Part shown: piece by piece, positions 1 to 64,000 of the stretch | How the letters are laid out: every line of letters begins with the position of its first letter | Position numbering within the stretch: position 1 is the first letter of the stretch | Assembly (NCBI GenBank): GCA_020631905.1 | Contig: JACKGQ010000001.1 | Coordinates: forward strand, 421,854 to 485,853 | Direction of reading: 5' to 3' | Source of the DNA: Candidatus Nomurabacteria bacterium | GTDB taxonomy: Bacteria > Patescibacteriota > Saccharimonadia > Saccharimonadales > VXPC01 | DNA length: 64,000 bases | The notes under the pieces: generated by a model | What the model was told of the DNA's origin: nothing | Seen by the model: only the letters and a program-made list of their open reading frames with translations | Databases searched by the model: none | Made by a program: the position numbers and the translations under genes

Positions 1-380
1 TGGCTTCGGGTGAGTATGTTAATCGATACAACAAGCTCGAAGTTCAGAGAATTCAAGAAGATATCGATCGTGGCAATATGTACTATGGTGGTATCAAGGA
101 CATGGTAACTCTACCTGGTATCGTTTTTGTGTCCGATATGATTACCGATATCACGGCCATTCGTGAGGCCAACAAACTTGGTATACCGGTTGTTGCTATC
201 GCCGACACGAATACAGATCCAACTACTGTCAAATACCCAATCCCAGCCAACGACGATGCTATCAAGTCGATTGAGTTAATAACTGGATATATTGTTAAGG
301 CGATTGAGCTTGGTAAGGCCAGCAGCAAAGCTGCGCCATCAGCAACCAAAGAAACCGAAGCCAAAGAGGGGGACAACTAA
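1..380 (+). CDS. rpsB: 30S ribosomal protein S2, C-terminal part (gene starts upstream of the window)
   Basis: The reading frame is open from nt 3 to the TAA at 378-380. GIKDM...PGIVFVSD...EANKLGIPVVAIADTNTDP...YPIPANDDAIKSI matches the conserved C-terminal half of S2. TAATG overlap with tsf. Confidence 0.93.
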   Translation, partial: ASGEYVNRYNKLEVQRIQEDIDRGNMYYGGIKDMVTLPGIVFVSDMITDITAIREANKLGIPVVAIADTNTDPTTVKYPIPANDDAIKSIELITGYIVKAIELGKASSKAAPSATKETEAKEGDN

Positions 381-979
381 TGGCGAAAATCGACATATCG
401 GAAGTTAAGAGATTGCGCGAGTTAACAGGTGTCGGCATAACTGATGCCAAGAAAGCTCTCGAAGAAACCAATGGCGATTTCGACAAAGCCCTCGAAGCTA
501 TGCGCGTAAAGGGACTTGCAAAGGCCGATAAGCGCAGTGAGCGCGAGGCTCGTAATGGTGTGGTTGGTAGCTATGTTCACAGCGATCGGATTGGTGTAAT
601 TGTCGAAGTTAATTGCGAGACCGACTTTGTGGCTCGTAACGAAGAGTTCACTAGTTTTGTTAAAGATGTAGCCATGCATATCGCCGCGAGCAGCCCGCTG
701 TACGTAACCCGCGAAGAAGTACCGGCCGATGTAGTTGCCAAAGAGCAAGCACTAGTCGAAGCCGAGCTCAAAGAGAGCGGCAAACCCGCCGAAATGATTG
801 CCAAAATAGCCGAAGGCAAGATGGACAAATGGTACGATCAGGTATGTTTACTAAACCAAGCTTATATTAAGAATCCCGATCAGACGGTTGGAGACTATCT
901 TAAAGAGCGCATTGCTAAACTAGGCGAGAACATCGTTGTCCGCCGCTTTAGCCGTATTCAACTTGGCGAAGTCGAATAG
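380..979 (+). CDS. tsf: Translation elongation factor Ts (short ~200-aa form)
   Basis: N-terminal UBA-like EF-Ts signature (VKRLRELTGVGITDAKKALEETNGDFDKALEAMR) and TDFVARNEEF core. Canonical rpsB-tsf order. Confidence 0.93.
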   Translation: MAKIDISEVKRLRELTGVGITDAKKALEETNGDFDKALEAMRVKGLAKADKRSEREARNGVVGSYVHSDRIGVIVEVNCETDFVARNEEFTSFVKDVAMHIAASSPLYVTREEVPADVVAKEQALVEAELKESGKPAEMIAKIAEGKMDKWYDQVCLLNQAYIKNPDQTVGDYLKERIAKLGENIVVRRFSRIQLGEVE

Positions 980-998
980 ACTAAGCCTCAGCACCGCC

Positions 999-1027
999 AA
1001 AAAGACCCATATATTTGGGTCTTTTTG
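999..1027 (+). terminator. Rho-independent terminator after tsf
   Basis: AAAAAGACCCA (999-1009), loop TATATT, TGGGTCTTTTT (1016-1026). The 11-bp stem has A and T tracts on both sides. Confidence 0.8.
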
Positions 1028-1060
1028 CTATGAAATTAAAAAAGTTCATATGATGCTCGA

Positions 1061-1093
1061 AATTTAATTTAAATTTAATTTAAATTAAATTTA
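1061..1093. repeat. A/T-only quasi-palindromic element, copy A
   Basis: AATTTAATTTAAATTTAATTTAAATTAAATTTA. 1061-1092 matches 24299-24330 at 31 of 32 positions. Confidence 0.9.
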
Positions 1094-1292
1094 TAACCAG
1101 CGCACAAAACACTAATTAAACGTGCGGTTATTGGTAGTGGTTAAGTAACAGTAGGGGAGGTGGTGCGGTCTTTGGAGAGAAGTTACAGTTAACTTTTTAA
1201 AACGCAAAGCTTTCCACCCATTTCTTTTATTTATGTACAGACAAACAATCCCTACCTTTTTCTAGAAAAAGGTAACAAAAAGCTTCTCAGCC

Positions 1293-1326
1293 AGAACTAG
1301 ATCTTAGATCTCGGATCTTAGAGCTA
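1293..1326. repeat. Heptanucleotide tandem array (AGATCTT family), solo intergenic copy
   Basis: AGAACT AGATCTT AGATCTC GGATCTT AGAGCTA. Same unit and orientation as the array at 4178-4210. Confidence 0.85.
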
Positions 1327-1638
1327 ACTCACATACTTAAGCTCAGTAAGCTTGCTAATCTCGGGTTTGGGTTCATAAAGATCCGTTTAGGTTTATCTGA
1401 AAGTTTAAGTCAATCTTATACTTCTGAGGACTACCAGGTTAGCGATAGCTAAACTTTCCGCAAGAACAGATTTAAACTTATAGATAAAACTAGTAGTGAT
1501 CTTCATTCTACCCAAGAGCTTTTGTAATACTTTTGGCGGGCAAAAGTATTAAAGATACATTTTCGCTTTACATCCGCTAGCTAGCGGAAAGCTCATCAGT
1601 TACAGTTTAACTGTAATAATGTATTCACAAGGAGAACA

Positions 1639-1683
1639 CTGCCACCGGCTCATTCGCTATTGCTAGCGAAGAGCCGGTGGCAG
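1639..1683 (-). terminator. Long GC-rich hairpin downstream of the GC-rich minus-strand gene
   Basis: CTGCCACCGGCTC (1639-1651) pairs perfectly with GAGCCGGTGGCAG (1671-1683). An inner TTCGCTA/TAGCGAA pairing extends the stem. It lies 6 nt after the stop at 1690. The downstream U-tract on the minus strand is only moderate. Confidence 0.6.
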
Positions 1684-1689
1684 GTGCAG

Positions 1690-2202
1690 TCACGAGGCGG
1701 TGATGTCGCCTCGACTGTTGTGGCTGCGGTCGAACAGGTTGGCCACGTTCGAGCCGTATTGGGCCCGCAGCTGGTCCCGCAGGTCGGTGTCGTTTGTCGG
1801 ACGGATCTTGCGTAGCGCAGCACTGTTTACCTGGCCGTTCATCAGCTGCCGGCGACGCTCGCTGAGCACCTGCCAGAGCTGCCGCCCGGCGGCGCTGACG
1901 CGCGTCGGCTGGATCACGGTCATACGACCGAAGATCAGCCAGAGCACGCCGGCAATCGCCAGACGCTGCAGTGTCAGCTCGCCGATGTCGGTGGCGCCAG
2001 TCAGAAGCGGACTCCACTCGGGCATGGGCTGGTAGGTCCAGTCTGTGGCGTAGTCGAGCAGCGCCCAGGCGGCCACGAACTTCCACGCTTCGTGGAAGAG
2101 CATCGCCAGCGTGCTGAGCACGCCGAAGATATAGATCATCGCAGTGACGGCAGCCGCCACTGCGATGATCAGGAACTCGGGGCCTGTCAGCAGGTCGAGC
2201 AT
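1690..2202 (-). CDS. Hypothetical membrane protein encoded on a GC-rich island (170 aa)
   Basis: ATG is preceded by AAGGAG (2210-2215) with a 7-nt spacer. Two or three predicted TM helices at the N-terminus and a charged C-terminal half. G+C is visibly far above the flanks. Two other long ORFs overlap it, as expected in GC-rich DNA. Confidence 0.7.
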   Translation of the reverse strand: MLDLLTGPEFLIIAVAAAVTAMIYIFGVLSTLAMLFHEAWKFVAAWALLDYATDWTYQPMPEWSPLLTGATDIGELTLQRLAIAGVLWLIFGRMTVIQPTRVSAAGRQLWQVLSERRRQLMNGQVNSAALRKIRPTNDTDLRDQLRAQYGSNVANLFDRSHNSRGDITAS

Positions 2203-2364
2203 GGTGTTTCTCCTTGTGGTGTGCGTCGACGGGTAGGCAAGACGCCCAACCTCACTAATCGAACAAACATATTATAGCACAAAGTAATAAAAAAGTAAAT
2301 CAGTGCACTAATTTCGATAGGTAAAATGCCATAGCTCTAGACTATGCAAAGCCTTAAACAAACA

Positions 2365-2393
2365 TTGACAAACCGTAAAGCTTATGCTAATAT
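2365..2393 (+). promoter_or_regulatory. Sigma-70-type promoter for the 357-aa orphan gene
   Basis: TTGACA (2365-2370), 17-nt spacer, TAATAT (2388-2393), with TGC immediately upstream (extended -10). Confidence 0.65.
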
Positions 2394-2468
2394 GTATGCA
2401 TACTTATTACATACAAAAAGTATTAAACAGTTAAGCAAAAAATAAAAAGAAATTTTAGGTAAGCAAAA

Positions 2469-3542
2469 ATGAGCGAAACAGCACCACAATCTAACTACGA
2501 ACAAGAACTCGACAAAGCCATTGGAGACATGGCAGGATTCGATCAGCATCGAAGGGCTGGTTTTGCGCCGGGTAGGTTCGATAATAGGGGTTTTGGCAAT
2601 GTCTATGCAGATGCGAGTCAGGACGCCAGCACACTAACATATGGCGACATTACGGGTGGTGAGGGGCAGCCTAAAATTGTAGGAGATTTGTATTTAGCAC
2701 ACACTGACAATGCTGGCTACGGCTATGATCACGACATACTAGTAGACAGAAGTGGTGGGAGTGGCGCAACAGTCGATGAATATGTTGCAAAACACGACGG
2801 CGACGTAACTATCGAGCGGATTGATCGTAACACCGGGCAGACAGTTTATGAATCAAAATTATCCGGCGAGAAGGCGGCCAAAGCTAAAGAAATTTTAACC
2901 CGATTAGCACTACGCTATGCGAACGAAAAAATCGAAGCTTCCAACGACCCTGAGTTAGTTCAAAAATATGTCGACGAAGCATTCGAACATGTTGAAGCCC
3001 AAGTTGAAGATGAACGTAAAGACTTGCGTAGTGGTGACGAAAAACAAATCCGGGCGGACGCACTTTTGTATCCCGAGACTCATCATTTAGCAAAGCTTGA
3101 GGAAAACGACGCCCAGTCATGGGGCCGTGAGATAGCTTATGTGTTAAAAGAGGATCCACTATATATAGAGCGAGCTTTGCCTCAACTCGAGGCGGCTAGC
3201 CCAGAGACCGTCGAACAGCTCAAGGATATGATAAAAAATAAACTACGACTTCAGCGAGCTGCCAAATATACGCTGAGTAGACACAAAGAGTACTCTACAG
3301 CTAGTCAGCTGTATAGCGTGCTCGAGCAGCTTGGGGTTAAAGTTGGTCGTTACGATAGGCTAAGTAACCCTGCACTCGAGTCTCAGATAAACGATCTTGC
3401 TACAAGGTTAAAGACAAACATGAAGGTTAGGCGCGTTCTCGAGGGTACATTTCGTTCAGCTTCGTCTAGAGTAAATTATCGTCGCCGAAATGCCCCAAGC
3501 AATCATCTGGCAAACGATAGCCCCACGCAGCTAGCCGCCTAG
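2469..3542 (+). CDS. Hypothetical protein (357 aa), acidic and helical, no signal peptide
   Basis: Long ORF with its own consensus promoter. I recognise no motif. Confidence 0.75.
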   Translation: MSETAPQSNYEQELDKAIGDMAGFDQHRRAGFAPGRFDNRGFGNVYADASQDASTLTYGDITGGEGQPKIVGDLYLAHTDNAGYGYDHDILVDRSGGSGATVDEYVAKHDGDVTIERIDRNTGQTVYESKLSGEKAAKAKEILTRLALRYANEKIEASNDPELVQKYVDEAFEHVEAQVEDERKDLRSGDEKQIRADALLYPETHHLAKLEENDAQSWGREIAYVLKEDPLYIERALPQLEAASPETVEQLKDMIKNKLRLQRAAKYTLSRHKEYSTASQLYSVLEQLGVKVGRYDRLSNPALESQINDLATRLKTNMKVRRVLEGTFRSASSRVNYRRRNAPSNHLANDSPTQLAA

Positions 3543-3619
3543 CGATCAACCAGATCTTAGCGAATTGCAAAGATTGTTCGTGCTATAATATTAGTCTATT
3601 AAGGAGTTATTTTGGTTTT

Positions 3620-4171
3620 ATGGATGGTCAACAATACGTAGTTTCTGCTAGTAAAAAGTTTAACGAGTCGGTCGAGCATTTCGAAGCCGAGGCCTCGAAA
3701 GTTCGAACTGGTAGAGCTCACCCGAGTATGCTCGACGGCATTATGGTCGAAGCTTACGGTACCGAAATGCCACTGATTCAGTGTGGTAGTATTAGCGTCC
3801 CCGAAAATACATTGCTCCAGATTACTCCATTCGATCCAAATAACATCCAGGCTATTAGTGCGGCAATTCGCAACGATCAACAGCTGGGCCTCAACCCAAG
3901 CGACGATGGTCGAGTTGTACGCGTGCCGGTACCGCCGCTAACTAGTGAGCGTCGTCAACAACTTGTTAAAGTGCTCAACGAAAAGAAGGAAGATGCCTTT
4001 ATTAGTATGCGTACATCACGCCATGACGCCCTAAAAGAAATCAAAGATAATGTGCCAAGCCAAGACGAAGCCAAGCGTCTCGAAACTCAAGTCGACGAAG
4101 CTATGAACAAAGCTAAAAACCAAATCGAAACTGTAGCCAAAACCAAAGAGCAGGAAATCCTTACAGTCTAA
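3620..4171 (+). CDS. frr: Ribosome recycling factor
   Basis: Full-length RRF pattern (KVRTGRAHPSMLDGIMVEAYG...PLTSERRQQLVK...). Confidence 0.93.
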   Translation: MDGQQYVVSASKKFNESVEHFEAEASKVRTGRAHPSMLDGIMVEAYGTEMPLIQCGSISVPENTLLQITPFDPNNIQAISAAIRNDQQLGLNPSDDGRVVRVPVPPLTSERRQQLVKVLNEKKEDAFISMRTSRHDALKEIKDNVPSQDEAKRLETQVDEAMNKAKNQIETVAKTKEQEILTV

Positions 4172-4176
4172 TTTCC

Positions 4177-4210
4177 TAGATCTTGGATCTTAGAGCTCAG
4201 AGCTTAGAGT
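4177..4210. repeat. Left arm: heptamer array and inverted repeat flanking the four-helix-bundle gene
   Basis: AGATCTT GGATCTT AGAGCTC AGAGCTT AGAGT. 4177-4195 is the reverse complement of 4570-4588 with one mismatch. Confidence 0.9.
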
Positions 4211-4567
4211 ATGTCGACCTACGATTATAAAAAACTAGAAGTCTGGCAGCGTTCCATGAAATTTGTAGTAGCAGTATATTCGGTGTGCGAAAAACTACCC
4301 GACTACGAGAAATATTCATTAGCAGATCAGCTTCGAAGAGCTAGCGTATCGATCCCGTCGAATATTGCAGAGGGACAAAAGCGTGCCAATAAAAAGGAAA
4401 CTGTTCAGTTTACTTATGTTGCCATTAGCTCGCTAGCAGAAGTTGAGACGCAGCTGATACTTGCAAGTAGACTTCACGGCGTAAAAACAGATGATTTATT
4501 AACAGAATGTGAGATAATTGGCCGCATGCTCACAGCACTAACAAACTCTTTGAAGAGGATAAAATGA
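4211..4567 (+). CDS. Four-helix-bundle protein (23S rRNA intervening-sequence protein family)
   Basis: Family-typical KKLEVWQ...A..VY......P..EKYSLADQLRRASVSIPSNIAEGQ....KE...F..A..SL.E..TQL pattern. 118 aa. Confidence 0.88.
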   Translation: MSTYDYKKLEVWQRSMKFVVAVYSVCEKLPDYEKYSLADQLRRASVSIPSNIAEGQKRANKKETVQFTYVAISSLAEVETQLILASRLHGVKTDDLLTECEIIGRMLTALTNSLKRIK

Positions 4568-5283
4568 GCCTCCAAGATCCAAGATCTAAGATCAAAGATC
4601 TAATTCCAAAGCATATTGGGATTATCTTAGATGGTAATCGGCGGTGGGCCGAAGAAAACGGTTTACCGACAATGGAAGGCCACCGAAAAGGTGCCGACAA
4701 TATCGAGTTCGTTGCCGAAGCCTTGTTTGATAAAGGTGTCGAGTATGTGTCTTTATTTGTATTTTCTACCGAAAACTGGAAACGGACTACCGAGGAAGTT
4801 GGCTATCTGATGAAGTTATTTGTAAAGCTGTTCAAAAAAGACAGCCAGCGTTTGATTGATCGAGGTTATCGAATTCTGTTTGCCGGACGACGTGATGGCA
4901 AGATTAACAAAGATATAAGTGAGGCAATCGAAGATCTCGAAGACAGTTCTAAAAATGGTAAGAATGGCACACTTGTTTTTTGCTTCAACTACGGCGGCAC
5001 AACCGAGATAGTCGATGCGGTTAAAGGTATTGTTGAGTCTGGCATAAATCCCGAAGATATCGATGAGCAAACATTGTCCGAAAACATGTATCAACCAGAA
5101 GTCCCACCAATCGATCTGCTGGTGCGGACAAGCGGCGAACAAAGAATCAGTGGTTTTCAGCTATGGCGAGCAGCTTATGCAGAACTGTTGTTTATTGATA
5201 AACACTGGCCAGATTTTAGTCCGGCCGATGCTACAATGATTATCGATGAATTTTCGGCGCGTAACCGGCGGTTTGGAGGCTAA
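4564..5283 (+). CDS. uppS: Isoprenyl transferase / undecaprenyl-diphosphate synthase
   Basis: HIGIILDGNRRWA, FSTENWKR and RTSGEQRISGFQLW motifs. The ATG overlaps the upstream stop (ATGA). Confidence 0.92.
   Translation: MSLQDPRSKIKDLIPKHIGIILDGNRRWAEENGLPTMEGHRKGADNIEFVAEALFDKGVEYVSLFVFSTENWKRTTEEVGYLMKLFVKLFKKDSQRLIDRGYRILFAGRRDGKINKDISEAIEDLEDSSKNGKNGTLVFCFNYGGTTEIVDAVKGIVESGINPEDIDEQTLSENMYQPEVPPIDLLVRTSGEQRISGFQLWRAAYAELLFIDKHWPDFSPADATMIIDEFSARNRRFGG
4570..4603. repeat. Right arm: heptamer array in inverse orientation, inside the first codons of uppS
   Basis: CCAAGAT CCAAGAT CTAAGAT CAAAGAT CTAA. It pairs with 4177-4195. Confidence 0.9.
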
Positions 5284-6468
5284 GTGAATATATTTCTGAT
5301 TATCCTTGGGCTTGTATTATTTCAGTTACTAGTAATACTGCATGAATATGGTCATTTTTTGATTGCCAAGCGCAATGGTGTAGATGTTGAAGAGTTTGGT
5401 TTAGGCTTTCCACCAAAGATTGCCGGCAAAACAATGGGCAAGGGCATCTTCCGGGGTTACTACACAATCAATTGGTTGCCATTGGGTGGATTCGTGCGCC
5501 TTAAAGGCGAAAACGATAATGCAAAGGGTAAGCGTACCTATGGTGGATCGAGCTTAAAAGTCAAAGCAAAAATTATTCTTGCTGGTGTAGCCGTTAACTA
5601 CATAATTGCCGTAATTTTATTTACGATTCTTGCCGCCGTCGGTATCCCTAAACTCCTGCCTCTAGAGCCAATCACAACCGACCAACAGTTCACCGTGGCG
5701 CGCGATACAAAGATTATCGACCAGCGGACTTACATTAACTATGTCGACAATAATTCGCCGGCGGCAATTGCCGGAGTCGAACAGGGCGATAAGCTGTTAA
5801 AAATTGGCGAGACCCAGATCAATAGCTACGAAGACTTAAAAGCCACAACTCCGCTTTATGCTGGGCAGACGGTGAATGTTGTCCTCGAGCGAGGTGGCAC
5901 CGAACTCGTAAAACCGGTAAGCTTTATAAGTGAAGACGAGCATAGTCAAAGTGTTCAAGAATTTGACTCATGTATGACGAGCGGCGCGACAGATTGCGCT
6001 ACCCCGAAAGGCTATTTTGGAGTGCTATCACAAGATTTTGTACTCCAGCGAAGCACCTGGTCGTCACCGATCACAGGCGTTGTCTTGAGCGCTCAGTATA
6101 CAAAAGTCACTTTTCAAGGAATATGGCACGCAATTAGTGCACTTTTTAGCGGCAACACTCAAGAAGCCGAGAACTCGGTGGCTGGTCCGCTAGGTATATT
6201 TTTTGTAATCAAGCAGAGCGCTAATTATGGGCTAAGATTCTTACTGATGTTTATTGCCACGATATCTCTAACCCTGGCGATTATGAACAGTCTGCCGATT
6301 CCGGCTCTAGACGGTGGCCGTCTAATGCTCACAGTCTTGTTTAGAAAAGTGCTTAAAAAACCTCTTACAAAAAGCCTCGAAGAGCGAATTGTCGGCTCGA
6401 GTATGGCTGCATTGTTGGCATTAATGCTATTAATCACGATTGTCGATGTCCGTAGATTCATTCTATAA
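5284..6468 (+). CDS. rseP: RIP (site-2) zinc metalloprotease RseP/RasP family
   Basis: HEYGHFLIAK (HExxH) in TM1, a central PDZ-like segment, and a C-terminal NLLPIPALDGG-like motif (NSLPIPALDGG). GTG start. Canonical position after uppS. Confidence 0.9.
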   Translation: MNIFLIILGLVLFQLLVILHEYGHFLIAKRNGVDVEEFGLGFPPKIAGKTMGKGIFRGYYTINWLPLGGFVRLKGENDNAKGKRTYGGSSLKVKAKIILAGVAVNYIIAVILFTILAAVGIPKLLPLEPITTDQQFTVARDTKIIDQRTYINYVDNNSPAAIAGVEQGDKLLKIGETQINSYEDLKATTPLYAGQTVNVVLERGGTELVKPVSFISEDEHSQSVQEFDSCMTSGATDCATPKGYFGVLSQDFVLQRSTWSSPITGVVLSAQYTKVTFQGIWHAISALFSGNTQEAENSVAGPLGIFFVIKQSANYGLRFLLMFIATISLTLAIMNSLPIPALDGGRLMLTVLFRKVLKKPLTKSLEERIVGSSMAALLALMLLITIVDVRRFIL

Positions 6469-7162
6469 ATCCAAGAAGTTCTTTGCACTAGTAACCGTGT
6501 TAACTGCGACTGCAATCTATTTTGTTGGTCAGTTTGTAGCCGCATTTGTATATTTAGCACTGACCAAAAACCAGCAAGTCGACCAGCTCGAGCCTTGGCA
6601 AACAACAGTTATCAGCCTAGCTTTTGGAGCGACTATTCTCGCCTGTATTTATTTAATTCTTAGAAGGCACGCCAAAACTCTTGCGGCGATGGCTCATAAA
6701 CTGGGTATACGTAAGCCGACCAAAGAAACTTTTACTTATGCCTTACTAGGTTTTAGTGCCTACTTTGTGATCTTCTTAACCATAAGTATAGTCTTATCGC
6801 ATTTTCAGCTAGTCGACTTAGAGCAAGCTCAAAAAACTGGTTTTGAGAATGTTTCGCAGCACAGCTTAGATATAGTTTATGCATTCTTAACTTTAGTGAT
6901 AATCCCACCGTTTGTAGAAGAAGTGTTGTTTAGGGGGTTTTTGTTTCGTCGCCTCAAGGGCTTAGTAGGGGTAGTTGCGGCTGCACTAATTACTAGTGTT
7001 TTATTTGGAGTTGCACATTGGCAGTGGAATGTCGCCATCGACACGTTTGTGTTGTCGATGGTAATGATTTACGTTTTGCAGATACACGACAATCTGGTGG
7101 TAACAATGTTGATGCATATGCTCAAGAATATCTTGGCATTTCTAGTTATATTTCATGTTTAG
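6440..7162 (+). CDS. CPBP (CAAX/Abi) family intramembrane protease
   Basis: EEVLFRGFLF, FGVAHW and HMLKN motifs in a polytopic membrane protein. The start is uncertain: the ORF overlaps rseP by 29 nt and an alternative ATG lies at 6446. Confidence 0.8.
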   Translation: MSMSVDSFYKSKKFFALVTVLTATAIYFVGQFVAAFVYLALTKNQQVDQLEPWQTTVISLAFGATILACIYLILRRHAKTLAAMAHKLGIRKPTKETFTYALLGFSAYFVIFLTISIVLSHFQLVDLEQAQKTGFENVSQHSLDIVYAFLTLVIIPPFVEEVLFRGFLFRRLKGLVGVVAAALITSVLFGVAHWQWNVAIDTFVLSMVMIYVLQIHDNLVVTMLMHMLKNILAFLVIFHV

Positions 7163-7219
7163 CAACCTTTGTTTTTAAATGATATCTGATTTATACTTTC
7201 GATAAGTGGTTATACAAAT

Positions 7220-8929
7220 ATGAGATACAGTAAAGCATTTGGTAAAACATCTAAAAACGAGGGTACCGACCTAAGTGTAAAGTCGCACCGTTTATTAGTG
7301 CAGGCAGGATATATTCGGGAGTCGACAGCAGGCCGCTATTACTTACTCCCGCTAGGCATAAAAGTGCAACATAAAATCATCGCGATTATTAAAAAACATA
7401 TGGATCAGGCTGGAGCACAACAACTCGTTACACCAACACTGCACCCGCTAGAGCTCTGGCAAGAAACTAATCGAGATAATGCAGCTGGTTACGAACTGAC
7501 CTATGTTACTGATCGTCGAGGCGCAAAGTTTGCGCTTGGGGGCACAGCCGAAGAAATGATTGTCGATCTAGTGCGTAAGTTTAATATAAGCTACAAAGAT
7601 CTACCTTTTAATGTCTATCAGTTTAGCTTGAAGTTTCGCGATGAAATGCGCGCTCGAGGTGGTTTATTGCGAGTTCGCGAATTTACCATGAAAGATGCTT
7701 ATTCGTTTGGTAACGAAGAGCAATTCGAAGAAACTTATCAGACGATGCGCCAGACATATACAGATATTTTTAAAGAGCTGGGGCTCGAGACAGCAGTCGC
7801 AGAAGCCGATAGCGGTTATATCGGGGGCGAGTATTGTCATGAGTTTATCGCCGATGCCGAAGTGGGAGAGAGTACCTATTACACCGATGGTGAATATGTA
7901 GCTCACGAAGATGTTGCAGTCTTTGAACTCGAACCGCTTAATCTAGAAGAACCAGAAGCTGAGCTGAAAGAAGTTGACGCCGAGCGCGGTACAACTATGC
8001 AGGACGGTGCTGCAATGCACAATCTGCCGATGTGGCAGCAGATCAAAGATGTGATGTATGTAGACGAGGCCAATAATCGCTATATTTTAGCGGTTATACG
8101 GGGAGATTTTGAAGTTAACGAAACCAAGTTGATGCGAGGCTTGGGCCTGCACAATCTACGACTGGCCAACGAAGAAGAAATACGCGATGATATAGGTAGC
8201 GAACCCGGCTTCATTTCGCCGGTAAAGATATCTAAAACAACAAAATCTGGTCGACAGCTAATTGTTGTCGGCGACCCAAGCTTAAAAACTGTTAAGAATG
8301 CGTATGGCGGGGCCAATAGCAAAAATCGCGATTTGCTTAACATTAATTTTGGGCGCGACTATCAGTTAGATCAAGAGTTTGATATCGCCATGGCCCAAGC
8401 AGGCTTTAAGGCAAAATCTGGCAAACCTCTAGAAATGCGAAAAGGTGTAGAGGTGGGCAATATTTTTCAGCTTGGCTACCATTACTCAAACTTAATGAAA
8501 AATGCCGAGTTTACAAATCAACAAGGCTTTCGCCAGAAGTACTACATGGGTTGTTATGGGATTGGGGTTGAACGCACACTAGCTACAATCGCCGAAGTAT
8601 ACGCCGATGAGCATGGGCTTGTCTGGCCGGCGAACGTAGCTCCATACGAGGTTTATCTTGTAAGTATTGGCGATATACAAGACCGAGCCGATGATGTTTA
8701 TGAGCAACTCACTAAAGCCGGAATAGATGTACTCTACGACGATCGCGATGTGCGGCCAGGCGAAAAAATGGCCGACGCGGATTTATTAGGTATACCGATA
8801 CGGCTCGTAATTAGTCCACGGAGCCTAGAAAGTGATCAAGTAGAAGTAAAGCTGCGCACCAGTGCTGAATCCGAACTTGTCGAGCTTAAATCATTAATCA
8901 AACATATACATCAACTGCTTTCAAAGTAG
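7220..8929 (+). CDS. proS: Prolyl-tRNA synthetase (bacterial type with insertion/editing domain)
   Basis: Class II motifs (FRDEMRARGGLLRVREFTMKDAYSF; GCYGIGVERT) and a C-terminal anticodon-binding domain. 569 aa. Confidence 0.92.
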   Translation: MRYSKAFGKTSKNEGTDLSVKSHRLLVQAGYIRESTAGRYYLLPLGIKVQHKIIAIIKKHMDQAGAQQLVTPTLHPLELWQETNRDNAAGYELTYVTDRRGAKFALGGTAEEMIVDLVRKFNISYKDLPFNVYQFSLKFRDEMRARGGLLRVREFTMKDAYSFGNEEQFEETYQTMRQTYTDIFKELGLETAVAEADSGYIGGEYCHEFIADAEVGESTYYTDGEYVAHEDVAVFELEPLNLEEPEAELKEVDAERGTTMQDGAAMHNLPMWQQIKDVMYVDEANNRYILAVIRGDFEVNETKLMRGLGLHNLRLANEEEIRDDIGSEPGFISPVKISKTTKSGRQLIVVGDPSLKTVKNAYGGANSKNRDLLNINFGRDYQLDQEFDIAMAQAGFKAKSGKPLEMRKGVEVGNIFQLGYHYSNLMKNAEFTNQQGFRQKYYMGCYGIGVERTLATIAEVYADEHGLVWPANVAPYEVYLVSIGDIQDRADDVYEQLTKAGIDVLYDDRDVRPGEKMADADLLGIPIRLVISPRSLESDQVEVKLRTSAESELVELKSLIKHIHQLLSK

Positions 8930-9052
8930 TTTTTTGGTTGTATAAAATAAAGCTGTACAACCGGCATTTGCTAGTGTAGACTGAAGCGCTAATAAACTAC
9001 TTTGAGCCAGATACGTGGGGACATCGCTGAGTTGTTAAATAGGAGTATTATT

Positions 9053-9508
9053 ATGAATAAACAGTTTCACTTAACCAAAGACGGAATCGAAGAGCTAAAT
9101 GCAGAAATCAAGCAGCTGATGAGTCGGCGAGTGGAAATCGCCGAAGCTATTAATATTGCGCGCCAACAGGGCGACTTGTCCGAGAATGCCGAATACACTG
9201 CTGCAAAATCCGACCAAGAACGTACTGAAAAGCGAATTGCCGAAATCGATCACATCCTAAAGAACGTGGCAGTTATTAAGCAGCGTAAATCCGACAAAGT
9301 TGTGCTAGGTTCGGTGGTTGAATTAAAAAATGCAGAAGGTAAAGCCACTTTTACAGTTGTCGGGACAGTTGAGGCTGATCCGCTTTCTGGCAAAGTAAGC
9401 GATGTCTCGCCAATCGGTAGTGCACTTTTGGGTAAATCAGTTGGTGATGACGTCGAGATCGTCTTGCCGAGCAAAACCAAGAAATATAAGGTCGCAAGCA
9501 TCAGCTAG
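9053..9508 (+). CDS. greA: Transcription elongation factor GreA
   Basis: LTKDGIEEL...GDLSENAEYTAAK coiled-coil followed by a C-terminal FKBP-like domain. AGGAG (9041-9045) lies 7 nt upstream of the ATG at 9053. The ORF track extends to a TTG at 9002. Confidence 0.9.
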   Translation: MNKQFHLTKDGIEELNAEIKQLMSRRVEIAEAINIARQQGDLSENAEYTAAKSDQERTEKRIAEIDHILKNVAVIKQRKSDKVVLGSVVELKNAEGKATFTVVGTVEADPLSGKVSDVSPIGSALLGKSVGDDVEIVLPSKTKKYKVASIS

Positions 9509-9530
9509 CGGTTATAGTTTTTGTATTACT

Positions 9531-9556
9531 TAGACCAGCTAGCAGTAGCTGGTCTA
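9531..9556 (+). terminator. Hairpin after greA (possible terminator)
   Basis: TAGACCAGCTA, loop GCAG, TAGCTGGTCTA: a perfect 11-bp stem. The T-tract is weak. Confidence 0.45.
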
Positions 9557-9588
9557 TAAAGTTTAAGTAAGGTAGAATAAGGCGAACT

Positions 9589-11550
9589 ATGGCAACACTC
9601 AAAGAATATCGAGACGAGCAGTTAGCAAAAGTATCAAGACTACGCGAAATGGGTATAGATCCGTATCCAGCCAAGAGCTTTCGCGATACTCAGGTTTCTG
9701 AAATCATTAACAACCCAGAATCAAAGATGGGCCAAGGTGTCTGTATAGCCGGTAGGTTAGTTGCACATCGTCAGCACGGCAAGGTTCAATTCATCGACCT
9801 AGAAGATTCCGGGGCCACAATCCAGGTGATAGTGCACGATGGCTCACTCCAACCAGAGTATCCAAAAGGCTTACTTGGTTTTGCAGATCTAGGCTTATTA
9901 ACGCGAGGTGATTTTGTAGAGGTAGCTGGGGTAGTAGCCAACAGCCAAACCGGTCAACTCTCGATCGAGGCCAAAGGCGTGCGCATATTAACCAAAGTAC
10001 TCCGACCACTGCCAGACAAGCTCGACGACAAAGAATCACGCCTACGCCGACGTTACCTCGACATGGCGGTTAACCCAGAAGTTCGTGAGCGATTTGTTCG
10101 TCGGAGCAAGTTTTGGCAAGCAACTCGTAATTTTTTAAACGGTGAAGGTTTTACTGAAATCAATATTCCTGTACTCGAGCATACGACTGGTGGGGCAGAT
10201 GCCAACCCATTCGTAACTCATATGGACGCGCTTGGCGAAGACTTTTATCTGCGGATTAGCCATGAGTTGCCACTCAAGCGGTTACTGGGAGCTGGTTTTA
10301 CTAAGGTTTACGACATAGGCCCACGCTTCCGCAACGAAAACTATAGTGATGAACATTTACCCGAACATGTAGCTATGGAATGGTACTGGGCTTATGCCAA
10401 CTGGGAAGATGGCATGCAACTAACTCAGAGAATGGTGCGCTACATTGCCGACAACACTTGGGGAACCCGCCAATTTACGCTAGCCAACGGTATGCAAATC
10501 GATCTAGGCGCCGACGATCAAGATTGGCCAAAAATAAGTTTTGTTGGCTTACTCCAAGAAAAATATGGTCTAGATGTGCACACATGCAGCCTCGAAGAAG
10601 CAGTAGCCAAACTCAAAGAAGTTGGTGGCGAGGTCGAGAAAGTCGAAAACCGCAGCCGGGTAATCGATAAACTTTGGAAACTCGAACGCATTAAAATTGC
10701 CGGGCCGGCATTTCTGATTGAAGTACCTGATTTCTTGCAGCCGCTCGCCAAACTCAACAATTCCGACAACCGTTCAAGTGAACAGTTCAACCTAATGCTG
10801 GGTGGCAGCGAAGCTTGCAAAGCATATAGTGAGCTTAACGATCCGCTAGATCAATATGGTCGGTTTGTGCAGCAACAGCAGATGCGTCAGGCGGGTGACG
10901 ACGAGGCGATGATGATGGATGTCGACTTTGTCGAGATGCTCGAGTATGGCATGCCGCCGGCATGTGGCTATGGCAATAGCGAGCGATTATTTTGGATGCT
11001 CGAAGGTGTAACCGCCCGCGAAGGTGTCGTGTTCCCACAACTTCGCAGGGAAGTTGACGAGACAACTAAGGGCATTTACCCCGAAGTATATGCTGCCGAT
11101 GGTTTGCTCGCCAATGCCAGTGGCCGCGAGCAGGACTTTACCAAAAGGATAGTCGCGGTGGTCAACAAGCAACTAGAGTCATGGCAAGTAGCCAACACGG
11201 CCGCCCATATGAGCGCCTACCATGCTCACAAAATGGCCAAAGACGAATTTGATAGTGGTGAGTTTTTTGTAACAAAAGATAACCACATGTTGCCCCGCAA
11301 CAGCCAGCACCCAATCCTTATCAAGAAAGCCGAGCTCAAAGAGCTACACAAGCTGTACAACAAAGCCAAAGAAGCAGGTATCCGGCTGCATGTATTTATA
11401 AAAGAGATGATCGATACAAATAGTGATGCCGAGATAGTTGAGTCGCTCAAATATCAAACAATCGACGAAGTAGTAATCTATGGTATCGCGCTGTATGGCG
11501 AAAACGAAACGGTCAATAATCTAACTAAGCATTTCCAGCTCTGGAACTAA
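9589..11550 (+). CDS. lysS: Lysyl-tRNA synthetase (class II) fused to a C-terminal DUF2000 / PTH2-like domain
   Basis: OB-fold N-terminus and class II core (FRNENYSDEHLPEH.MEWY; GYGNSERL). The LysRS body ends near VVFPQLRRE (about aa 490). An extra ~140 aa from about nt 11125 (KRIVAVVNKQLESWQVANTAAH...IYGIALYGENETVNNLTKHFQLW) resembles DUF2000. Confidence 0.88.
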   Translation: MATLKEYRDEQLAKVSRLREMGIDPYPAKSFRDTQVSEIINNPESKMGQGVCIAGRLVAHRQHGKVQFIDLEDSGATIQVIVHDGSLQPEYPKGLLGFADLGLLTRGDFVEVAGVVANSQTGQLSIEAKGVRILTKVLRPLPDKLDDKESRLRRRYLDMAVNPEVRERFVRRSKFWQATRNFLNGEGFTEINIPVLEHTTGGADANPFVTHMDALGEDFYLRISHELPLKRLLGAGFTKVYDIGPRFRNENYSDEHLPEHVAMEWYWAYANWEDGMQLTQRMVRYIADNTWGTRQFTLANGMQIDLGADDQDWPKISFVGLLQEKYGLDVHTCSLEEAVAKLKEVGGEVEKVENRSRVIDKLWKLERIKIAGPAFLIEVPDFLQPLAKLNNSDNRSSEQFNLMLGGSEACKAYSELNDPLDQYGRFVQQQQMRQAGDDEAMMMDVDFVEMLEYGMPPACGYGNSERLFWMLEGVTAREGVVFPQLRREVDETTKGIYPEVYAADGLLANASGREQDFTKRIVAVVNKQLESWQVANTAAHMSAYHAHKMAKDEFDSGEFFVTKDNHMLPRNSQHPILIKKAELKELHKLYNKAKEAGIRLHVFIKEMIDTNSDAEIVESLKYQTIDEVVIYGIALYGENETVNNLTKHFQLWN

Positions 11551-11596
11551 AAGCCTAAGCTTTCAATATATACTGTTTTGGTATAAAATATAAGTT

Positions 11597-12343
11597 ATGT
11601 CAAGAGAGCATGATGAACATATGCCCGAGCAGTCAGGTCACGATCACGATGTCGATGATAGATTGCCTTGCGCCGATCAACACCAGCATCAACACGACCA
11701 TGCCGAGGCCGGCCATAGCCATAGTTTGTCCGATATCACGCTCGATGAAGCCGAAGGCCACTTACGAGATGATGCAAGGGTTCTGAGCGCAGTTGGCGGT
11801 GCGGCTGTTGTTAGCGAAGCAGTCGGTTTGTCGTATCTAAAAACAGTTTTTTCGCTGGGGGGTGAAGATGCCTGGTGGGTAATTCGTAATGCTCGCAAAG
11901 CCTGGCGCAATGAAACAGGTAACCGCTGGCGAAAACTAAATGCTGCTTTCCAGGCAAGCAAAATATCTTTAGCTACAGTTGTGGCAGTTTCGGCATTTGC
12001 CGCACCGGTTGTCGAGTACATGGTCGACCACTCGCCGAAGCTTGCGACCACTGGTGTTTTTTGTGCTGCCGCAACTGCAACTTCCACAGTCGCACTAATC
12101 GAAGATGCCCGAAATGATCGCCTAAATCATGTGCATACAGACATAGCAGAAATGCACGCGCGCCAGTTTCGCACAGAGGGCATAATTGGTACGTATGTTC
12201 TTGGTTTTGCAGGCTACGAACTTATTGGTAATGGCAACCCAATCTATATGGCAATTGTCGGCGGCACAGACTGTTTATGGACAGGCTTTCGTAGTTGGCG
12301 ATATGTTTCTAGAGTTTCTGAGCTGCACAATCAGACACGATAA
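11597..12343 (+). CDS. Hypothetical membrane protein with a His/Asp-rich N-terminus
   Basis: 13 His in the first ~55 aa (HDEHMPEQSGHDHDVDD...QHQHQHDHAEAGHSH), followed by several hydrophobic helices. Confidence 0.7.
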   Translation: MSREHDEHMPEQSGHDHDVDDRLPCADQHQHQHDHAEAGHSHSLSDITLDEAEGHLRDDARVLSAVGGAAVVSEAVGLSYLKTVFSLGGEDAWWVIRNARKAWRNETGNRWRKLNAAFQASKISLATVVAVSAFAAPVVEYMVDHSPKLATTGVFCAAATATSTVALIEDARNDRLNHVHTDIAEMHARQFRTEGIIGTYVLGFAGYELIGNGNPIYMAIVGGTDCLWTGFRSWRYVSRVSELHNQTR

Positions 12344-12411
12344 TTAGCCAGCTAGTAATACAGATGAGTTTAATGTAAACTATTATTCGAATTAAGGGGA
12401 TATTATTAATT

Positions 12412-13368
12412 ATGGCTTCGTCCAAACGTACGACTACTAAAAAACCTAGCACAGCACGACCAAAAGCTGCCAAAAAACCAGCTGCGAGCAAGACAGCCGC
12501 TGTCAAAACAACTTCTAAAAAACCAGTTGCAAAAACGGTAGCAAAAAAAGTAACCAGCAAAACAACTGCTACTAAGGTAGCAAAACCTGCAGCTAAAAAG
12601 AAAAACGCTACAGATAAGTTTATGCAACTAAAACAGTGGAACCTAGCCCTAGGTGTACTTCATGCTGCTCAAGCAGTAGCGGTGTTTTTACTGGCCAAGG
12701 ATTTCCGAGTGCCTTTTAGAACAGAATATCTAACGTTTAACGAAGCTACACAGAGTTTAGAGTCGGCTTCGCGTTTGCTATTCGAACTACCGCTAGCTTG
12801 GCTAATTGTGGCCTTTTTCGCGATGAGCTCGATAGCCCATTTTGTAATTGCCGGACCTTGGTTTAAAAAATATAAAGCTGATTTAGAAAAAGGTATGAAC
12901 CGTGCTCGCTGGGTAGAGTACGCTGTAAGCGCCAGTACGATGATGGTCGCGATCGCAGCATTAGTTGGTGTAGTTAGTTTACCACTAGCCTTTAGCATGT
13001 TTGCATTAACTGCAGTCATGAACTTACTTGGTTTAGTTATGGAAACGCACAATCAGGGTCAAGCCAAACCAAATTGGCTGAGTTATTGGGTTGGCACAAT
13101 TGCCGGCTTAGTACCTTGGCTTGTTGTTGCCAGCTACTTTGTTAGTAACTGGTTTTATGGCAGTGGCAATCCGCCAACCTTTGTTTACATTATTTTTGTA
13201 AGCATTTTTGTAGCCTTTAGTAGTTTTGCAGTTAATATGTGGTTGCAGTACAAAAAGAAAGGCAAGTGGGCCGACTATCTTTACGGCGAAAAAGCCTATA
13301 TGGTTCTTAGCCTTGTTGCCAAAAGCGCCTTAGCTTGGCAAATATTTGGCGGTACTTTGCGCCCATAA
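12412..13368 (+). CDS. Heliorhodopsin, with a possible Lys/Ala/Thr-rich N-terminal extension
   Basis: aa 74-318 match heliorhodopsin along the whole length (GVLHAAQ; IAHFVI; RWVEYAVSAS; GLVPW; GEKAYMVLSLVAKSALAWQIFGGTL). Schiff-base Lys304 is at nt 13321-13323. The alternative start at M71 (nt 12622) would give a canonical-length protein. Confidence 0.88.
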   Translation: MASSKRTTTKKPSTARPKAAKKPAASKTAAVKTTSKKPVAKTVAKKVTSKTTATKVAKPAAKKKNATDKFMQLKQWNLALGVLHAAQAVAVFLLAKDFRVPFRTEYLTFNEATQSLESASRLLFELPLAWLIVAFFAMSSIAHFVIAGPWFKKYKADLEKGMNRARWVEYAVSASTMMVAIAALVGVVSLPLAFSMFALTAVMNLLGLVMETHNQGQAKPNWLSYWVGTIAGLVPWLVVASYFVSNWFYGSGNPPTFVYIIFVSIFVAFSSFAVNMWLQYKKKGKWADYLYGEKAYMVLSLVAKSALAWQIFGGTLRP

Positions 13369-13435
13369 ATATAGAGGATTATCTGCGGGTTAATGTAAGT
13401 TATTCAGGACATTATCTTTCTAAAGAGCGGTTTTA

Positions 13436-14071
13436 ATGCAGAGATTTGCAGCTTTCGATATCGATCAGACGTTGTATGCGGGTACGCTAGCACATGATTT
13501 TGTTATCGAACTTATCAATCATGGCGTAATTCCGAGCGATCTAGAAGAGGTCCAAAAATATTTTACTAACACCTCGGATGAGGCACTAGTAAACGCACTC
13601 CAGCAAGCACAAAGTTTAGGCCAGATGTCGTTCAAAGATTATGTTCAGGTGGGCATAGATACGGCTGTGAGCGTCGCCATTAATACTAATCGTGCCGTCT
13701 ATGACCTAATGCACAAAGCATGGGCAGTCGACGGCATGACAACCATTGCCATCTCGACTTCTCCGTATGCGGTCGTCAAACCATTTTGCGATAATGTTGG
13801 TCCATTTGAGTTTGTGATCGCGCCGATGGCTCAGAATATCGATGGATTTGTTGGACCAAGATCGATAATTCGTGCATCGGAGAGAACAAAAGGCGAGTGG
13901 CTACAGGGTTTGATTGACCTTTTTGGTTTTGTTTTAAAAGATAGTATTGCGATTGGTGATTCGGCTACAGACATAAGTATGCTTGAGCTTGTCGAGCGAC
14001 CAATAGCCTATCGCCCAACGCCAGAACTTCGCCAGGTTGCCGAGGCTCGAGCTTGGGAGATCTGGAACTAA
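13436..14071 (+). CDS. HAD-superfamily hydrolase (subfamily IB-like)
   Basis: Motif I FDIDQTL (DxDxT), motif II ISTSP, and motif IV GDSATDISML. Confidence 0.8.
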   Translation: MQRFAAFDIDQTLYAGTLAHDFVIELINHGVIPSDLEEVQKYFTNTSDEALVNALQQAQSLGQMSFKDYVQVGIDTAVSVAINTNRAVYDLMHKAWAVDGMTTIAISTSPYAVVKPFCDNVGPFEFVIAPMAQNIDGFVGPRSIIRASERTKGEWLQGLIDLFGFVLKDSIAIGDSATDISMLELVERPIAYRPTPELRQVAEARAWEIWN

Positions 14072-14079
14072 TTTCATAT

Positions 14080-14133
14080 AAAAAGAGAAAACCCCGGCCA
14101 ACGAGTGGCCAAGGGCTCTCTAGTTGGTCGGGG
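14080..14133 (-). terminator. Rho-independent terminator of the small minus-strand membrane gene (also closes the convergent HAD gene)
   Basis: On the minus strand, CCCCGACCAAC...GTTGGCCGGGG is followed by TTTTCTCTTTTT. An inner GGCCA-ACGAG-TGGCC hairpin is present. The sequence is related to 39458-39520. Confidence 0.7.
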
Positions 14134-14449
14134 CGTTGCGGTGTTCGCGAGCGTACTTCGATAGCAGGTAGAACATAATTCCAAGTCCATACCATGCACA
14201 GAAGAACATAGCTGCGCCGAACAAGTTTGATTCCGCAAGGCCTCCAAGGTAAACCGCAACCCCGAGCGGGATAAACGGTATGAAAGTGAACAAGAACAAG
14301 ATCCACGAAATACCGTAGGTAAGCCTCCAGGGCAAACTACAGCCTTCCGCGTCTTTCGAATGCTGCCAGATGATGAAACAGAACAACCCCACCACCAGAA
14401 ACAGGGCGACGATGTCCATTACCATATCCCAGATTTCTGAGGTGGTCAC
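14120..14449 (-). CDS. Small hydrophobic protein (~109 aa, 3-4 TM)
   Basis: GTG at 14449 with AAGGAG 7 nt upstream. The ORF track extends to 14476. It has its own terminator. Confidence 0.65.
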   Translation of the reverse strand: MTTSEIWDMVMDIVALFLVVGLFCFIIWQHSKDAEGCSLPWRLTYGISWILFLFTFIPFIPLGVAVYLGGLAESNLFGAAMFFCAWYGLGIMFYLLSKYAREHRNAPTN

Positions 14450-14541
14450 GCGAAATCTCCTTTTGTAAAAGAACACCTAAGCAGTAATTCTACACAATAT
14501 TGGAGCAGGGTAAAGCACGAGCTTTATTTAAACTAGTTGAT

Positions 14542-15129
14542 TTATTGACCGAAGAGCTCTTGAGCATATTCGACGTTAGCATCACGCACTGCCGTCTGAC
14601 AATCAAAATAGATATTAGGTCCTGCAGACATGCCGCAGGCTACATTTCCCATATATTCCTCGGAAAATCCCAACTTTCCATGTGGCTTATCAGATTTTGT
14701 AAATTTAGCATTTTCATCAATATATTTCGTAAATGTATTGTATTGTTGGGCATCTGATTCCGGGTAGGTGATTGTTAGATAGCATATTTGATTGCCTCCA
14801 TACTTTTCCTGTGTAATTCCGCAAGAGTTAGTAAACTCAGCATCAGCTGATATGGATGAGTTTGTAAAATCAACTAATTCATTAAAGTCTCTGAATAGGT
14901 TAGTCATAAAACGGCGATTCTGCCAATCGTCGTATTTACCATTTAGCCATATACTCAAAGGTATAAACAAAAGTAATATAAAAAAGCTAACCAGTTTATG
15001 TTTAAAGGCTAAGCTAACAACTTTATGCAGCATAGAGACGTTACTGGACTGCTTTGAGACTACTTTTGGGGTAGCTTGCTTGCTGGCTGGAGTTTTCTTT
15101 TTCGGAGTAGTTTTACTTGCTCTGGGCAT
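14542..15129 (-). CDS. Hypothetical membrane-anchored protein: Lys-rich N-terminus, one TM helix, Cys-containing extracytoplasmic domain
   Basis: MPRASKTTPKKKTPASKQATPK tail, a single TM helix (LVSFFILLLFIPLSIWL), and 4 Cys in the exported domain. It starts 12 nt after the upstream SGNH gene. Confidence 0.7.
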   Translation of the reverse strand: MPRASKTTPKKKTPASKQATPKVVSKQSSNVSMLHKVVSLAFKHKLVSFFILLLFIPLSIWLNGKYDDWQNRRFMTNLFRDFNELVDFTNSSISADAEFTNSCGITQEKYGGNQICYLTITYPESDAQQYNTFTKYIDENAKFTKSDKPHGKLGFSEEYMGNVACGMSAGPNIYFDCQTAVRDANVEYAQELFGQ

Positions 15130-15141
15130 AGATTAAGTATA

Positions 15142-18090
15142 TTACTTATGCTTATTTACAGCAAAAGTAACTCCTACCATAGCACCAAATAAACCTAAGA
15201 CAATTAGAAACAGCATCCAATTATGCCCAGCTAATTTGTTGTCGGTGCTTGTGTCGCTATTTTCAGGATTGGCTATTGTTTGGTTGTCGGACTGAGCACC
15301 TAATACCTTGGTGCTTTTATTTCCTGCTGTAGATTTCGCGGAATTAGCAGCTGAAACTCCTGCAGCAAACAGTTGGGTGACTTTATTTGTAAGGGATAGA
15401 GCCGGAGTTATGACCGACACATCGCGCTGTGGTTTTAGATTGCTAGGGTCGGCTGGGTCGTCGTTATTACCACTATTACCATGCAGTTTTTCGGCACCAA
15501 CATTAAGGTCGCAGATATCATCGATGCCGTCTCTATCGGTGTCTTGACCGGAGTTGGGTACAAGTATGCAACTATCTATTGTGTCGACTATCCCATCGCC
15601 GTCAAAGTCTTGCTGGTCGAAACCAAGCAGAAAACTATCGATGTATTGGTGCTTTTTGCCATAGATATCGACTGCATCAATAACTATCTCATGGCTACCA
15701 GGCTCTAGGTTGTCTGGCAGTGAAAAGCCGACTGTTAGCTTTCCGAGCGTATCTACTTGCCCGGAAAATACAAGCTGCGGGGTAGAGTGTACGTATACAT
15801 CGACCACCGAGCCTGGCATTAACCCAGTGATTTCTTTGGAGATCTGGCTAGGAGTACCTGGATCTGGATAAGTTAGCTTTAATGGATCAATACTGTATTC
15901 ATCTGCCAAGGCTTCGACGACGGCGTCGCGAGCATCATTTCCAAAGACAACTGAGTCGGGCAATGGTGTAGGCGATGCAGTTGGTTCGGGCATCGGCTGG
16001 GTTAGATTGCTGGTAGCTAGGAGGATTTGTGACTCATATAATTGGTGGCCTAACTGGTTTGGGTGGTACGAGCTGTTACCAATACACTCGGTCGGACAGA
16101 GTCCAAATAAATCTGTATCGGTCTCGATATCTAGCCCATTCACTGCGATTAGACCAGGGTCCTTATTCGAACACAGCCAGTAGCCGTTAAAAGTATCTTC
16201 GACATTAACATAAAATACCCCAGCTTCGTCGGCGGCGGCTTTAATAATCTGGTTGAGGTACTTGGTGGTATTAAAAATAAATTCTCTCTCTGTCGCGTTA
16301 AATAGCACTCCGATGTGGCAATCGTTGGCAGTCGGGCTGGTGATTGTTGGGTAGCCAAGAATATATATACGACTCTCCGGAGCACTTTGTTTGAGCTTTA
16401 GATAGGCCTTAACTAGTTTTGGTTTAACTTTGGCAATTCGGACAATTGTCTGTGCATGTTCAGCTGTGCCGGGCTCGGCTTGCGGACAAGTACCCGGACT
16501 GCTCGGAAAGATACAAGCTTGAATGAAATCCGAGAAGAATGCATCGTTCCCACCGATACCTAGGGTAATTTGTTCGGGGTTACTATAGCCTTTACGGTTC
16601 AAATTGTCTGGTAATAAACCGGGGTGTAAAAAACTTTCTTGGGTAGATATTCCTGATTGCCATTCCTCCATGAGGCTGGATGCACTAAAGCGGTACTGAT
16701 TATTCGTAGAAGTGAACTCTTCTTGTGTACCATCACTCTGCTTTTCGCCAAGCGGGCTTCCAATAATATTGTGAGTTTTGGCACCACTGCAGGCAACCGA
16801 ATGAAACAAACCATCTGCTGGCGGTTGGCTTGAATTGTCTAGCAGGTATCCAAGTTCCATCGCCAGAAGGTAAGAGTAGCTTTTGCGGGAAATATGGCAC
16901 ATATTACGTTCCGCATAGGTACTAATATCACCCTTCTCATCTGTGCCTGGCTCGTAGTCATAGGCGCCTTCGCCGCTAGAGTAGCTATCTCCCATAGCCA
17001 GATAACCTTCTGCACCGTTCGGTTCGCCCAAAGAATTGGCCCGACTAGCAGGGTAGAACTCTAGCCGAATATTCTGGCCTGTAGCTGGGTTGGTGCGATC
17101 ATGAATAAAACGTAGCCCATCTGGGGTTATCCACGAGCCTAAAGATTTAGTGTAGTTACTAGTATAAGGTACTAAATCTGCAGCGCTATTGTAACTCGGC
17201 ACACAAGTTGCCGGCAGGTTGGCGAAACCGTTACTCGGCCAGTTGCCATCGGAGTACGAAGTACACAATGTTAGGTCGTAAACTACTGGTAGCCCGCTAT
17301 CTACTACAACATATCGACCATATGAGTCGACGTTAATATCGAGAAACGGCATAGTTGTTGACTTGCTAATTGCAAATGGGGTGTAGCTACGCGTTTGTAG
17401 ATCTATCATTGCAAAACCTTGTCCATAAACCATTACCGCTGCGTAGCGTCCGTTAGCCGAAAACCAGATGCCCTGAAAACTCAATACCACGTATTGATTA
17501 TCGGAATACCTATAAGCATCTGTAAAACTAGCTGGGTCGACTGTAAAACCTTTTTGTTCAAGCGCTGACACACCACTGCCGATTGTGCGAGTAGTAAATT
17601 TGCCATTTGTGCCGGCCTTGAAACCAGAATTAAAACTTAGATAACGGGCGTAGGTTATACGTGGATAGGGCTGAAGATAAAGATAACTATCACTATTCGG
17701 GGCAAACCATAAATCACCTTGAGTATTGCGCAGCTCATACATTTTTTCGGGAGTATCGAGGTCTGGCGCCCAGAAACCCGGCCAGTGATAACCAGCGTTG
17801 CTTCGAGTTAAGCAATAGTCGCCAAGTGGTTGGAGAATCTCCTCGGTAGTATTGGTGTATTTGTAGGAGATGAGCGGGCTATTTTGGGTTTCGATTTCTT
17901 TAAGCAAAACCTTATTGGTGTCGAAGTAGGCACATGTCCCCATCTCGCGAGTATCTGGATTAGATGGGAAATCAATCTGTCGATTGATAACTGTGTCATT
18001 CCATTCACTGGCTGCTTGTAAAGTAGAAGGCAGGGAAATATAGGTTATAACAAAGAATAAGACTAAACCAAAAAACCTCGCACCTCGCAT
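15142..18090 (-). CDS. Large surface-anchored SGNH/GDSL hydrolase with thrombospondin-type-3-like Ca-binding repeats (982 aa)
   Basis: Signal peptide (...PSTLQA/AS). GDS block (YLAMGDSYSSGEG), GxND block (GIGGNDAFF), and a C-terminal catalytic region (SSYHPNQLGH). Asp-rich repeats DFDGDGIVDTIDSC...DTDRDGIDDICD. S/N/T-rich stalk, then a C-terminal TM helix ending in NKHK. Confidence 0.82.
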   Translation of the reverse strand: MRGARFFGLVLFFVITYISLPSTLQAASEWNDTVINRQIDFPSNPDTREMGTCAYFDTNKVLLKEIETQNSPLISYKYTNTTEEILQPLGDYCLTRSNAGYHWPGFWAPDLDTPEKMYELRNTQGDLWFAPNSDSYLYLQPYPRITYARYLSFNSGFKAGTNGKFTTRTIGSGVSALEQKGFTVDPASFTDAYRYSDNQYVVLSFQGIWFSANGRYAAVMVYGQGFAMIDLQTRSYTPFAISKSTTMPFLDINVDSYGRYVVVDSGLPVVYDLTLCTSYSDGNWPSNGFANLPATCVPSYNSAADLVPYTSNYTKSLGSWITPDGLRFIHDRTNPATGQNIRLEFYPASRANSLGEPNGAEGYLAMGDSYSSGEGAYDYEPGTDEKGDISTYAERNMCHISRKSYSYLLAMELGYLLDNSSQPPADGLFHSVACSGAKTHNIIGSPLGEKQSDGTQEEFTSTNNQYRFSASSLMEEWQSGISTQESFLHPGLLPDNLNRKGYSNPEQITLGIGGNDAFFSDFIQACIFPSSPGTCPQAEPGTAEHAQTIVRIAKVKPKLVKAYLKLKQSAPESRIYILGYPTITSPTANDCHIGVLFNATEREFIFNTTKYLNQIIKAAADEAGVFYVNVEDTFNGYWLCSNKDPGLIAVNGLDIETDTDLFGLCPTECIGNSSYHPNQLGHQLYESQILLATSNLTQPMPEPTASPTPLPDSVVFGNDARDAVVEALADEYSIDPLKLTYPDPGTPSQISKEITGLMPGSVVDVYVHSTPQLVFSGQVDTLGKLTVGFSLPDNLEPGSHEIVIDAVDIYGKKHQYIDSFLLGFDQQDFDGDGIVDTIDSCILVPNSGQDTDRDGIDDICDLNVGAEKLHGNSGNNDDPADPSNLKPQRDVSVITPALSLTNKVTQLFAAGVSAANSAKSTAGNKSTKVLGAQSDNQTIANPENSDTSTDNKLAGHNWMLFLIVLGLFGAMVGVTFAVNKHK

Positions 18091-18129
18091 TGCACATATA
18101 TTGTAGCAAAGCTTAAGCGCCTATGGCAG

Positions 18130-19875
18130 TTATTCTATGAAACCACCAGATTGATGTTGCCAGAGCTCGTAGTAAAGACCTTTTTCCTCGAGCAATTCGG
18201 CGTGGGTACCGTCCTCGACAATCCTGCCATCGTCCATAACCACAATTCGATCCATATGCTTTAATGTGCTTAGTCGATGTGCGATAACTATACTGGTTCG
18301 ACCCTTCATAACGGTGTTTAAGGCTTTCTGAATGTGGGCTTCACTCTGGCTATCGAGGGCACTGGTAGCCTCATCGAAAAGTAAAACCGGCGCATTTTTG
18401 GCTAAGGCTCGTGCGATAGCTACTCGTTGACGTTGACCTCCAGATAGCTTTATACCTTGGTCGCCGACAACCGTGTCCAGACCTTTGGGTAGGTCTTTTG
18501 CGAACTCGTCTACGTATGCTTGTTTAGTAACCCGCACAAGTTCTTTTTGATCGAGTTTGCTCGAGCCGTAGATGATATTATCTTTAATACTTCGCCTAAA
18601 TAGAGAGGGCTCTTGAGGTACATAAGCGATTACTTTGCGTGTGTTCGCCGAACCTAATTTGTCGATATTTACACCTGACATATAAATGTGCCCGTTGGTA
18701 GGTTCGTAGAGCCTAAGCAAAAGTTTGGTTAGGGTGGTTTTTCCCGATCCGGACTTGCCGACAATACCAACTTTTTGTGAAGCAGGGATTTCTAGATTAA
18801 TCGATTTTAACGATTCGGTGTTTGAGTCTGGATACTGGAAGTCTAGGTTATTGATACTAATAGACACTGGGCCTGCAGGTAACTTTTTACTTGTTTTTGG
18901 TTCTGAGACTTTCTGATATTTCTCTTCAACTTCGTCGAGGCCGGTGGCAAGGCTAGTTTCTTCGCTAAAGTTTCTGATAAAGTGAGAAATATTATTAACA
19001 TTGCGAGTTGTCATAGCTACATAAGACTGGAATAACACATATGTACCAATGGTTATGTCGCCGCGTACAAAAAACCATAAACCAATGATGACGAAAAGTG
19101 CTTCTAGGGCAAAGCCACTAAACTGGACAATCATTTGCTGGCGTACAGCATAAAAGGCCCGAATAAAGCCAACTTGCCATTGTTTTCGACCAACCTCTAG
19201 TAGTCTTTCTAATTCTCGGGTCTGTGATTGTTGCTGTTGTACAAGCTCGGCATTTTGAATTGTGTCGGTCAGCTCTGTACCCCAGTCGTCGAAAGCTTGG
19301 TTAGAAGTTTTATTGATCTCGACTCGCTTGCGCGCAAACCAAATTAAGAGAATGCTTGCTGGTATAAACACACCCAAATAGATAAAAGCGAAAGTTATAC
19401 TCTTTGAGGCAATCACACCAATCGTGATAATTGTGGTAATGATGATGTTAATTAACGACTCGGATTCGATTCGAAAAACATTTATATACGAGGCTTTGCG
19501 GTTGCCTTTTAGCTGTAGGTCGCCTTTACCGTTGTCTACCAAGGCAGCGTAGGGCAAGTTATGAATTTGAAAGACACCTTTAGCACGCCGTTCCAAACCA
19601 AATTTTTTGTTAAGTATCACATCGGAGCGTCTAGAAATTGAGTAGAGAGCAAAAACTAAAGCCGACAAGCCGACCGAAAGACCAGCTAAGAACTTCCACT
19701 TGCCGGACAAACTGCCATTTGCCGCCGAATCGATTATATATGCCGACATAAGTGGGATAGCCTGAGACGAGATAACATTAGCTGGAACAGATAGGTAGAA
19801 ACCTATCGTATGCAGCTTTTCGGCCCACATATCTTTTAACACATCTTTGATAAGGTTTTTTAAGTGATGGTTCAA
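18130..19875 (-). CDS. ABC exporter, fused permease and ATPase (MsbA/type I exporter-like)
   Basis: Six-TM N-terminal domain. Walker A GKSGSGKTT, signature LSGGQRQR, Walker B LLFDEATSALD. Confidence 0.9.
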   Translation of the reverse strand: MNHHLKNLIKDVLKDMWAEKLHTIGFYLSVPANVISSQAIPLMSAYIIDSAANGSLSGKWKFLAGLSVGLSALVFALYSISRRSDVILNKKFGLERRAKGVFQIHNLPYAALVDNGKGDLQLKGNRKASYINVFRIESESLINIIITTIITIGVIASKSITFAFIYLGVFIPASILLIWFARKRVEINKTSNQAFDDWGTELTDTIQNAELVQQQQSQTRELERLLEVGRKQWQVGFIRAFYAVRQQMIVQFSGFALEALFVIIGLWFFVRGDITIGTYVLFQSYVAMTTRNVNNISHFIRNFSEETSLATGLDEVEEKYQKVSEPKTSKKLPAGPVSISINNLDFQYPDSNTESLKSINLEIPASQKVGIVGKSGSGKTTLTKLLLRLYEPTNGHIYMSGVNIDKLGSANTRKVIAYVPQEPSLFRRSIKDNIIYGSSKLDQKELVRVTKQAYVDEFAKDLPKGLDTVVGDQGIKLSGGQRQRVAIARALAKNAPVLLFDEATSALDSQSEAHIQKALNTVMKGRTSIVIAHRLSTLKHMDRIVVMDDGRIVEDGTHAELLEEKGLYYELWQHQSGGFIE

Positions 19876-20003
19876 ACCACGTACTCCTATGTTAAGACTA
19901 TCAAATAGTACAGTTTTATATTAAAAAAACAATTCTTGATTTTTGCAAGCATATCTGCTACACTGTAGTCACAATCATCAAAACAAAAGCTCAAACATTA
20001 AAA

Positions 20004-20687
20004 ATGCATAGGTTTTATATTCCATCAGAAGATCGTGAACTCCGCCAAGAGTTGTGGATCGACGATAAAGAACTGGTCCACCAGTGGCAAAAAGTGCTGC
20101 GCTTTAAGGAAGGTGACGAAGTTGCCTTGTTCGACGAAGAGTGCGAAAAGCTTTACAAAATCGATAGGGCAGAGCCCAACGCCTACCGCTTGCAGCATGT
20201 GACCGATTTAATGCGTAAAATTCCTGCTAAGCACGTTTATTTATTTTGGAGTTTACTTAAAAAAGATAAAAACGACTGGGTAATCCAAAAATGTACCGAA
20301 CTGGGCGTGAGTAATTTTGTGCCAATTATTAGCGAACGGACAGAAAACAACCAATTCGATATCGAACGATCGCGTAAAATCGCGATCGAAGCCACCGAGC
20401 AATGTGGTCGAAGCGATATTCCGACGATTCATGAACCGATGAGTCTTGAGCAAGCAATCGGTACATATATAGATAAGCTGGCACTGTACTACACTCATAT
20501 GGAAGCTGACGATGTAGCTGACTCAACCGAAGATAAGCTTGGAGTATTAGTCGGTCCTGAGGGTGGCTGGTCTGATGCAGAGCTAGAGAATTTTAGACAA
20601 GCTGGCCTAAAAAGTATTCAACTTGGAAACTTTGTCTATCGAGCAGAAACAGCATCTATCGTGGCTACAAGTAAGCTCATCAACTGA
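20004..20687 (+). CDS. rsmE: 16S rRNA (uracil1498-N3)-methyltransferase
   Basis: MHRFYI start, PUA-like N-terminus, and SPOUT C-terminus with GPEGGWS. Confidence 0.85.
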   Translation: MHRFYIPSEDRELRQELWIDDKELVHQWQKVLRFKEGDEVALFDEECEKLYKIDRAEPNAYRLQHVTDLMRKIPAKHVYLFWSLLKKDKNDWVIQKCTELGVSNFVPIISERTENNQFDIERSRKIAIEATEQCGRSDIPTIHEPMSLEQAIGTYIDKLALYYTHMEADDVADSTEDKLGVLVGPEGGWSDAELENFRQAGLKSIQLGNFVYRAETASIVATSKLIN

Positions 20688-20755
20688 TTATTATTTACTA
20701 CCAGACCTAAAAATAAGTCGGCACTTTAGGCTGATGCAAGACAATTTGCTAGACT

Positions 20756-21535
20756 ATGTTTATGAGTTATCAACGATGGGAGAGAGCTGCCTACCAGCCT
20801 GGTCAGACGAGTGCTTACAAGCTGAGCCGAAGTCGGATTGAGCTGTTTACCCAGTGTCGGCGTTGTTTCTGGCTAGATGAAAGGCTCAAGATTAAGCGGC
20901 CATCGAGCCCACCGTTTTTGTTGAACTCGGCGGTCGACGAACTGCTAAAGAACGAATTCGACAGCTACCGGAGTAAAGGCGAGCAGCACCCATGGCAGAT
21001 AGAGTTTAAGGTACCGGCCAAGCCATTTGCTCACAAAGACCTCGATAAATGGCGCCACACTTTTACAGGCGTACAAACTGTTCATAAACCAACCAATTTA
21101 CTGATATTCGGAGCAGTTGATGACGTCTGGATTACAGAAAAAGGCGAGCTGATTGTGGTTGATTACAAAGCCACCGCCAAAGACAAAGAGATCACCGATC
21201 TTGATCCGTTGGGTGGTTGGCACGATAGCTACCGTCGACAAATGGAAGTATACCAATGGCTGCTACGTCAGAATGGCTTTGAGGTCAGTAATACTGGCTA
21301 CTTTGTATACGCAAATGGGATTGCCAAAAACCCTAGTTTCGAAAACAAGCTAGAGTTTCGAACAAACATCTTTCCATATGTCGGTGACGCTACTTGGGTC
21401 GAGCCAACGCTCAAAGAAATTAAAGCTTGTCTCGAAGCCGATATGCCAGTTAACGCCGAAGCCTGTGAGCACTGCAACTATGTAGCATCGCGCCTAAAGC
21501 TGACTTTCGAAGCCTTAAAAACCAAGAAAACTTAG
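20756..21535 (+). CDS. PD-(D/E)XK nuclease family protein with Cas4-like cysteines
   Basis: GAVDDV...VVDYK (D...D/ExK) and RQMEVYQW (QxxxY). N-terminal CRRC and C-terminal C-x12-CEHC cysteines. Confidence 0.72.
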   Translation: MFMSYQRWERAAYQPGQTSAYKLSRSRIELFTQCRRCFWLDERLKIKRPSSPPFLLNSAVDELLKNEFDSYRSKGEQHPWQIEFKVPAKPFAHKDLDKWRHTFTGVQTVHKPTNLLIFGAVDDVWITEKGELIVVDYKATAKDKEITDLDPLGGWHDSYRRQMEVYQWLLRQNGFEVSNTGYFVYANGIAKNPSFENKLEFRTNIFPYVGDATWVEPTLKEIKACLEADMPVNAEACEHCNYVASRLKLTFEALKTKKT

Positions 21536-21587
21536 ATTTAATTTTTGGGTTATTAGCGATATTATTTAGCTCAACAAGGAGGGTTTA

Positions 21588-21926
21588 GTGATACCCGAAA
21601 AACGCCCAGGTGCGCAGCAGCTGAACATACATCAGATTATCGACTGGGTTTTGAGTGATTGTTGCCTAAACACGGCCTCGGCGGGCTTACTGATCGACCT
21701 GGTCAGCGATCGATACGATCCAGACGCCAAAGCCAATCAGTATCCAGAAGGATTCCGGCGTGTAGCTGACTGGTTCCTGGCAGGAGCAATCGCTGCATTA
21801 GGAGAGTCTCCGGAAACGGTCGAATTTGCTCGAGCTGAAAGAGTTAGACAGGTTCTCCGAAAAGTCTCGGTAGAGCTTGGCCCCGACAGCGATCTGGCGC
21901 GGACACTTTATGCAGCAAACGTCTAA
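21588..21926 (+). CDS. Hypothetical protein (112 aa)
   Basis: GTG start with a strong AAGGAGG RBS. No motif recognised. Confidence 0.6.
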   Translation: MIPEKRPGAQQLNIHQIIDWVLSDCCLNTASAGLLIDLVSDRYDPDAKANQYPEGFRRVADWFLAGAIAALGESPETVEFARAERVRQVLRKVSVELGPDSDLARTLYAANV

Positions 21927-22008
21927 ACAACTGGTGTAGGTTCAATTTGTTAGATGGTTGATATCTTATGAGAATGATATAATTTTTGCAGAATAACTAG
22001 GAGTAATT

Positions 22009-22509
22009 ATGAAATCAACCGAGCAAAATCCTCAACCTCAAACAGCCCCGCAGCCAGCCCCAGAGAATCCAACTGCGCCACAACCTGTTCAATATGTTGT
22101 AACCCAAGAATCGCTAGACGGCATAGGTGGTTGGCTACTATTCTTTATGGTTGTTTTTGCTCTAACTGGTTTAGGCTACATCACAACCTTCTTTGCGGTG
22201 TTAGAAGAAGGCGTCGACAACACCAACAACTTGTTAGCCATGGTATTCTCGCCGATTATTGCGATTCCTGCGATTGCCGCTGTGGTACTGATGGCTCTAC
22301 GCAAGAAAATAGGTGTCTACGCGTCTTTCTTAACCCTAGCTGCGAGTGCTATATATGCGGTCTTAAATGTAATCGTTGCCAGTAACGATGCCGATAATCC
22401 GAGCCTGGCTGTAACTGTAAGTTCGGTCATAACCATTCTTGTAGTCTTTGGCTTGTTGGGGCTCTATTTCTTTGCCTCCAAACGAGTTAAGCAGACTCTA
22501 ACCAAGTAA
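22009..22509 (+). CDS. Membrane protein (DUF2569-like), Pro/Gln-rich N-terminus
   Basis: GIGGWLLFF motif at the start of the first of four TM helices. Confidence 0.6.
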   Translation: MKSTEQNPQPQTAPQPAPENPTAPQPVQYVVTQESLDGIGGWLLFFMVVFALTGLGYITTFFAVLEEGVDNTNNLLAMVFSPIIAIPAIAAVVLMALRKKIGVYASFLTLAASAIYAVLNVIVASNDADNPSLAVTVSSVITILVVFGLLGLYFFASKRVKQTLTK

Positions 22510-22572
22510 TACTAACAAAATCTGTAAATGATGAGTTCACTAGGCTTGTCTAATGGGAGTATAATGTAAGTA

Positions 22573-23859
22573 ATGCTAGATATTGATTTTATCCGTAATA
22601 ATACCGAAATTGTAAAAACGGCTGTAGCAAATAAAGGTGCGAGCGTAGATATAGGCGAGTTACTTGAGCTTGATCAGACAAGGCGCGGTTTAATTACCCG
22701 AATCGACGAGCTGCGCGCCGAGCGCAACAAGGTGGCCGACCAGATGAAAGGTGGCAAGCCGGATCAGCAACTTATCGACCAAGGCAAAGAGCTAAAAGAT
22801 CAAACTGCCAAACTCGAAGCCGAACTTGAGCCGTTGTTGCAAAAGTTCGACGAAATGCTGTACGCCGTACCGAATATGCCAAGCGATGACACTCCAGTCG
22901 GCGACAGCGAGGCTCAAAATGTAATTACTAAAACTTGGGGCGACAAACCAAGCTTTGATTTTACGCCAAAAGCCCACTGGGAAATGCCTCAGTTTATCGA
23001 CGAAGAAAGGGCTGTGCGCATAAGTGGTGCACGGTTTGCGTTCTTGAAAAATGGGCTAGTAAAACTCCAGTTCGCTTTATTGCAATTTGGGTTGGATACG
23101 CTGACATCGGAAGATACTATTAGCAAAATTGCTGCCGAGGCTAACCTGAAAGTGTCGGCCAAGCCATTTATCCCAATGCTCGCTCCGATGATGCTGCGGA
23201 CCGACGCCTACAAAGCGACTGGCCGACTCAAGCCAGAAGAGGTTACTTTTAAACTCGCCAATGACGACCTATGGCTAACCGGTAGCAGTGAACACGCACT
23301 GTGTGCCTATCATTTGGGTGAGACTCTCGATGAGGCAGACTTGCCACTCCGCTATGTTGGCTACAACACAGCCTTTAGGCGTGAAGTAGGTAGCGCTGGC
23401 AAAGATACTCGTGGGATTATTCGTCAGCATCATTTCGACAAGCTCGAGATGGAATCGTTTACGACTCCCGAAACATCCCGTGCCGAACACGAACTACTAA
23501 TTGCGATTCAGGAATATATTATGCAAAGCCTAGGTATGCCATACCAGCTGGTGCTTAAGTGTACTTTCGACCAAGGAGGTCCAAACATTCGTGGGTTAGA
23601 TGTTGAAACTTGGATGGCCGGGCAGGGGACATACCGCGAAACCCACACTGCCGATTATATCGGCGACTATCAATCTCGAGGACTCAACACAAAATACAAG
23701 ACTTCTAATGGCGAAAAACTCTTAGTCCATACAAACGATGCGACTGCCACTGCTCAGCGAACTCTAGCTGCAATACTTGAGAATAACCAGACTGCAGACG
23801 GCCGAGTTAAAGTACCCGAAGTCTTGCGTAGCTACATGGGAGGCGTTGAGTATATCTAA
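22573..23859 (+). CDS. serS: Seryl-tRNA synthetase
   Basis: N-terminal coiled-coil arm and class II motifs (FRREVGSAGKDTRGIIRQHHFDKLE; TNDATATAQRTLAAILEN). Confidence 0.92.
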   Translation: MLDIDFIRNNTEIVKTAVANKGASVDIGELLELDQTRRGLITRIDELRAERNKVADQMKGGKPDQQLIDQGKELKDQTAKLEAELEPLLQKFDEMLYAVPNMPSDDTPVGDSEAQNVITKTWGDKPSFDFTPKAHWEMPQFIDEERAVRISGARFAFLKNGLVKLQFALLQFGLDTLTSEDTISKIAAEANLKVSAKPFIPMLAPMMLRTDAYKATGRLKPEEVTFKLANDDLWLTGSSEHALCAYHLGETLDEADLPLRYVGYNTAFRREVGSAGKDTRGIIRQHHFDKLEMESFTTPETSRAEHELLIAIQEYIMQSLGMPYQLVLKCTFDQGGPNIRGLDVETWMAGQGTYRETHTADYIGDYQSRGLNTKYKTSNGEKLLVHTNDATATAQRTLAAILENNQTADGRVKVPEVLRSYMGGVEYI

Positions 23860-23900
23860 ATGGTTATAACGGATGATGTAAATAAAAGGAGGATCATAAA

Positions 23901-24263
23901 ATGATCGAAAAGATGGAAATAACTAGCATCAAGACAGAAGTTAAGCCAGACCTTGAAAAGTACATCAACAAGAAGATAGGTCGGTTAGATAGATTCCTGC
24001 CTAGGCATGCTCGGCGGAGTGCTCATGCCCAGGTAACCTTAAGGGAGTCGGGCCGAGGTAAGGTGCGCAATCTAATGTGCGAGGTTACTCTAAATATTCC
24101 GGACAAGGTTCTGACTGCCAAAGAAACCAGTACGAACATGTTTAGCAGTGTTGATATTGTCGAATCAAAATTAACTACCCAGCTTCGCAAATACAAAGAC
24201 ATGCACACCAGTGGTCGGAGTAAGCGCTTAGCGCGTAAAGTAGTTGGCAGATTTCGTCGCTAA
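23901..24263 (+). CDS. hpf: Ribosome hibernation-promoting factor / RaiA (short form)
   Basis: S30AE-family pattern (L..YI.KK..RL.RF........V.L...........EV.L......L.A.E...NM..SVD....KL..QLRKYK). Confidence 0.8.
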   Translation: MIEKMEITSIKTEVKPDLEKYINKKIGRLDRFLPRHARRSAHAQVTLRESGRGKVRNLMCEVTLNIPDKVLTAKETSTNMFSSVDIVESKLTTQLRKYKDMHTSGRSKRLARKVVGRFRR

Positions 24264-24297
24264 TTATAGATAAGATTTCCTGGAGTTGGTACGTGCT

Positions 24298-24331
24298 AAA
24301 TTTAATTTAAATTAAATTTAAATTAAATTTC
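24298..24331. repeat. A/T-only quasi-palindromic element, copy B
   Basis: AAATTTAATTTAAATTAAATTTAAATTAAATTTC. 24299-24330 matches 1061-1092 at 31 of 32 positions. Confidence 0.9.
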
Positions 24332-24472
24332 AAGTCGGTTGCTAGTTCTTACATTTTTTTACTTATATAATCTCTGCTTATTTTGGAATAACTTATACGT
24401 ATGAATTAATTCAGATTCAATATGCTATTTGCTATAGTTTATCCATGACGGGTTGGGAGAAGGTAGGTAAGA

Positions 24473-25441
24473 GTGAGTAATTTTCACGAAACAAGAAGAG
24501 CAGCAGACAAACAGCGAGTAGCTGATATAGCTGACGGTAAAGTCGGTGCCAGTACGGGCGACCCACTCTTAGATGCTCTGGCTGTGGCGGTTGGGCCGAG
24601 GTTATTCGAGTCGGAACCGCGAGCCGAACGATTACTAGAGCGCTATAATCGGCTTTGTCAATTAGCTGTCCCTGGAAAAGTCTTAACAATTGTCTTTAAC
24701 GATTTCCCGGCTAGATTAATTAATTGCACAGGTTTCGGAGCAGAGCCGAGATATAACCATCGACACTTAATAACATGTGCCTCGATTCTATGTGGGGGAG
24801 AACTAGAAGTTGATGCGACACGCAGACTTCCGATCGCAGTTAAAGCAGATTGCTTGGCAATGCTAAACTTCGAAAAACAGACAGATGAGTCATCGAGATA
24901 TATCGACGGTCGTCCTAATTACGTAGGCTTAACTGGTAGCCAGTCTGGTTTGCGTCCTGTGGTCGAGGAATTTGCCGAGACGGGTATTTTGCCAGTAATC
25001 AATTACATAGAACGAGACGAACACACCGATATATTCTCACCAACTGTATATGCAGAAGGCTCGAGTCGGGGGTCATTTTTGCCCGTACATTTCGAGACTG
25101 ACGAAACACTACCGTTGTGGCTCAAGTCCGTTTCTAATTCCACGATTTTAGAAATACTAAGACTCAGGCGCGGAGCAGCTTTACCAAACCTCGAAAGCGA
25201 TTTCGTAGAAAAAACACTCAGTCGAGGTGTTCTTGAGGCGGAAACACAACGCCGAGAACGACTAGATAGAGTACATACGGCTCGTGATCGGGTAGAGCAA
25301 GCCGAAGACCGCTTGACACTACTTCAAGGCGAATTAAAACTGGCGATGCAAGAACTTAGTTCGCAGGAAGTCGTAACACTCGAACTGGAATCCCTTCGAG
25401 CCGACTATGGTTTAGACAGGCAGACTTTGAATGAAGATTAA
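24473..25441 (+). CDS. Hypothetical protein (322 aa) with a C-terminal coiled-coil
   Basis: Long ORF with a GTG start. The C-terminal ~80 aa are heptad-like (RERLDRVHTARDRVEQAEDRLTLLQGELKLAMQEL). No family recognised. Confidence 0.65.
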   Translation: MSNFHETRRAADKQRVADIADGKVGASTGDPLLDALAVAVGPRLFESEPRAERLLERYNRLCQLAVPGKVLTIVFNDFPARLINCTGFGAEPRYNHRHLITCASILCGGELEVDATRRLPIAVKADCLAMLNFEKQTDESSRYIDGRPNYVGLTGSQSGLRPVVEEFAETGILPVINYIERDEHTDIFSPTVYAEGSSRGSFLPVHFETDETLPLWLKSVSNSTILEILRLRRGAALPNLESDFVEKTLSRGVLEAETQRRERLDRVHTARDRVEQAEDRLTLLQGELKLAMQELSSQEVVTLELESLRADYGLDRQTLNED

Positions 25442-25524
25442 TTTGCTGTAAAATATAATGGATTGTCGGACACCGGTGGGGGGATTCAGACTTGTTCAGT
25501 ACGTACTAACTAAGAGGGAATAAA

Positions 25525-28122
25525 TTGAAAAAAGTATTAAAGCGGGTACTCGGCGACCCAGAAGCAAAAACACTCAAGCGCTATAACAAGAAAGTCAAAG
25601 AGATTAACCAGCTCGAGGCCGGAGTCAAAAAACTTTCAGATACTAAACTCAAGGCAAAAACCGAAGAGTTTAAAAAAAGACTAGCCAAAGAATCGCTAGA
25701 TGCCTTGCTACCGGAAGCTTTTGCTGTTGTTCGTGAAGCCGCTTACCGGGTGATTGGCCAACGCCACTTCGATGTTCAGCTGGTTGGTGGAATGACTTTG
25801 CACGAAGGTAAAGTTGCCGAAATGCGCACAGGTGAAGGTAAAACGCTAGTTGCAACCCTACCACTTTATTTAAACGCCCTAACCGGCAAAGGTGCCCACT
25901 TAGTTACGGTTAACGATTATCTTGCCAGAATCGGCGCTGGTTGGATGGGTCCTGTTTATGGTTTCTTAGGGATGAGTTTGGGTGTAATTATGCCCGACGC
26001 CTCTTTTGTGTATGACGCAGATTACGACAACAAAGAGGCCGACGACCCAAGGTTTGCTCATTTGCGACCGAGTACTCGCCAAGAGGCATATGCCGCCGAT
26101 ATAACCTACGGCACAAATAATGAGTTTGGTTTTGACTACCTGCGCGACAACATGGTTCGCGATGCCGATCAACTGCGTCAGCGCGGTTTACATTATGCTA
26201 TTGTCGACGAAGTCGACTCAATTTTAATCGACGAGGCTCGCACGCCGTTGATTATTAGCGCCCCGAGCGTGACTAGTGGCAATATGTACCAGCAGTTCTC
26301 GAGGGTTGTAAAACAGCTTAAGCCAGAGCATTACGAAAAAGACGAAAAACGCCGAGCGGTTGTATTAACCGACGAAGGTGTCGAGAAGGTCGAGAAAATC
26401 CTTGGCATCAAAGGACTCTACAACACCGAAAACATCCGCACTATTTATCATCTCGAGCAAGCGTTGCGTGCTGAGACCTTATTTATTCGAGACAAAAACT
26501 ATGTCGTAACCAAAGACGGCGAGGTTGTAATTGTCGACGAATTTACTGGCCGGTTGCTAAAGGGCAGGCGCTATAACGAAGGCTTGCACCAGGCTATCGA
26601 AGCCAAAGAGGGAGTCGAAGTTCAGGAAGAGTCGATGACTCTAGCCAAGGTTTCTTTCCAGAACCTGTTCCGACTTTATGAAAAGCTTGCAGGTATGACT
26701 GGTACAGCCAAAACCGAAGAAGAAGAATTCCAGCAAATCTACGATCTCGACGTGGTGGTTATCCCAACCAACAAGCCAATCGTGCGTAAAGATCATCCAG
26801 ATGTAATCTATAAAACCGAAGCTGCTAAATTCAGAGCAATCGTTAAGAAAGTATCAGAGCTGAATAAAAAAGGTCAGCCAGTCTTGCTAGGTACATCGAG
26901 TATCGAAAAAAACGAACACCTGAGTGGGTTACTTAATAAGGCAGGTATTCAACATCAAGTCCTCAATGCAAAAAATAATCTTTCCGAAGCCAAGATTGTT
27001 GCCAAAGCTGGCACAAAAGGTGCGGTTACTTTAGCTACCAACATTGCTGGTCGTGGTACCGACATTGTTCTCGACGCAGATGTTCGCGAAAAGTTAGGTG
27101 GATTGTACGTAATCGGTACCGAACGCCACGAATCTCGCCGTATCGACAACCAGTTACGTGGTCGATCTGGTCGTCAGGGTGATCCAGGAGAGAGCCAGTT
27201 CTATGTAAGCACCGAAGACGACATTATGCGGATATTCAACGGCGAGCGAATTGGTTCGCTGATGGGTCGCATGAAACTCGACGAAGACACACCAATCGAA
27301 ATGCGTGTATTGGGTCGAGCGCTCGAGGCCGCTCAGAAAAAAGTCGAAGGCTTTAACTTTGATAGTCGAAAAAATGTTGTTCAGTACGACGACGTCATGA
27401 ACAGACACCGTCTGAGTGTCTATAACACTCGCCGTAAGCTACTCGAAGACCAAGACGTGAGTGCCAAGATAAAAGAATTTATCGAAAGCGAAGCAGTCGC
27501 TTTAGCTAGTTTGCCTGGCCAAGACGACGACTATGAGCGCCAGATTGTGCATGTCTTTCCTTTTGACGAGCCAACACTCGACAGGTTATTCGATGCCGAA
27601 GCCGACAAATTTGCTCAGGTTCTTACTGTCGAAGCACTAGAGCTTTATGCCGCCAAAGAAAAAGTATTTTCCGACAATATATTGCACGAAATCGAGCGGG
27701 ATATCTACTTCCAGATTTTAGACAACTTATGGATGCAACACCTAGAAAACATGGAGCATATGCAACAAGGTGTGCAGTGGCGAAGTGTTGGTCAGCGCGA
27801 TCCGCTAGTCGAGTATCGTCGCGAGGCTCAGATCTTATTTGATATCATGCAGCAAAACTTACGTCACGAAGTTGTTCGGTCGTTAATGCACGCCCAACCA
27901 ATTGAGCAAGCACCAAGTCAACTTCACGAAACCGAACTCACCCGAGCTGCCAGGGGATCGGTCGAGAACGCTGGTCAGATTATTGACGGCGAAACACTTA
28001 GTGAAGCCGACTTTAAAGCTACTGCCAAGAAAGAAGAAGTCGAAGCCCATAAGAAAGCTAATAAACGCAAAGTTGCTCGCAAAAAAGAGCGCCAAAACAA
28101 GAAAAAAGCCCGCCGCAAGTAG
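25525..28122 (+). CDS. secA: Preprotein translocase ATPase SecA
   Basis: MRTGEGKTLVATLP, VDEVDSILIDEARTPLIIS, TNIAGRGTDI and LRGRSGRQGDPGES motifs. Lys-rich C-terminal tail. TTG start. Confidence 0.95.
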   Translation: MKKVLKRVLGDPEAKTLKRYNKKVKEINQLEAGVKKLSDTKLKAKTEEFKKRLAKESLDALLPEAFAVVREAAYRVIGQRHFDVQLVGGMTLHEGKVAEMRTGEGKTLVATLPLYLNALTGKGAHLVTVNDYLARIGAGWMGPVYGFLGMSLGVIMPDASFVYDADYDNKEADDPRFAHLRPSTRQEAYAADITYGTNNEFGFDYLRDNMVRDADQLRQRGLHYAIVDEVDSILIDEARTPLIISAPSVTSGNMYQQFSRVVKQLKPEHYEKDEKRRAVVLTDEGVEKVEKILGIKGLYNTENIRTIYHLEQALRAETLFIRDKNYVVTKDGEVVIVDEFTGRLLKGRRYNEGLHQAIEAKEGVEVQEESMTLAKVSFQNLFRLYEKLAGMTGTAKTEEEEFQQIYDLDVVVIPTNKPIVRKDHPDVIYKTEAAKFRAIVKKVSELNKKGQPVLLGTSSIEKNEHLSGLLNKAGIQHQVLNAKNNLSEAKIVAKAGTKGAVTLATNIAGRGTDIVLDADVREKLGGLYVIGTERHESRRIDNQLRGRSGRQGDPGESQFYVSTEDDIMRIFNGERIGSLMGRMKLDEDTPIEMRVLGRALEAAQKKVEGFNFDSRKNVVQYDDVMNRHRLSVYNTRRKLLEDQDVSAKIKEFIESEAVALASLPGQDDDYERQIVHVFPFDEPTLDRLFDAEADKFAQVLTVEALELYAAKEKVFSDNILHEIERDIYFQILDNLWMQHLENMEHMQQGVQWRSVGQRDPLVEYRREAQILFDIMQQNLRHEVVRSLMHAQPIEQAPSQLHETELTRAARGSVENAGQIIDGETLSEADFKATAKKEEVEAHKKANKRKVARKKERQNKKKARRK

Positions 28123-28239
28123 CCTGTGGTTCAGAGTCCAGAGTTCATTGTAGGCGGAAGAGACCTGACATGTAAATCGCATCTGAAAATCATTATCAAG
28201 CCTATGCTTTGAGCAAATATCTACTAAGAGTAATATAGA

Positions 28240-28953
28240 GTGATGATTGATTATATTCCTTATAGAAGTAGGTCTAGCCACACGCAGCGTAGGCTGGTGC
28301 GTGGCGACACCGCACATAGTCGTAGTCAACTAAGGGTGGAGTTTCCGACACATGTTGTTGCTCGGCGAAGCTTTTCTGGTGCAAACACACAGCCAACCGA
28401 TGCCTCGATTGCACCGGTAGAAGTTGTTGGGGCTAGCAAGAACACTGCTGATTACAACGCCATTGGTTCGGCTGTTGTTGGCATGGAAGATATGCATATG
28501 CCAGTTATAGATTTGGACTACAGTCTTATACTGCATCGATCGGGGCGTCGTCAAGCGTTAGAGCTACGCGGTGCCGGTATTGGCTATAGTGCCAGAGCTG
28601 GTATTTTTATCCGCGAGGTAGTTGCCGACCTCGGTTTAGGAGATGTAGAAATTTTGACAGATACTGTGGGTAGGCTTAGGGGGGGAAGTTATCATACTAG
28701 TCACAGTAAGATTATTACTGGTCTTCGCTGGGTTGTCGGTGAAGATGTAGACATGTCAGTTGTTAGTTCGACCAACCACTCACATCTATATATACATCAA
28801 CCAGTAAGAGGTTCTGATAATAGTGACTTACTCACCGAACTAGCTAATGTTGGTGTTGTCAGTCAGAGGTATCTAGATATTGCCACTTTTTGTACGATGG
28901 GTGTAGTCCGAACTCCATGGGAGAAAAAAGCAACCAAGCACCTGGGCTCGTAA
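28240..28953 (+). CDS. Hypothetical protein (237 aa; start uncertain, alternative ATG at 28483)
   Basis: Long ORF. The N-terminal ~80 aa are low-complexity and may not be translated. No confident family assignment. Confidence 0.55.
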   Translation: MMIDYIPYRSRSSHTQRRLVRGDTAHSRSQLRVEFPTHVVARRSFSGANTQPTDASIAPVEVVGASKNTADYNAIGSAVVGMEDMHMPVIDLDYSLILHRSGRRQALELRGAGIGYSARAGIFIREVVADLGLGDVEILTDTVGRLRGGSYHTSHSKIITGLRWVVGEDVDMSVVSSTNHSHLYIHQPVRGSDNSDLLTELANVGVVSQRYLDIATFCTMGVVRTPWEKKATKHLGS

Positions 28954-28985
28954 TCAGAGCTAAATAGTTGTGAAAAAGTTTACAT

Positions 28986-29014
28986 TTTACAAAAACACAA
29001 CCTGTGCGTAATGT
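28986..29014 (+). promoter_or_regulatory. Sigma-70-type promoter for the 395-aa orphan gene
   Basis: TTTACA (28986-28991), 17-nt spacer, TAATGT (29009-29014). AAGGAG RBS at 29026-29031. Confidence 0.55.
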
Positions 29015-29040
29015 TATTAAAAATTAAGGAGTTAATCTAA

Positions 29041-30228
29041 GTGAGTTACCATGCCGAAGTTGGCAGGATTAGCCACGAACTGGCTGCAGATATCCCGCTT
29101 GTAAATGTTTTTGGAGCAATTGAAAAAGCTATTTACAGATGTAGAAACGAGCAGTGGTTGAATCATGGCCCAGATCATATCCTGAACATAGCCATCCATT
29201 ATTTATTAGAGAATGGTGATGAGTTGGCACAACAAAAAGCCCTAGAGTTGCTGCGGATTGAGGCACTGCTGAAGCCGAGTCTTGATACGGCAGCTAGCCA
29301 CTCAGTTACGGCCAAAGATACTCTATTCGAAAGCCTAGAAATGCCAGAAGTTGCCTACAAACTATTCGAGATTGCCGGCCAGCATATTGTAGGAGTCGCA
29401 ACCGCAGAAGAGTATACAACTGATCCATTGTTGATCTATGCATTTGGGGAAGTGCTTATGAGAGCCGAAGACTGTAGCCAAGACGCCATAGATCAGCTTG
29501 GCTTTGTGCCTAGGATTATTGGGCGCGAGCTAATAGATTCTGCAAGGATTGCAATCAAACAAAACCCAGATAGTAGTTTTTACGAAGTTAATCCTGGTTT
29601 GGCAATGATCGTTTCTACCCAAAGACAAGTAGATTTTGCGTTAGCTCAGGAAGCCAACGATCTGATTACAGACATATATTGGAAAACCTACGATTTAGTA
29701 CCACCAGTACCAGTAGATTATTCTGGGTTGTTGGCCGATAAAGACAAATTCCAGAGCGGACCAATCCAAGCAATTTTAGAAATGCAAGATTCGGACAATT
29801 ACACTGACAAGATAAAAGGGATAGAAGAGTGGGGGCGGATACTAGCAGAAACAAGAAACGATCTCGAGAATCTCGGCCTTGGTCAACTTGCTACATTCAG
29901 AGATCTAGCCTCTAGAGCTATAGAACGAATATTAGCGATCCGGGCCGATTATTTTAAACTAGGTGAACGAAGTCGAGGTTACGATAGCCGACCACGAGAC
30001 GAGGCCTGGTTAGTCGCTTTCGCCGGACACAACTTGGCACTATCGCATATGGTATCGTATGGACAGACAGCTTATAACTCGAGTTTATATTTTACTACAA
30101 TTGCCAAAGAGCTTGGCCGATTAGGTGATAGAAAAGCATTGCTCCGGATGTTCAAACATGCCGATGGTTTTAGCGAAGAATTTAAAGCGACGCTACTTGA
30201 GCATTTCAATCGGGCTAATCAGGGATAA
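29041..30228 (+). CDS. Hypothetical all-helical protein (395 aa)
   Basis: Long ORF with a GTG start, an AAGGAG RBS and its own promoter. No motif recognised. Confidence 0.7.
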   Translation: MSYHAEVGRISHELAADIPLVNVFGAIEKAIYRCRNEQWLNHGPDHILNIAIHYLLENGDELAQQKALELLRIEALLKPSLDTAASHSVTAKDTLFESLEMPEVAYKLFEIAGQHIVGVATAEEYTTDPLLIYAFGEVLMRAEDCSQDAIDQLGFVPRIIGRELIDSARIAIKQNPDSSFYEVNPGLAMIVSTQRQVDFALAQEANDLITDIYWKTYDLVPPVPVDYSGLLADKDKFQSGPIQAILEMQDSDNYTDKIKGIEEWGRILAETRNDLENLGLGQLATFRDLASRAIERILAIRADYFKLGERSRGYDSRPRDEAWLVAFAGHNLALSHMVSYGQTAYNSSLYFTTIAKELGRLGDRKALLRMFKHADGFSEEFKATLLEHFNRANQG

Positions 30229-30281
30229 TCCACATGCCAATATTTGGCTTAATCTTATAAAAGTGATATAATATATTTATA

Positions 30282-31340
30282 ATGATAAATCGTGAGCGTC
30301 GTCGAGAGCGACTAAAAAACATTGCTGTTGCTACTTGGGCGCTAGCGGCTTTTGGGATGCGCTACTGTACCGAACATGAAGATAACAAATCGCTAACCTA
30401 CGGATACGATGTAGAAGTTGATCAAACGTCTTTAGGCGAGCCGTTATCAGCGGAGTGTCAAGTCATGGTAAGCGAGGCTATCAACGATCTCGAACAGATC
30501 GCTGCCGAACGACCCGAAGAGCTATGGATTGACGTCGATCGACTTGGAAATACTTATCCGCTAGACATTTCCATAGACATAGGTCGGGCAAAGTCACGCG
30601 AACAAATAATCGAGTTGCTAGAGAAAGCTTTTCCCGGAGTGGTCTTTCGGGTAGAGCCAAATCCTTACTCTCCAGATAGTATTAGACAACTAGAACCACC
30701 AAGTATACAAGACACAAGAAATTTTGCAGAAGGCTATTTGGCGGCAATGTCTTCGGTTCCAGCCGAGCTATATCGCCAGACAATTCATACCGACGTGTAC
30801 TATTGGCCAACATATGATCCAGATGTACAAGATAACGAAACCAATCTTCGTCTTGGTGGTTTCGTTCAGCACAGACCTAAATCGGACCAAGCGACGATGA
30901 CGATTGGTGTATATAATAACGTCCAAGACTACGCCGATACCGTTGCTCATGAATTCGCACACGTAGTATTGATGAGCTACGAAGACCTTGCCCCAGATAA
31001 CCGAGAACGAATTGCCGAGTTATTTACTTGTGCCCAGCCTTCGGACTATCCGTACGGATACAGTCAGCTACAAGCACTTTTTGATAATGGCGCTATCACA
31101 AACTGTGATTTTAGTGATGGTTCGAGATGTGTACATACAAGTTGGTACGGCAACTCTAGCTATATCGAAGACTTCGCCGAAATATACATACCACATCGTG
31201 GTCAGACAAATAATTTTTGGTGTCACCCGGAGGGAGCAGAGACTAAGCCGCCGATTAACTCTAGACTAGATGTCAAACTGATTGCCACTATCTTGGCATT
31301 TGCCGGAGTCGACAGTTCGGGCATTCTAGCTCTAGGTTAA
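30282..31340 (+). CDS. Putative zinc metalloprotease (HExxH, gluzincin-like), 352 aa
   Basis: TVAHEFAHVV (HEFAH at nt 30948-30962), plus a downstream YIEDFAEIY that could supply the third-ligand Glu. N-terminal hydrophobic segment after a basic start. Confidence 0.65.
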   Translation: MINRERRRERLKNIAVATWALAAFGMRYCTEHEDNKSLTYGYDVEVDQTSLGEPLSAECQVMVSEAINDLEQIAAERPEELWIDVDRLGNTYPLDISIDIGRAKSREQIIELLEKAFPGVVFRVEPNPYSPDSIRQLEPPSIQDTRNFAEGYLAAMSSVPAELYRQTIHTDVYYWPTYDPDVQDNETNLRLGGFVQHRPKSDQATMTIGVYNNVQDYADTVAHEFAHVVLMSYEDLAPDNRERIAELFTCAQPSDYPYGYSQLQALFDNGAITNCDFSDGSRCVHTSWYGNSSYIEDFAEIYIPHRGQTNNFWCHPEGAETKPPINSRLDVKLIATILAFAGVDSSGILALG

Positions 31341-31423
31341 TACAGGCATAGCCGGCTCAAGCTACTACACACAGCCAGCCATCGGGTCTAGTTATCCGAG
31401 CATAACTCTTATATACTTAACTT

Positions 31424-31825
31424 ATGGATTGTGTATTTTGCAAAATAGTCGACGGGGAAATACCTAGCTACAAAGTCTACGAAGACGATAGCGTCTATGC
31501 ATTTCTAGACATCAACCCGACGACAGTCGGACACACCCTAATTGTCCCTAAATTTCATACCGAGGATTTCACAACTGTTGCCGATGCAGTCTGGGCAAAA
31601 ATGCTCCCGGTAGCTAAAAAACTCGCCGATCGCTACCAAAAAGTACTCGGTGCAGATGGCTTTAACTTATGGAACAATGCCGGTGAGGCAGGTGAACAAG
31701 TGATATTCCATTTTCATCTTCATTTACTTCCGCGCTACAAAGACGACGGTATTCGGCTAGCACAGCCAGCCGACAAAACCATCGACGTAGCGGCTACTCA
31801 TGCCAAAATTGGCCAAGTAGCTTAA
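31424..31825 (+). CDS. HIT (histidine triad) family protein
   Basis: CVFCKI zinc-ribbon-like start and the HFHLHLLPR histidine triad. Confidence 0.9.
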   Translation: MDCVFCKIVDGEIPSYKVYEDDSVYAFLDINPTTVGHTLIVPKFHTEDFTTVADAVWAKMLPVAKKLADRYQKVLGADGFNLWNNAGEAGEQVIFHFHLHLLPRYKDDGIRLAQPADKTIDVAATHAKIGQVA

Positions 31826-31895
31826 CATCTGGTCGCAACTCTGTTAGACTAGCCTGCAATTGTTTTATTAACTAACTTGCGAGAGGGCAATTAGC

Positions 31896-33182
31896 TTGAA
31901 ACACACTGTTCGACAGGTACAGCTTAAAAATGGTGCACGTGGTCTACTCGTACATGTGCCGGGGGCTCAGGTGATGAGCTTCGATTTGAACTTCCGGGCA
32001 GGCGACTATTTGTGTAGCGAAGATAAGTGGGAACTAGCTCATGTAATGGAACATCTAGTGCTAGGTGCTAACCAAAAACACCGCAGCAGCAACAAGTTCA
32101 ATCGTGTGCTCGAAGAAAACGGCGCCTACTCGAATGCAGCCACTGGAGCTTATGACATAGACTACTATGCCGAGTGTGCCGATTTTGAGTGGGATCGAAT
32201 CTTTGATCTGATGATCCTGGCAATTTCTAGGCCTCTGTTTCTAGAAACAGAGTTTACTGCCGAAATGGGTAACGTTAACGAAGAGCTTACTCAACGCTCG
32301 AATAATTATGCAGCTGTGTTAGCGCAGTCTGTGCGCAAAGCCCTAGGATTCATGGGCTATACCTACAAAGCAGGCTTAGAATCGATGTCAAAAATCCAGC
32401 TAGATGATGTTAGGACTTTTCATAAGCTAACTCACTTTACGCGTAATATGCGATTTATTATCAGTGGTAACATCCGGGGTCGGAGTGACCAGATTATTAG
32501 CAAGCTCGAAGCAATTAGTTTACCAGAAGGCGATTCCAACCGTCTGGAATTACCAGAAGAAGTTGGTAGCGGCAAGTGTGATCAGCTGTATTTAAACTAT
32601 AAAAATGTACCCAATCTGTATTTCACACTCGAAAGTTTGCATCAGAAAGTCTTTACAGAGCCAGAAATCGATGCTGCAAATGTGGTTAACCATATTCTAA
32701 ATGTTGGCTATACTTCGAAGATATTTGGTAAGGCTCGCGAGCAGGGAATAGTCTACGATTTGAGTTCTAGCTCGTATTCGACCAAAACAACCAGTGGCTG
32801 GGGAATCGATGGTCAAGTTTCGCGCGATAACGCACCGAAGCTATTTGCGCTAATTGCCAAAGAAATTAAAAAGATCTTAACCGATGGAGTGGATTTGCGA
32901 GATCTGCAGCATGTTAAAAAAAGTGCAATTGGCGGGTATCACATGAGTGCACAGACAGTATTCGGTACTGCCAACGGCTACGCCAACCGCTTTTTCTGGG
33001 ATGACACGGTGATCCCATACGATTCCTATCCAGAGAGAATAAATTCGGTTACGCGTGAACGCGCCCAGGATGCTTTGCAGAAACTATTTGCCGACGAGAG
33101 CTGGATGGTTGGTTTCTTGGGTACAGCCAGCAAAGAAGAGCGCGAGAACCTTTGTAGTACAATAGCTACCATATGGCATTAG
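31896..33182 (+). CDS. M16 (pitrilysin/insulinase) family peptidase
   Basis: HVMEHLV (HxxEH) and the downstream NAATGAYDIDYY motif. TTG start. Confidence 0.8.
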   Translation: MKHTVRQVQLKNGARGLLVHVPGAQVMSFDLNFRAGDYLCSEDKWELAHVMEHLVLGANQKHRSSNKFNRVLEENGAYSNAATGAYDIDYYAECADFEWDRIFDLMILAISRPLFLETEFTAEMGNVNEELTQRSNNYAAVLAQSVRKALGFMGYTYKAGLESMSKIQLDDVRTFHKLTHFTRNMRFIISGNIRGRSDQIISKLEAISLPEGDSNRLELPEEVGSGKCDQLYLNYKNVPNLYFTLESLHQKVFTEPEIDAANVVNHILNVGYTSKIFGKAREQGIVYDLSSSSYSTKTTSGWGIDGQVSRDNAPKLFALIAKEIKKILTDGVDLRDLQHVKKSAIGGYHMSAQTVFGTANGYANRFFWDDTVIPYDSYPERINSVTRERAQDALQKLFADESWMVGFLGTASKEERENLCSTIATIWH

Positions 33183-34264
33183 CTGATTTACATAAAGAGA
33201 TACTTGAGCTGCAAGCTCAGGTTAAAGCTGCCACTAATAAACTAGAGATTGAGCCAAAGCTTGCCGAGCTAAAATCTATCGAACTCGATATGCAGTCGCC
33301 AAACTTCTGGTCGGATAACGAACGAGCCCAGAAGCAAGCCAAGCAGAAAAGCCTACTAGAAGAAAGTACTATTGCATGGGTTGGGTTACTATCGTCGCTT
33401 TCAACTCTCGAAACACTTGCCAAAGAAGGCGACAACGATGAAACTGAACTGCGTCAACTGTTTGAGCAGGACCAAGCTCAGTTCGAAAGTTTAAAACTCG
33501 AGCTACGATTTGCAGGACCATACGACAATTTTGAAGTTGTTTTAAGTATTTTTGCTGGAGCCGGCGGCACCGATGCTCAGGACTGGGCCGAAATGCTGTT
33601 ACGGATGTATGTGCGTTGGGCCGAAAAAGAAGGCTTAAAATCTGAGTTGCTCGAAGAATCTAGAGGTGATGAGGCTGGCATAAAAAGCGTGAGTCTAAAA
33701 ATATCTAACGGTAAGCATATTTTTGGAAGACTAAAGGCTGAGCATGGAGTCCATCGGCTGGTGCGCCTGAGCCCGTTCAATGCCGACAATCTACGCCAAA
33801 CTAGTTTTGCCAAAGTTGATGTTATTCCGCTGATCGACGAGCCAGACAAAGTCCAGATTAACCCCGACGACCTCAAAATAGATGTTTATCGGAGCGGTGG
33901 CAAAGGTGGCCAAAGTGTAAATACGACCGATTCGGCGGTCCGGATTACGCATTTACCAACAGGCATAGTCGTGGCGATTCAGAACGAGCGTTCACAGATT
34001 CAAAACAAAGATACAGCCATGCAGATCTTGCTCTCTAGACTGGCACAGCTTCAGGCCGAACAGCACGCCGAAAAACTTAGCGACTTAAAGGGGCCAAATG
34101 TCTCGGCCGAGTGGGGTAACCAAATTCGTAATTACGTATTACACCCTTATAAATTAGTTAAAGACACGCGAACCGGCCACGAAAGTAGCGATCCAGACAA
34201 AGTCCTCGATGGCGGGCTGAATGAATTTATCGATGCCTATCTGGCCGAAAATCTAGGTGAATAA
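33173..34264 (+). CDS. prfB: Peptide chain release factor 2 (single uninterrupted frame)
   Basis: SPF tripeptide (RLSPFN) and GGQ (GGKGGQSVN). No in-frame UGA near codon 26. Confidence 0.92.
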   Translation: MALADLHKEILELQAQVKAATNKLEIEPKLAELKSIELDMQSPNFWSDNERAQKQAKQKSLLEESTIAWVGLLSSLSTLETLAKEGDNDETELRQLFEQDQAQFESLKLELRFAGPYDNFEVVLSIFAGAGGTDAQDWAEMLLRMYVRWAEKEGLKSELLEESRGDEAGIKSVSLKISNGKHIFGRLKAEHGVHRLVRLSPFNADNLRQTSFAKVDVIPLIDEPDKVQINPDDLKIDVYRSGGKGGQSVNTTDSAVRITHLPTGIVVAIQNERSQIQNKDTAMQILLSRLAQLQAEQHAEKLSDLKGPNVSAEWGNQIRNYVLHPYKLVKDTRTGHESSDPDKVLDGGLNEFIDAYLAENLGE

Positions 34265-34322
34265 TCGGCTAACTATAGTCTAGAAAGCAGAGCTCGACTC
34301 CTGTATAATAACGCTTACATTT

Positions 34323-35015
34323 ATGATTTTGTTAGACAGGGTAAGCAAGTCTTTTGGAAAGAAAAAAGGAGAGGCCTTAAAGAAGGTTACTCTACATGTT
34401 GAGCCAAAAGAGTTTGTAATTATTGTTGGGCCGAGTGGCGCCGGCAAAAGCACCTTACTCAAGCTGTTAACCCGCGAAGAGCGGCCAACTACCGGTAAAA
34501 TTGTGGTTGGCGGTATCGATTACGATAAACTTCGTGACCGAGACATCGCCAAGCTCCGGCGTAAAATCGGGGTTGTGTTTCAAGATTTTAAACTCCTCCC
34601 CAATAAAAGTGTCTTCGAAAATGTGGCTTTTGCACTGGAGATAACAGGCGCCAGCAACAAAGAAATACAATATACCGTGCCGAAAGTTTTAGACATTGTT
34701 GGGTTGAGAGGTAAAGAGCAGAGTATGCCATACGAGTTGTCTGGTGGAGAGCGCCAGCGAGTGGCAATCGCGCGGGCAATTGTGCGCCAGCCTAGAATTC
34801 TAATTGCTGACGAGCCTACGGGCAACCTAGATCCGAAGCATGCATGGGATGTAGTTAAAGTTCTGGAAAAAATCAATAAATACGGAACCACAGTAGTATT
34901 AACTACCCATAATCAACAGATTGTCGACAAACTTAAACGGCGAGTTGTAACTGTCGAAGACGGCCAGATTATTTCCGACCGAGCACATGCGAGTTACCGG
35001 GCAGGTGAAGCATGA
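34323..35015 (+). CDS. ftsE: Cell-division ABC ATPase FtsE
   Basis: GPSGAGKST, LSGGERQRVAIARA and ILIADEPTGNLD motifs. Followed by ftsX with a 4-nt overlap. Confidence 0.9.
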   Translation: MILLDRVSKSFGKKKGEALKKVTLHVEPKEFVIIVGPSGAGKSTLLKLLTREERPTTGKIVVGGIDYDKLRDRDIAKLRRKIGVVFQDFKLLPNKSVFENVAFALEITGASNKEIQYTVPKVLDIVGLRGKEQSMPYELSGGERQRVAIARAIVRQPRILIADEPTGNLDPKHAWDVVKVLEKINKYGTTVVLTTHNQQIVDKLKRRVVTVEDGQIISDRAHASYRAGEA

Positions 35016-35941
35016 TGCGAACGCTGGCCAGAATATTCACAAATGGTGTCCGCGGATTTATTCGAAATTCTTGGTTGTCGATTGCGGCAACGGCTGTGAT
35101 GGTGGTGGCAATTAGCATTATTTTGATGGCTTTGGTTCTGAACACGACTGCCAAAAATGCAATTACCGAGCTTAATAAAAATCTAAAAACTTCTATATAT
35201 CTGTTCGATAACTCACCGGTCTCGGTACGTAATCAACTGCGAGCTGAACTTACTCGCCAAGATTTTGTGTCTACGGTGGACTATATCGACAAACAGATGG
35301 CACAGCAACGTTTCAACGATATATTTAGCGAAGAAGCCGGCATTACCGAAGGTCTCGAGATTACCGGAGGTGGAATTTTTCCGGAGAGCTTCGAGGTTAG
35401 CGTCAACGACCTAAGCCGCATAAAAGAGATCGAGACTATTGCTCAAAAAGAAGAGTACAAGAGTGTCGTCGATAAGATTTCTCTCGCAAAGACCGAAGCC
35501 GAAAAAACAATCGAACGGGCGCACGCTGCTCAGAAATTTGTAGTTCGGGCAGGTGTGATATCTTCTTTGGTATTTGCAGGTGTTTCAATTCTGATCATTT
35601 TCAATACTATTAGGATGGCGATTTTTACCCGTAGCGAAGAGATTCATATTATGAAACTAATCGGGGCAACCCCGAGCTATATTCGAGGACCATTCTTGGT
35701 TGAGGCCAGTATGTACGGCGTGATCGCAGGAATAATTGCATTCTTTGGCGTATATTCACTGATAGCTTCGATTGGTAGCAAGATGGCAACCCAGCCAGAG
35801 TTCGCAGCAACTTATACATATTTTCAAGAACCCTCGACAATCATCTTCTTGTTACTCTGCGCGATAACTGGTGGCATTTTGGTTGGCGTTATTTCGTCGA
35901 TGTTAGCAATGGAAAAACACCTAAGACTGAAGAATTGGTAG
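35012..35941 (+). CDS. ftsX: Cell-division permease-like protein FtsX
   Basis: TM1, a large extracytoplasmic loop, then three C-terminal TM helices. Position is directly after ftsE. Confidence 0.88.
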   Translation: MMRTLARIFTNGVRGFIRNSWLSIAATAVMVVAISIILMALVLNTTAKNAITELNKNLKTSIYLFDNSPVSVRNQLRAELTRQDFVSTVDYIDKQMAQQRFNDIFSEEAGITEGLEITGGGIFPESFEVSVNDLSRIKEIETIAQKEEYKSVVDKISLAKTEAEKTIERAHAAQKFVVRAGVISSLVFAGVSILIIFNTIRMAIFTRSEEIHIMKLIGATPSYIRGPFLVEASMYGVIAGIIAFFGVYSLIASIGSKMATQPEFAATYTYFQEPSTIIFLLLCAITGGILVGVISSMLAMEKHLRLKNW

Positions 35942-35946
35942 AATAA

Positions 35947-37164
35947 GTGTACCCAAATAATCCCTATAATAAGTCCAACAAAGCCGGTAGAAGTATTGCG
36001 ATTGGCTCGATATTGTTAGTTTTAATAACTACTTTCTTTGTCGGTGTTCTGGTTGGTCAGAACGATTTACTAACAAGCCATAACACTAGCGAAATATCTG
36101 AAAACTCTCAGCTACCCCAAGACCTCGACTATCAGAGCGTAGAAGAAATCTACGATATCGTGCGCAAAAACTACGACGGCGAACTCAGCCAGGCTAGCTT
36201 TATGGACGAACTCAAGCAGGCGATAGCTCGAGCAACAGGCGATCCTTATACAGAGTACTTCAATGCCACTGATGCCGAAGTATTTAACCAAGAACTAGAA
36301 GGAAAATTTACTGGCATTGGTGCCGAGCTTGGTAAACGCGACGGAAACCTGATCATCGTGGCACCGCTAGCTGGTTATCCGGCCGAGGCTGCAGGCCTAA
36401 AACCACTCGATGTAATCGCCAAGATCGACGACGAAGATGCCACCGGTCTAACCGTTTACGAGGCGGTTACGAAAATTCGTGGTGAAGTCGATACAGACGT
36501 CAAACTTACAATTGTACGTAATGGTAAAGAAGTGATTGATTTTACAATTACTCGTATGCAGATCGACGCTCCAAGCGTAAGTTATGAAATCCAAGATAAT
36601 ATTGGTGTAATTAAACTAAGCCAGTTCCAGGCCGATTCGGATGAGCTCTTAGACAAAGCTGCCGAAGAATTACTGAAAGCCGGAGTTGAAGGCATCATAT
36701 TGGATCTGCGCGGTAATCCTGGCGGCTATCTAGACCAAGCTCAAAAAATACTTGGCGATTGGCTAGATTCGTCGCAAGTTGCTGTCGAAGTTCGACGTGG
36801 TGGTAAGGTCGAAGAAAAGCTATATGCGACTGGCGATAGTGTCTTTGCGAATATCCCAACTGTTGTCTTGATTAACGAAGGGAGTGCGAGTGCTAGCGAA
36901 ATCGTGGCCGGCGCACTTCAAGATTATGGTGTTGCTAAATTAGTCGGCAAACAAACTTTTGGCAAGGGCAGTGTCCAAAATATAGATCAGCTAGATAATG
37001 GCCAGTTGCTGAAGATTACGACAGGACATTGGTTTACGCCAAACGGCAGAGGTATAGATAAAGAGGGGATAGCCCCAGATGTTGAAGTCGAGCTGACAGA
37101 CAAAGATTATGATGCAGGTCGTGACCCGCAGCTAGACAAAGCTCTAGAACTTATAAAGCAGTAA
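35947..37164 (+). CDS. S41 family C-terminal processing peptidase
   Basis: N-terminal anchor, PDZ domain, DLRGNPGG, LINEGSASASEI (Ser) and GKQTFGKGSVQ (Lys) motifs. GTG start. Confidence 0.88.
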   Translation: MYPNNPYNKSNKAGRSIAIGSILLVLITTFFVGVLVGQNDLLTSHNTSEISENSQLPQDLDYQSVEEIYDIVRKNYDGELSQASFMDELKQAIARATGDPYTEYFNATDAEVFNQELEGKFTGIGAELGKRDGNLIIVAPLAGYPAEAAGLKPLDVIAKIDDEDATGLTVYEAVTKIRGEVDTDVKLTIVRNGKEVIDFTITRMQIDAPSVSYEIQDNIGVIKLSQFQADSDELLDKAAEELLKAGVEGIILDLRGNPGGYLDQAQKILGDWLDSSQVAVEVRRGGKVEEKLYATGDSVFANIPTVVLINEGSASASEIVAGALQDYGVAKLVGKQTFGKGSVQNIDQLDNGQLLKITTGHWFTPNGRGIDKEGIAPDVEVELTDKDYDAGRDPQLDKALELIKQ

Positions 37165-37565
37165 TAGTAATAATTTTTTGAAAGCTAAAGCTTCTGATTG
37201 CATGTAGCAATAAATACCATAGCCATTTTTGTGGGTAGTTTGGTATGATGTTGCGAGTTGGTATAACGCGCACGTGCTCGTGGCCAAAGTAGTGTAAAAA
37301 ATGATTTATGAACAAGCCTGAATGGCTAGAAGACAATTTTCTCTTGCTCAATGTATCGCTTCAGATACACTTCGCTCGACAGAGTTTGCTTCCATCTCAT
37401 TCATCCTAGCCCATAAAACATTCAATACACTACAATGCCCACATGTTTACCAGCGCTAAATATGGCAGAAGATGAAATAATCTTCGGTGGGTCTAACGCC
37501 CTCAAAGCCAAAAGCGCTATAACAAACACGTAAAGGCGCGTCTTTTTATTTTTTGGAGGTTATAA

Positions 37566-37829
37566 ATGAAACTGATTAACATTCGATTCTTCACTAAGAA
37601 CTCAGAACCAAGAACTCAGAACTCTCTGGCAGCAGGAGTTTGCGGTGCGTTTCCGGTAGATCTGAAAACCACGTATGAGGAGCTAGATTGGTTTTTCTTG
37701 GCGAGGAAGCTCCAAGGAGATGTAGATTGGCTACTTCGACTGAGCCCCACAGCCAAAAAAATCAAGCTAGCCCTCAAGCAAACTCAGAGTGCCGGGCTTT
37801 GCCTGGCAGCAGGAGTTTGCGGTGCGTAG
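37566..37829 (+). CDS. Possible 87-aa upstream ORF translationally coupled to pyrG (doubtful)
   Basis: GGAGG (37555-37559) lies 6 nt before the ATG. The stop TAG (37827-37829) overlaps the pyrG GTG (37822). The ORF contains both copies of the 25-bp repeat, read as LAAGVCGA each time. No family recognised. Confidence 0.3.
   Translation: MKLINIRFFTKNSEPRTQNSLAAGVCGAFPVDLKTTYEELDWFFLARKLQGDVDWLLRLSPTAKKIKLALKQTQSAGLCLAAGVCGA
37594..37625. repeat. Heptanucleotide tandem array (variant CNNAGAA unit)
   Basis: CTAAGAA CTCAGAA CCAAGAA CTCAGAA CTCT. It directly abuts direct-repeat copy 1. Confidence 0.8.
37626..37650 (+). repeat. 25-bp direct repeat, copy 1 (decoy RBS and GTG)
   Basis: CTGGCAGCAGGAGTTTGCGGTGCGT is identical to 37803-37827. 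Here the GTG (37645) opens only a 4-codon ORF (M-R-F-R-stop). Confidence 0.9.
37803..37827 (+). repeat. 25-bp direct repeat, copy 2 (carries the pyrG RBS and start)
   Basis: Identical 25-mer. AGGAG at 37811-37815, then a 6-nt spacer, then GTG at 37822. Confidence 0.9.
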
Positions 37830-39429
37830 TTCTCAGAAATACATAATTGTCACTGGCGGGGTAATATCTGGTAACGGCAAAGGCATAACCAGCGCCAGTA
37901 TTGGTGCCTGTCTAAAGGCGCGAGGAGTGAAGGTGAATATGCTGAAATTCGATATGTACCTAAACGTCGATGCGGGTACACTCAAACCAGGCAAACATGG
38001 AGAAGTCTTCGTAACCAAAGATGGTGCCGAAACTGACCTCGACCTTGGTCATTACGAACGTTTCTTAGATACCGAGATGACTCACAAAAGCTCAATTATG
38101 CAGGGGCGAATTTTAAAAGAGATAATCGACAAAGAGCGGTCTGGCGGCTTTAAAGGGGATGATGTACAAGTCTTGCCGCATGTAACTAACGCCATACAAG
38201 ATAAAATTCTCGAAGCTGCCGAAGGCTTTGATGTGCAAATGGTTGAGCTTGGTGGTACGGTTGGAGACTACGAAGGCATGGCGTTTGTCGAAGCGGTACG
38301 TCAGTTTGCCCACAGGGTCGGCCGCGAGAATATCATCTATGTCCACGTCGTTTATTTGCCTTACTTAGAAGTAAGTAACGAAATCAAAACCAAGCCTGCT
38401 CAAAATGCCGCCCGTGACTTGCGGAGTATTGGTATAAACCCAGACTTTTTGGTTGCGCGCTGTGAACACGCCCCGCAATCAAACACCATTTTTAAACTCA
38501 GTTTATTTACAGATATACCCGAAGAACGCATCGTGGTCTTGCAAAACGCCTCGACGGTTTACGAAGTGCCTCTAACGCTCGAAAAGCGAGGTATGGCCAG
38601 TGAGATAGCCCGGAAACTTGGAGTCAAACATCAACCAGATTTGTCTGCCTGGAAAACAGTGGTTAGCTCTGCCAAGAAGCAATATTCCAAGACAGTAAAA
38701 ATCGGCATGGTCGCCAAATATCTAGACAATCTCGATACCTACATGTCAGTTACCGAAGCCCTAAAAGCAGCTGCCTGGAGCGAAAAAGTTAACCTCGAAG
38801 TAATTTGGGTAAATGCCGAAGAGATCGAAAAGCTTAATCAGCGCGAGTTGGCTCTAGAGCTCATGAAATATCATGGTATTTTGGTTCCAGGAGGCTTTGG
38901 TGAGCGGGGTATCGAAGGCATGATTGCCACAGCCAACCAAGCTATCCATGCTAAAATTCCGTATTTTGGTATTTGTCTTGGCTTGCAAGTTGCCACAATC
39001 GCGTTTGCCCGCAATCAAGGTTTAGTACGAGCAAACTCTAAAGAATTCAACCCAAAAGGTGATCAGCTGGTGATTTCGACTATGCCTGGTCAAGAAGGTA
39101 AGGAAATGACTGGCGGCACGATGCGCCTAGGTAACTACCCCTGTGATTTAACCAAAGGCTCGTTAGCCGAGCAGCTATATGGCAAGCCTAAGATCGTCGA
39201 ACGGCATCGGCATCGGTTTGAATTCAACCCAGAATATAAAGACATGCTTGTAGCAGCTGGACTGAAAATAACTGGTATATGCCCAGAAAACGGACTTGCA
39301 GAAATTATTGAGCTTGGCGACCATCCATATTTTATTGGCTGTCAGTACCACCCTGAGTTTTTGTCGCGCCCAACCCGACCACATCCGCTCTTTAGTGGAC
39401 TAATCCGAGCGGCTAAGAAACGCACCTAA
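37822..39429 (+). CDS. pyrG: CTP synthase
   Basis: KYIIVTGGVISGNGKGITSAS N-terminus, GATase domain with GICLGLQ and HRHRFEFN. I prefer the GTG at 37822 because of its RBS. The ORF track starts at the GTG at 37789. Confidence 0.93.
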   Translation: MRSSQKYIIVTGGVISGNGKGITSASIGACLKARGVKVNMLKFDMYLNVDAGTLKPGKHGEVFVTKDGAETDLDLGHYERFLDTEMTHKSSIMQGRILKEIIDKERSGGFKGDDVQVLPHVTNAIQDKILEAAEGFDVQMVELGGTVGDYEGMAFVEAVRQFAHRVGRENIIYVHVVYLPYLEVSNEIKTKPAQNAARDLRSIGINPDFLVARCEHAPQSNTIFKLSLFTDIPEERIVVLQNASTVYEVPLTLEKRGMASEIARKLGVKHQPDLSAWKTVVSSAKKQYSKTVKIGMVAKYLDNLDTYMSVTEALKAAAWSEKVNLEVIWVNAEEIEKLNQRELALELMKYHGILVPGGFGERGIEGMIATANQAIHAKIPYFGICLGLQVATIAFARNQGLVRANSKEFNPKGDQLVISTMPGQEGKEMTGGTMRLGNYPCDLTKGSLAEQLYGKPKIVERHRHRFEFNPEYKDMLVAAGLKITGICPENGLAEIIELGDHPYFIGCQYHPEFLSRPTRPHPLFSGLIRAAKKRT

Positions 39430-39457
39430 ATTAAGGAATAGACCTATACTTGTCCAT

Positions 39458-39520
39458 AAACGAGAAAACCCCGAGCCCCACGAGAGGGCTCTAGGGGGCT
39501 CTCAATCGTGGTTTCGGGGT
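39458..39520 (-). terminator. Rho-independent terminator of the 60-aa minus-strand gene; sequence-related to 14080-14133
   Basis: On the minus strand, ACCCCGA...TCGGGGT is followed by TTTTCTCGTTT. An inner GAGCCC-CACGAGA-GGGCTC hairpin is present. It shares GAGAAAACCCCG...ACGAG...GGGCTCTC...TCGGGG with the other copy. Confidence 0.65.
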
Positions 39521-39528
39521 GTGGTAGA

Positions 39529-39711
39529 TCAGAAAAAGACGAGTAACACGCCGGCTAAAACGGTCACGATGATCATGATCGCAACCACCGACGTAACGAA
39601 CCAATAATCCTTACTCTTACGCGTCTGCTTGTTTTCGGAAACAAGCAAGATTGTCAGCATCAAGCCCATCAGAAGGCAAAGAATGCCAATAGTAATGTCG
39701 AAAACTTTCAA
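39529..39711 (-). CDS. Small hydrophobic protein (60 aa, 2 TM)
   Basis: TTG start with a weak AGGA RBS. Two clear TM helices and a dedicated terminator. Confidence 0.45.
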   Translation of the reverse strand: MKVFDITIGILCLLMGLMLTILLVSENKQTRKSKDYWFVTSVVAIMIIVTVLAGVLLVFF

Positions 39712-39867
39712 CTGTCCTACCTTATAAAAAGTGGTTGCTCCACTACATACGCACCATGCGCAGTAACATGATTATATAATAAAGTAATGTATGCAGCAAA
39801 GTGTATTTTGATTAATGTGCCTACGTCTAGTTATTTCTGTTTTTAATCCGATTAACGTGGTATATTA

Positions 39868-40251
39868 GTGCTTATGGATAAGCAGAAAAAAGTACTTTTT
39901 GTAGAAGATGACAATGGCCTAGCAGCCGTATATGTAACCAGGCTCGAAGCCGAAGGCTTTAATGTTCGTCGTGTCGAAAACGGCGAAGAGGCCTTAGCAG
40001 CCGCGCTCGAATACAAGCCTGACATTGTATTGCTCGATGCAATGATGCCTAAGGTAAGTGGATTCGATGTTCTCGATATTTTGCGCAACACCCCAGAAAC
40101 TGCCAATTTGCGGGTAATAATGCTTACTGCACTTAGCCAAGATAGTGATAAGCAGCGAGCCCAAGAACTGGGTGTCGACGATTACTTGGTCAAATCTCAA
40201 GTGGTTATTGCCGATGTCGTCGAACGAATCAAACACCATCTTGGCATCTAG
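39868..40251 (+). CDS. Stand-alone response-regulator receiver domain (CheY-like)
   Basis: All canonical residues are present: VEDD, LLDAMMP (phospho-Asp), MLTAL (Thr), YLVKS (Lys). The start is either GTG at 39868 or ATG at 39874. Confidence 0.88.
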   Translation: MLMDKQKKVLFVEDDNGLAAVYVTRLEAEGFNVRRVENGEEALAAALEYKPDIVLLDAMMPKVSGFDVLDILRNTPETANLRVIMLTALSQDSDKQRAQELGVDDYLVKSQVVIADVVERIKHHLGI

Positions 40252-40274
40252 ACTCAAGAATTGACTCAGGTAAC

Positions 40275-40303
40275 TTGTAATATCAGTATAAAAATGCTAT
40301 AAT
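40275..40303 (+). promoter_or_regulatory. Sigma-70-type promoter for the 118-aa membrane protein gene
   Basis: TTGTAA (40275-40280), 17-nt spacer, TATAAT (40298-40303), with a TGC extended -10. Confidence 0.6.
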
Positions 40304-40354
40304 ATCTTGGTACTGGAAAGTATCCAGTGTTCTTCGAAAAACAAGGGAACTGAG

Positions 40355-40711
40355 ATGGACGAAGCTACGATTATCACTTTGGTGTTGTTCTTGCTGGCAC
40401 TGGCTTTCATTTCCGGCTACGGCGCTGGACTGGTACTGAGCGAGACGCCGAACAAGCGTCCGAACAAGTATGTCCATGCGTTGTATGCCATGACGGTCGG
40501 ATTTGCGACCGCTGCGTTCGCGATTCGTTTCGACTACAAAAACCTTGAGATCGGCAGCTACTTGTTGCTGGTGCTTGGGTTTGGACTGATTTCAGTATGG
40601 TCTATCAAGGTCGTGGCGTTCGGTACCAACGCTTTCAAGGGTTGGGGATTGATCTGGCAGTTTGGCTATTTCGTCGTCGGCTTGCCGGCGCTGATGGTGG
40701 CGCTTGCTTAG
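40355..40711 (+). CDS. Small hydrophobic protein (118 aa, ~4 TM), G+C above the flanks
   Basis: I prefer the ATG at 40355 because the ORF-track start at 40307 lies at or upstream of the predicted transcription start. Followed by two hairpins, including a canonical terminator. Confidence 0.65.
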   Translation: MDEATIITLVLFLLALAFISGYGAGLVLSETPNKRPNKYVHALYAMTVGFATAAFAIRFDYKNLEIGSYLLLVLGFGLISVWSIKVVAFGTNAFKGWGLIWQFGYFVVGLPALMVALA

Positions 40712-40804
40712 GTGACTACTTGTTTTTGATATAGAGGGGAGCACATGGCTCCACCCAGGTTGAGGTTAGCTGGCAAGACTAGCACTTGAACCTCCCTGGG
40801 CTTT

Positions 40805-40838
40805 AGGGCTTGAGATTTCTCAAGCCCTATTATTTTTT
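40805..40838 (+). terminator. Rho-independent terminator
   Basis: AGGGCTTGAG, loop ATTT, CTCAAGCCCT, followed by TATTATTTTTT. Confidence 0.85.
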
Positions 40839-40853
40839 GCTATAACCATAACC

Positions 40854-40882
40854 TTTACAAAAACGCATAAACATGCTAATAT
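40854..40882 (+). promoter_or_regulatory. Promoter of the 499-aa orphan gene (member of a duplicated promoter module)
   Basis: TTTACA, 17-nt spacer, TAATAT, with a TGC extended -10. About 50 bp are ~85% identical to 42411-42460. Confidence 0.65.
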
Positions 40883-40911
40883 TTAAGATGTAAATATCTA
40901 AAAACAAAAAA

Positions 40912-42411
40912 ATGCATAACATCGACTCAGATCCCACCTTAACCGTTCCAAGTAGTTTGGTGGAGTTGCGTGAGCAAAGGCACAAACGAACTGCCGAAGC
41001 AGCTCTGGCTCAATTTAAATCTAAGCTTCAAGACGTGGCCGACCCATATATTGGTATTGGCTTGTTAGAAGGTACGGTTGAACGTGGTTCGACTACCGAC
41101 GAGTACACGGTATTTTCGAAAACAAAGGTCATTCTGGGCGAGCTCGGTATGGATGTCGACAGCTTTTTAGAAGGAGACGATGACAGCGCAAAGATCGAGT
41201 TACTAGGCAGCAATTTTGTGGCGAGTAAGCTCGGACCGCATGGGTTTAGCCTTAGGGTAGTCGAAAGGCCTGATTCCGGAGAGTTCAAAGCAAAGTTAGC
41301 TGCAAAAGTCGAAGGACTGCCAGTATTGACAGCCTGTAATGAGCTACTTGCCAAAGGTGACATCCGTGAAGAGCAGGTGGTCGAAGCCAAGATAACCGAT
41401 AGACTCGAGCAACTTTGGATACTCGAAGCTATGTTGGATGTGACTTTGGACAAAGAAGATAAAGACCTGCAATTAGAAGCTGCACTAGACCGGGCAATGG
41501 CCGATGGCGCCAAACTTACCATGGAAAACAAAGATGGCAGTCGTATCTATCGGCGCTGGAATAGCTTCATCGAGCTCGGAGTCTGGATTCGACCTGGTAA
41601 AACTGGCGAAGAAATAGTTGGTTTGTCGGCGCGGATGCATGACCAGGCAAATCAAGAATATCTAAATCAAAATGTATATGTAACCGTAGAGCCACTAATC
41701 GAAACTTCTGAGGCAGAGTCGTTTTTTGCCGAGTTGGAATACCGTGGACTAGAGTTAGCCGATGAAATAAAATGGGTTCTCACTAACCCGGGGCAGTCGA
41801 ATCGCTACGGAGGCCCATACACTCTGATGAGCCGCGAAGTCGCGAAATGGGTCATGGAAGGCGGGGTAGATGAATATAGATTGGCTAAAATTTTTAAATT
41901 CGATAGTGATGCCTACCTAGGCACAATAGATGCCCTAAAATCAATAAATGTAGATGTACTCGGTGAAGGCTTTGCAACACTTGTTGGGTTGATGCAAGAC
42001 TGTCTCGAGCCAACAGGACAGGGTTTACCAGCGATTCATGCCACTAATATTAGAGGCGAAATAAAAGAAGGTGCATGTGCAGATATGGCTACTTATTACC
42101 TTAGAGCAAAACTCAGAGAAACTAATATTGGACAAGACAGTAATCATGTGCCTGCTTGGCACAAATTAAATGAAGGTGTAGAAACAGTTATTACCAAAGA
42201 GCCGGCGAGTATCAATGGTATCAAGGTACCTCCAGGTGCTTTACTGAAACAACAGGCGGATGGTGGGTACTTACTCCAGCGATTAACACCTTGGGCGCTC
42301 GGGCAGTCAGAATCTCGATGGCAAGTTTTTGGTGCGGAACTCCAAAAAGCAGCCTCACTGGGTAACACATTCCATAACTTGAGCGCTATAGCAACTAGAT
42401 ACTTGGTATAA
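40912..42411 (+). CDS. Hypothetical protein (499 aa), no signal peptide
   Basis: Long ORF with its own promoter. No motif recognised. Confidence 0.75.
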   Translation: MHNIDSDPTLTVPSSLVELREQRHKRTAEAALAQFKSKLQDVADPYIGIGLLEGTVERGSTTDEYTVFSKTKVILGELGMDVDSFLEGDDDSAKIELLGSNFVASKLGPHGFSLRVVERPDSGEFKAKLAAKVEGLPVLTACNELLAKGDIREEQVVEAKITDRLEQLWILEAMLDVTLDKEDKDLQLEAALDRAMADGAKLTMENKDGSRIYRRWNSFIELGVWIRPGKTGEEIVGLSARMHDQANQEYLNQNVYVTVEPLIETSEAESFFAELEYRGLELADEIKWVLTNPGQSNRYGGPYTLMSREVAKWVMEGGVDEYRLAKIFKFDSDAYLGTIDALKSINVDVLGEGFATLVGLMQDCLEPTGQGLPAIHATNIRGEIKEGACADMATYYLRAKLRETNIGQDSNHVPAWHKLNEGVETVITKEPASINGIKVPPGALLKQQADGGYLLQRLTPWALGQSESRWQVFGAELQKAASLGNTFHNLSAIATRYLV

Positions 42412-42419
42412 ACATAAGC

Positions 42420-42448
42420 TTTACAAAATAACATAAATATGCTAGTAT
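42420..42448 (+). promoter_or_regulatory. Promoter of the 510-aa transglutaminase-like gene (second copy of the module)
   Basis: TTTACA (42420-42425), 17-nt spacer, TAGTAT (42443-42448), with a TGC extended -10. Confidence 0.6.
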
Positions 42449-42473
42449 TTATGATGTAATAAGAAAAATAAAT

Positions 42474-44006
42474 ATGTCTACAACTATAGAAAAACCAGTC
42501 GGCGCACCTTACGACCAAGATGAAACTAGTAGTTTTGATATGAACTACACCCAAGCCGCCCCAAGGCGTGCCAATGAAATCGGTGCAGCTCGCTTATTTA
42601 GCTATAGAGTAGTTGATGGCCAGAGGGTTGAATACTTTGCAGATCGACCGACGGTTAATCGTAATACTTTTCCTATCGAAGGCCATGTCGATGTTAGAAA
42701 CTGGAATACACGCAATACCGAACACGAATTAGTCGGCATTGCAACAGTTATCGATAGCCAAGGCGAATATGCCGATGCCTATGCCAGGCTGTACGACTCG
42801 TTCCAAGACGAACTAGGCGCAGGAATCAAAGATGTAGATATTGCCAAAGCCGCCTATCAGACAGTCCTAAAAAATATCAAGTATGACTTAACAGCGACCG
42901 AGCAAACATATAAATTTGTCCGAGACAATCCCGATACTGGTGTGAGCAACAGGGTAGATCTGGGAGAATATATCGATCAGGGTTATGGTGTGTGTAACGA
43001 AATGATGCTGATGGCTGGCTGGATTCTTGGGGAAGCAGCTCAGAGAGGTCAAATGAGTAGTGGCGTCAAAGTCTCTTGCCATATTAATCAAGAAACTAAA
43101 GCGTATATGGGCGCTCACGCTTGGGTGCGAGTTACATTGCCAACTGGCGAAGTTTATATTGCCGATCCTGCCCAGCACTTTTTCGGGACGCTAGAGCAAG
43201 CACTAGAAGATAAGCAACGAGGTGAGCAGCGCTGGGAATACTTTACCGATAAAGGTGAGCGCGATCGCTACAGGGCTAAGCTGGCTGGCAAAGCAACGAC
43301 TACTCAGGTCGAAGTAACGCCAGATGCAGATCCTGATAAGCTCAAGATAATTCAGACCAATGGCCGGTTTTATGGACTCAAACGAGACGGTAAGCTAATA
43401 AGACACATGGAGCCAGTAAATTATATAGTTAAAGATGGAAAAGTAATTGTCCATCTTATGGTTAAGGAAGAAGGCAGGAACGTCGACGACGCTGCAATCT
43501 TCTGCGCTTTGCCGTTAAAAGAATTTATTGATCTTCAGCCACCAGGTGTAATGCGCGAACAAGCCGAAGCCGATTACAATAATTTTATGTCAAATACGCG
43601 CGGTAAGAGCGATACTAAAGAGGTTCCTCGGCCAGAGATTACCTCTGAGACAAAATTACAGGCCGAAATTAGAGATCAAATTGCGGATGTTGAAGCTGAG
43701 CTCGCCAAGGTAGAGGGGGAGTATCAGCAACTACAGACTATGGCCGGCAATCACTTGAATGCTTTAGAGATGGTCGGCTTATACATGGCTCGGAAACGTG
43801 ACGCACAGGCTCGTGATGACGGCCAAATGTCTAACGATATGGAGAGAGAAGCCGGAAAATACTACCGACAATTACCTAGGGAATTGCAAAATCAGTGGCA
43901 GAGATTCTGGAATCTTTCGACCGAGATCGAAGCGTATCAACAGCGAATAGTTGAGCTACGAGCTCAATATAAAAGTAGCGGCCTAATTGCGAGTGTACCC
44001 AGATAG
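42474..44006 (+). CDS. Transglutaminase-like cysteine-protease-fold protein with a C-terminal coiled-coil (510 aa)
   Basis: The Cys-His-Asp triad has family-typical context and spacing: GYGVCNEMMLMAGW (C174, nt 42993-42995), GAHAWVRV (H215), YIADPA (D231). The C-terminal ~130 aa are coiled-coil-like. Confidence 0.72.
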   Translation: MSTTIEKPVGAPYDQDETSSFDMNYTQAAPRRANEIGAARLFSYRVVDGQRVEYFADRPTVNRNTFPIEGHVDVRNWNTRNTEHELVGIATVIDSQGEYADAYARLYDSFQDELGAGIKDVDIAKAAYQTVLKNIKYDLTATEQTYKFVRDNPDTGVSNRVDLGEYIDQGYGVCNEMMLMAGWILGEAAQRGQMSSGVKVSCHINQETKAYMGAHAWVRVTLPTGEVYIADPAQHFFGTLEQALEDKQRGEQRWEYFTDKGERDRYRAKLAGKATTTQVEVTPDADPDKLKIIQTNGRFYGLKRDGKLIRHMEPVNYIVKDGKVIVHLMVKEEGRNVDDAAIFCALPLKEFIDLQPPGVMREQAEADYNNFMSNTRGKSDTKEVPRPEITSETKLQAEIRDQIADVEAELAKVEGEYQQLQTMAGNHLNALEMVGLYMARKRDAQARDDGQMSNDMEREAGKYYRQLPRELQNQWQRFWNLSTEIEAYQQRIVELRAQYKSSGLIASVPR

Positions 44007-44013
44007 CCGGTGA

Positions 44014-44286
44014 CTATTCGACGATAACTTCTGTGCGTGGAGCGGTTTTGCCGGTGAAACGACGAACGTTGCGAGTGTTGAACTTAACTACACCGTCTTT
44101 AGCGGCATGAATCGAGAAATTACGGGCCATGTAAGTGCCTTCGCCTGAACGTTTGGTAGCGCCTACCTGACGAACGATGATATCGCCAGTTTTGACAGCC
44201 TGGCCAGCAAAACGCTTAACACCAAGCCGTTTACCAGCGGTTTTTTTGGTGTTTTTGGTACTTCCTTGGCCTTTAACCTTTGACAT
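44014..44286 (-). CDS. rpmA: 50S ribosomal protein L27
   Basis: KGQGSTKN..K.AGKRLGVKRFAGQAV..GDIIVRQ.G pattern. 90 aa. Confidence 0.92.
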   Translation of the reverse strand: MSKVKGQGSTKNTKKTAGKRLGVKRFAGQAVKTGDIIVRQVGATKRSGEGTYMARNFSIHAAKDGVVKFNTRNVRRFTGKTAPRTEVIVE

Positions 44287-44298
44287 CGACTTACTTCC

Positions 44299-45567
44299 TT
44301 ATTTTCTTACTAAAACTAATAATTCTCGCGCAACAACTTGGCCTGGCCTGTGGTAGATCAGATCTTGCCGACGAGCATGTTTAAAATCTAGCCGATTATA
44401 GCCGAATTCCTCGAGAGAGTCAAGTAGTGGCAAGTGCTTGAAACTGGAGCTTAGATCTTGGAGCTTAGATCTTGGAGCACTTACTGCCCAGGCAGGGACA
44501 GCTATGCACATCCGAGTGCCAGATCTGGTTTGGGAGGCTAAGTTGCGCAAGAATTGGCTAAGCAGGTGATTTACATTGGTTATGTTTTGTTCGAGCTGTT
44601 CCAGCTCGGGCAGCTTAAAGTAGGCTTCGCCAAGAAATGTCTCGCAGGCAACAGCGCCGATCTCTGGTTTGGCTGAAACCGGTTGGTTAACATCTTTTAA
44701 GAAATCTAGCCAGTTAGCCGAACAGGCATCAGCAGGTTCGTAAGTTGTGTGGCCACCTTCAGGTACAATCGATGATGTTAACTTTTTGTTGGCCCAGATG
44801 CCATTGTCGGCGGCCATCTTAACCATTCGCGGCTCAAGGTCGGTGTTCGCCCTATAGGCTAGACCCATTAAGTACGCTTCGATGTTTATGACGCCAGTAC
44901 CACAAAAAGGATCAAGGAGGTATTCGTCGGATAAATCTTCGAGTTTAGGGCAGGCAAGATTGATGATGATTTGGGCTAGTTTGGGTGGCAACATGCCGAC
45001 TTTTGCGTCGCGGGCTGGACGGGAACGATCGCGGTAAGTATAGGCGTCGAGGTCTTGGATAGCGACAGTTTGGGCAATGATTGTCTGATTATCCCGCCGA
45101 ACAAGACAAAGCTCCCAGCCTTTCGAGTGGAGTTTGTTGTGCAGAACCTGAGCGTCGTTTAATGTTTGGCTATAGGTTGGGACAAGCCGGACGTTTCGTC
45201 CGGTACGTTTAACTGCTTTTTTGATGTTTAGGCCAAGTTTTTCGATCTGTTTCTGGCCAAAATCTAGACCGTAAACAGATACACCAATCGATAATTTTCC
45301 TTCGGGCCACTGCTGCACATGTTCGACGCAGGCAACAGCCAAGAACTTTTCTATATCGGCTAATTTAGTGGAGTCGAGAACAGTTAAGACTTTGGCAAGT
45401 TTAGTACTACCACCGAGTCGATAAAATGGAACTTGTCCGGACTCGATGTCGAGCAGGGCAATTTGACCGAATGTATCAGCGATCGCCGCGTCTCCAAAAA
45501 GGCTCTCGAGCTCGGCGAGGCTAAGTTTTGGTTGTCGACCCAAAAATATAATTGTTTGGTAGTTCAC
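44299..45567 (-). CDS. Class I SAM-dependent methyltransferase, Trm11/UPF0020-like (putative RNA guanine-N2 MTase)
   Basis: MLPPKLAQIIINLA followed by LDPFCGTGV (SAM motif I). I prefer the GTG at 45567, which gives MNYQTIIFLGRQPKLSLAELE. The ORF track extends to a TTG at 45642. Confidence 0.7.
   Translation of the reverse strand: MNYQTIIFLGRQPKLSLAELESLFGDAAIADTFGQIALLDIESGQVPFYRLGGSTKLAKVLTVLDSTKLADIEKFLAVACVEHVQQWPEGKLSIGVSVYGLDFGQKQIEKLGLNIKKAVKRTGRNVRLVPTYSQTLNDAQVLHNKLHSKGWELCLVRRDNQTIIAQTVAIQDLDAYTYRDRSRPARDAKVGMLPPKLAQIIINLACPKLEDLSDEYLLDPFCGTGVINIEAYLMGLAYRANTDLEPRMVKMAADNGIWANKKLTSSIVPEGGHTTYEPADACSANWLDFLKDVNQPVSAKPEIGAVACETFLGEAYFKLPELEQLEQNITNVNHLLSQFLRNLASQTRSGTRMCIAVPAWAVSAPRSKLQDLSSSFKHLPLLDSLEEFGYNRLDFKHARRQDLIYHRPGQVVARELLVLVRK
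44446..44480. repeat. Heptamer array inside the methyltransferase CDS (perfect 14-bp unit repeated twice)
   Basis: GGAGCTT AGATCTT GGAGCTT AGATCTT GGAGCAC. Confidence 0.9.
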
Positions 45568-45610
45568 TTCAAATAAGTATAATTGACTGCAGTCGAATAA
45601 GGAATCAAAC

Positions 45611-46666
45611 TTGAAAAGCTCCAGAATTAAACTATTTATCAACCTGTTGACCTTTGTTGCACTTGGAGCATTGATATTTTTCTCGAGAGCTCAAATTAGC
45701 GATGCCCTACATCAACTAAAAGAACTGAGTGTTGGCTTTTTGGTGCTACTCGTGCCGACTCAGCTGGTTAGCTACTACGCAATCGCCCAACTATACTATT
45801 CTTACTTTAAGGCCACCAATACGCTGGAAAAACTAACTCTTAAAGAAATGTATTGGATTAGTTTAGAGCTAAACTTTGTGAACTGTGCATTTCCGAGCGG
45901 TGGCTTGAGCGGCTTCTCGTTTATGGGTTTACGTCTGCAACCCTATGGCATACCGGTGGCGGCGACCACACTCTCGCAGATAATTCGTTATTTTATGACT
46001 TTTATAAGTTTCTTGGTGCTATTAGCCGCAGGCACGCTTTTTTTGGCTTTTGGTAACCATGTAAACGGTATTGTCTTGTTGGTAAGTAGCGGAGTCTTTT
46101 TTGTGACGGTAACCGGCACCTTGATTGTCGTCTATATTATTAGTAGCGAACATCGGATTAAGTCGTTCATGCTGTCTTTACCAAAGACAATCAACTGGAT
46201 TCTACGGAAAGTTGGTCGGAGGTCTGGGTCGTACTCGATTAATCTTAATAGGATTGAGCGAGTTTTTTCGGAGTTACATAGAGATTACTTACTACTAAAA
46301 AAGGACCCAAGCATACTCAAGCGACCATTCTTGTTTGGGCTAATGACAAACGCATGCGAGGTCCTGACAGTTTACTGGGTATTCTTAGCGTTCGGTTCGC
46401 CTGTAAATCCTGGAGCAGTAATTTTGGCTTATGCAGTGGCCAACATGGCATCGGTGATTTCAATTTTGCCGGGAGCTGTTGGCATGTATGAGTCGCTAAT
46501 GGTTTATGTGGCAGCAGCGGCTGGTTTGTCGCGGGGGTTATCGATCTCGGCAACTTTAGTATACCGAGTGTTTATGCTGTTAATTTTCGTACCTTTTGGA
46601 GCAGTTCTTTATCAAATGTCAGCAAATCGACGCAAAACGCAAAATACCCATACTCTAGATGGATAA
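45611..46666 (+). CDS. Polytopic membrane protein, LPG-synthase-TM / UPF0104 (flippase-like) family
   Basis: Eight or so TM helices. The N-terminal pattern (K.........L.....L..F......I...L) is typical of the family. TTG start with an AAGGA RBS. Confidence 0.6.
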   Translation: MKSSRIKLFINLLTFVALGALIFFSRAQISDALHQLKELSVGFLVLLVPTQLVSYYAIAQLYYSYFKATNTLEKLTLKEMYWISLELNFVNCAFPSGGLSGFSFMGLRLQPYGIPVAATTLSQIIRYFMTFISFLVLLAAGTLFLAFGNHVNGIVLLVSSGVFFVTVTGTLIVVYIISSEHRIKSFMLSLPKTINWILRKVGRRSGSYSINLNRIERVFSELHRDYLLLKKDPSILKRPFLFGLMTNACEVLTVYWVFLAFGSPVNPGAVILAYAVANMASVISILPGAVGMYESLMVYVAAAAGLSRGLSISATLVYRVFMLLIFVPFGAVLYQMSANRRKTQNTHTLDG

Positions 46667-47765
46667 CATAGTTTTGAGCCCGGCAGATTTTGTGGCGCTG
46701 ACCAATCAGACGCTTGAGTTTGCCATGCCTTTTGTAACCATCGAAGGCGAACTAGCCGAATTTAAGATTCGAAAAAACCAGTGGGTATATTTTAAAGTAA
46801 AAGATGACTACGCCAGCGTGGACTGTTTCGGAACAGTTTTTATGCTGCCAGGGCCGCTAGAAGACGGGATGATGATAAGAGTCAGTGGCCGCCCCAGACT
46901 ACATGAACGATTTGGCTTTAGTTTTTCGGTGCAGTCGATTATGCCGGCAGGCGAGGGAAGTCTAAAAAAAGCTTTTGATTTACTCAAAGCCAAGCTAACC
47001 ACCGAAGGCTTGTTCGATACACTTCGTAAGCGTAGTTTGCCGTATCCTCCAGACACAATTGGAGTCGTTACATCGGCCGAAGGAGCGGCGATTGGTGATT
47101 TTTGTAAGGTTTTGCAAGCACGTTGGCCGTATGCTCAAGTTATTTTAAGAGATGCTTTAGTCCAAGGCGAAAAGGCTCCAGATTCGGTAGTCGCTGCCAT
47201 TGATGCTTTTAATCGAGATAGTCAACTTGCGGATGTACTGGTGATAATTCGTGGCGGCGGCAGTTCCGAAGACCTAAGCGCGTTTAACGATGAAAGAGTT
47301 GTTCGAGCCGTAGCTGGCAGTCGGATTCCTACGATGGTCGCCATTGGCCATGAACAAGACGAGTCGCTTGCCGAACTTGCGGCTGATGCTCGTGCTAGCA
47401 CACCAAGTAATGCAGCCGAAATGCTAACACCGAGCATAGTTTCAGAAAAGCAAATTTTCGCTGAATATGTAAAATTCCACCGAACGGTATTGAGCCAACT
47501 CAAAGACAGACTAAAGCTGGAGTTGTCGACATTTAGACAAAGATTGACCAACAGTAATCGTCGGATACTTGATGCCGAGACCTACACGCTGCAGGCATAT
47601 CGCAAATCTTTGCAACTACTTGACCCCAAACATGTTTTAAAACGTGGCTATGTTATAGTCCGGAGTCGAGGCAAGTTAATTAAAATGAGTCACCAGCTAA
47701 ATAACGGACAAGCTATTAGCTTGCAGTTTTATGATGGCCAGAAAGATGCAATAATAAAGCCATGA
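46659..47765 (+). CDS. xseA: Exodeoxyribonuclease VII large subunit
   Basis: N-terminal OB fold, then VITSAEGAAIGDF and IRGGGSSEDLSAFNDE motifs. Confidence 0.9.
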   Translation: MDNIVLSPADFVALTNQTLEFAMPFVTIEGELAEFKIRKNQWVYFKVKDDYASVDCFGTVFMLPGPLEDGMMIRVSGRPRLHERFGFSFSVQSIMPAGEGSLKKAFDLLKAKLTTEGLFDTLRKRSLPYPPDTIGVVTSAEGAAIGDFCKVLQARWPYAQVILRDALVQGEKAPDSVVAAIDAFNRDSQLADVLVIIRGGGSSEDLSAFNDERVVRAVAGSRIPTMVAIGHEQDESLAELAADARASTPSNAAEMLTPSIVSEKQIFAEYVKFHRTVLSQLKDRLKLELSTFRQRLTNSNRRILDAETYTLQAYRKSLQLLDPKHVLKRGYVIVRSRGKLIKMSHQLNNGQAISLQFYDGQKDAIIKP

Positions 47766-47941
47766 CAAAACGGAGTTATGCAGAAATTAAAAAAGAGCTC
47801 GAAGCCGTCTTAGACTGGTTTGAATCTGCGGATATTGATTTGGATGAAGCAATTGCAAAGCACGACCAAGCTCAACGCTTAATCGACGAATTAGATGCAT
47901 ACCTAAAGCAGACCAGTAAAAAATTGATCCAGAAATCATGA
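47762..47941 (+). CDS. xseB: Exodeoxyribonuclease VII small subunit (59 aa; below the ORF-track cut-off)
   Basis: My own translation is MTKRSYAEIKKELEAVLDWFESADIDLDEAIAKHDQAQRLIDELDAYLKQTSKKLIQKS. ATGA overlaps with both neighbouring genes. Canonical position after xseA. Confidence 0.8.
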   Translation: MTKRSYAEIKKELEAVLDWFESADIDLDEAIAKHDQAQRLIDELDAYLKQTSKKLIQKS

Positions 47942-48420
47942 TCTATATTTTGTTAACGTTAGCAGGCCTAACTATTTGTTTCGCTTTCGTATTATTAATT
48001 GGGGCACCATATTTACCGACCGGAAAAAAACAGATTGAGCAGGCTTTAACGTTGTTAGATTTGCGGCCTGGTCAGACTTTATACGAGCTGGGTGCAGGGA
48101 GCGGGGGCTTGACTTTAGCTGCCGCTAAGCAAGGTATTCATGTAACTGCTTACGAAGTTAATCCAATCTTGGTGTTGGTACTCAAGTGGCGATGTCGCAA
48201 GTTGAAGCATGTAAATATAGTTAATAAAAATTTCTGGAAAGCAAACCTGCAGCCTGCAGATGGCATTTATGTATTTTTACTCGACAGATTTATGAGTGCT
48301 TTGGATGTCAAGATAAGTAAGCAGGCAAAAGCCGGAACAAAACTAGTTAGCTATACATTTAAGATTCGAGATAAAAAGCCTGCCAAAACGCTTGGACCAA
48401 TGTACTTATATGAATATTAG
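47938..48420 (+). CDS. Small class I SAM-dependent methyltransferase with an N-terminal TM helix
   Basis: LYELGAGSGGLTLAAAKQG (motif I) and acidic E in TAYEVN (motif II). Confidence 0.7.
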   Translation: MIYILLTLAGLTICFAFVLLIGAPYLPTGKKQIEQALTLLDLRPGQTLYELGAGSGGLTLAAAKQGIHVTAYEVNPILVLVLKWRCRKLKHVNIVNKNFWKANLQPADGIYVFLLDRFMSALDVKISKQAKAGTKLVSYTFKIRDKKPAKTLGPMYLYEY

Positions 48421-48464
48421 ACTACTGGTCTGCCAAAAGAGCTTATGGTAAGATATGCTCTAAG

Positions 48465-49133
48465 ATGAAGCGACTCAACGATTCCAGCCAGGGTAGCGTA
48501 CAGGTTATTCTACTTATTCTGTCAACGAGTCTACTGGTCTTTTCGTTAATTTTTGGCTTTTGGGCATTTGCAAGTCGCCAAGATTATAAAAATAATGTCG
48601 ACAAAAAAATCGATGCAGCAGTCGAATCCGCAAAAGCCGACCAGAAGCTAGAAGACCAAGCTAAATACGACGAAGAAGCGAAGTCGCCATATACTAGCTA
48701 TACTTCTAGTGAGAGCCTTGGGTCTGTAGAGTTAACTTACCCAAAAACTTGGGACGCCTACATAGTTGAAGACGCCGACAGTAGTAATAAACCGGTTGAT
48801 GCATATTTTAACCCAGGCTTTGTACCTGGAGTTAGTACTGGCTCATCGTATGCATTAAGGTTTGAGATTATCGACTCAACTATCGACAAAGAACTTAGTC
48901 CATTCAACAGCAAAGCTACAACTGGGTCGGTGACCGTCAAGGCTTATCGGCCAGCCGCTGTCAAAAATGCTCGAGCTGGCTACCGTATTGATGGAGAAAT
49001 CTTTACGAATCGCCAAGGTAGCTTGGTTCTAATTCCTGTACGCGACAAAACACTCGAAATCTGGACCGAGCAAGAGAAATACGTCAAAGATTTTGAAAGT
49101 ATTATTTTAGCCAATTTGAGCTACGTGCCGTAA
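48465..49133 (+). CDS. Hypothetical membrane-anchored exported protein (222 aa)
   Basis: A single N-terminal TM helix followed by a beta-rich domain. No family recognised. Confidence 0.65.
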   Translation: MKRLNDSSQGSVQVILLILSTSLLVFSLIFGFWAFASRQDYKNNVDKKIDAAVESAKADQKLEDQAKYDEEAKSPYTSYTSSESLGSVELTYPKTWDAYIVEDADSSNKPVDAYFNPGFVPGVSTGSSYALRFEIIDSTIDKELSPFNSKATTGSVTVKAYRPAAVKNARAGYRIDGEIFTNRQGSLVLIPVRDKTLEIWTEQEKYVKDFESIILANLSYVP

Positions 49134-49143
49134 AGTCTTATGT

Positions 49144-49869
49144 TTGCAGACAGAATCTAAAGGCTTTAGAATAAATCTCAGCATGGAGGGTAACTTGTAT
49201 ACGCTAGGTGGCGTTCACAAATCTGAGGGTATTTATTTTTCGTTGATTTCTGAACTGCGAAATCCTATCTTAGAACTGAAACTTTTAGCAGAGGCTAGAG
49301 GCGATTTACAGGCAGTAACCTTAGCCAAGCAAACACTCGAGCTATTTGACGGCTTTTTATTTTTGAACGATGTTACATTTTCTGGCGATCAGCTTCAATT
49401 GGTACCGTGTAATTTGGCATCGGAAACCGATGATATTTTGCATGGTTTGGAGCCACTTGCGCGAATCTATGACATTGGCTTGAAGCGTTCTAGTACAAAA
49501 GCTCGCGTTAATGCGGCTCTAGATAAACAAGCATATGCACACGCCACTCACGGTTTGGTATATGGGGCGATTACTAGTCTGCAAAACAAACCAGGTAGTA
49601 TAATTCAAATTCATACCAGCGGCGGCAATACCCCCAGTCTAAGAGTATTTTCGCCAGATTTAGAGCATGCAATCGAACCTCAAGCATCTGGTAGACTCAA
49701 ACATATGCCATTACCTCAGAGTGATGGGATCGGCAGCGGCTTTACTTTAGCGAAACTACTATTTCAGCAGCTGGGTAGTAAACTGAAATACACGAATAAT
49801 CAGTTTGGTCATGGGGTGAGTGCTGGATTTATGCCAACCAAACAACTTTCGCTGGTAGATATAATTTAA
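49144..49869 (+). CDS. Histidine-kinase-like protein lacking the phospho-acceptor His (degenerate DHp + HATPase-like)
   Basis: The H-box-like FSLISELRNPIL has Ser where SHELRTPL has His. The C-terminal GIGSGFTLAKLLFQQLGSKL resembles the G2 box. TTG start. Confidence 0.55.
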   Translation: MQTESKGFRINLSMEGNLYTLGGVHKSEGIYFSLISELRNPILELKLLAEARGDLQAVTLAKQTLELFDGFLFLNDVTFSGDQLQLVPCNLASETDDILHGLEPLARIYDIGLKRSSTKARVNAALDKQAYAHATHGLVYGAITSLQNKPGSIIQIHTSGGNTPSLRVFSPDLEHAIEPQASGRLKHMPLPQSDGIGSGFTLAKLLFQQLGSKLKYTNNQFGHGVSAGFMPTKQLSLVDII

Positions 49870-49871
49870 GT

Positions 49872-50246
49872 ATGAAATTACTGGTAGTCGATCAGAGTAC
49901 GGTGGTGCGCAGTTTCTGCTCTAAAACTATCGAGGAACTTGGGCATCGGGCATATACCGCCAGTAATAGTCATCTGGCAATAAAGCTCTTGGATGAAAAT
50001 ATAATTGATGGCTGTATTATCAATGCCCATCTACCCGGCAACAGTGGACTTGAACTGATCTATGAGATGCGTAGCTATAAGGATTTGGCAGACCTACCAA
50101 TCACGCTTATGGCAGAAGATAAGATCGCTCGAGATTTCGCTATCCAACTCGATAAACTAAAAGTAGTAACAATAATTCAGAGATCGGAATTATCGGAGTC
50201 GACCTTAGCTAGGGTTGTAGCAGTAATGCAGAATCGGGCAGCATGA
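49872..50246 (+). CDS. Pseudo-receiver domain protein (phospho-acceptor Asp replaced by Asn)
   Basis: Receiver-fold pattern with VVDQ in place of DD, IINAHLPG in place of LLDxxMPG, LMAE in place of MLTA, and IQRS in place of TKP. Confidence 0.6.
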   Translation: MKLLVVDQSTVVRSFCSKTIEELGHRAYTASNSHLAIKLLDENIIDGCIINAHLPGNSGLELIYEMRSYKDLADLPITLMAEDKIARDFAIQLDKLKVVTIIQRSELSESTLARVVAVMQNRAA

Positions 50247-50917
50247 ATTACGTCGTAGACAAGGCGATAGTGCTTGGTAGAATTAACTACGGCGAGGCCG
50301 ACAGGATAGCCACATTAATTTGTGAGCAGACAGGTAAGGTGACAGTCTTAGCAAAAGGTGTTCGGCGGCCAAAAAGCAAACTCGCCGGCGGTTTAGAAAT
50401 TTTTAATATCAACGAAATTACCTATATTCCGGGCAAAAAAGATATTTCAACCTTGGTCTCTTCGCGTTTACAGAAACCCCACCACAAGCTTGTGCAAGAT
50501 TTTACTGCTAGTCAGAAAGTATTCGAGGCCTTTAAGTGGTTGAATGGTCATCTAGAGGCTGGCACAGGGGCGGAATACTATAGCTTGCTGGCAGGTATGT
50601 TGGAGTTGGCCGAATCGAACCCTAATTTAGCGATGATCTGGTTCTACATGCGAGCGCTAGAGCAGTCTGGCCACAGCATAAATCCGTTTCATGATCCTAG
50701 TGGCAACAAACTAACCTCTGCCCAAACCTATGCCTTCGATTACGACTCATCAGTATTTGTACCAAAAACCGATGGGGAATATAGTCAAGAAGATATAAAG
50801 CTGTTACGACTAGCCTTGGGTTTGAGTATCGAAGATTTTGCGCGAATAGGTTTAAGCGATAAACAAGCTGAGCGAATTCTGCTCTTAATTAATCGATCAC
50901 TTCAACTCAACTTTTGA
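50243..50917 (+). CDS. recO: DNA repair protein RecO
   Basis: N-terminal OB-fold pattern (A.VL.R..YGEADRI.TL....GK...LAKG.RR.KSK). Confidence 0.85.
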   Translation: MNYVVDKAIVLGRINYGEADRIATLICEQTGKVTVLAKGVRRPKSKLAGGLEIFNINEITYIPGKKDISTLVSSRLQKPHHKLVQDFTASQKVFEAFKWLNGHLEAGTGAEYYSLLAGMLELAESNPNLAMIWFYMRALEQSGHSINPFHDPSGNKLTSAQTYAFDYDSSVFVPKTDGEYSQEDIKLLRLALGLSIEDFARIGLSDKQAERILLLINRSLQLNF

Positions 50918-50970
50918 GTAGCCCATTTAGCGCTAGAGTTATCGATTGCAAACCGGTATACTTTGGTGTA

Positions 50971-52257
50971 ATGAGTGAAGTTAGCCTAGAAGACATTGTT
51001 AGTTTATGTAAACGCCGTGGATTTATTTTTCAGGGCAGTGAAATTTATGGCGGTCTGGCCGGTACTTGGGATTACGGACCACTTGGTGTTCAGCTTAAAA
51101 AGAACCTAACCGATCTATGGTGGAAGACCTTTGTGGAAAGCCGCGAAGATATGGTCGGTGTAGATGCAGCAATTCTAATGAACCCCAAAACCTGGCAGGC
51201 GAGTGGCCATGTCGATACTTTTACCGACCCGCTTGTAGAGTGTACTGAATGTCGCGGCCGATTCCGTGCGGATCACCTAGAAGGTTCAAAATGCCCGAAC
51301 TGCGGTAAAGAAAACACAATGAGCGAACCACGAGCCTTCAATATGATGTTTAAAACAGCAGTTGGTCCAGTCGATGACGGTGAGTCAGTGTCTTATCTTA
51401 GACCAGAGACAGCTCAGGGTATCTTTACCAATTTTAAGAATGTAGTCGATACGCTTTATCCGGATGTGCCATTTGGAATCGCCCAGATTGGTAAGGCTTT
51501 CCGCAATGAAATTAGCCCGCGTGATTTTGTTTTCCGAAGCCGTGAATTCAACCAAATGGAAATTGAATATTTCGTACACGAAAATGATTGGCAAAATAAG
51601 TTTGAACACTGGCGTACAGATATTAAAGCTTTCTTAGCGCAAGCTGGTGTCGACACTGACAAAGTTACCGAACTAGAAGTGCCAGAAGATGATCTGGCTC
51701 ATTACAGCAAGCGGACTATCGACTACGAATTCGAATACCCACACGGTAAAGACGAACTACTTGGTCTGGCTTATCGAACCGACTTCGACCTGCAAAATGT
51801 GGCTCGTGAGTCTGGCAAGAATGTGGAATACCGGCCAAAAGACGGTGGGTCTGCATATGTGCCGCATGTTATCGAGCCAAGTTTTGGAGTCGAGCGGCTA
51901 GTTATGGCTGTGCTAGTAAGTAACTACAAGGTCGACGAGCAAAATGGTGAACAGCGGGTTTATCTAAGCTTGCCAGAGCATATTGCCCCAGTCCGTTATG
52001 CTGTCAGCCCACTGCTCAAAAACAAGCCCGAGCTGGTCGACAAGGCCAGGGAAGTCTACAAGATGCTCAAAACCAAATACGGCAATGTGATGTGGGACGA
52101 CAATGGTAATATTGGTAAGCGCTACCGCCGCCAAGACGAGATTGGCACACCATACTGCGTAGTTGTCGACTTCGACACCATTGAGAAAGACGGCCTTGTA
52201 ACCGTCCGAAACCGCGATACTCTCGAACAAACCCGAGTTAAACCTGAGGATATTTAA
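50971..52257 (+). CDS. glyQS: Glycyl-tRNA synthetase (dimeric class II type)
   Basis: RRGFIFQGSEIYGGLAGTWDYGPLGV, YLRPETAQGIF and QIGKAFRNEISPR motifs. I prefer the ATG at 50971. The ORF track extends to a TTG at 50914. Confidence 0.92.
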   Translation: MSEVSLEDIVSLCKRRGFIFQGSEIYGGLAGTWDYGPLGVQLKKNLTDLWWKTFVESREDMVGVDAAILMNPKTWQASGHVDTFTDPLVECTECRGRFRADHLEGSKCPNCGKENTMSEPRAFNMMFKTAVGPVDDGESVSYLRPETAQGIFTNFKNVVDTLYPDVPFGIAQIGKAFRNEISPRDFVFRSREFNQMEIEYFVHENDWQNKFEHWRTDIKAFLAQAGVDTDKVTELEVPEDDLAHYSKRTIDYEFEYPHGKDELLGLAYRTDFDLQNVARESGKNVEYRPKDGGSAYVPHVIEPSFGVERLVMAVLVSNYKVDEQNGEQRVYLSLPEHIAPVRYAVSPLLKNKPELVDKAREVYKMLKTKYGNVMWDDNGNIGKRYRRQDEIGTPYCVVVDFDTIEKDGLVTVRNRDTLEQTRVKPEDI

Positions 52258-52259
52258 TC

Positions 52260-52889
52260 TTGAAAATCACTAAGCTTGGTCACTCGTGTGTATTGGTTAA
52301 GGCAAACGGCTTGGTAGCCTTGTTCGACCCAGGTGGTTGGGCAGAACGCGAACTAATCGATGCTGTCAAACATGTTGATCGGATTGTTTACACTCACGAG
52401 CATGGTGATCATTTCGATGCGGACATACTTAAGAGTTTGTTAGTAAAGTTTCCGCAGGCGCACATTGTCTGTAACCGCGAGATTGCTGGGCTCATCCAAG
52501 CGGCTGACATAACAGCTATGGTGCGCGAGGAGACCGATTGCACGCGCAAGTTTGAGTCACCCCACGAATGTTTGCCAGTACCAGGCAGCACACCACCAGC
52601 CGAGAATGGTTATCACTTCCAAGGCGAGTTTACTCACCCCGGCGATAGCCAAAGCTTTAAAGAGACCAAAAAGGTGTTAGCCATGCCGTTTATTGGCCCG
52701 TGGGGCAAAACTGGCGACTCGATCGACAAAGTCTTAGAGCTCAAGCCAGAGTACGTTTTGCCAATACACGACTGGCACTACACTGAAGAGGCTAGGCAGT
52801 GGCTCCAAAGTCTACTAAAAAGCGTTTTTGAGCCCGCTGGGATTAAACTGCTTACGAATGTTAACGGTCTTGAGCAGAGTATTGAATAA
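52260..52889 (+). CDS. MBL-fold metallo-hydrolase
   Basis: THEHGDHFD (HxHxDH) motif. TTG start. Confidence 0.8.
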   Translation: MKITKLGHSCVLVKANGLVALFDPGGWAERELIDAVKHVDRIVYTHEHGDHFDADILKSLLVKFPQAHIVCNREIAGLIQAADITAMVREETDCTRKFESPHECLPVPGSTPPAENGYHFQGEFTHPGDSQSFKETKKVLAMPFIGPWGKTGDSIDKVLELKPEYVLPIHDWHYTEEARQWLQSLLKSVFEPAGIKLLTNVNGLEQSIE

Positions 52890-52962
52890 TTATAATTTTA
52901 CTTGACATGTATACCAATGGTAGTATACTAACGGTATACAATAAATTATTAAGGAGTATTGA

Positions 52963-53835
52963 ATGAGTGGCGTGTCGTCCGAATCGTTATTAAAGTCGTC
53001 TTGGTCTATCTTAAAAGCTGATACAAGGATTTTAAAAACCCAACTCGTAGGGTTTTTAGTTATGACGCTACTAGGGGTAGCGATGGTAGCTGGGGTATTT
53101 CTGTTAGGTGATCTGACCATTAGCAGAGATGAGTTTGCTTTTGCTATGACACCAGCCTCGATAGTGTTTTATTTTGCGATGTATATAGCCATAACATTCG
53201 CAAGTTCGGTTGTTCAAGCGACCGTACTCGCATATTCATTAGCTAAATTTCGTAAACAAAAGCTAACAGCTAGCGAAGTTTGGAGCCAGGTAAAGCAGTC
53301 AATGGCCGGTTTGGCATTATTTTCGTTGCTAACTGCTACGATTGGTCTAGCTCTCCGATTACTCGAAGAGAGATTGCCTTTAGCTGGCAAAATCGCGACA
53401 TGGATCTTCGGCGCTATTTGGGCAATAGCTTCGATGTTCTCAGTAGCAGTAATTGTCGATAAAAAAGAGACCGACCCAATCGAAGCGACCAAAGAGTCTG
53501 CAAAAGTCATCAAAAATACTTTTGGGTCAAACGTTCGGGTTAATCTTGGCCTAACTAGTTTAGCCTTGCTAGGAGTGCTAACGGTGGTGGTTACCGGAGG
53601 CTTAGCTAGCGTCGGACTATTCTTAGTCGCCGAAGCAGCAGGTGTTGCTGGCATAGTTCTATCCTTTATAGCCTTGCTCGGATTACTCGTGGTAGTCTCG
53701 ACATTATCTGGCATTATCAAGGCTGGTTTGTATGAATATTCGGTAAGCGGTAAATCTCCCGCAGAGTTTAACGAGAACTTGCTTAAGTCTGCTGTTACTC
53801 AGAAGAAAGCTAGAAAAGCATTTCGCTGGAGCTAA
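52963..53835 (+). CDS. Hypothetical polytopic membrane protein (290 aa)
   Basis: Six or so TM helices. It directly precedes a PadR regulator (5-nt gap). Confidence 0.65.
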   Translation: MSGVSSESLLKSSWSILKADTRILKTQLVGFLVMTLLGVAMVAGVFLLGDLTISRDEFAFAMTPASIVFYFAMYIAITFASSVVQATVLAYSLAKFRKQKLTASEVWSQVKQSMAGLALFSLLTATIGLALRLLEERLPLAGKIATWIFGAIWAIASMFSVAVIVDKKETDPIEATKESAKVIKNTFGSNVRVNLGLTSLALLGVLTVVVTGGLASVGLFLVAEAAGVAGIVLSFIALLGLLVVVSTLSGIIKAGLYEYSVSGKSPAEFNENLLKSAVTQKKARKAFRWS

Positions 53836-53840
53836 GTCAG

Positions 53841-54206
53841 ATGCATTTAGACGAATACGAAGAAACACTTTTGACTGGCTGGGAAGAGACCTACAAAAAA
53901 AGTCAGTTAACCTTGTGGACACTTCTAGCTTTGAAAGATGGCCCTAAATACATGAATGATATTAAGGAGTTTATTGAAGAGGCCACAGATAAGAAGCTGA
54001 CAGTCGATGATAAAAGCATGTATCGGGCTTTACGAAGATTCAACGAGATTGGGCTAACAATCTACACAGAACAAGAGTCAGCTGGAGGACCCAAGCGGAA
54101 ACTGCTCGAACTCTCAGCTTCTGGTAGGAAAGTCTTAGATAATTTTATCTATCGCAACATCACTAGCATTATTAATCACCCAAAGAATAAACATCTGTTT
54201 ACATAG
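53841..54206 (+). CDS. PadR family transcriptional regulator
   Basis: Winged-helix PadR pattern (LLALKDGPKYMNDIKEFIEE......DKSMYRALRRFNEIGL......ESAGGPKRK.LELSASGRKVL). Confidence 0.82.
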   Translation: MHLDEYEETLLTGWEETYKKSQLTLWTLLALKDGPKYMNDIKEFIEEATDKKLTVDDKSMYRALRRFNEIGLTIYTEQESAGGPKRKLLELSASGRKVLDNFIYRNITSIINHPKNKHLFT

Positions 54207-54221
54207 TGCTACAATACAGTC

Positions 54222-54842
54222 ATGAATAAGCTTATGCATTTGATTAAGCGTTGTTGGCGGGCTAGCAGGCAAGGGCACCGGATTAATTATGTAGTGATTG
54301 GAATTTTGCTGGGTTTAATCTCTGGGTTCTATCTTTTCCATCGAGAGTCGAGTGTCGATAAGCGGTTGCGAGAAATTGCCGAAGCTTCGTATCCGGATGA
54401 CAGCAATAAACAGCGCCAAGCTCTGCGGGAATTTAGAGACAGTCTCGATGAACTTTATAGTTTTTCACAGAATGGTGGCGTTGAACAGGCGAGGCTCGAT
54501 GCCCTCGACGCCGAAGGCAAGAACGATATTAATACCATCTATTCTGTATTAGAGTCTGGTTTCGCTAGTAATGGATATTATCCCGGTGAAGTTAATCAAA
54601 CCAATCTGGACGGCATTGCATATGAAGCACTTGTCGACAAAACCGGCAACTTAATTGCAAGCGAGTATACGCTCGAAGATAGCGAGCCATTCAATACTTT
54701 TGGTAGCCAGGCTCCGGAACCTCGTTATCGTTATGCCGGTTACGACTGCTTGCCACTTCAAGAAGTAGTTGCTTGCCAACATTATGTTTTGTTTGCTTGG
54801 TTGGAAAGTGGTAATATCTATACCAAGAAATCAATCAACTAA
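54222..54842 (+). CDS. Hypothetical membrane-anchored protein (206 aa)
   Basis: Basic N-terminus, one TM helix and an exported domain. No family recognised. Confidence 0.6.
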   Translation: MNKLMHLIKRCWRASRQGHRINYVVIGILLGLISGFYLFHRESSVDKRLREIAEASYPDDSNKQRQALREFRDSLDELYSFSQNGGVEQARLDALDAEGKNDINTIYSVLESGFASNGYYPGEVNQTNLDGIAYEALVDKTGNLIASEYTLEDSEPFNTFGSQAPEPRYRYAGYDCLPLQEVVACQHYVLFAWLESGNIYTKKSIN

Positions 54843-54854
54843 TTTTTCAAAACA

Positions 54855-55460
54855 ATGCTAAATAAAGTAATCCGACGTAAGCAGCCTAAGGGTAACTTTG
54901 CTTTTATTGATAGTCAAAACCTTAATCTGGGGGTTCAACGTATCGGCTGGAAGATGAGTTGGCGTAAATTGCTCGAGTATTTACAAGCCGAGCACGGTGT
55001 AACCAAAGCTTTTTTGTTCATTGGCTACATGCAGGAAAACGAGGATCTTTACAAGCAAATGCATGAAATTGGCTACCACGTGATTCTCAAGCCAACCTTG
55101 GATATGTTCGAAGAAGTTGCTAAAAAGGAAGACAAAGACATTAAAGGTAATTGTGACGCCGACTTAGTGCTCGAGGCTATGAAGCAGTGGCCGAACTATC
55201 AGAAGGCGATTATTATTTCTGGGGATGGTGATTTTTACGGCCTAATTGAGCATCTGGCTGAAAAGAATAAGCTACTAAATGTGATGGTGCCAAACTGGCA
55301 ATACTCGAGTTTGCTAAAAGACTTTGAGAAGTATATCGTACGAGTCGATAAGCTCCAGAACCGACTCCAGCACTACGACAAAAGAAAACCCAAAACCAAA
55401 TTTAGGCATACACAGAAAAAGCAACGGCCTAACAATAGTCAAAACCGCAACAAAAACTAG
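54855..55460 (+). CDS. NYN (LabA/PIN-like) domain protein with a basic C-terminal tail
   Basis: FAFIDSQNL, GNCDADLVLEAM and IISGDGDFYGLIEHL conserved acidic motifs. Confidence 0.78.
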   Translation: MLNKVIRRKQPKGNFAFIDSQNLNLGVQRIGWKMSWRKLLEYLQAEHGVTKAFLFIGYMQENEDLYKQMHEIGYHVILKPTLDMFEEVAKKEDKDIKGNCDADLVLEAMKQWPNYQKAIIISGDGDFYGLIEHLAEKNKLLNVMVPNWQYSSLLKDFEKYIVRVDKLQNRLQHYDKRKPKTKFRHTQKKQRPNNSQNRNKN

Positions 55461-55505
55461 GCTAGTTTTGTGCTAAGATGACACCCAGATTGTGATGGGT
55501 AAATT

Positions 55506-57020
55506 ATGAAACAAACAGAGGCTTTAGCTATCTTGGAGAGTGGTCCAAGTGTTTTGTTAACTGGTGCAGCTGGCACCGGCAAAACATATGTGTTGCGTGA
55601 ATTTATCGAGCGTGCTCGGCGTCGTGGCAAAGTAGTCGCGGTTACAGCCACAACCGGGCTTGCTGCTACACATCTGAACGGTAGTACTATCCACGCCTGG
55701 AGTGGTATAGGGATTGCCGATGAGTTTCTACCGCAAACTATCTCAAAATATAGTAAAAGTCGTATCGAACAGATAGAGTCCGCGGATATTTTAATAATCG
55801 ACGAGATAAGTATGTTACATGACTTTCGGCTCGATATGATCGATCATGTGACACGTAAAATCCGTGACAGTGATGAACCATTTGGGGGTCTACAGGTAGT
55901 TCTCTGTGGTGACTTCTACCAACTACCACCAGTCAATCGGAGTGACAGCCGCCAGGGTGGTTTTGTAACCAGTTCAAGGGTTTGGCAAGACCAGGTGTTT
56001 GAGGTTTGTTATCTTGAGGAGCAGTATCGCCAAGCTGGTGACGAGCTGTATGCCGCCATTCTAAATGGTATTCGGGCCGGCAAATTAAAACGATCTGAGC
56101 TAGAAGCTTTGATGCAGCGTACAAAATCGATCGCCGATCCTTGGCAGGCTTCGACAAAATTATTAACCATTAATGTCGACGTTGATAGCATTAATATGGC
56201 AGAGTTACAAAAACTCGAGGCAGACTCGCGTGAGTTTGATATGCAGACGACTGGTGGCAAACAATATGTTGAGACACTCAAAAAATCTTGTTTAGCCAAC
56301 GAAACACTGGTTCTTAAAGTCGGTGCAAAGGTGATGTTTATACGTAACGATCAAGCAAAGAGATACTCAAATGGGACTCTGGGGGAAGTGACAGAATTCG
56401 AGCCCTACACCAACTATCCAGTAGTGAAACTCAAGTCGGGCAAGACCATCACAGTCACCCCCGACACCTGGGAATTAGTCGATGGCGAAAAAAAGCGAGC
56501 CAGCCTTACCCAGATTCCGCTTCGATTGGCTTGGGCAATAACTGTCCATAAAAGTCAGGGCATGACTCTAGATTCCGCTCAAATTGATCTGAGTAAAGCC
56601 TTTGTTGAAGGTATGGGATATGTCGCTTTATCTCGAGTACGCTCGTTAGAGGAGCTGTATTTACTGGGAATCAACGGTCGTGCGTTACAAGTAAGTCCTG
56701 AAGCAATTCAGATCGACAATACTTTACGTCAAGCAAGTCAATCTGCTTCACGACGCTTTAAACAAGCTATCGATAACTGGCAAGCAGACATACCAGAAGC
56801 ATCGGAAACAGCTGTGAAGGGAAGTTGGGCAGAAAAGCTTACGAAGATGCGCCAGAAATACCCGAACGCATACAAGCCTTGGAAAGAGGCCGAAGACGGT
56901 CAGCTCCTAGAATTGTTTGGTGAAGCAAAAAGCATTAAGCATATTAGTCAGCAGTTAGGCCGCCATCCCGGGTCGATTAAAGCCCGACTCAAGAAACACC
57001 TTGGAGAAGACATTTTGTAG
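55506..57020 (+). CDS. PIF1/RecD-family SF1B DNA helicase with a C-terminal HTH-like tail
   Basis: Walker A GAAGTGKT, IIDEISML, GDFYQLPPV and ITVHKSQGMTLD motifs. Confidence 0.88.
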   Translation: MKQTEALAILESGPSVLLTGAAGTGKTYVLREFIERARRRGKVVAVTATTGLAATHLNGSTIHAWSGIGIADEFLPQTISKYSKSRIEQIESADILIIDEISMLHDFRLDMIDHVTRKIRDSDEPFGGLQVVLCGDFYQLPPVNRSDSRQGGFVTSSRVWQDQVFEVCYLEEQYRQAGDELYAAILNGIRAGKLKRSELEALMQRTKSIADPWQASTKLLTINVDVDSINMAELQKLEADSREFDMQTTGGKQYVETLKKSCLANETLVLKVGAKVMFIRNDQAKRYSNGTLGEVTEFEPYTNYPVVKLKSGKTITVTPDTWELVDGEKKRASLTQIPLRLAWAITVHKSQGMTLDSAQIDLSKAFVEGMGYVALSRVRSLEELYLLGINGRALQVSPEAIQIDNTLRQASQSASRRFKQAIDNWQADIPEASETAVKGSWAEKLTKMRQKYPNAYKPWKEAEDGQLLELFGEAKSIKHISQQLGRHPGSIKARLKKHLGEDIL

Positions 57021-57024
57021 ATTA

Positions 57025-57073
57025 TATACACTACTGGTAGTGTAGTGCGCGACCTATACACTACTGCTAGTGT
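57025..57073. repeat. Two copies of a 19-bp internally palindromic box, 30 bp apart
   Basis: TATACACTACTGGTAGTGT (57025-57043) and TATACACTACTGCTAGTGT (57055-57073). Each contains ACACTAC-TG-GTAGTGT arms. Confidence 0.85.
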
Positions 57074-57120
57074 CTGTGGATAAGTTGACAAAGTTTTTCA
57101 GCTATTTATCAGATTTTAGG

Positions 57121-57173
57121 TTGCAGTGGGTAGTCGTGGGTAGTATAGTGGTGCTAGTGGGTAAATGTGGGTA
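57121..57173 (+). promoter_or_regulatory. dcw-cluster promoter overlapped by an array of MraZ-type GTGGG boxes
   Basis: GTGGGTA at 57126, 57136, 57157 and 57167, plus a degenerate GTGGTGC at 57148, with ~10-bp phasing. TTGCAG (57121-57126), 17-nt spacer, TATAGT (57144-57149). Confidence 0.75.
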
Positions 57174-57229
57174 ACTACATTGAAAATAAAAACCACTAAA
57201 AACAAAATCAGGAGCAAGGAGTTCTAAAA

Positions 57230-57592
57230 TTGCCACAAAGCGTAGACTACTTCGAGAGAAAGCTCGACGACAAACGTCGTTTGACTATTCCTGCGAATGT
57301 CCGCGCCGAGTTTGCTGATGGTTATGTGATAACCAGAGGCTTTGGTGAATACTTGCACTTGTACCCTAAAAAAATCTGGGACCAAGAGGTCGAAGCAGCC
57401 TTGCAGGGAAGTATCCTTGACGAGCGTGTTGCAGACCTAAACGTCCAATTCAGGATGGGCAAAAGCGAAGGTATGCTCGATCAGAAACAAGGTCGAATTA
57501 CATTTGAACAACACCAACTTGAATTTGCCAAGATTGAAGGCGATATGCACGCAGTGCGAGCCGGCAAATACTGGCGGGTAAGTAAGAGCTGA
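57230..57592 (+). CDS. mraZ: Transcriptional regulator MraZ (short, 120 aa)
   Basis: Two SpoVT/AbrB-like half-domains (LDDKRRLTIP and LDQKQGRITF). TTG start with AAGGAG 8 nt upstream. Confidence 0.85.
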   Translation: MPQSVDYFERKLDDKRRLTIPANVRAEFADGYVITRGFGEYLHLYPKKIWDQEVEAALQGSILDERVADLNVQFRMGKSEGMLDQKQGRITFEQHQLEFAKIEGDMHAVRAGKYWRVSKS

Positions 57593-57956
57593 TTTGTTAT
57601 AAAGCACATTAACAAGATGGCGTTGTCGATTAAAAAAATCGATAGCTAAACACGACTCGAGATCAGCGAATTGGCAGTCAGCCGGAGTATCGGGGTACTT
57701 CGTTATCAAAACCCTTGCACCTTCCAATAAACACCTCCCAAAACTCCACCTCACACATAAATCTCTCTTTCGTGGACCCACTCGCATACTTTTTGCTTTG
57801 CGTATTTTCAAAAAACGCATATAAATATCTGTATGATGAGCCACGAAATTACAAAAACAAAAACAGTTCAAAATAAAAAGTTGACTGCTGATTCGGTGAC
57901 CTTGCAAAAACAAAAATTAAATCAAGACAACACCGAGATAAGTCATCGAGGTCAAA

Positions 57957-58829
57957 ATGTCTGATTCAAAAATAAACAATCATATTCCGGTTCTATTGAA
58001 CGAAGTTGTTGAATATCTGAAGCCAAAAGCGGGCGAGAGGTATTTAGACTTAACTGCTGGTTATGGTGGGCACGCGTCGGCGATAATCGCTAGAACTGCT
58101 GCACCCGACCAAGCAACCTTGGTTGACCGAGATATGAACGCTGTGCAAGCATTAAACCAAAAGCTGCCAAAATCGAAAATTGTTCAAGCTAATGCGGCTG
58201 AGTATCTAACTGATAGTCTAGACGTAGCTTATGACATAATTTTGGCGGATATTGGTGTATCGTCACCGCACATAGATGTAGCGAGTCGTGGTTTTAGCTT
58301 TATGACTGAGGGTCCGCTAGATATGCGCATGGATCAGAGTCAGCAATTAACAGCTGAAACGGTAGTCAATGCGTTTTCGGAAGTGGAGCTGGCAGATATT
58401 CTGTATACCTATGGCGACGAAAAATTTAGCCGACGTATTGCTCATGAGATCATAAAGAATCGACCATTGTATAAAACGACCGAACTAGCTGGAATCATTC
58501 GAGGCTGTTTAGGTACACGTAAAAGCGCACACCCAGAAGCTCGCAGTTTTCAAGCATTACGGGTATTCGTAAATGACGAAATTAGACAGCTCGAAGTAAT
58601 CTTGGCGCAAGCACCTTTCCGACTCAATCCGGGAGGCAGGTTAGGGATAATCAGCTTCCATAGTCTTGAAGATAGATTAATTAAGCAAAAGTTTAGTGAA
58701 CTTGGTCAAAATACATATGATAGTCAGTACCGTTTACTGACAAAAAAACCGATATCGCCATCTAACATTGAAATAGTTTCCAATCCGCGGGCTCGCAGTG
58801 CAAAGCTGAGAGTTCTGCAGCGAAAATAA
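57957..58829 (+). CDS. rsmH: 16S rRNA (cytosine1402-N4)-methyltransferase
   Basis: HIPVLLNEV, DLTAGYGGHA, DIGVSSPHID..SRGFSF and ISFHSLEDR motifs. Confidence 0.92.
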   Translation: MSDSKINNHIPVLLNEVVEYLKPKAGERYLDLTAGYGGHASAIIARTAAPDQATLVDRDMNAVQALNQKLPKSKIVQANAAEYLTDSLDVAYDIILADIGVSSPHIDVASRGFSFMTEGPLDMRMDQSQQLTAETVVNAFSEVELADILYTYGDEKFSRRIAHEIIKNRPLYKTTELAGIIRGCLGTRKSAHPEARSFQALRVFVNDEIRQLEVILAQAPFRLNPGGRLGIISFHSLEDRLIKQKFSELGQNTYDSQYRLLTKKPISPSNIEIVSNPRARSAKLRVLQRK

Positions 58830-58926
58830 AAACAAAAGGGGCATGTATGTCGATTCACGTAAAAGACATGTCGCACCGTGAACAGCGTATCGACGTCCGA
58901 CGCGGTCGCTAGTCACGAAGCCCGAC

Positions 58927-58951
58927 GGGAACACCTAAAATAGGTGTTCCC
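58927..58951. other. Perfect 11-bp-stem hairpin in the rsmH-ftsL spacer
   Basis: GGGAACACCTA, loop AAA, TAGGTGTTCCC. No adjacent U-tract on either strand. Confidence 0.7.
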
Positions 58952-58979
58952 ACCAAAACAAACACAAAAAGGATAATTA

Positions 58980-59318
58980 ATGACCTACGCCAGTCTTGCT
59001 GCACAAAGAAGCAACTACATACGCCATCAGAATACTGTTAGTTTTTCCGGCAACAAAACAAAACTCGGTCCGATCAGCAACTTTGTTGTCTTGCTAGTTT
59101 TGGCATGTCTGTTGGCAGTAATCTACTTATCTCAGGTAATTAGGACTAACAACTACAGCTATAGCTTAAATGCACTCACAGAGCAGAAATCTAACCTCGA
59201 AAAAGACACCGCCGCGCTAGAAGTTCAGTCGGCGCGATTACAGTCAATTGAACGCATTAGTGATAGCCAAGTAGCTGCAAATTTGGTTGAGCCGAGCGAC
59301 GTAAAACTGATAAACTAG
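58980..59318 (+). CDS. ftsL: FtsL/DivIC-like cell-division protein
   Basis: 112 aa with a single TM helix followed by a coiled-coil. Canonical position between rsmH and ftsI. Confidence 0.6.
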   Translation: MTYASLAAQRSNYIRHQNTVSFSGNKTKLGPISNFVVLLVLACLLAVIYLSQVIRTNNYSYSLNALTEQKSNLEKDTAALEVQSARLQSIERISDSQVAANLVEPSDVKLIN

Positions 59319-59330
59319 TCTGCGCGCGCT

Positions 59331-61049
59331 ATGAACAGTCGAACCCAGACAGCTAATGCCAATGGCCGCTTAAAACTATTCGGTCTTTTTTTGGTTGTGT
59401 TAGGGGCAGTATTTGTTGTTAGGCTATTTTATTTACAAATTATCAAAGGCTCTGAGTACCGTAGTGCTGCAGATGCTAGCCAGGTAAAATCACTAGAGAT
59501 ACCTGCCAAAAGAGGTGATATCTATGCTTATAGTGGCAGCGAAAGAGTTCCGCTAGTTTTAAATGAACGAAGATGGCTAGTGTTTGCTGACTCGCAATTT
59601 ATCGATGATATTAATGGATTAGTCAACCGGCTCAGTGAGTATGGTATAGACCTTTCGGATTCACAGAAAGCCCAGCTAGAGGATGGAAGTCGGTACGTAG
59701 TCTTGGTTAAAGATTTCAACGATCAACAGAAGAGTCAGCTACAAGCTGCAGAGTTCACTGGTATATATTTTCAGGAAAGATCTGTCAGAGCATATGCAGA
59801 AGATTCACTTGCGGCACAGGTGCTGGGTTTTGTTAATGCTGATGGCCAAGGTCAATATGGTATAGAAGAGTTACTTGCTAATGAGCTCACTGGTACACCA
59901 GGCAAACTCAAGGCGATTACCGATTCTCGAGGTATACCGCTGGCTTTCGAGGAAAGTAATATCGATATTGCCCCAGTTGATGGCCAGGATGTAACTCTGA
60001 CCATAGATGTTGGTGTTCAGAAACTTGTTGAACACGCAGTTGCCGATGAGGTTGACAGAACAAATGCCAGAGGTGGCACCGGAATAGTTATGGATGCTGA
60101 CACAGGTGCAATATTGGCAATGTCTAACTATCCTAGTTTTTCACCAGCTGCCTATAATCAGGTCGAAGACATTAGTTTATTCACCAATAACACAATTAGT
60201 TCGGCAATCGAACCGGGTTCGGTGATGAAAGTACTAGTGGCGGCAACAGTACTAGACAAGGGGCTTGTCGGCACAGAGTACGAATACTACGATCCCGATC
60301 AGGTTGTGCTCGATGGTTCGGTGATTAGAAATGCGATTGATTATGGCGCCCAAACACGCAAAATCGAAGACATACTGATCAGTTCACTTAATACTGGTTC
60401 GGTTCATTTACTTCAGGTTATGGGTGGTGGGGAAGTTAATCAACAAGCCAGGACCACCTACTATGACTATTTAGTTAACCACTTTGGCTTGAGTAAACTT
60501 ACAGGGGTCGAGTTGCAAAATGAAGCCAGTGGTCAGATTTTTGGCCCAAACGAAGGCTATGGGCTAAATATTCGTTATGGCAATATGACATTTGGCCAGG
60601 GGCTAACAGTTACACCGATTCAGCTCGCCACGGCCTATTCGAGCATATTTAATGGCGGTACACGCATGAAGCCGTACATAGTTTCTGCGATTGGCCAAAC
60701 CCAGACTACACCTGTCGTTGCTCAGTCTAGCGTACTGAGCCCGTCGGCAATTGAGCAGTTGCGTGAATTAATGCGACGCATGGGTGTCCATAAATATGGT
60801 GATGTCCAATACGCTGGCCTAGAGATATCAGGCAAAACAGGCACTGGTCAGATAGCTAACCCAGATGGTGGATACTACGATGATCAGTACACTGGTACAT
60901 TTGCAGGCTACATAAAATCATCTGATAAAACTTACGTAATAGTTGTGACAATCGATCGACCTGATGTGCGATTTGCGGGAACCGATGCAGCCGCACCGGT
61001 CTGGAAAGACGTTGTTAAAGGTATGATTAACACCGGCAAAGTCGACTAA
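59331..61049 (+). CDS. ftsI: Class B penicillin-binding protein (septal transpeptidase)
   Basis: N-terminal anchor and dimerisation domain. SxxK (GSVMK), SxN (SLN) and KTG (GKTGT) motifs. Confidence 0.9.
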   Translation: MNSRTQTANANGRLKLFGLFLVVLGAVFVVRLFYLQIIKGSEYRSAADASQVKSLEIPAKRGDIYAYSGSERVPLVLNERRWLVFADSQFIDDINGLVNRLSEYGIDLSDSQKAQLEDGSRYVVLVKDFNDQQKSQLQAAEFTGIYFQERSVRAYAEDSLAAQVLGFVNADGQGQYGIEELLANELTGTPGKLKAITDSRGIPLAFEESNIDIAPVDGQDVTLTIDVGVQKLVEHAVADEVDRTNARGGTGIVMDADTGAILAMSNYPSFSPAAYNQVEDISLFTNNTISSAIEPGSVMKVLVAATVLDKGLVGTEYEYYDPDQVVLDGSVIRNAIDYGAQTRKIEDILISSLNTGSVHLLQVMGGGEVNQQARTTYYDYLVNHFGLSKLTGVELQNEASGQIFGPNEGYGLNIRYGNMTFGQGLTVTPIQLATAYSSIFNGGTRMKPYIVSAIGQTQTTPVVAQSSVLSPSAIEQLRELMRRMGVHKYGDVQYAGLEISGKTGTGQIANPDGGYYDDQYTGTFAGYIKSSDKTYVIVVTIDRPDVRFAGTDAAAPVWKDVVKGMINTGKVD

Positions 61050-61068
61050 AGGTGATACAATAGCAGCC

Positions 61069-62196
61069 ATGAGTTCATTAGATCAGCAAATCAGTTTCTT
61101 TAATCAAATTACACGCTTTGACATCGTCAAATTACTAATTCCAACAATCGTAGCTTTTGCCGCAGGTATCTTGGTAACCCCACTTGTTACAAAGTACATG
61201 TTCAAGTACGAGCTCTGGAAAAAGAAAAGTGTGTCTCGTTCTGTTGATGGTAGGGCAGCTCCATTAACTCAGAAACTACATAACGACGAAGCCCGCAAAG
61301 TACCCCGGATGGGTGGTATGATTGTTGTTCTGGCGGTATTATTTACGACCATCGTATTTTGGATCTTATCGAAGGCAATCGATAGTCAGTGGACATTCGA
61401 GCTAGATTTCTTAAGTCGAGCCCAGACGCTCCTTCCGCTTACAGCACTTGTTGGCGGTTTCATTATTGGCGTAATAGACGACCTAGCCGTTGTTGGCAAA
61501 ATAAAAGCCACCCAAGGTTTATTGGGTAAGTACGTTGGTGGTGGTATTCCATTGAGAGTCAGGATAGGTTTTGTAGCGCTTGTTGGTCTATTCTGTGGTT
61601 GGTGGTTCTTTAGTAAATTAGGCTATGAATCGATTTATATTCCGTTTTCGGGGGATTTGCAGCTTGGCTGGCTGATTATCCCATTATTCGTAATAATCAT
61701 GGCTGCGACGTACTCGGGTGGGGTAATTGATGGTGTTGATGGACTATCTGGCGGGGTTATGGCGATCATCTTTACAACTTACGGCTTAATTTCATTTATG
61801 CAGTTTCGATTTGACCTAGCTACATTCTGTATGGTTATCGTGGGCGGCTTACTCGCGTTTTTATGGTTCAACATACCGCCGGCACGATTCTTTATGAGCG
61901 AAACTGGCATAATGGCTTTAACCTTGGCATTGAGCGTTGTGGCGTTCTTTACAGATACGGTTGTACTATTGCCAATCATAGGGTTGCCTTTGGTGGTATC
62001 AAGTGGTTCGGTGATTATTCAAGTAATATCTAAAAAACTAAGACACGGCAAAAAGATATTCCTGATTTCACCACTGCACAATCATTTTCAGGCAGCAGGT
62101 TGGCCAGCAGCAAAAGTTACCATGCGCTATTGGGTGATATCTCAGATTTCTGCGACCACCGGCTTTATAATTTTCTTACTTGGATACAAACTTTAA
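61069..62196 (+). CDS. mraY: Phospho-N-acetylmuramoyl-pentapeptide transferase
   Basis: Ten or so TM helices. GVIDDLA, IDGVDGLSGG and PLHNHF motifs. Confidence 0.9.
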   Translation: MSSLDQQISFFNQITRFDIVKLLIPTIVAFAAGILVTPLVTKYMFKYELWKKKSVSRSVDGRAAPLTQKLHNDEARKVPRMGGMIVVLAVLFTTIVFWILSKAIDSQWTFELDFLSRAQTLLPLTALVGGFIIGVIDDLAVVGKIKATQGLLGKYVGGGIPLRVRIGFVALVGLFCGWWFFSKLGYESIYIPFSGDLQLGWLIIPLFVIIMAATYSGGVIDGVDGLSGGVMAIIFTTYGLISFMQFRFDLATFCMVIVGGLLAFLWFNIPPARFFMSETGIMALTLALSVVAFFTDTVVLLPIIGLPLVVSSGSVIIQVISKKLRHGKKIFLISPLHNHFQAAGWPAAKVTMRYWVISQISATTGFIIFLLGYKL

Positions 62197-62218
62197 TGAA
62201 GCTGGTTCAGGCAAAATA

Positions 62219-63430
62219 ATGAATCGTGACTGGTGGGTATGGCCTGGTCCGAGTTCGCGTCGACACCAAGCAGATCGATCAATTTTCGTCACTACGCTAA
62301 TATTGTTGGTAATTGGCTTAGTGATTCAGTATGCTATCGGACCAGCGGTTACCGCCGGAACAGACGGAATATCACGAAACTTCTATTTCTATCGACACTT
62401 TGCTTCGATATTAATTGGTTTTGCTAGTTTATATATCGCCTGGAAAGTACCAATTAAGTCGTGGATTCGACTTAGTCCTTGGCTTCTGGCGGCCGGAGCG
62501 GCTTTAAGCCTGATAACTATCGCGATCGATGGTATCGCGAGTCGATGGATACAGATTGGTTTCTTTTCGTTCCAACCGGTAGAGGTGATTAAGCTAGCGA
62601 TGATATTGGGTGGGGCAGCTTTTATCCTACAAGCTCGACAAAATAACAATTTTACCTCTAGCTGGCGGCCGGTCAGCCAGTTGCTCTACGCACTAGTTGG
62701 TGCAACTTTTTTGGTGGTTATCTTACAGCGCGACTTCGGTTCTTGGTTTGTGATTGCAGCAGTTGTGATGCTGATGCTCTTCGTAGGTGGTTTTAGTTTA
62801 AAACTGTTTGGCATGGGAGTCCTGATAGCCTCATTACTAGCTAGTGTGTTTATATTATCGACGCCGTATCGTCGCGATCGTTTAAATACATTCCTAAATC
62901 CTCAGGCCGACTGCTCCGATGCCGGCTATCATGCTTGTCAGGCAGTAATTGGAGTTGGCTCGGGAGGTCTGTTTGGGCGTGGTATAGGTAAATCGGTTCA
63001 GGTCTATGGTTATTTACCAGAGGCTAGTAACGACTCAATATTTGCAGTCTATGCGGAAATCATTGGGTTTATAGGTAGTCTGTTGCTTTTGGCCTTATAT
63101 TATCGTCTGTTTAAATCAATTTATATCATCGCGCAACGTTCGGAGCTGCTACTCAGGCTAATTGCGGTAGGCATACTTACATGGTTTAGTCTGCAGTCGG
63201 CAATGAATATTGGGGCGATGATTGGCCTTTTGCCACTAAAGGGGATTACTTTGCCTTTTGTCAGCTATGGTGGATCAAGTCTGATGCTGGTAATGTTTGC
63301 AACGGGTATAATCTTGCAGATTTCCGCGTATACTGTATATAGCTATGAAAAAACAGAAGACAATACTCCTGGCAGGAGGCGGGTCAGGCGGACACGTTAC
63401 GCCACTCGCTACAATCGCCCAGGAAATTAA
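62219..63430 (+). CDS. ftsW: SEDS-family peptidoglycan polymerase FtsW
   Basis: FQPVEVIKLAMIL, LPEASNDSIFAV and LPLKGITLPFVSYGGSS motifs. I prefer the ATG at 62219. The 3' end overlaps murG by 86 nt. Confidence 0.88.
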   Translation: MNRDWWVWPGPSSRRHQADRSIFVTTLILLVIGLVIQYAIGPAVTAGTDGISRNFYFYRHFASILIGFASLYIAWKVPIKSWIRLSPWLLAAGAALSLITIAIDGIASRWIQIGFFSFQPVEVIKLAMILGGAAFILQARQNNNFTSSWRPVSQLLYALVGATFLVVILQRDFGSWFVIAAVVMLMLFVGGFSLKLFGMGVLIASLLASVFILSTPYRRDRLNTFLNPQADCSDAGYHACQAVIGVGSGGLFGRGIGKSVQVYGYLPEASNDSIFAVYAEIIGFIGSLLLLALYYRLFKSIYIIAQRSELLLRLIAVGILTWFSLQSAMNIGAMIGLLPLKGITLPFVSYGGSSLMLVMFATGIILQISAYTVYSYEKTEDNTPGRRRVRRTRYATRYNRPGN

Positions 63431-64000
63431 GCTCCAACGACCCGATCTGCAGTTAAGTTATATTGGTGCTTTTGGCGATAAAATTGCTTCTAAAATGCTT
63501 GTCGAATCTGACCTGGTTAACAACTATCATCGGATACTTAGCGGCAAATTAAGGCGCTATGAAGGCTTTTCTGGCTGGCAGAAACGTAAACTATGGAAGT
63601 CTTATCTGTATAATCTTCGGGATATTTTTGGTCTGAGCATTGGTTGTATCCAAGCAATTAGCCTACTTTTATTTAAGCGTCCGGCGTTAGTATTTAGCAA
63701 AGGTGGCTACCCAGCCTTACCTGTGTGTCTGGCGGCTCGGATTCTGAGAATACCAGTGATTACTCATGATTCAGATGCTACCAGTGGGTTGGCTCATCGA
63801 CCTGTCCGCGCTACGGCTAAACTACGTCTGTTTGGCGTAAAGCCAACTAGTTTGCAACCAAATTGGCGGTATGTCGGTGTGCCAATCAGTGTAGTTTACC
63901 AGTCTAAAATAAGCGCCCAGGAAGTTGAGGCGATTAAACAGCAGTACGGGATTACTTCTAAAGATTTTATTTTGGTAACTGGAGGTGGTGGGGGAGCGCG
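63345..64000 (+). CDS. murG: MurG-like glycosyltransferase (GT28), N-terminal part; runs off the 3' edge
   Basis: My own translation from the ATG at 63345 is MKKQKTILLAGGGSGGHVTPLATIAQEI...ITHDSDATSGLAHR... The frame stays open to the end of the window. G-loop GGSGGH. Canonical position after ftsW. Confidence 0.8.
   Translation, partial: MKKQKTILLAGGGSGGHVTPLATIAQEIKLQRPDLQLSYIGAFGDKIASKMLVESDLVNNYHRILSGKLRRYEGFSGWQKRKLWKSYLYNLRDIFGLSIGCIQAISLLLFKRPALVFSKGGYPALPVCLAARILRIPVITHDSDATSGLAHRPVRATAKLRLFGVKPTSLQPNWRYVGVPISVVYQSKISAQEVEAIKQQYGITSKDFILVTGGGGGA

Follow-up and report, generated by a model that had tools for sequence, protein, structure and literature searches.

We consider it rather probable that pyrG, the CTP synthase gene in the 64-kb stretch of DNA from an uncultivated member of the Saccharibacteria (Saccharimonadales) analyzed here (the window), has received one or more insertions at its 5′ end and was rescued by a new start codon and translational coupling; the unusual sequence in front of the gene would then be an evolutionary scar and not a conserved regulatory leader. 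The gene itself is intact (37822-39429, + strand; 535 aa; CTP_synth_N, 4e-105; GATase, 2e-39), and the start of this 535-aa protein is placed at GTG 37822 both by NCBI and by the gene calls. A preceding reading of the DNA from the sequence alone (the sequence-only reading) had described the spacer between the S41 protease gene and pyrG as unusually long. Indeed, the 657 nt up to GTG 37822 make it the second longest of the 63 inter-ORF gaps in the window (median, 53 nt; 90th percentile, 194 nt).

The ancestral pyrG start and the lineage-specific insert

Judged by sequence comparison, the Shine-Dalgarno (SD) sequence and the ATG at 37566 are orthologous to the ribosome-binding site and the start codon of pyrG itself. 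When the 228 SD-plus-start sites of the window were compared with the pyrG initiation regions of two related loci, L164 and L167, the region 37555-37571 (+ strand; GGAGG, a 6-nt spacer, ATG 37566, and AAA) ranked first against both (z 5.8 and 4.2, respectively), while the current GTG at 37822 ranked just 189 and 183. Window positions 37535-37560 align with L164 3966-3991, immediately 5′ of the pyrG ATG in that locus, and the aligned segment, namely GGCGCGT, a T-tract, and GGAGGT, is identical at 23 of the 26 positions. The pyrG start region reads GGAGGTATAAAGTGAAA in L167 and GGAGGTTATAAATGAAA in the window, and ATG 37566 is predicted to be mostly unpaired (0.75). That the start of the upstream ORF is the old pyrG start had escaped the sequence-only reading.

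Between this ATG-AAA and the CAG-AAA-TAC of pyrG lies an insert of about 262 nt (3n+1; 37572-37833, + strand) that is specific to this lineage. It is missing from all 31 Saccharimonadales relatives, in which pyrG directly follows its own SD sequence; these relatives comprise 14 assessed by tblastn synteny with a listing of gap ORFs, L164, L167, L169, and L172-L175 compared as DNA, and also the N-termini of nine further proteins. None of the 31 has an upstream ORF like that of the window, and the three with gaps of 58-80 nt hold no ORF of at least 60 aa. When the 262 nt were deleted in silico, furthermore, the sequence became MKQKYIIVTGGV, which encodes the canonical pyrG N-terminus MKQKYIIVTGG. 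The sequence-only reading had offered a small insertion as one of two options and had suggested that upstream regions of pyrG be compared among relatives; the comparison supports the insertion, which is larger than proposed, and finds the direct repeat, the decoy, and the long hairpin described below conserved in none of the relatives examined.

A source of the insert was not found, as searches of the 64-kb window, 172 related loci, phages, and plasmids detected no similar DNA, and viral contigs contained no exact copy of the 25-mer repeat. The idea that the 54 nt after ATG-AAA arose by duplication of the 5′ end of the pyrG coding sequence and then decayed was unsupported (P 0.5-1.0), and one protein of 581 aa (P0008), which appeared to have a similar N-terminal insertion, merely had its start codon called too far upstream. 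The closest relatives are 83% and 79% identical in pyrG, searches with pyrG and S41 returned nothing above 83% and 61% identity, respectively, and no same-species allele with an empty site was found.

The junction between S41 and pyrG is a variable insertion spot in relatives, where an EamA-like gene, a 237-aa gene, and others occur. By reading of the sequences and not by domain search, a pair of 87-aa and 138-aa ORFs at this junction is read as a putative toxin-antitoxin pair and a 165-aa ORF as a putative ribosomal protein L9. We also considered the gap of the window as a pseudogene remnant of the relatives' EamA-like 141-aa or 237-aa gene; no tblastn match was obtained, even at E <= 100.

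The direct repeat, the hairpins, and the bridging frame

Within the insert, CTGGCAGCAGGAGTTTGCGGTGCGT forms an exact 25-bp direct repeat with only two occurrences, at 37626-37650 and 37803-37827 (+ strand), just as the sequence-only reading had claimed. It is the longest direct repeat of the 64-kb window, and 100 shuffles produced no match, even at three mismatches. The edges of the repeat are sharp; similarity between the flanks of the two copies was non-significant (P 0.05-0.67), and a degenerate continuation of the repeat into the flanks was rejected accordingly. Copy 2 holds the present pyrG SD sequence (AGGAG, 37811-37815) and the GTG start at 37822. Copy 1 holds an AGGAG (37634-37638) and a GTG at 37645, which opens only a decoy ORF, M-R-F-R-stop (37645-37659, + strand; the GTG is followed by CGT TTC CGG TAG, with the stop at 37657-37659), also in agreement with that reading. 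To us, the SD sequence and GTG of copy 1 and the four-codon ORF read as a non-functional by-product of the duplication. The heptamer array that had been noticed next to copy 1 was recovered by TRF as an ACTCAGA-like repeat (37593-37624, + strand; period 7, 4.6 copies), and the same array also fits an exact tandem duplication of a 14-mer (1.9 copies).

The two copies bracket exactly one hairpin: the 152-nt interval between them is filled by an imperfect hairpin of 143 nt (37653-37795, + strand) with 51 bp (26 GC, 22 AU, and 3 GU). Its predicted free energy is -59.8 kcal/mol (z -5.5), none of 200 shuffles being as stable, and the segment 37676-37825 ranks second in predicted stability among the 2555 150-nt windows of the + strand. 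The internal repeats that had been reported for the interval do exist, and all of them are parts of this single hairpin; that the interval is one long hairpin had been overlooked. The minus strand folds less well (-52.8 kcal/mol, z -3.4), and the better predicted fold of the + strand hints at selection at the RNA level. No other repeat-flanked hairpin was found within the 64-kb window.

A further hairpin (37778-37820, + strand; predicted -27.8 kcal/mol, z -3.6) embeds the SD sequence of pyrG through the pairing of GCAAACUC with GAGUUUGC and of UGCCGGGC with GCCUGGCA. According to the predicted folds, this hairpin and the base of the long hairpin are mutually exclusive, and exposing the pyrG SD sequence together with GTG 37822 costs 17-19 kcal/mol. 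Copy 1 could pair with the same anti-SD segment (37778-37797) in a fold that is predicted to lie just 5.6 kcal/mol above the minimum free energy.

The ATG at 37566 opens an 87-codon bridge ORF (orf87; 37566-37829, + strand), whose stop TAG at 37827-37829 overlaps the pyrG GTG at 37822 by 8 nt in GTGCGTAG, a -8 stop/start overlap. The sequence-only reading had pointed to this ORF, with its GGAGG (37555-37559), 6-nt spacer, ATG, and stop lying over the pyrG GTG, and each of these elements was found. The frame is open for 87 codons (shuffle P = 0.019), with eight and three stops in the other two frames; both copies of the repeat share it, LAAGVCGA being encoded twice, and the 177-nt unit of one repeat plus the interval amounts to 59 codons without a stop (shuffle P = 0.07). 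With a codon score of 0.068 (gene mean, 0.356), orf87 ranks under the 5th percentile of real gene segments and above nearly all off-frame segments. Two thirds of orf87 is a translated DNA palindrome, and the pLDDT in AlphaFold2 is 43. A word-indexed search returned orf87 itself as the sole match, no credible homologue was found among 5.8 billion clustered proteins or 1.84 billion representatives, and no family in Pfam, PHROG, or NCBIfam was matched. Matches from an exhaustive phmmer search (E 5e-8 to 2.5e-4), each of which aligns in several stretches, were judged spurious, as they are SBBP/beta-propeller-type repeat proteins or translated-repeat junk. While NCBI annotates orf87 as a hypothetical protein (KC878_02450), it is probably a spacer ORF with no functional protein of its own.

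Coupled gene pairs are enriched in three overlap motifs, one of which is the -8 overlap (PMC12548453). With translationally coupled pairs such as those of phage f1 (VII/IX) and MS2 (coat-lysis), orf87 and pyrG share the co-directional arrangement, an overlapping stop and start (-8 here), and the occlusion of the downstream ribosome-binding site, here by the predicted hairpin 37778-37820 (PMC12548453). Unlike in those pairs, the upstream partner in the window is an orphan, insertion-born ORF using the ancestral initiation site of the downstream gene. Coupling of the upstream ORF to pyrG had been suggested before as part of a regulatory leader, and the architecture (the -8 overlap, the SD sequence within a hairpin, and an improbably open frame) supports it; orf87 would be translated, and its translation may be coupled to that of pyrG.

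We suppose the following history. In the ancestor, the order would have been a promoter-like site, a structured leader with GGCGCG and a U-tract at its end, GGAGG-N6-ATG-AAA, and directly behind it the rest of pyrG. About 262 nt would have been inserted right behind ATG-AAA in the present lineage, probably in at least two steps, the latest being the insertion of a 152-nt hairpin-forming segment with duplication of 25 bp of the target, which would already have held the replacement SD sequence and GTG. Translation of pyrG would now start from GTG 37822; ribosomes would load at the strong ancestral SD sequence and ATG 37566, translate orf87 through the hairpins, and be handed over to pyrG at the overlap, either by RNA unfolding or by termination-reinitiation. 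We infer this route via ATG 37566 and orf87 because a stable predicted hairpin encloses the SD sequence of pyrG and the insert contains no promoter-like site. How the insertions came about, and in what order, is likewise inferred, and given the distance of the nearest relative (pyrG 83%, S41 61%) their timing and number are tentative. Against the scar, the exact repeat and the alternative pairing at 5.6 kcal/mol would also fit a functional RNA switch. Also, known transposases duplicate targets far shorter than 25 bp, usually of 2 to 14 bp.

Among known insertions, the Rickettsia palindromic elements (RPEs) and intragenic MITE-like elements are similar in that a segment of about 150 nt forming a long hairpin is inserted in frame into a translated ORF and gives new peptide sequence (PMC10969869). 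Like them, the segment in the window is a small, non-autonomous, hairpin-forming sequence (143 nt, 51 bp, z -5.5). Those elements are, however, multi-copy families, whereas the 64-kb window (of a 770-kb genome), the 172 related loci, and the phage, plasmid, and viral collections yielded no second or related copy of the hairpin 37653-37795; the hairpin in the window is furthermore flanked by an unusually long exact direct repeat and sits in a bridge ORF before a gene, not inside a functional protein. No paper pairing MITE-like elements with Saccharibacteria was found in the literature searched. Integrated elements flanked by attL and attR are also comparable, as they have exact direct repeats of tens of base pairs, the downstream copy of which reconstitutes the start region of a gene. 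In the window, by contrast, only 152 nt separate the repeats, with no integrase, other recombinase gene, or element cargo and no ORF besides the read-through frame; such an origin would need a heavily deleted remnant, and no related element was found in the collections searched.

The upstream leader and its possible regulatory role

The region upstream of the ancestral start (37165-37555) is partly conserved with the nearest relative, a conservation that the sequence-only reading had missed. From the S41 stop to pyrG, the + strand has a single sigma-70-like match, a promoter-like site with an extended -10 (37220-37249; TGGTATGAT, -10 hexamer 37244-37249); scanning from 37250 to pyrG gave no such site. 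A pairwise alignment shows GTTTGGTAT(G/A)(A/G)T to be common to the window and L164, while coding DNA is only 67-73% identical. A conserved box, AACGCGCACGTGC (37265-37277, + strand), holds the palindrome GCACGTGC and is identical in L164 at 13 of 13 positions. In the minimum-free-energy fold, a long-range closing helix is formed by this box, as the 5′ strand, and its partner at 37527-37541: ACGCGCACGTG (37266-37276) is predicted to pair over approximately 260 nt with CACGT (37527-37531) and GCGCGT (37536-37541), and an equivalent helix is predicted in L164. The 3′ strand and the T-tract behind it, TTTTTATTTTTT (37543-37554), together (37527-37554, + strand) resemble an attenuator without a canonical local terminator hairpin. 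Of the GC hairpin and T-tract previously described at the end of this region, the T-tract stands, but a canonical local GC hairpin is absent, and a terminator scan of 36900-38100 gave no sites. The leader also contains the longest inverted repeat detected anywhere in the window, an imperfect one (37280-37442, + strand; 45-nt arms, 73% complementary) that is lacking in L164 and shows no kinship in sequence with the hairpin 37653-37795. The Rfam scan that had been proposed for 37165-37555 revealed no known RNA family: no match in the window reached the gathering score, and 37000-38000 and the leader of L164 gave just noise at E of at least 1.2. No tRNA or tmRNA was found.

In B. subtilis, pyrG is controlled by an attenuator based on CTP-sensitive reiterative transcription at a GGGC initially transcribed sequence (10.1101/732214). 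The window has in common with it the gene, a long 5′ leader, and a helix with a U-tract immediately 5′ of the ancestral SD sequence, as kept in L164. It differs in that the sole + strand GGGC in 37165-37829 (37794-37797) lies inside the SD hairpin, without an upstream promoter-like site in the insert; behind the promoter-like site, the last position of which is 37249, the sequence reads GTTGCGAG, where there is no GGGC. Also, no terminator hairpin with a pyrimidine-rich 5′ strand is present, the U-tract being placed behind the long-range helix only. The sequence-only reading, which had found the arrangement unlike this mechanism, was correct in that respect.

It is nonetheless conceivable, if unlikely, that a dedicated leader has been built here, in which the decoy SD sequence and GTG, the mini-ORF, and the hairpins act as a ribosome- or metabolite-responsive switch tuning the translation of pyrG. 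Copy 1 would compete with copy 2 for the anti-SD segment 37778-37797, or else the mini-ORF, ending at the foot of the large hairpin, would pass ribosomes on to the identical site beyond that hairpin. The exactness of a 25-mer that includes the SD sequence and GTG, the small cost of the alternative pairing, the mutual exclusion of the two hairpins, and the more stable + strand fold are consistent with such a switch, as are the position of the decoy stop (37657-37659) at the hairpin foot (37653) and the upstream elements kept in L164. Conservation of design is, however, contradicted by the 31 relatives, no sensing element or known RNA family was recognized, the GGGC and a canonical terminator are missing, and the decoy SD sequence is itself fully paired in the predicted ensemble (unpaired probability 0.00). 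The regulatory leader that had been suggested is thus unsupported as a dedicated, conserved pyrimidine-sensing device operating on the decoy.

Remaining alternatives and significance

Slightly less likely than the leader is the acquisition of a genuine small protein-coding gene, orf87, in front of pyrG, to which gene the repeat is incidental, for example as an intragenic duplication encoding LAAGVCGA twice. The strong SD sequence and ATG, 87 open codons (P ~0.02) with both repeat copies in frame, a codon score above nearly all off-frame segments, and the NCBI annotation would fit this idea. Its codon score nonetheless falls short of real gene segments and its pLDDT is low, homologues and families are missing, two thirds of the product is a translated palindrome, and the SD sequence and ATG are pyrG's own.

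We regard it as a long shot, further behind, that the repeat and hairpin are not a passive scar and represent either an undescribed palindromic insertion element of CPR bacteria, which duplicates about 25 bp and inserts in frame, or a purpose-built translational device. In the latter version, the decoy SD sequence and GTG, the four-codon ORF, the 143-nt hairpin, the identical SD sequence and GTG on its far side, and the shared anti-SD segment could possibly set the output of pyrG by ribosome traffic, a bacterial counterpart to hairpin shunting.

Unusual insertions occur in the rRNA genes of CPR bacteria, and precise removal of 37572-37833 restores the N-terminus MKQKYIIV; the insert might accordingly be an intron-like intervening sequence that is removed from the RNA or bypassed by the ribosome, with pyrG still being translated from the ancestral ATG. 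This is very improbable, given that no group I or group II intron was matched even at E <= 10, that the fold is a simple hairpin and not that of a ribozyme, that matched take-off and landing codons are absent at the insert boundaries, and that full-length pyrG results from a good SD sequence and GTG placed precisely where the insert ends on its 3′ side. An assembly artefact, by mis-join or collapsed repeat, is the least credible of all: the source is a metagenome-assembled genome (MAG) and repeats can mis-assemble, but the sequence is 100% identical in three separate assembly records (L081-L083; one NCBI MAG contig and two ENA assemblies) and hence not a one-assembly error, orf87 is carried by six contigs, a 25-bp repeat is below usual assembly k-mers, and pyrG and its flanking genes are intact and syntenic.

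The leader shared with the nearest relative, comprising the promoter-like site, the GCACGTGC box, and the helix with its U-tract, is a separate and modest lead for the control of pyrG in this clade. For annotators, caution is advised, as the hypothetical protein KC878_02450 is probably no protein of its own. If the insertion and rescue proposed here are true, the window would provide a clean natural case in which an essential gene has survived although inserted DNA parted its coding body from its ribosome-binding site: an internal start would have been newly recruited, and the old initiation site would still be used via a bridging ORF joined to the gene by an overlapping stop and start. Such a case would bear on the origin of upstream ORFs and of translational coupling by insertion, and on the plasticity of the reduced genomes of CPR bacteria and Saccharibacteria.

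The ancestral start of pyrG

The window derives from a metagenome-assembled genome of Candidatus Saccharibacteria. FtsE, FtsX, the S41 protease, pyrG, and a response regulator lie in the same order throughout Saccharimonadales, and among the 63 gaps of the window, that between S41 and pyrG is exceeded in length by only one (median, 53 nt). With pyrG as the query, GTDB representative genomes and JGI metagenomes gave no close relative (at most 58% identity); relatives with 83% (loci L164-L166), 79% (L167), and 69% (L169) identity, others being lower, were found in the large protein database, and the S41 protease as the query retrieved none closer.

The L164 gap between S41 and pyrG measures 209 nt and ends in ...GGCGCGTTTTTTTGTTTTATGGAGGTGAAAACAGC-ATG-AAA; positions 37535-37571 of the window read GGCGCGTCTTTTTATTTTTTGGAGGTTATAA-ATG-AAA, the counterpart in L167 being GGAGGTATAAA-GTG-AAA. 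When all 228 sites of the window resembling a Shine-Dalgarno (SD) sequence plus start were compared with the pyrG initiation regions of L164 and L167, the top match to both was the start of an 87-codon ORF, orf87 (z 5.8 and 4.2), while the present pyrG GTG (37822) ranked 189th and 183rd. On this comparison, the "perfect GGAGG-6 nt-ATG" pointed out in the sequence-only reading is the ancestral initiation site of pyrG itself. Homology to the pyrG body restarts at CAG-AAA-TAC (37834), and 37572-37833 (~262 nt, a 3n+1 length), lying between the ancestral start and this point, is on the same grounds a lineage-specific insert. Removal of the 262 nt in silico gives MKQKYIIVTGGV, a canonical pyrG N-terminus, and anything comparable was absent in all the more distant relatives checked. 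Of the two origins considered earlier, namely a regulatory leader and a small insertion, the insertion is hence borne out by the absence of the insert from relatives. That the upstream ORF begins at the displaced ancestral pyrG start, as judged from these alignments, is the main new point of this study.

The S41-pyrG junction is generally unstable in the order Saccharimonadales, with cargo differing between relatives, among others an 87-aa/138-aa ORF pair that by sequence resembles an antitoxin/PIN-toxin pair (L010, 3057-3746), a 165-aa ORF that by sequence resembles ribosomal protein L9 (L013, 2986-3483), an EamA-like membrane protein (L167, 3482-3907), and proteins of 237 aa (L169, 3149-3862) and 492 aa (L001, 2226-3704) without assigned function. 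This junction has repeatedly taken up insertions in Saccharimonadales. As for the neighboring FtsX-S41 distance, it is at most ~170 nt in the window (35941-35947) and the closest relatives (L164, L167, L169, and L173) and ~1.4-1.6 kb in most more distant Saccharimonadales, where an extra gene is presumably present.

The putative upstream leader and other structured stretches

While coding DNA of the window and L164 is only 67-73% identical, short elements are common to both in the 390 nt of 37165-37555: AATACCAT, an extended -10-like GTTTGGTAT(G/A)(A/G)T, which is the sole promoter-like site on the plus strand, a box AACGCGCACGTGC, and a block of GGCGCGT plus T-tract plus GGAGGT. To judge from these elements, the stretch is other than a random spacer. 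The box is predicted to base-pair with the GCGCGT segment in either genome and to close a structured leader ending at the U-tract (predicted fold, -86.8 kcal/mol and z -4.55 in the window; z -2.2 in L164). The GC hairpin previously proposed ahead of the T-tract was not confirmed, no canonical hairpin being present there. An inverted repeat specific to the window (37280-37442, arms of 45 nt) enlarges the middle of its leader; it is longer than any other of its kind in the 64 kb. As modeled, 37165-37555 resembles a pyrG 5' leader or attenuator specific to the clade; no Rfam family matched it, and its elements are not common to more distant relatives. It differs from the reiterative-transcription attenuator of Bacillus, of which neither the GGGC start nor the canonical terminator was found here.

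Other stretches of the window also drew our attention. The 200-nt gap 3' of a 134-aa ORF (40712-40915; 69% identity to L164 6485-6695) has several predicted helices with six compensatory pairs, including a GGGGAGCAC...GCUCC hairpin, and is followed by a canonical terminator (AGGGCTTGAGA/TCTCAAGCCCT plus T-run) and then a conserved TTTACA-N17-TAATAT promoter-like site; it had no match in Rfam and may be a small structured RNA or a 3' element. A 170-aa minus-strand ORF without a Pfam family (1690-2202; ~62% GC against ~44% for the genome) has a perfect palindrome, CTGCCACCGGCTC...GAGCCGGTGGCAG, at its flank (about 1640-1683); the surrounding 1625-2230, which on both strands is more strongly structured than any other part of the window (z about -5.8), is probably foreign DNA. 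The longest ORF-free gap (980-1689, 710 nt) contains an AT-rich run of AAATTT/AATTT type (~1060-1095) and an inverted repeat with 24-nt arms (1388-1492), with only sub-threshold noise against Rfam. Neither tRNA genes nor gathering-level Rfam matches were found in the whole 64 kb (1-64000).

Anatomy of the insert

From 5' to 3', the insert is composed of 21 nt of unique sequence, a heptamer array (37593-37624 by TRF, equally readable as an exact 14-mer tandem duplication), copy 1 of a 25-bp repeat, a 152-nt interval, and copy 2 followed by 6 nt. The 25-mer CTGGCAGCAGGAGTTTGCGGTGCGT has just two exact occurrences (37626-37650 and 37803-37827), is the longest direct repeat of the 64-kb window, had no match in shuffled sequence even when three mismatches were allowed, and has sharp edges, with no significant similarity between the flanks of its copies. 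The AGGAG and GTG of pyrG recur in copy 1 (GTG, 37645) and are followed there by CGT-TTC-CGG-TAG (the decoy). The repeat, decoy, array, and upstream ORF were all found where they had first been described. A 12-nt exact repeat within pyrG, GAATTCAACCCA (39043-39054 and 39220-39231), encodes EFNP twice with the same 177-nt start-to-start spacing as the 25-bp repeat; since the two intervals have no sequence similarity, this is probably a coincidence.

The 152-nt interval is predicted to form a single long imperfect hairpin (37653-37795; 51 base pairs, -59.8 kcal/mol, z -5.5, 0/200 shuffles as stable), more stable on the plus than on the minus strand, and 37676-37825 ranks second in predicted stability among 2555 sliding 150-nt plus-strand windows. 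In a second predicted hairpin (37778-37820; -27.8 kcal/mol, z -3.6), GCAAACUC pairs with the copy-2 GAGUUUGC, and three of the five bases of the pyrG SD, together with the spacer, lie within the stem; predicted structures with the SD and GTG free are 17-19 kcal/mol less stable. No similarity to the insert was detected in the rest of the window, related loci, or phage or plasmid records, nor the exact 25-mer in viral contigs, nor another repeat-flanked hairpin within the window.

Translation and origin of the arrangement

Translational coupling between orf87 and pyrG is plausible on these models. The orf87 SD (GGAGG, 37555-37559), 6-nt spacer, and ATG (37566) are mostly unpaired in the predicted fold, and the orf87 TAG (37827-37829) and the pyrG GTG overlap by 8 nt (GTGCGTAG), a -8 overlap being one among three motifs enriched in coupled gene pairs (PMC12548453). 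In the likeliest route, ribosomes would load, as before, at this strong ancestral site, read the bridging orf87 through both hairpins, and hand over to pyrG at the overlapping stop and start, either with the SD hairpin melted or through termination and reinitiation. If this hand-over is under selection, that would account for the frame being kept open for 87 codons, with eight and three stops in the other two frames (P = 0.019, shuffles), and for the repeat-plus-hairpin unit of 177 nt being exactly 59 stop-free codons (P = 0.07).

The best account of the 25-bp repeat is a target duplication formed when the hairpin segment inserted into a replacement start region. Such an insertion would be viable only with an intact SD and GTG still beside pyrG, as the duplication would ensure, and the copy-1 SD/GTG and four-codon ORF would then be by-products. 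Counting against a target duplication, those of known transposases are, to our knowledge, far shorter than 25 bp, the hairpin element is single-copy in the sequences searched, and no empty-site allele was found. A purpose-built switch using the decoy is a less likely alternative: in the model, the anti-SD can also take copy 1 as its partner (+5.6 kcal/mol), and the stop of the decoy is placed at the hairpin foot, but conservation is lacking.

That orf87 encodes a real small protein is unlikely, given no credible homologue among 5.8 billion clustered proteins or 1.84 billion representatives, no family in Pfam, PHROG, or NCBIfam, an AlphaFold2 pLDDT of 43, and a codon score of 0.068, higher than nearly all off-frame segments but under the 5th percentile (0.132) of segments from real genes. 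The few phmmer matches were multi-stretch, beta-propeller-type repeat proteins and translated repeats, and were not considered credible. An intron or translational bypass across the insert is unlikely because no ribozyme signature was found and a good SD and GTG stand at its 3' end. An assembly error is unlikely too, since the region is identical in several assemblies, including GCA_020428525.1 (contig JAGQMU010000039) and two ENA assemblies.

Seen once, in one uncultivated lineage, the arrangement combines known kinds, namely an in-frame palindromic insertion, as in the Rickettsia palindromic elements (PMC10969869), and translational coupling. Its interest is moderate to low unless the repeat plus hairpin represents a new type of mobile element or a working switch.
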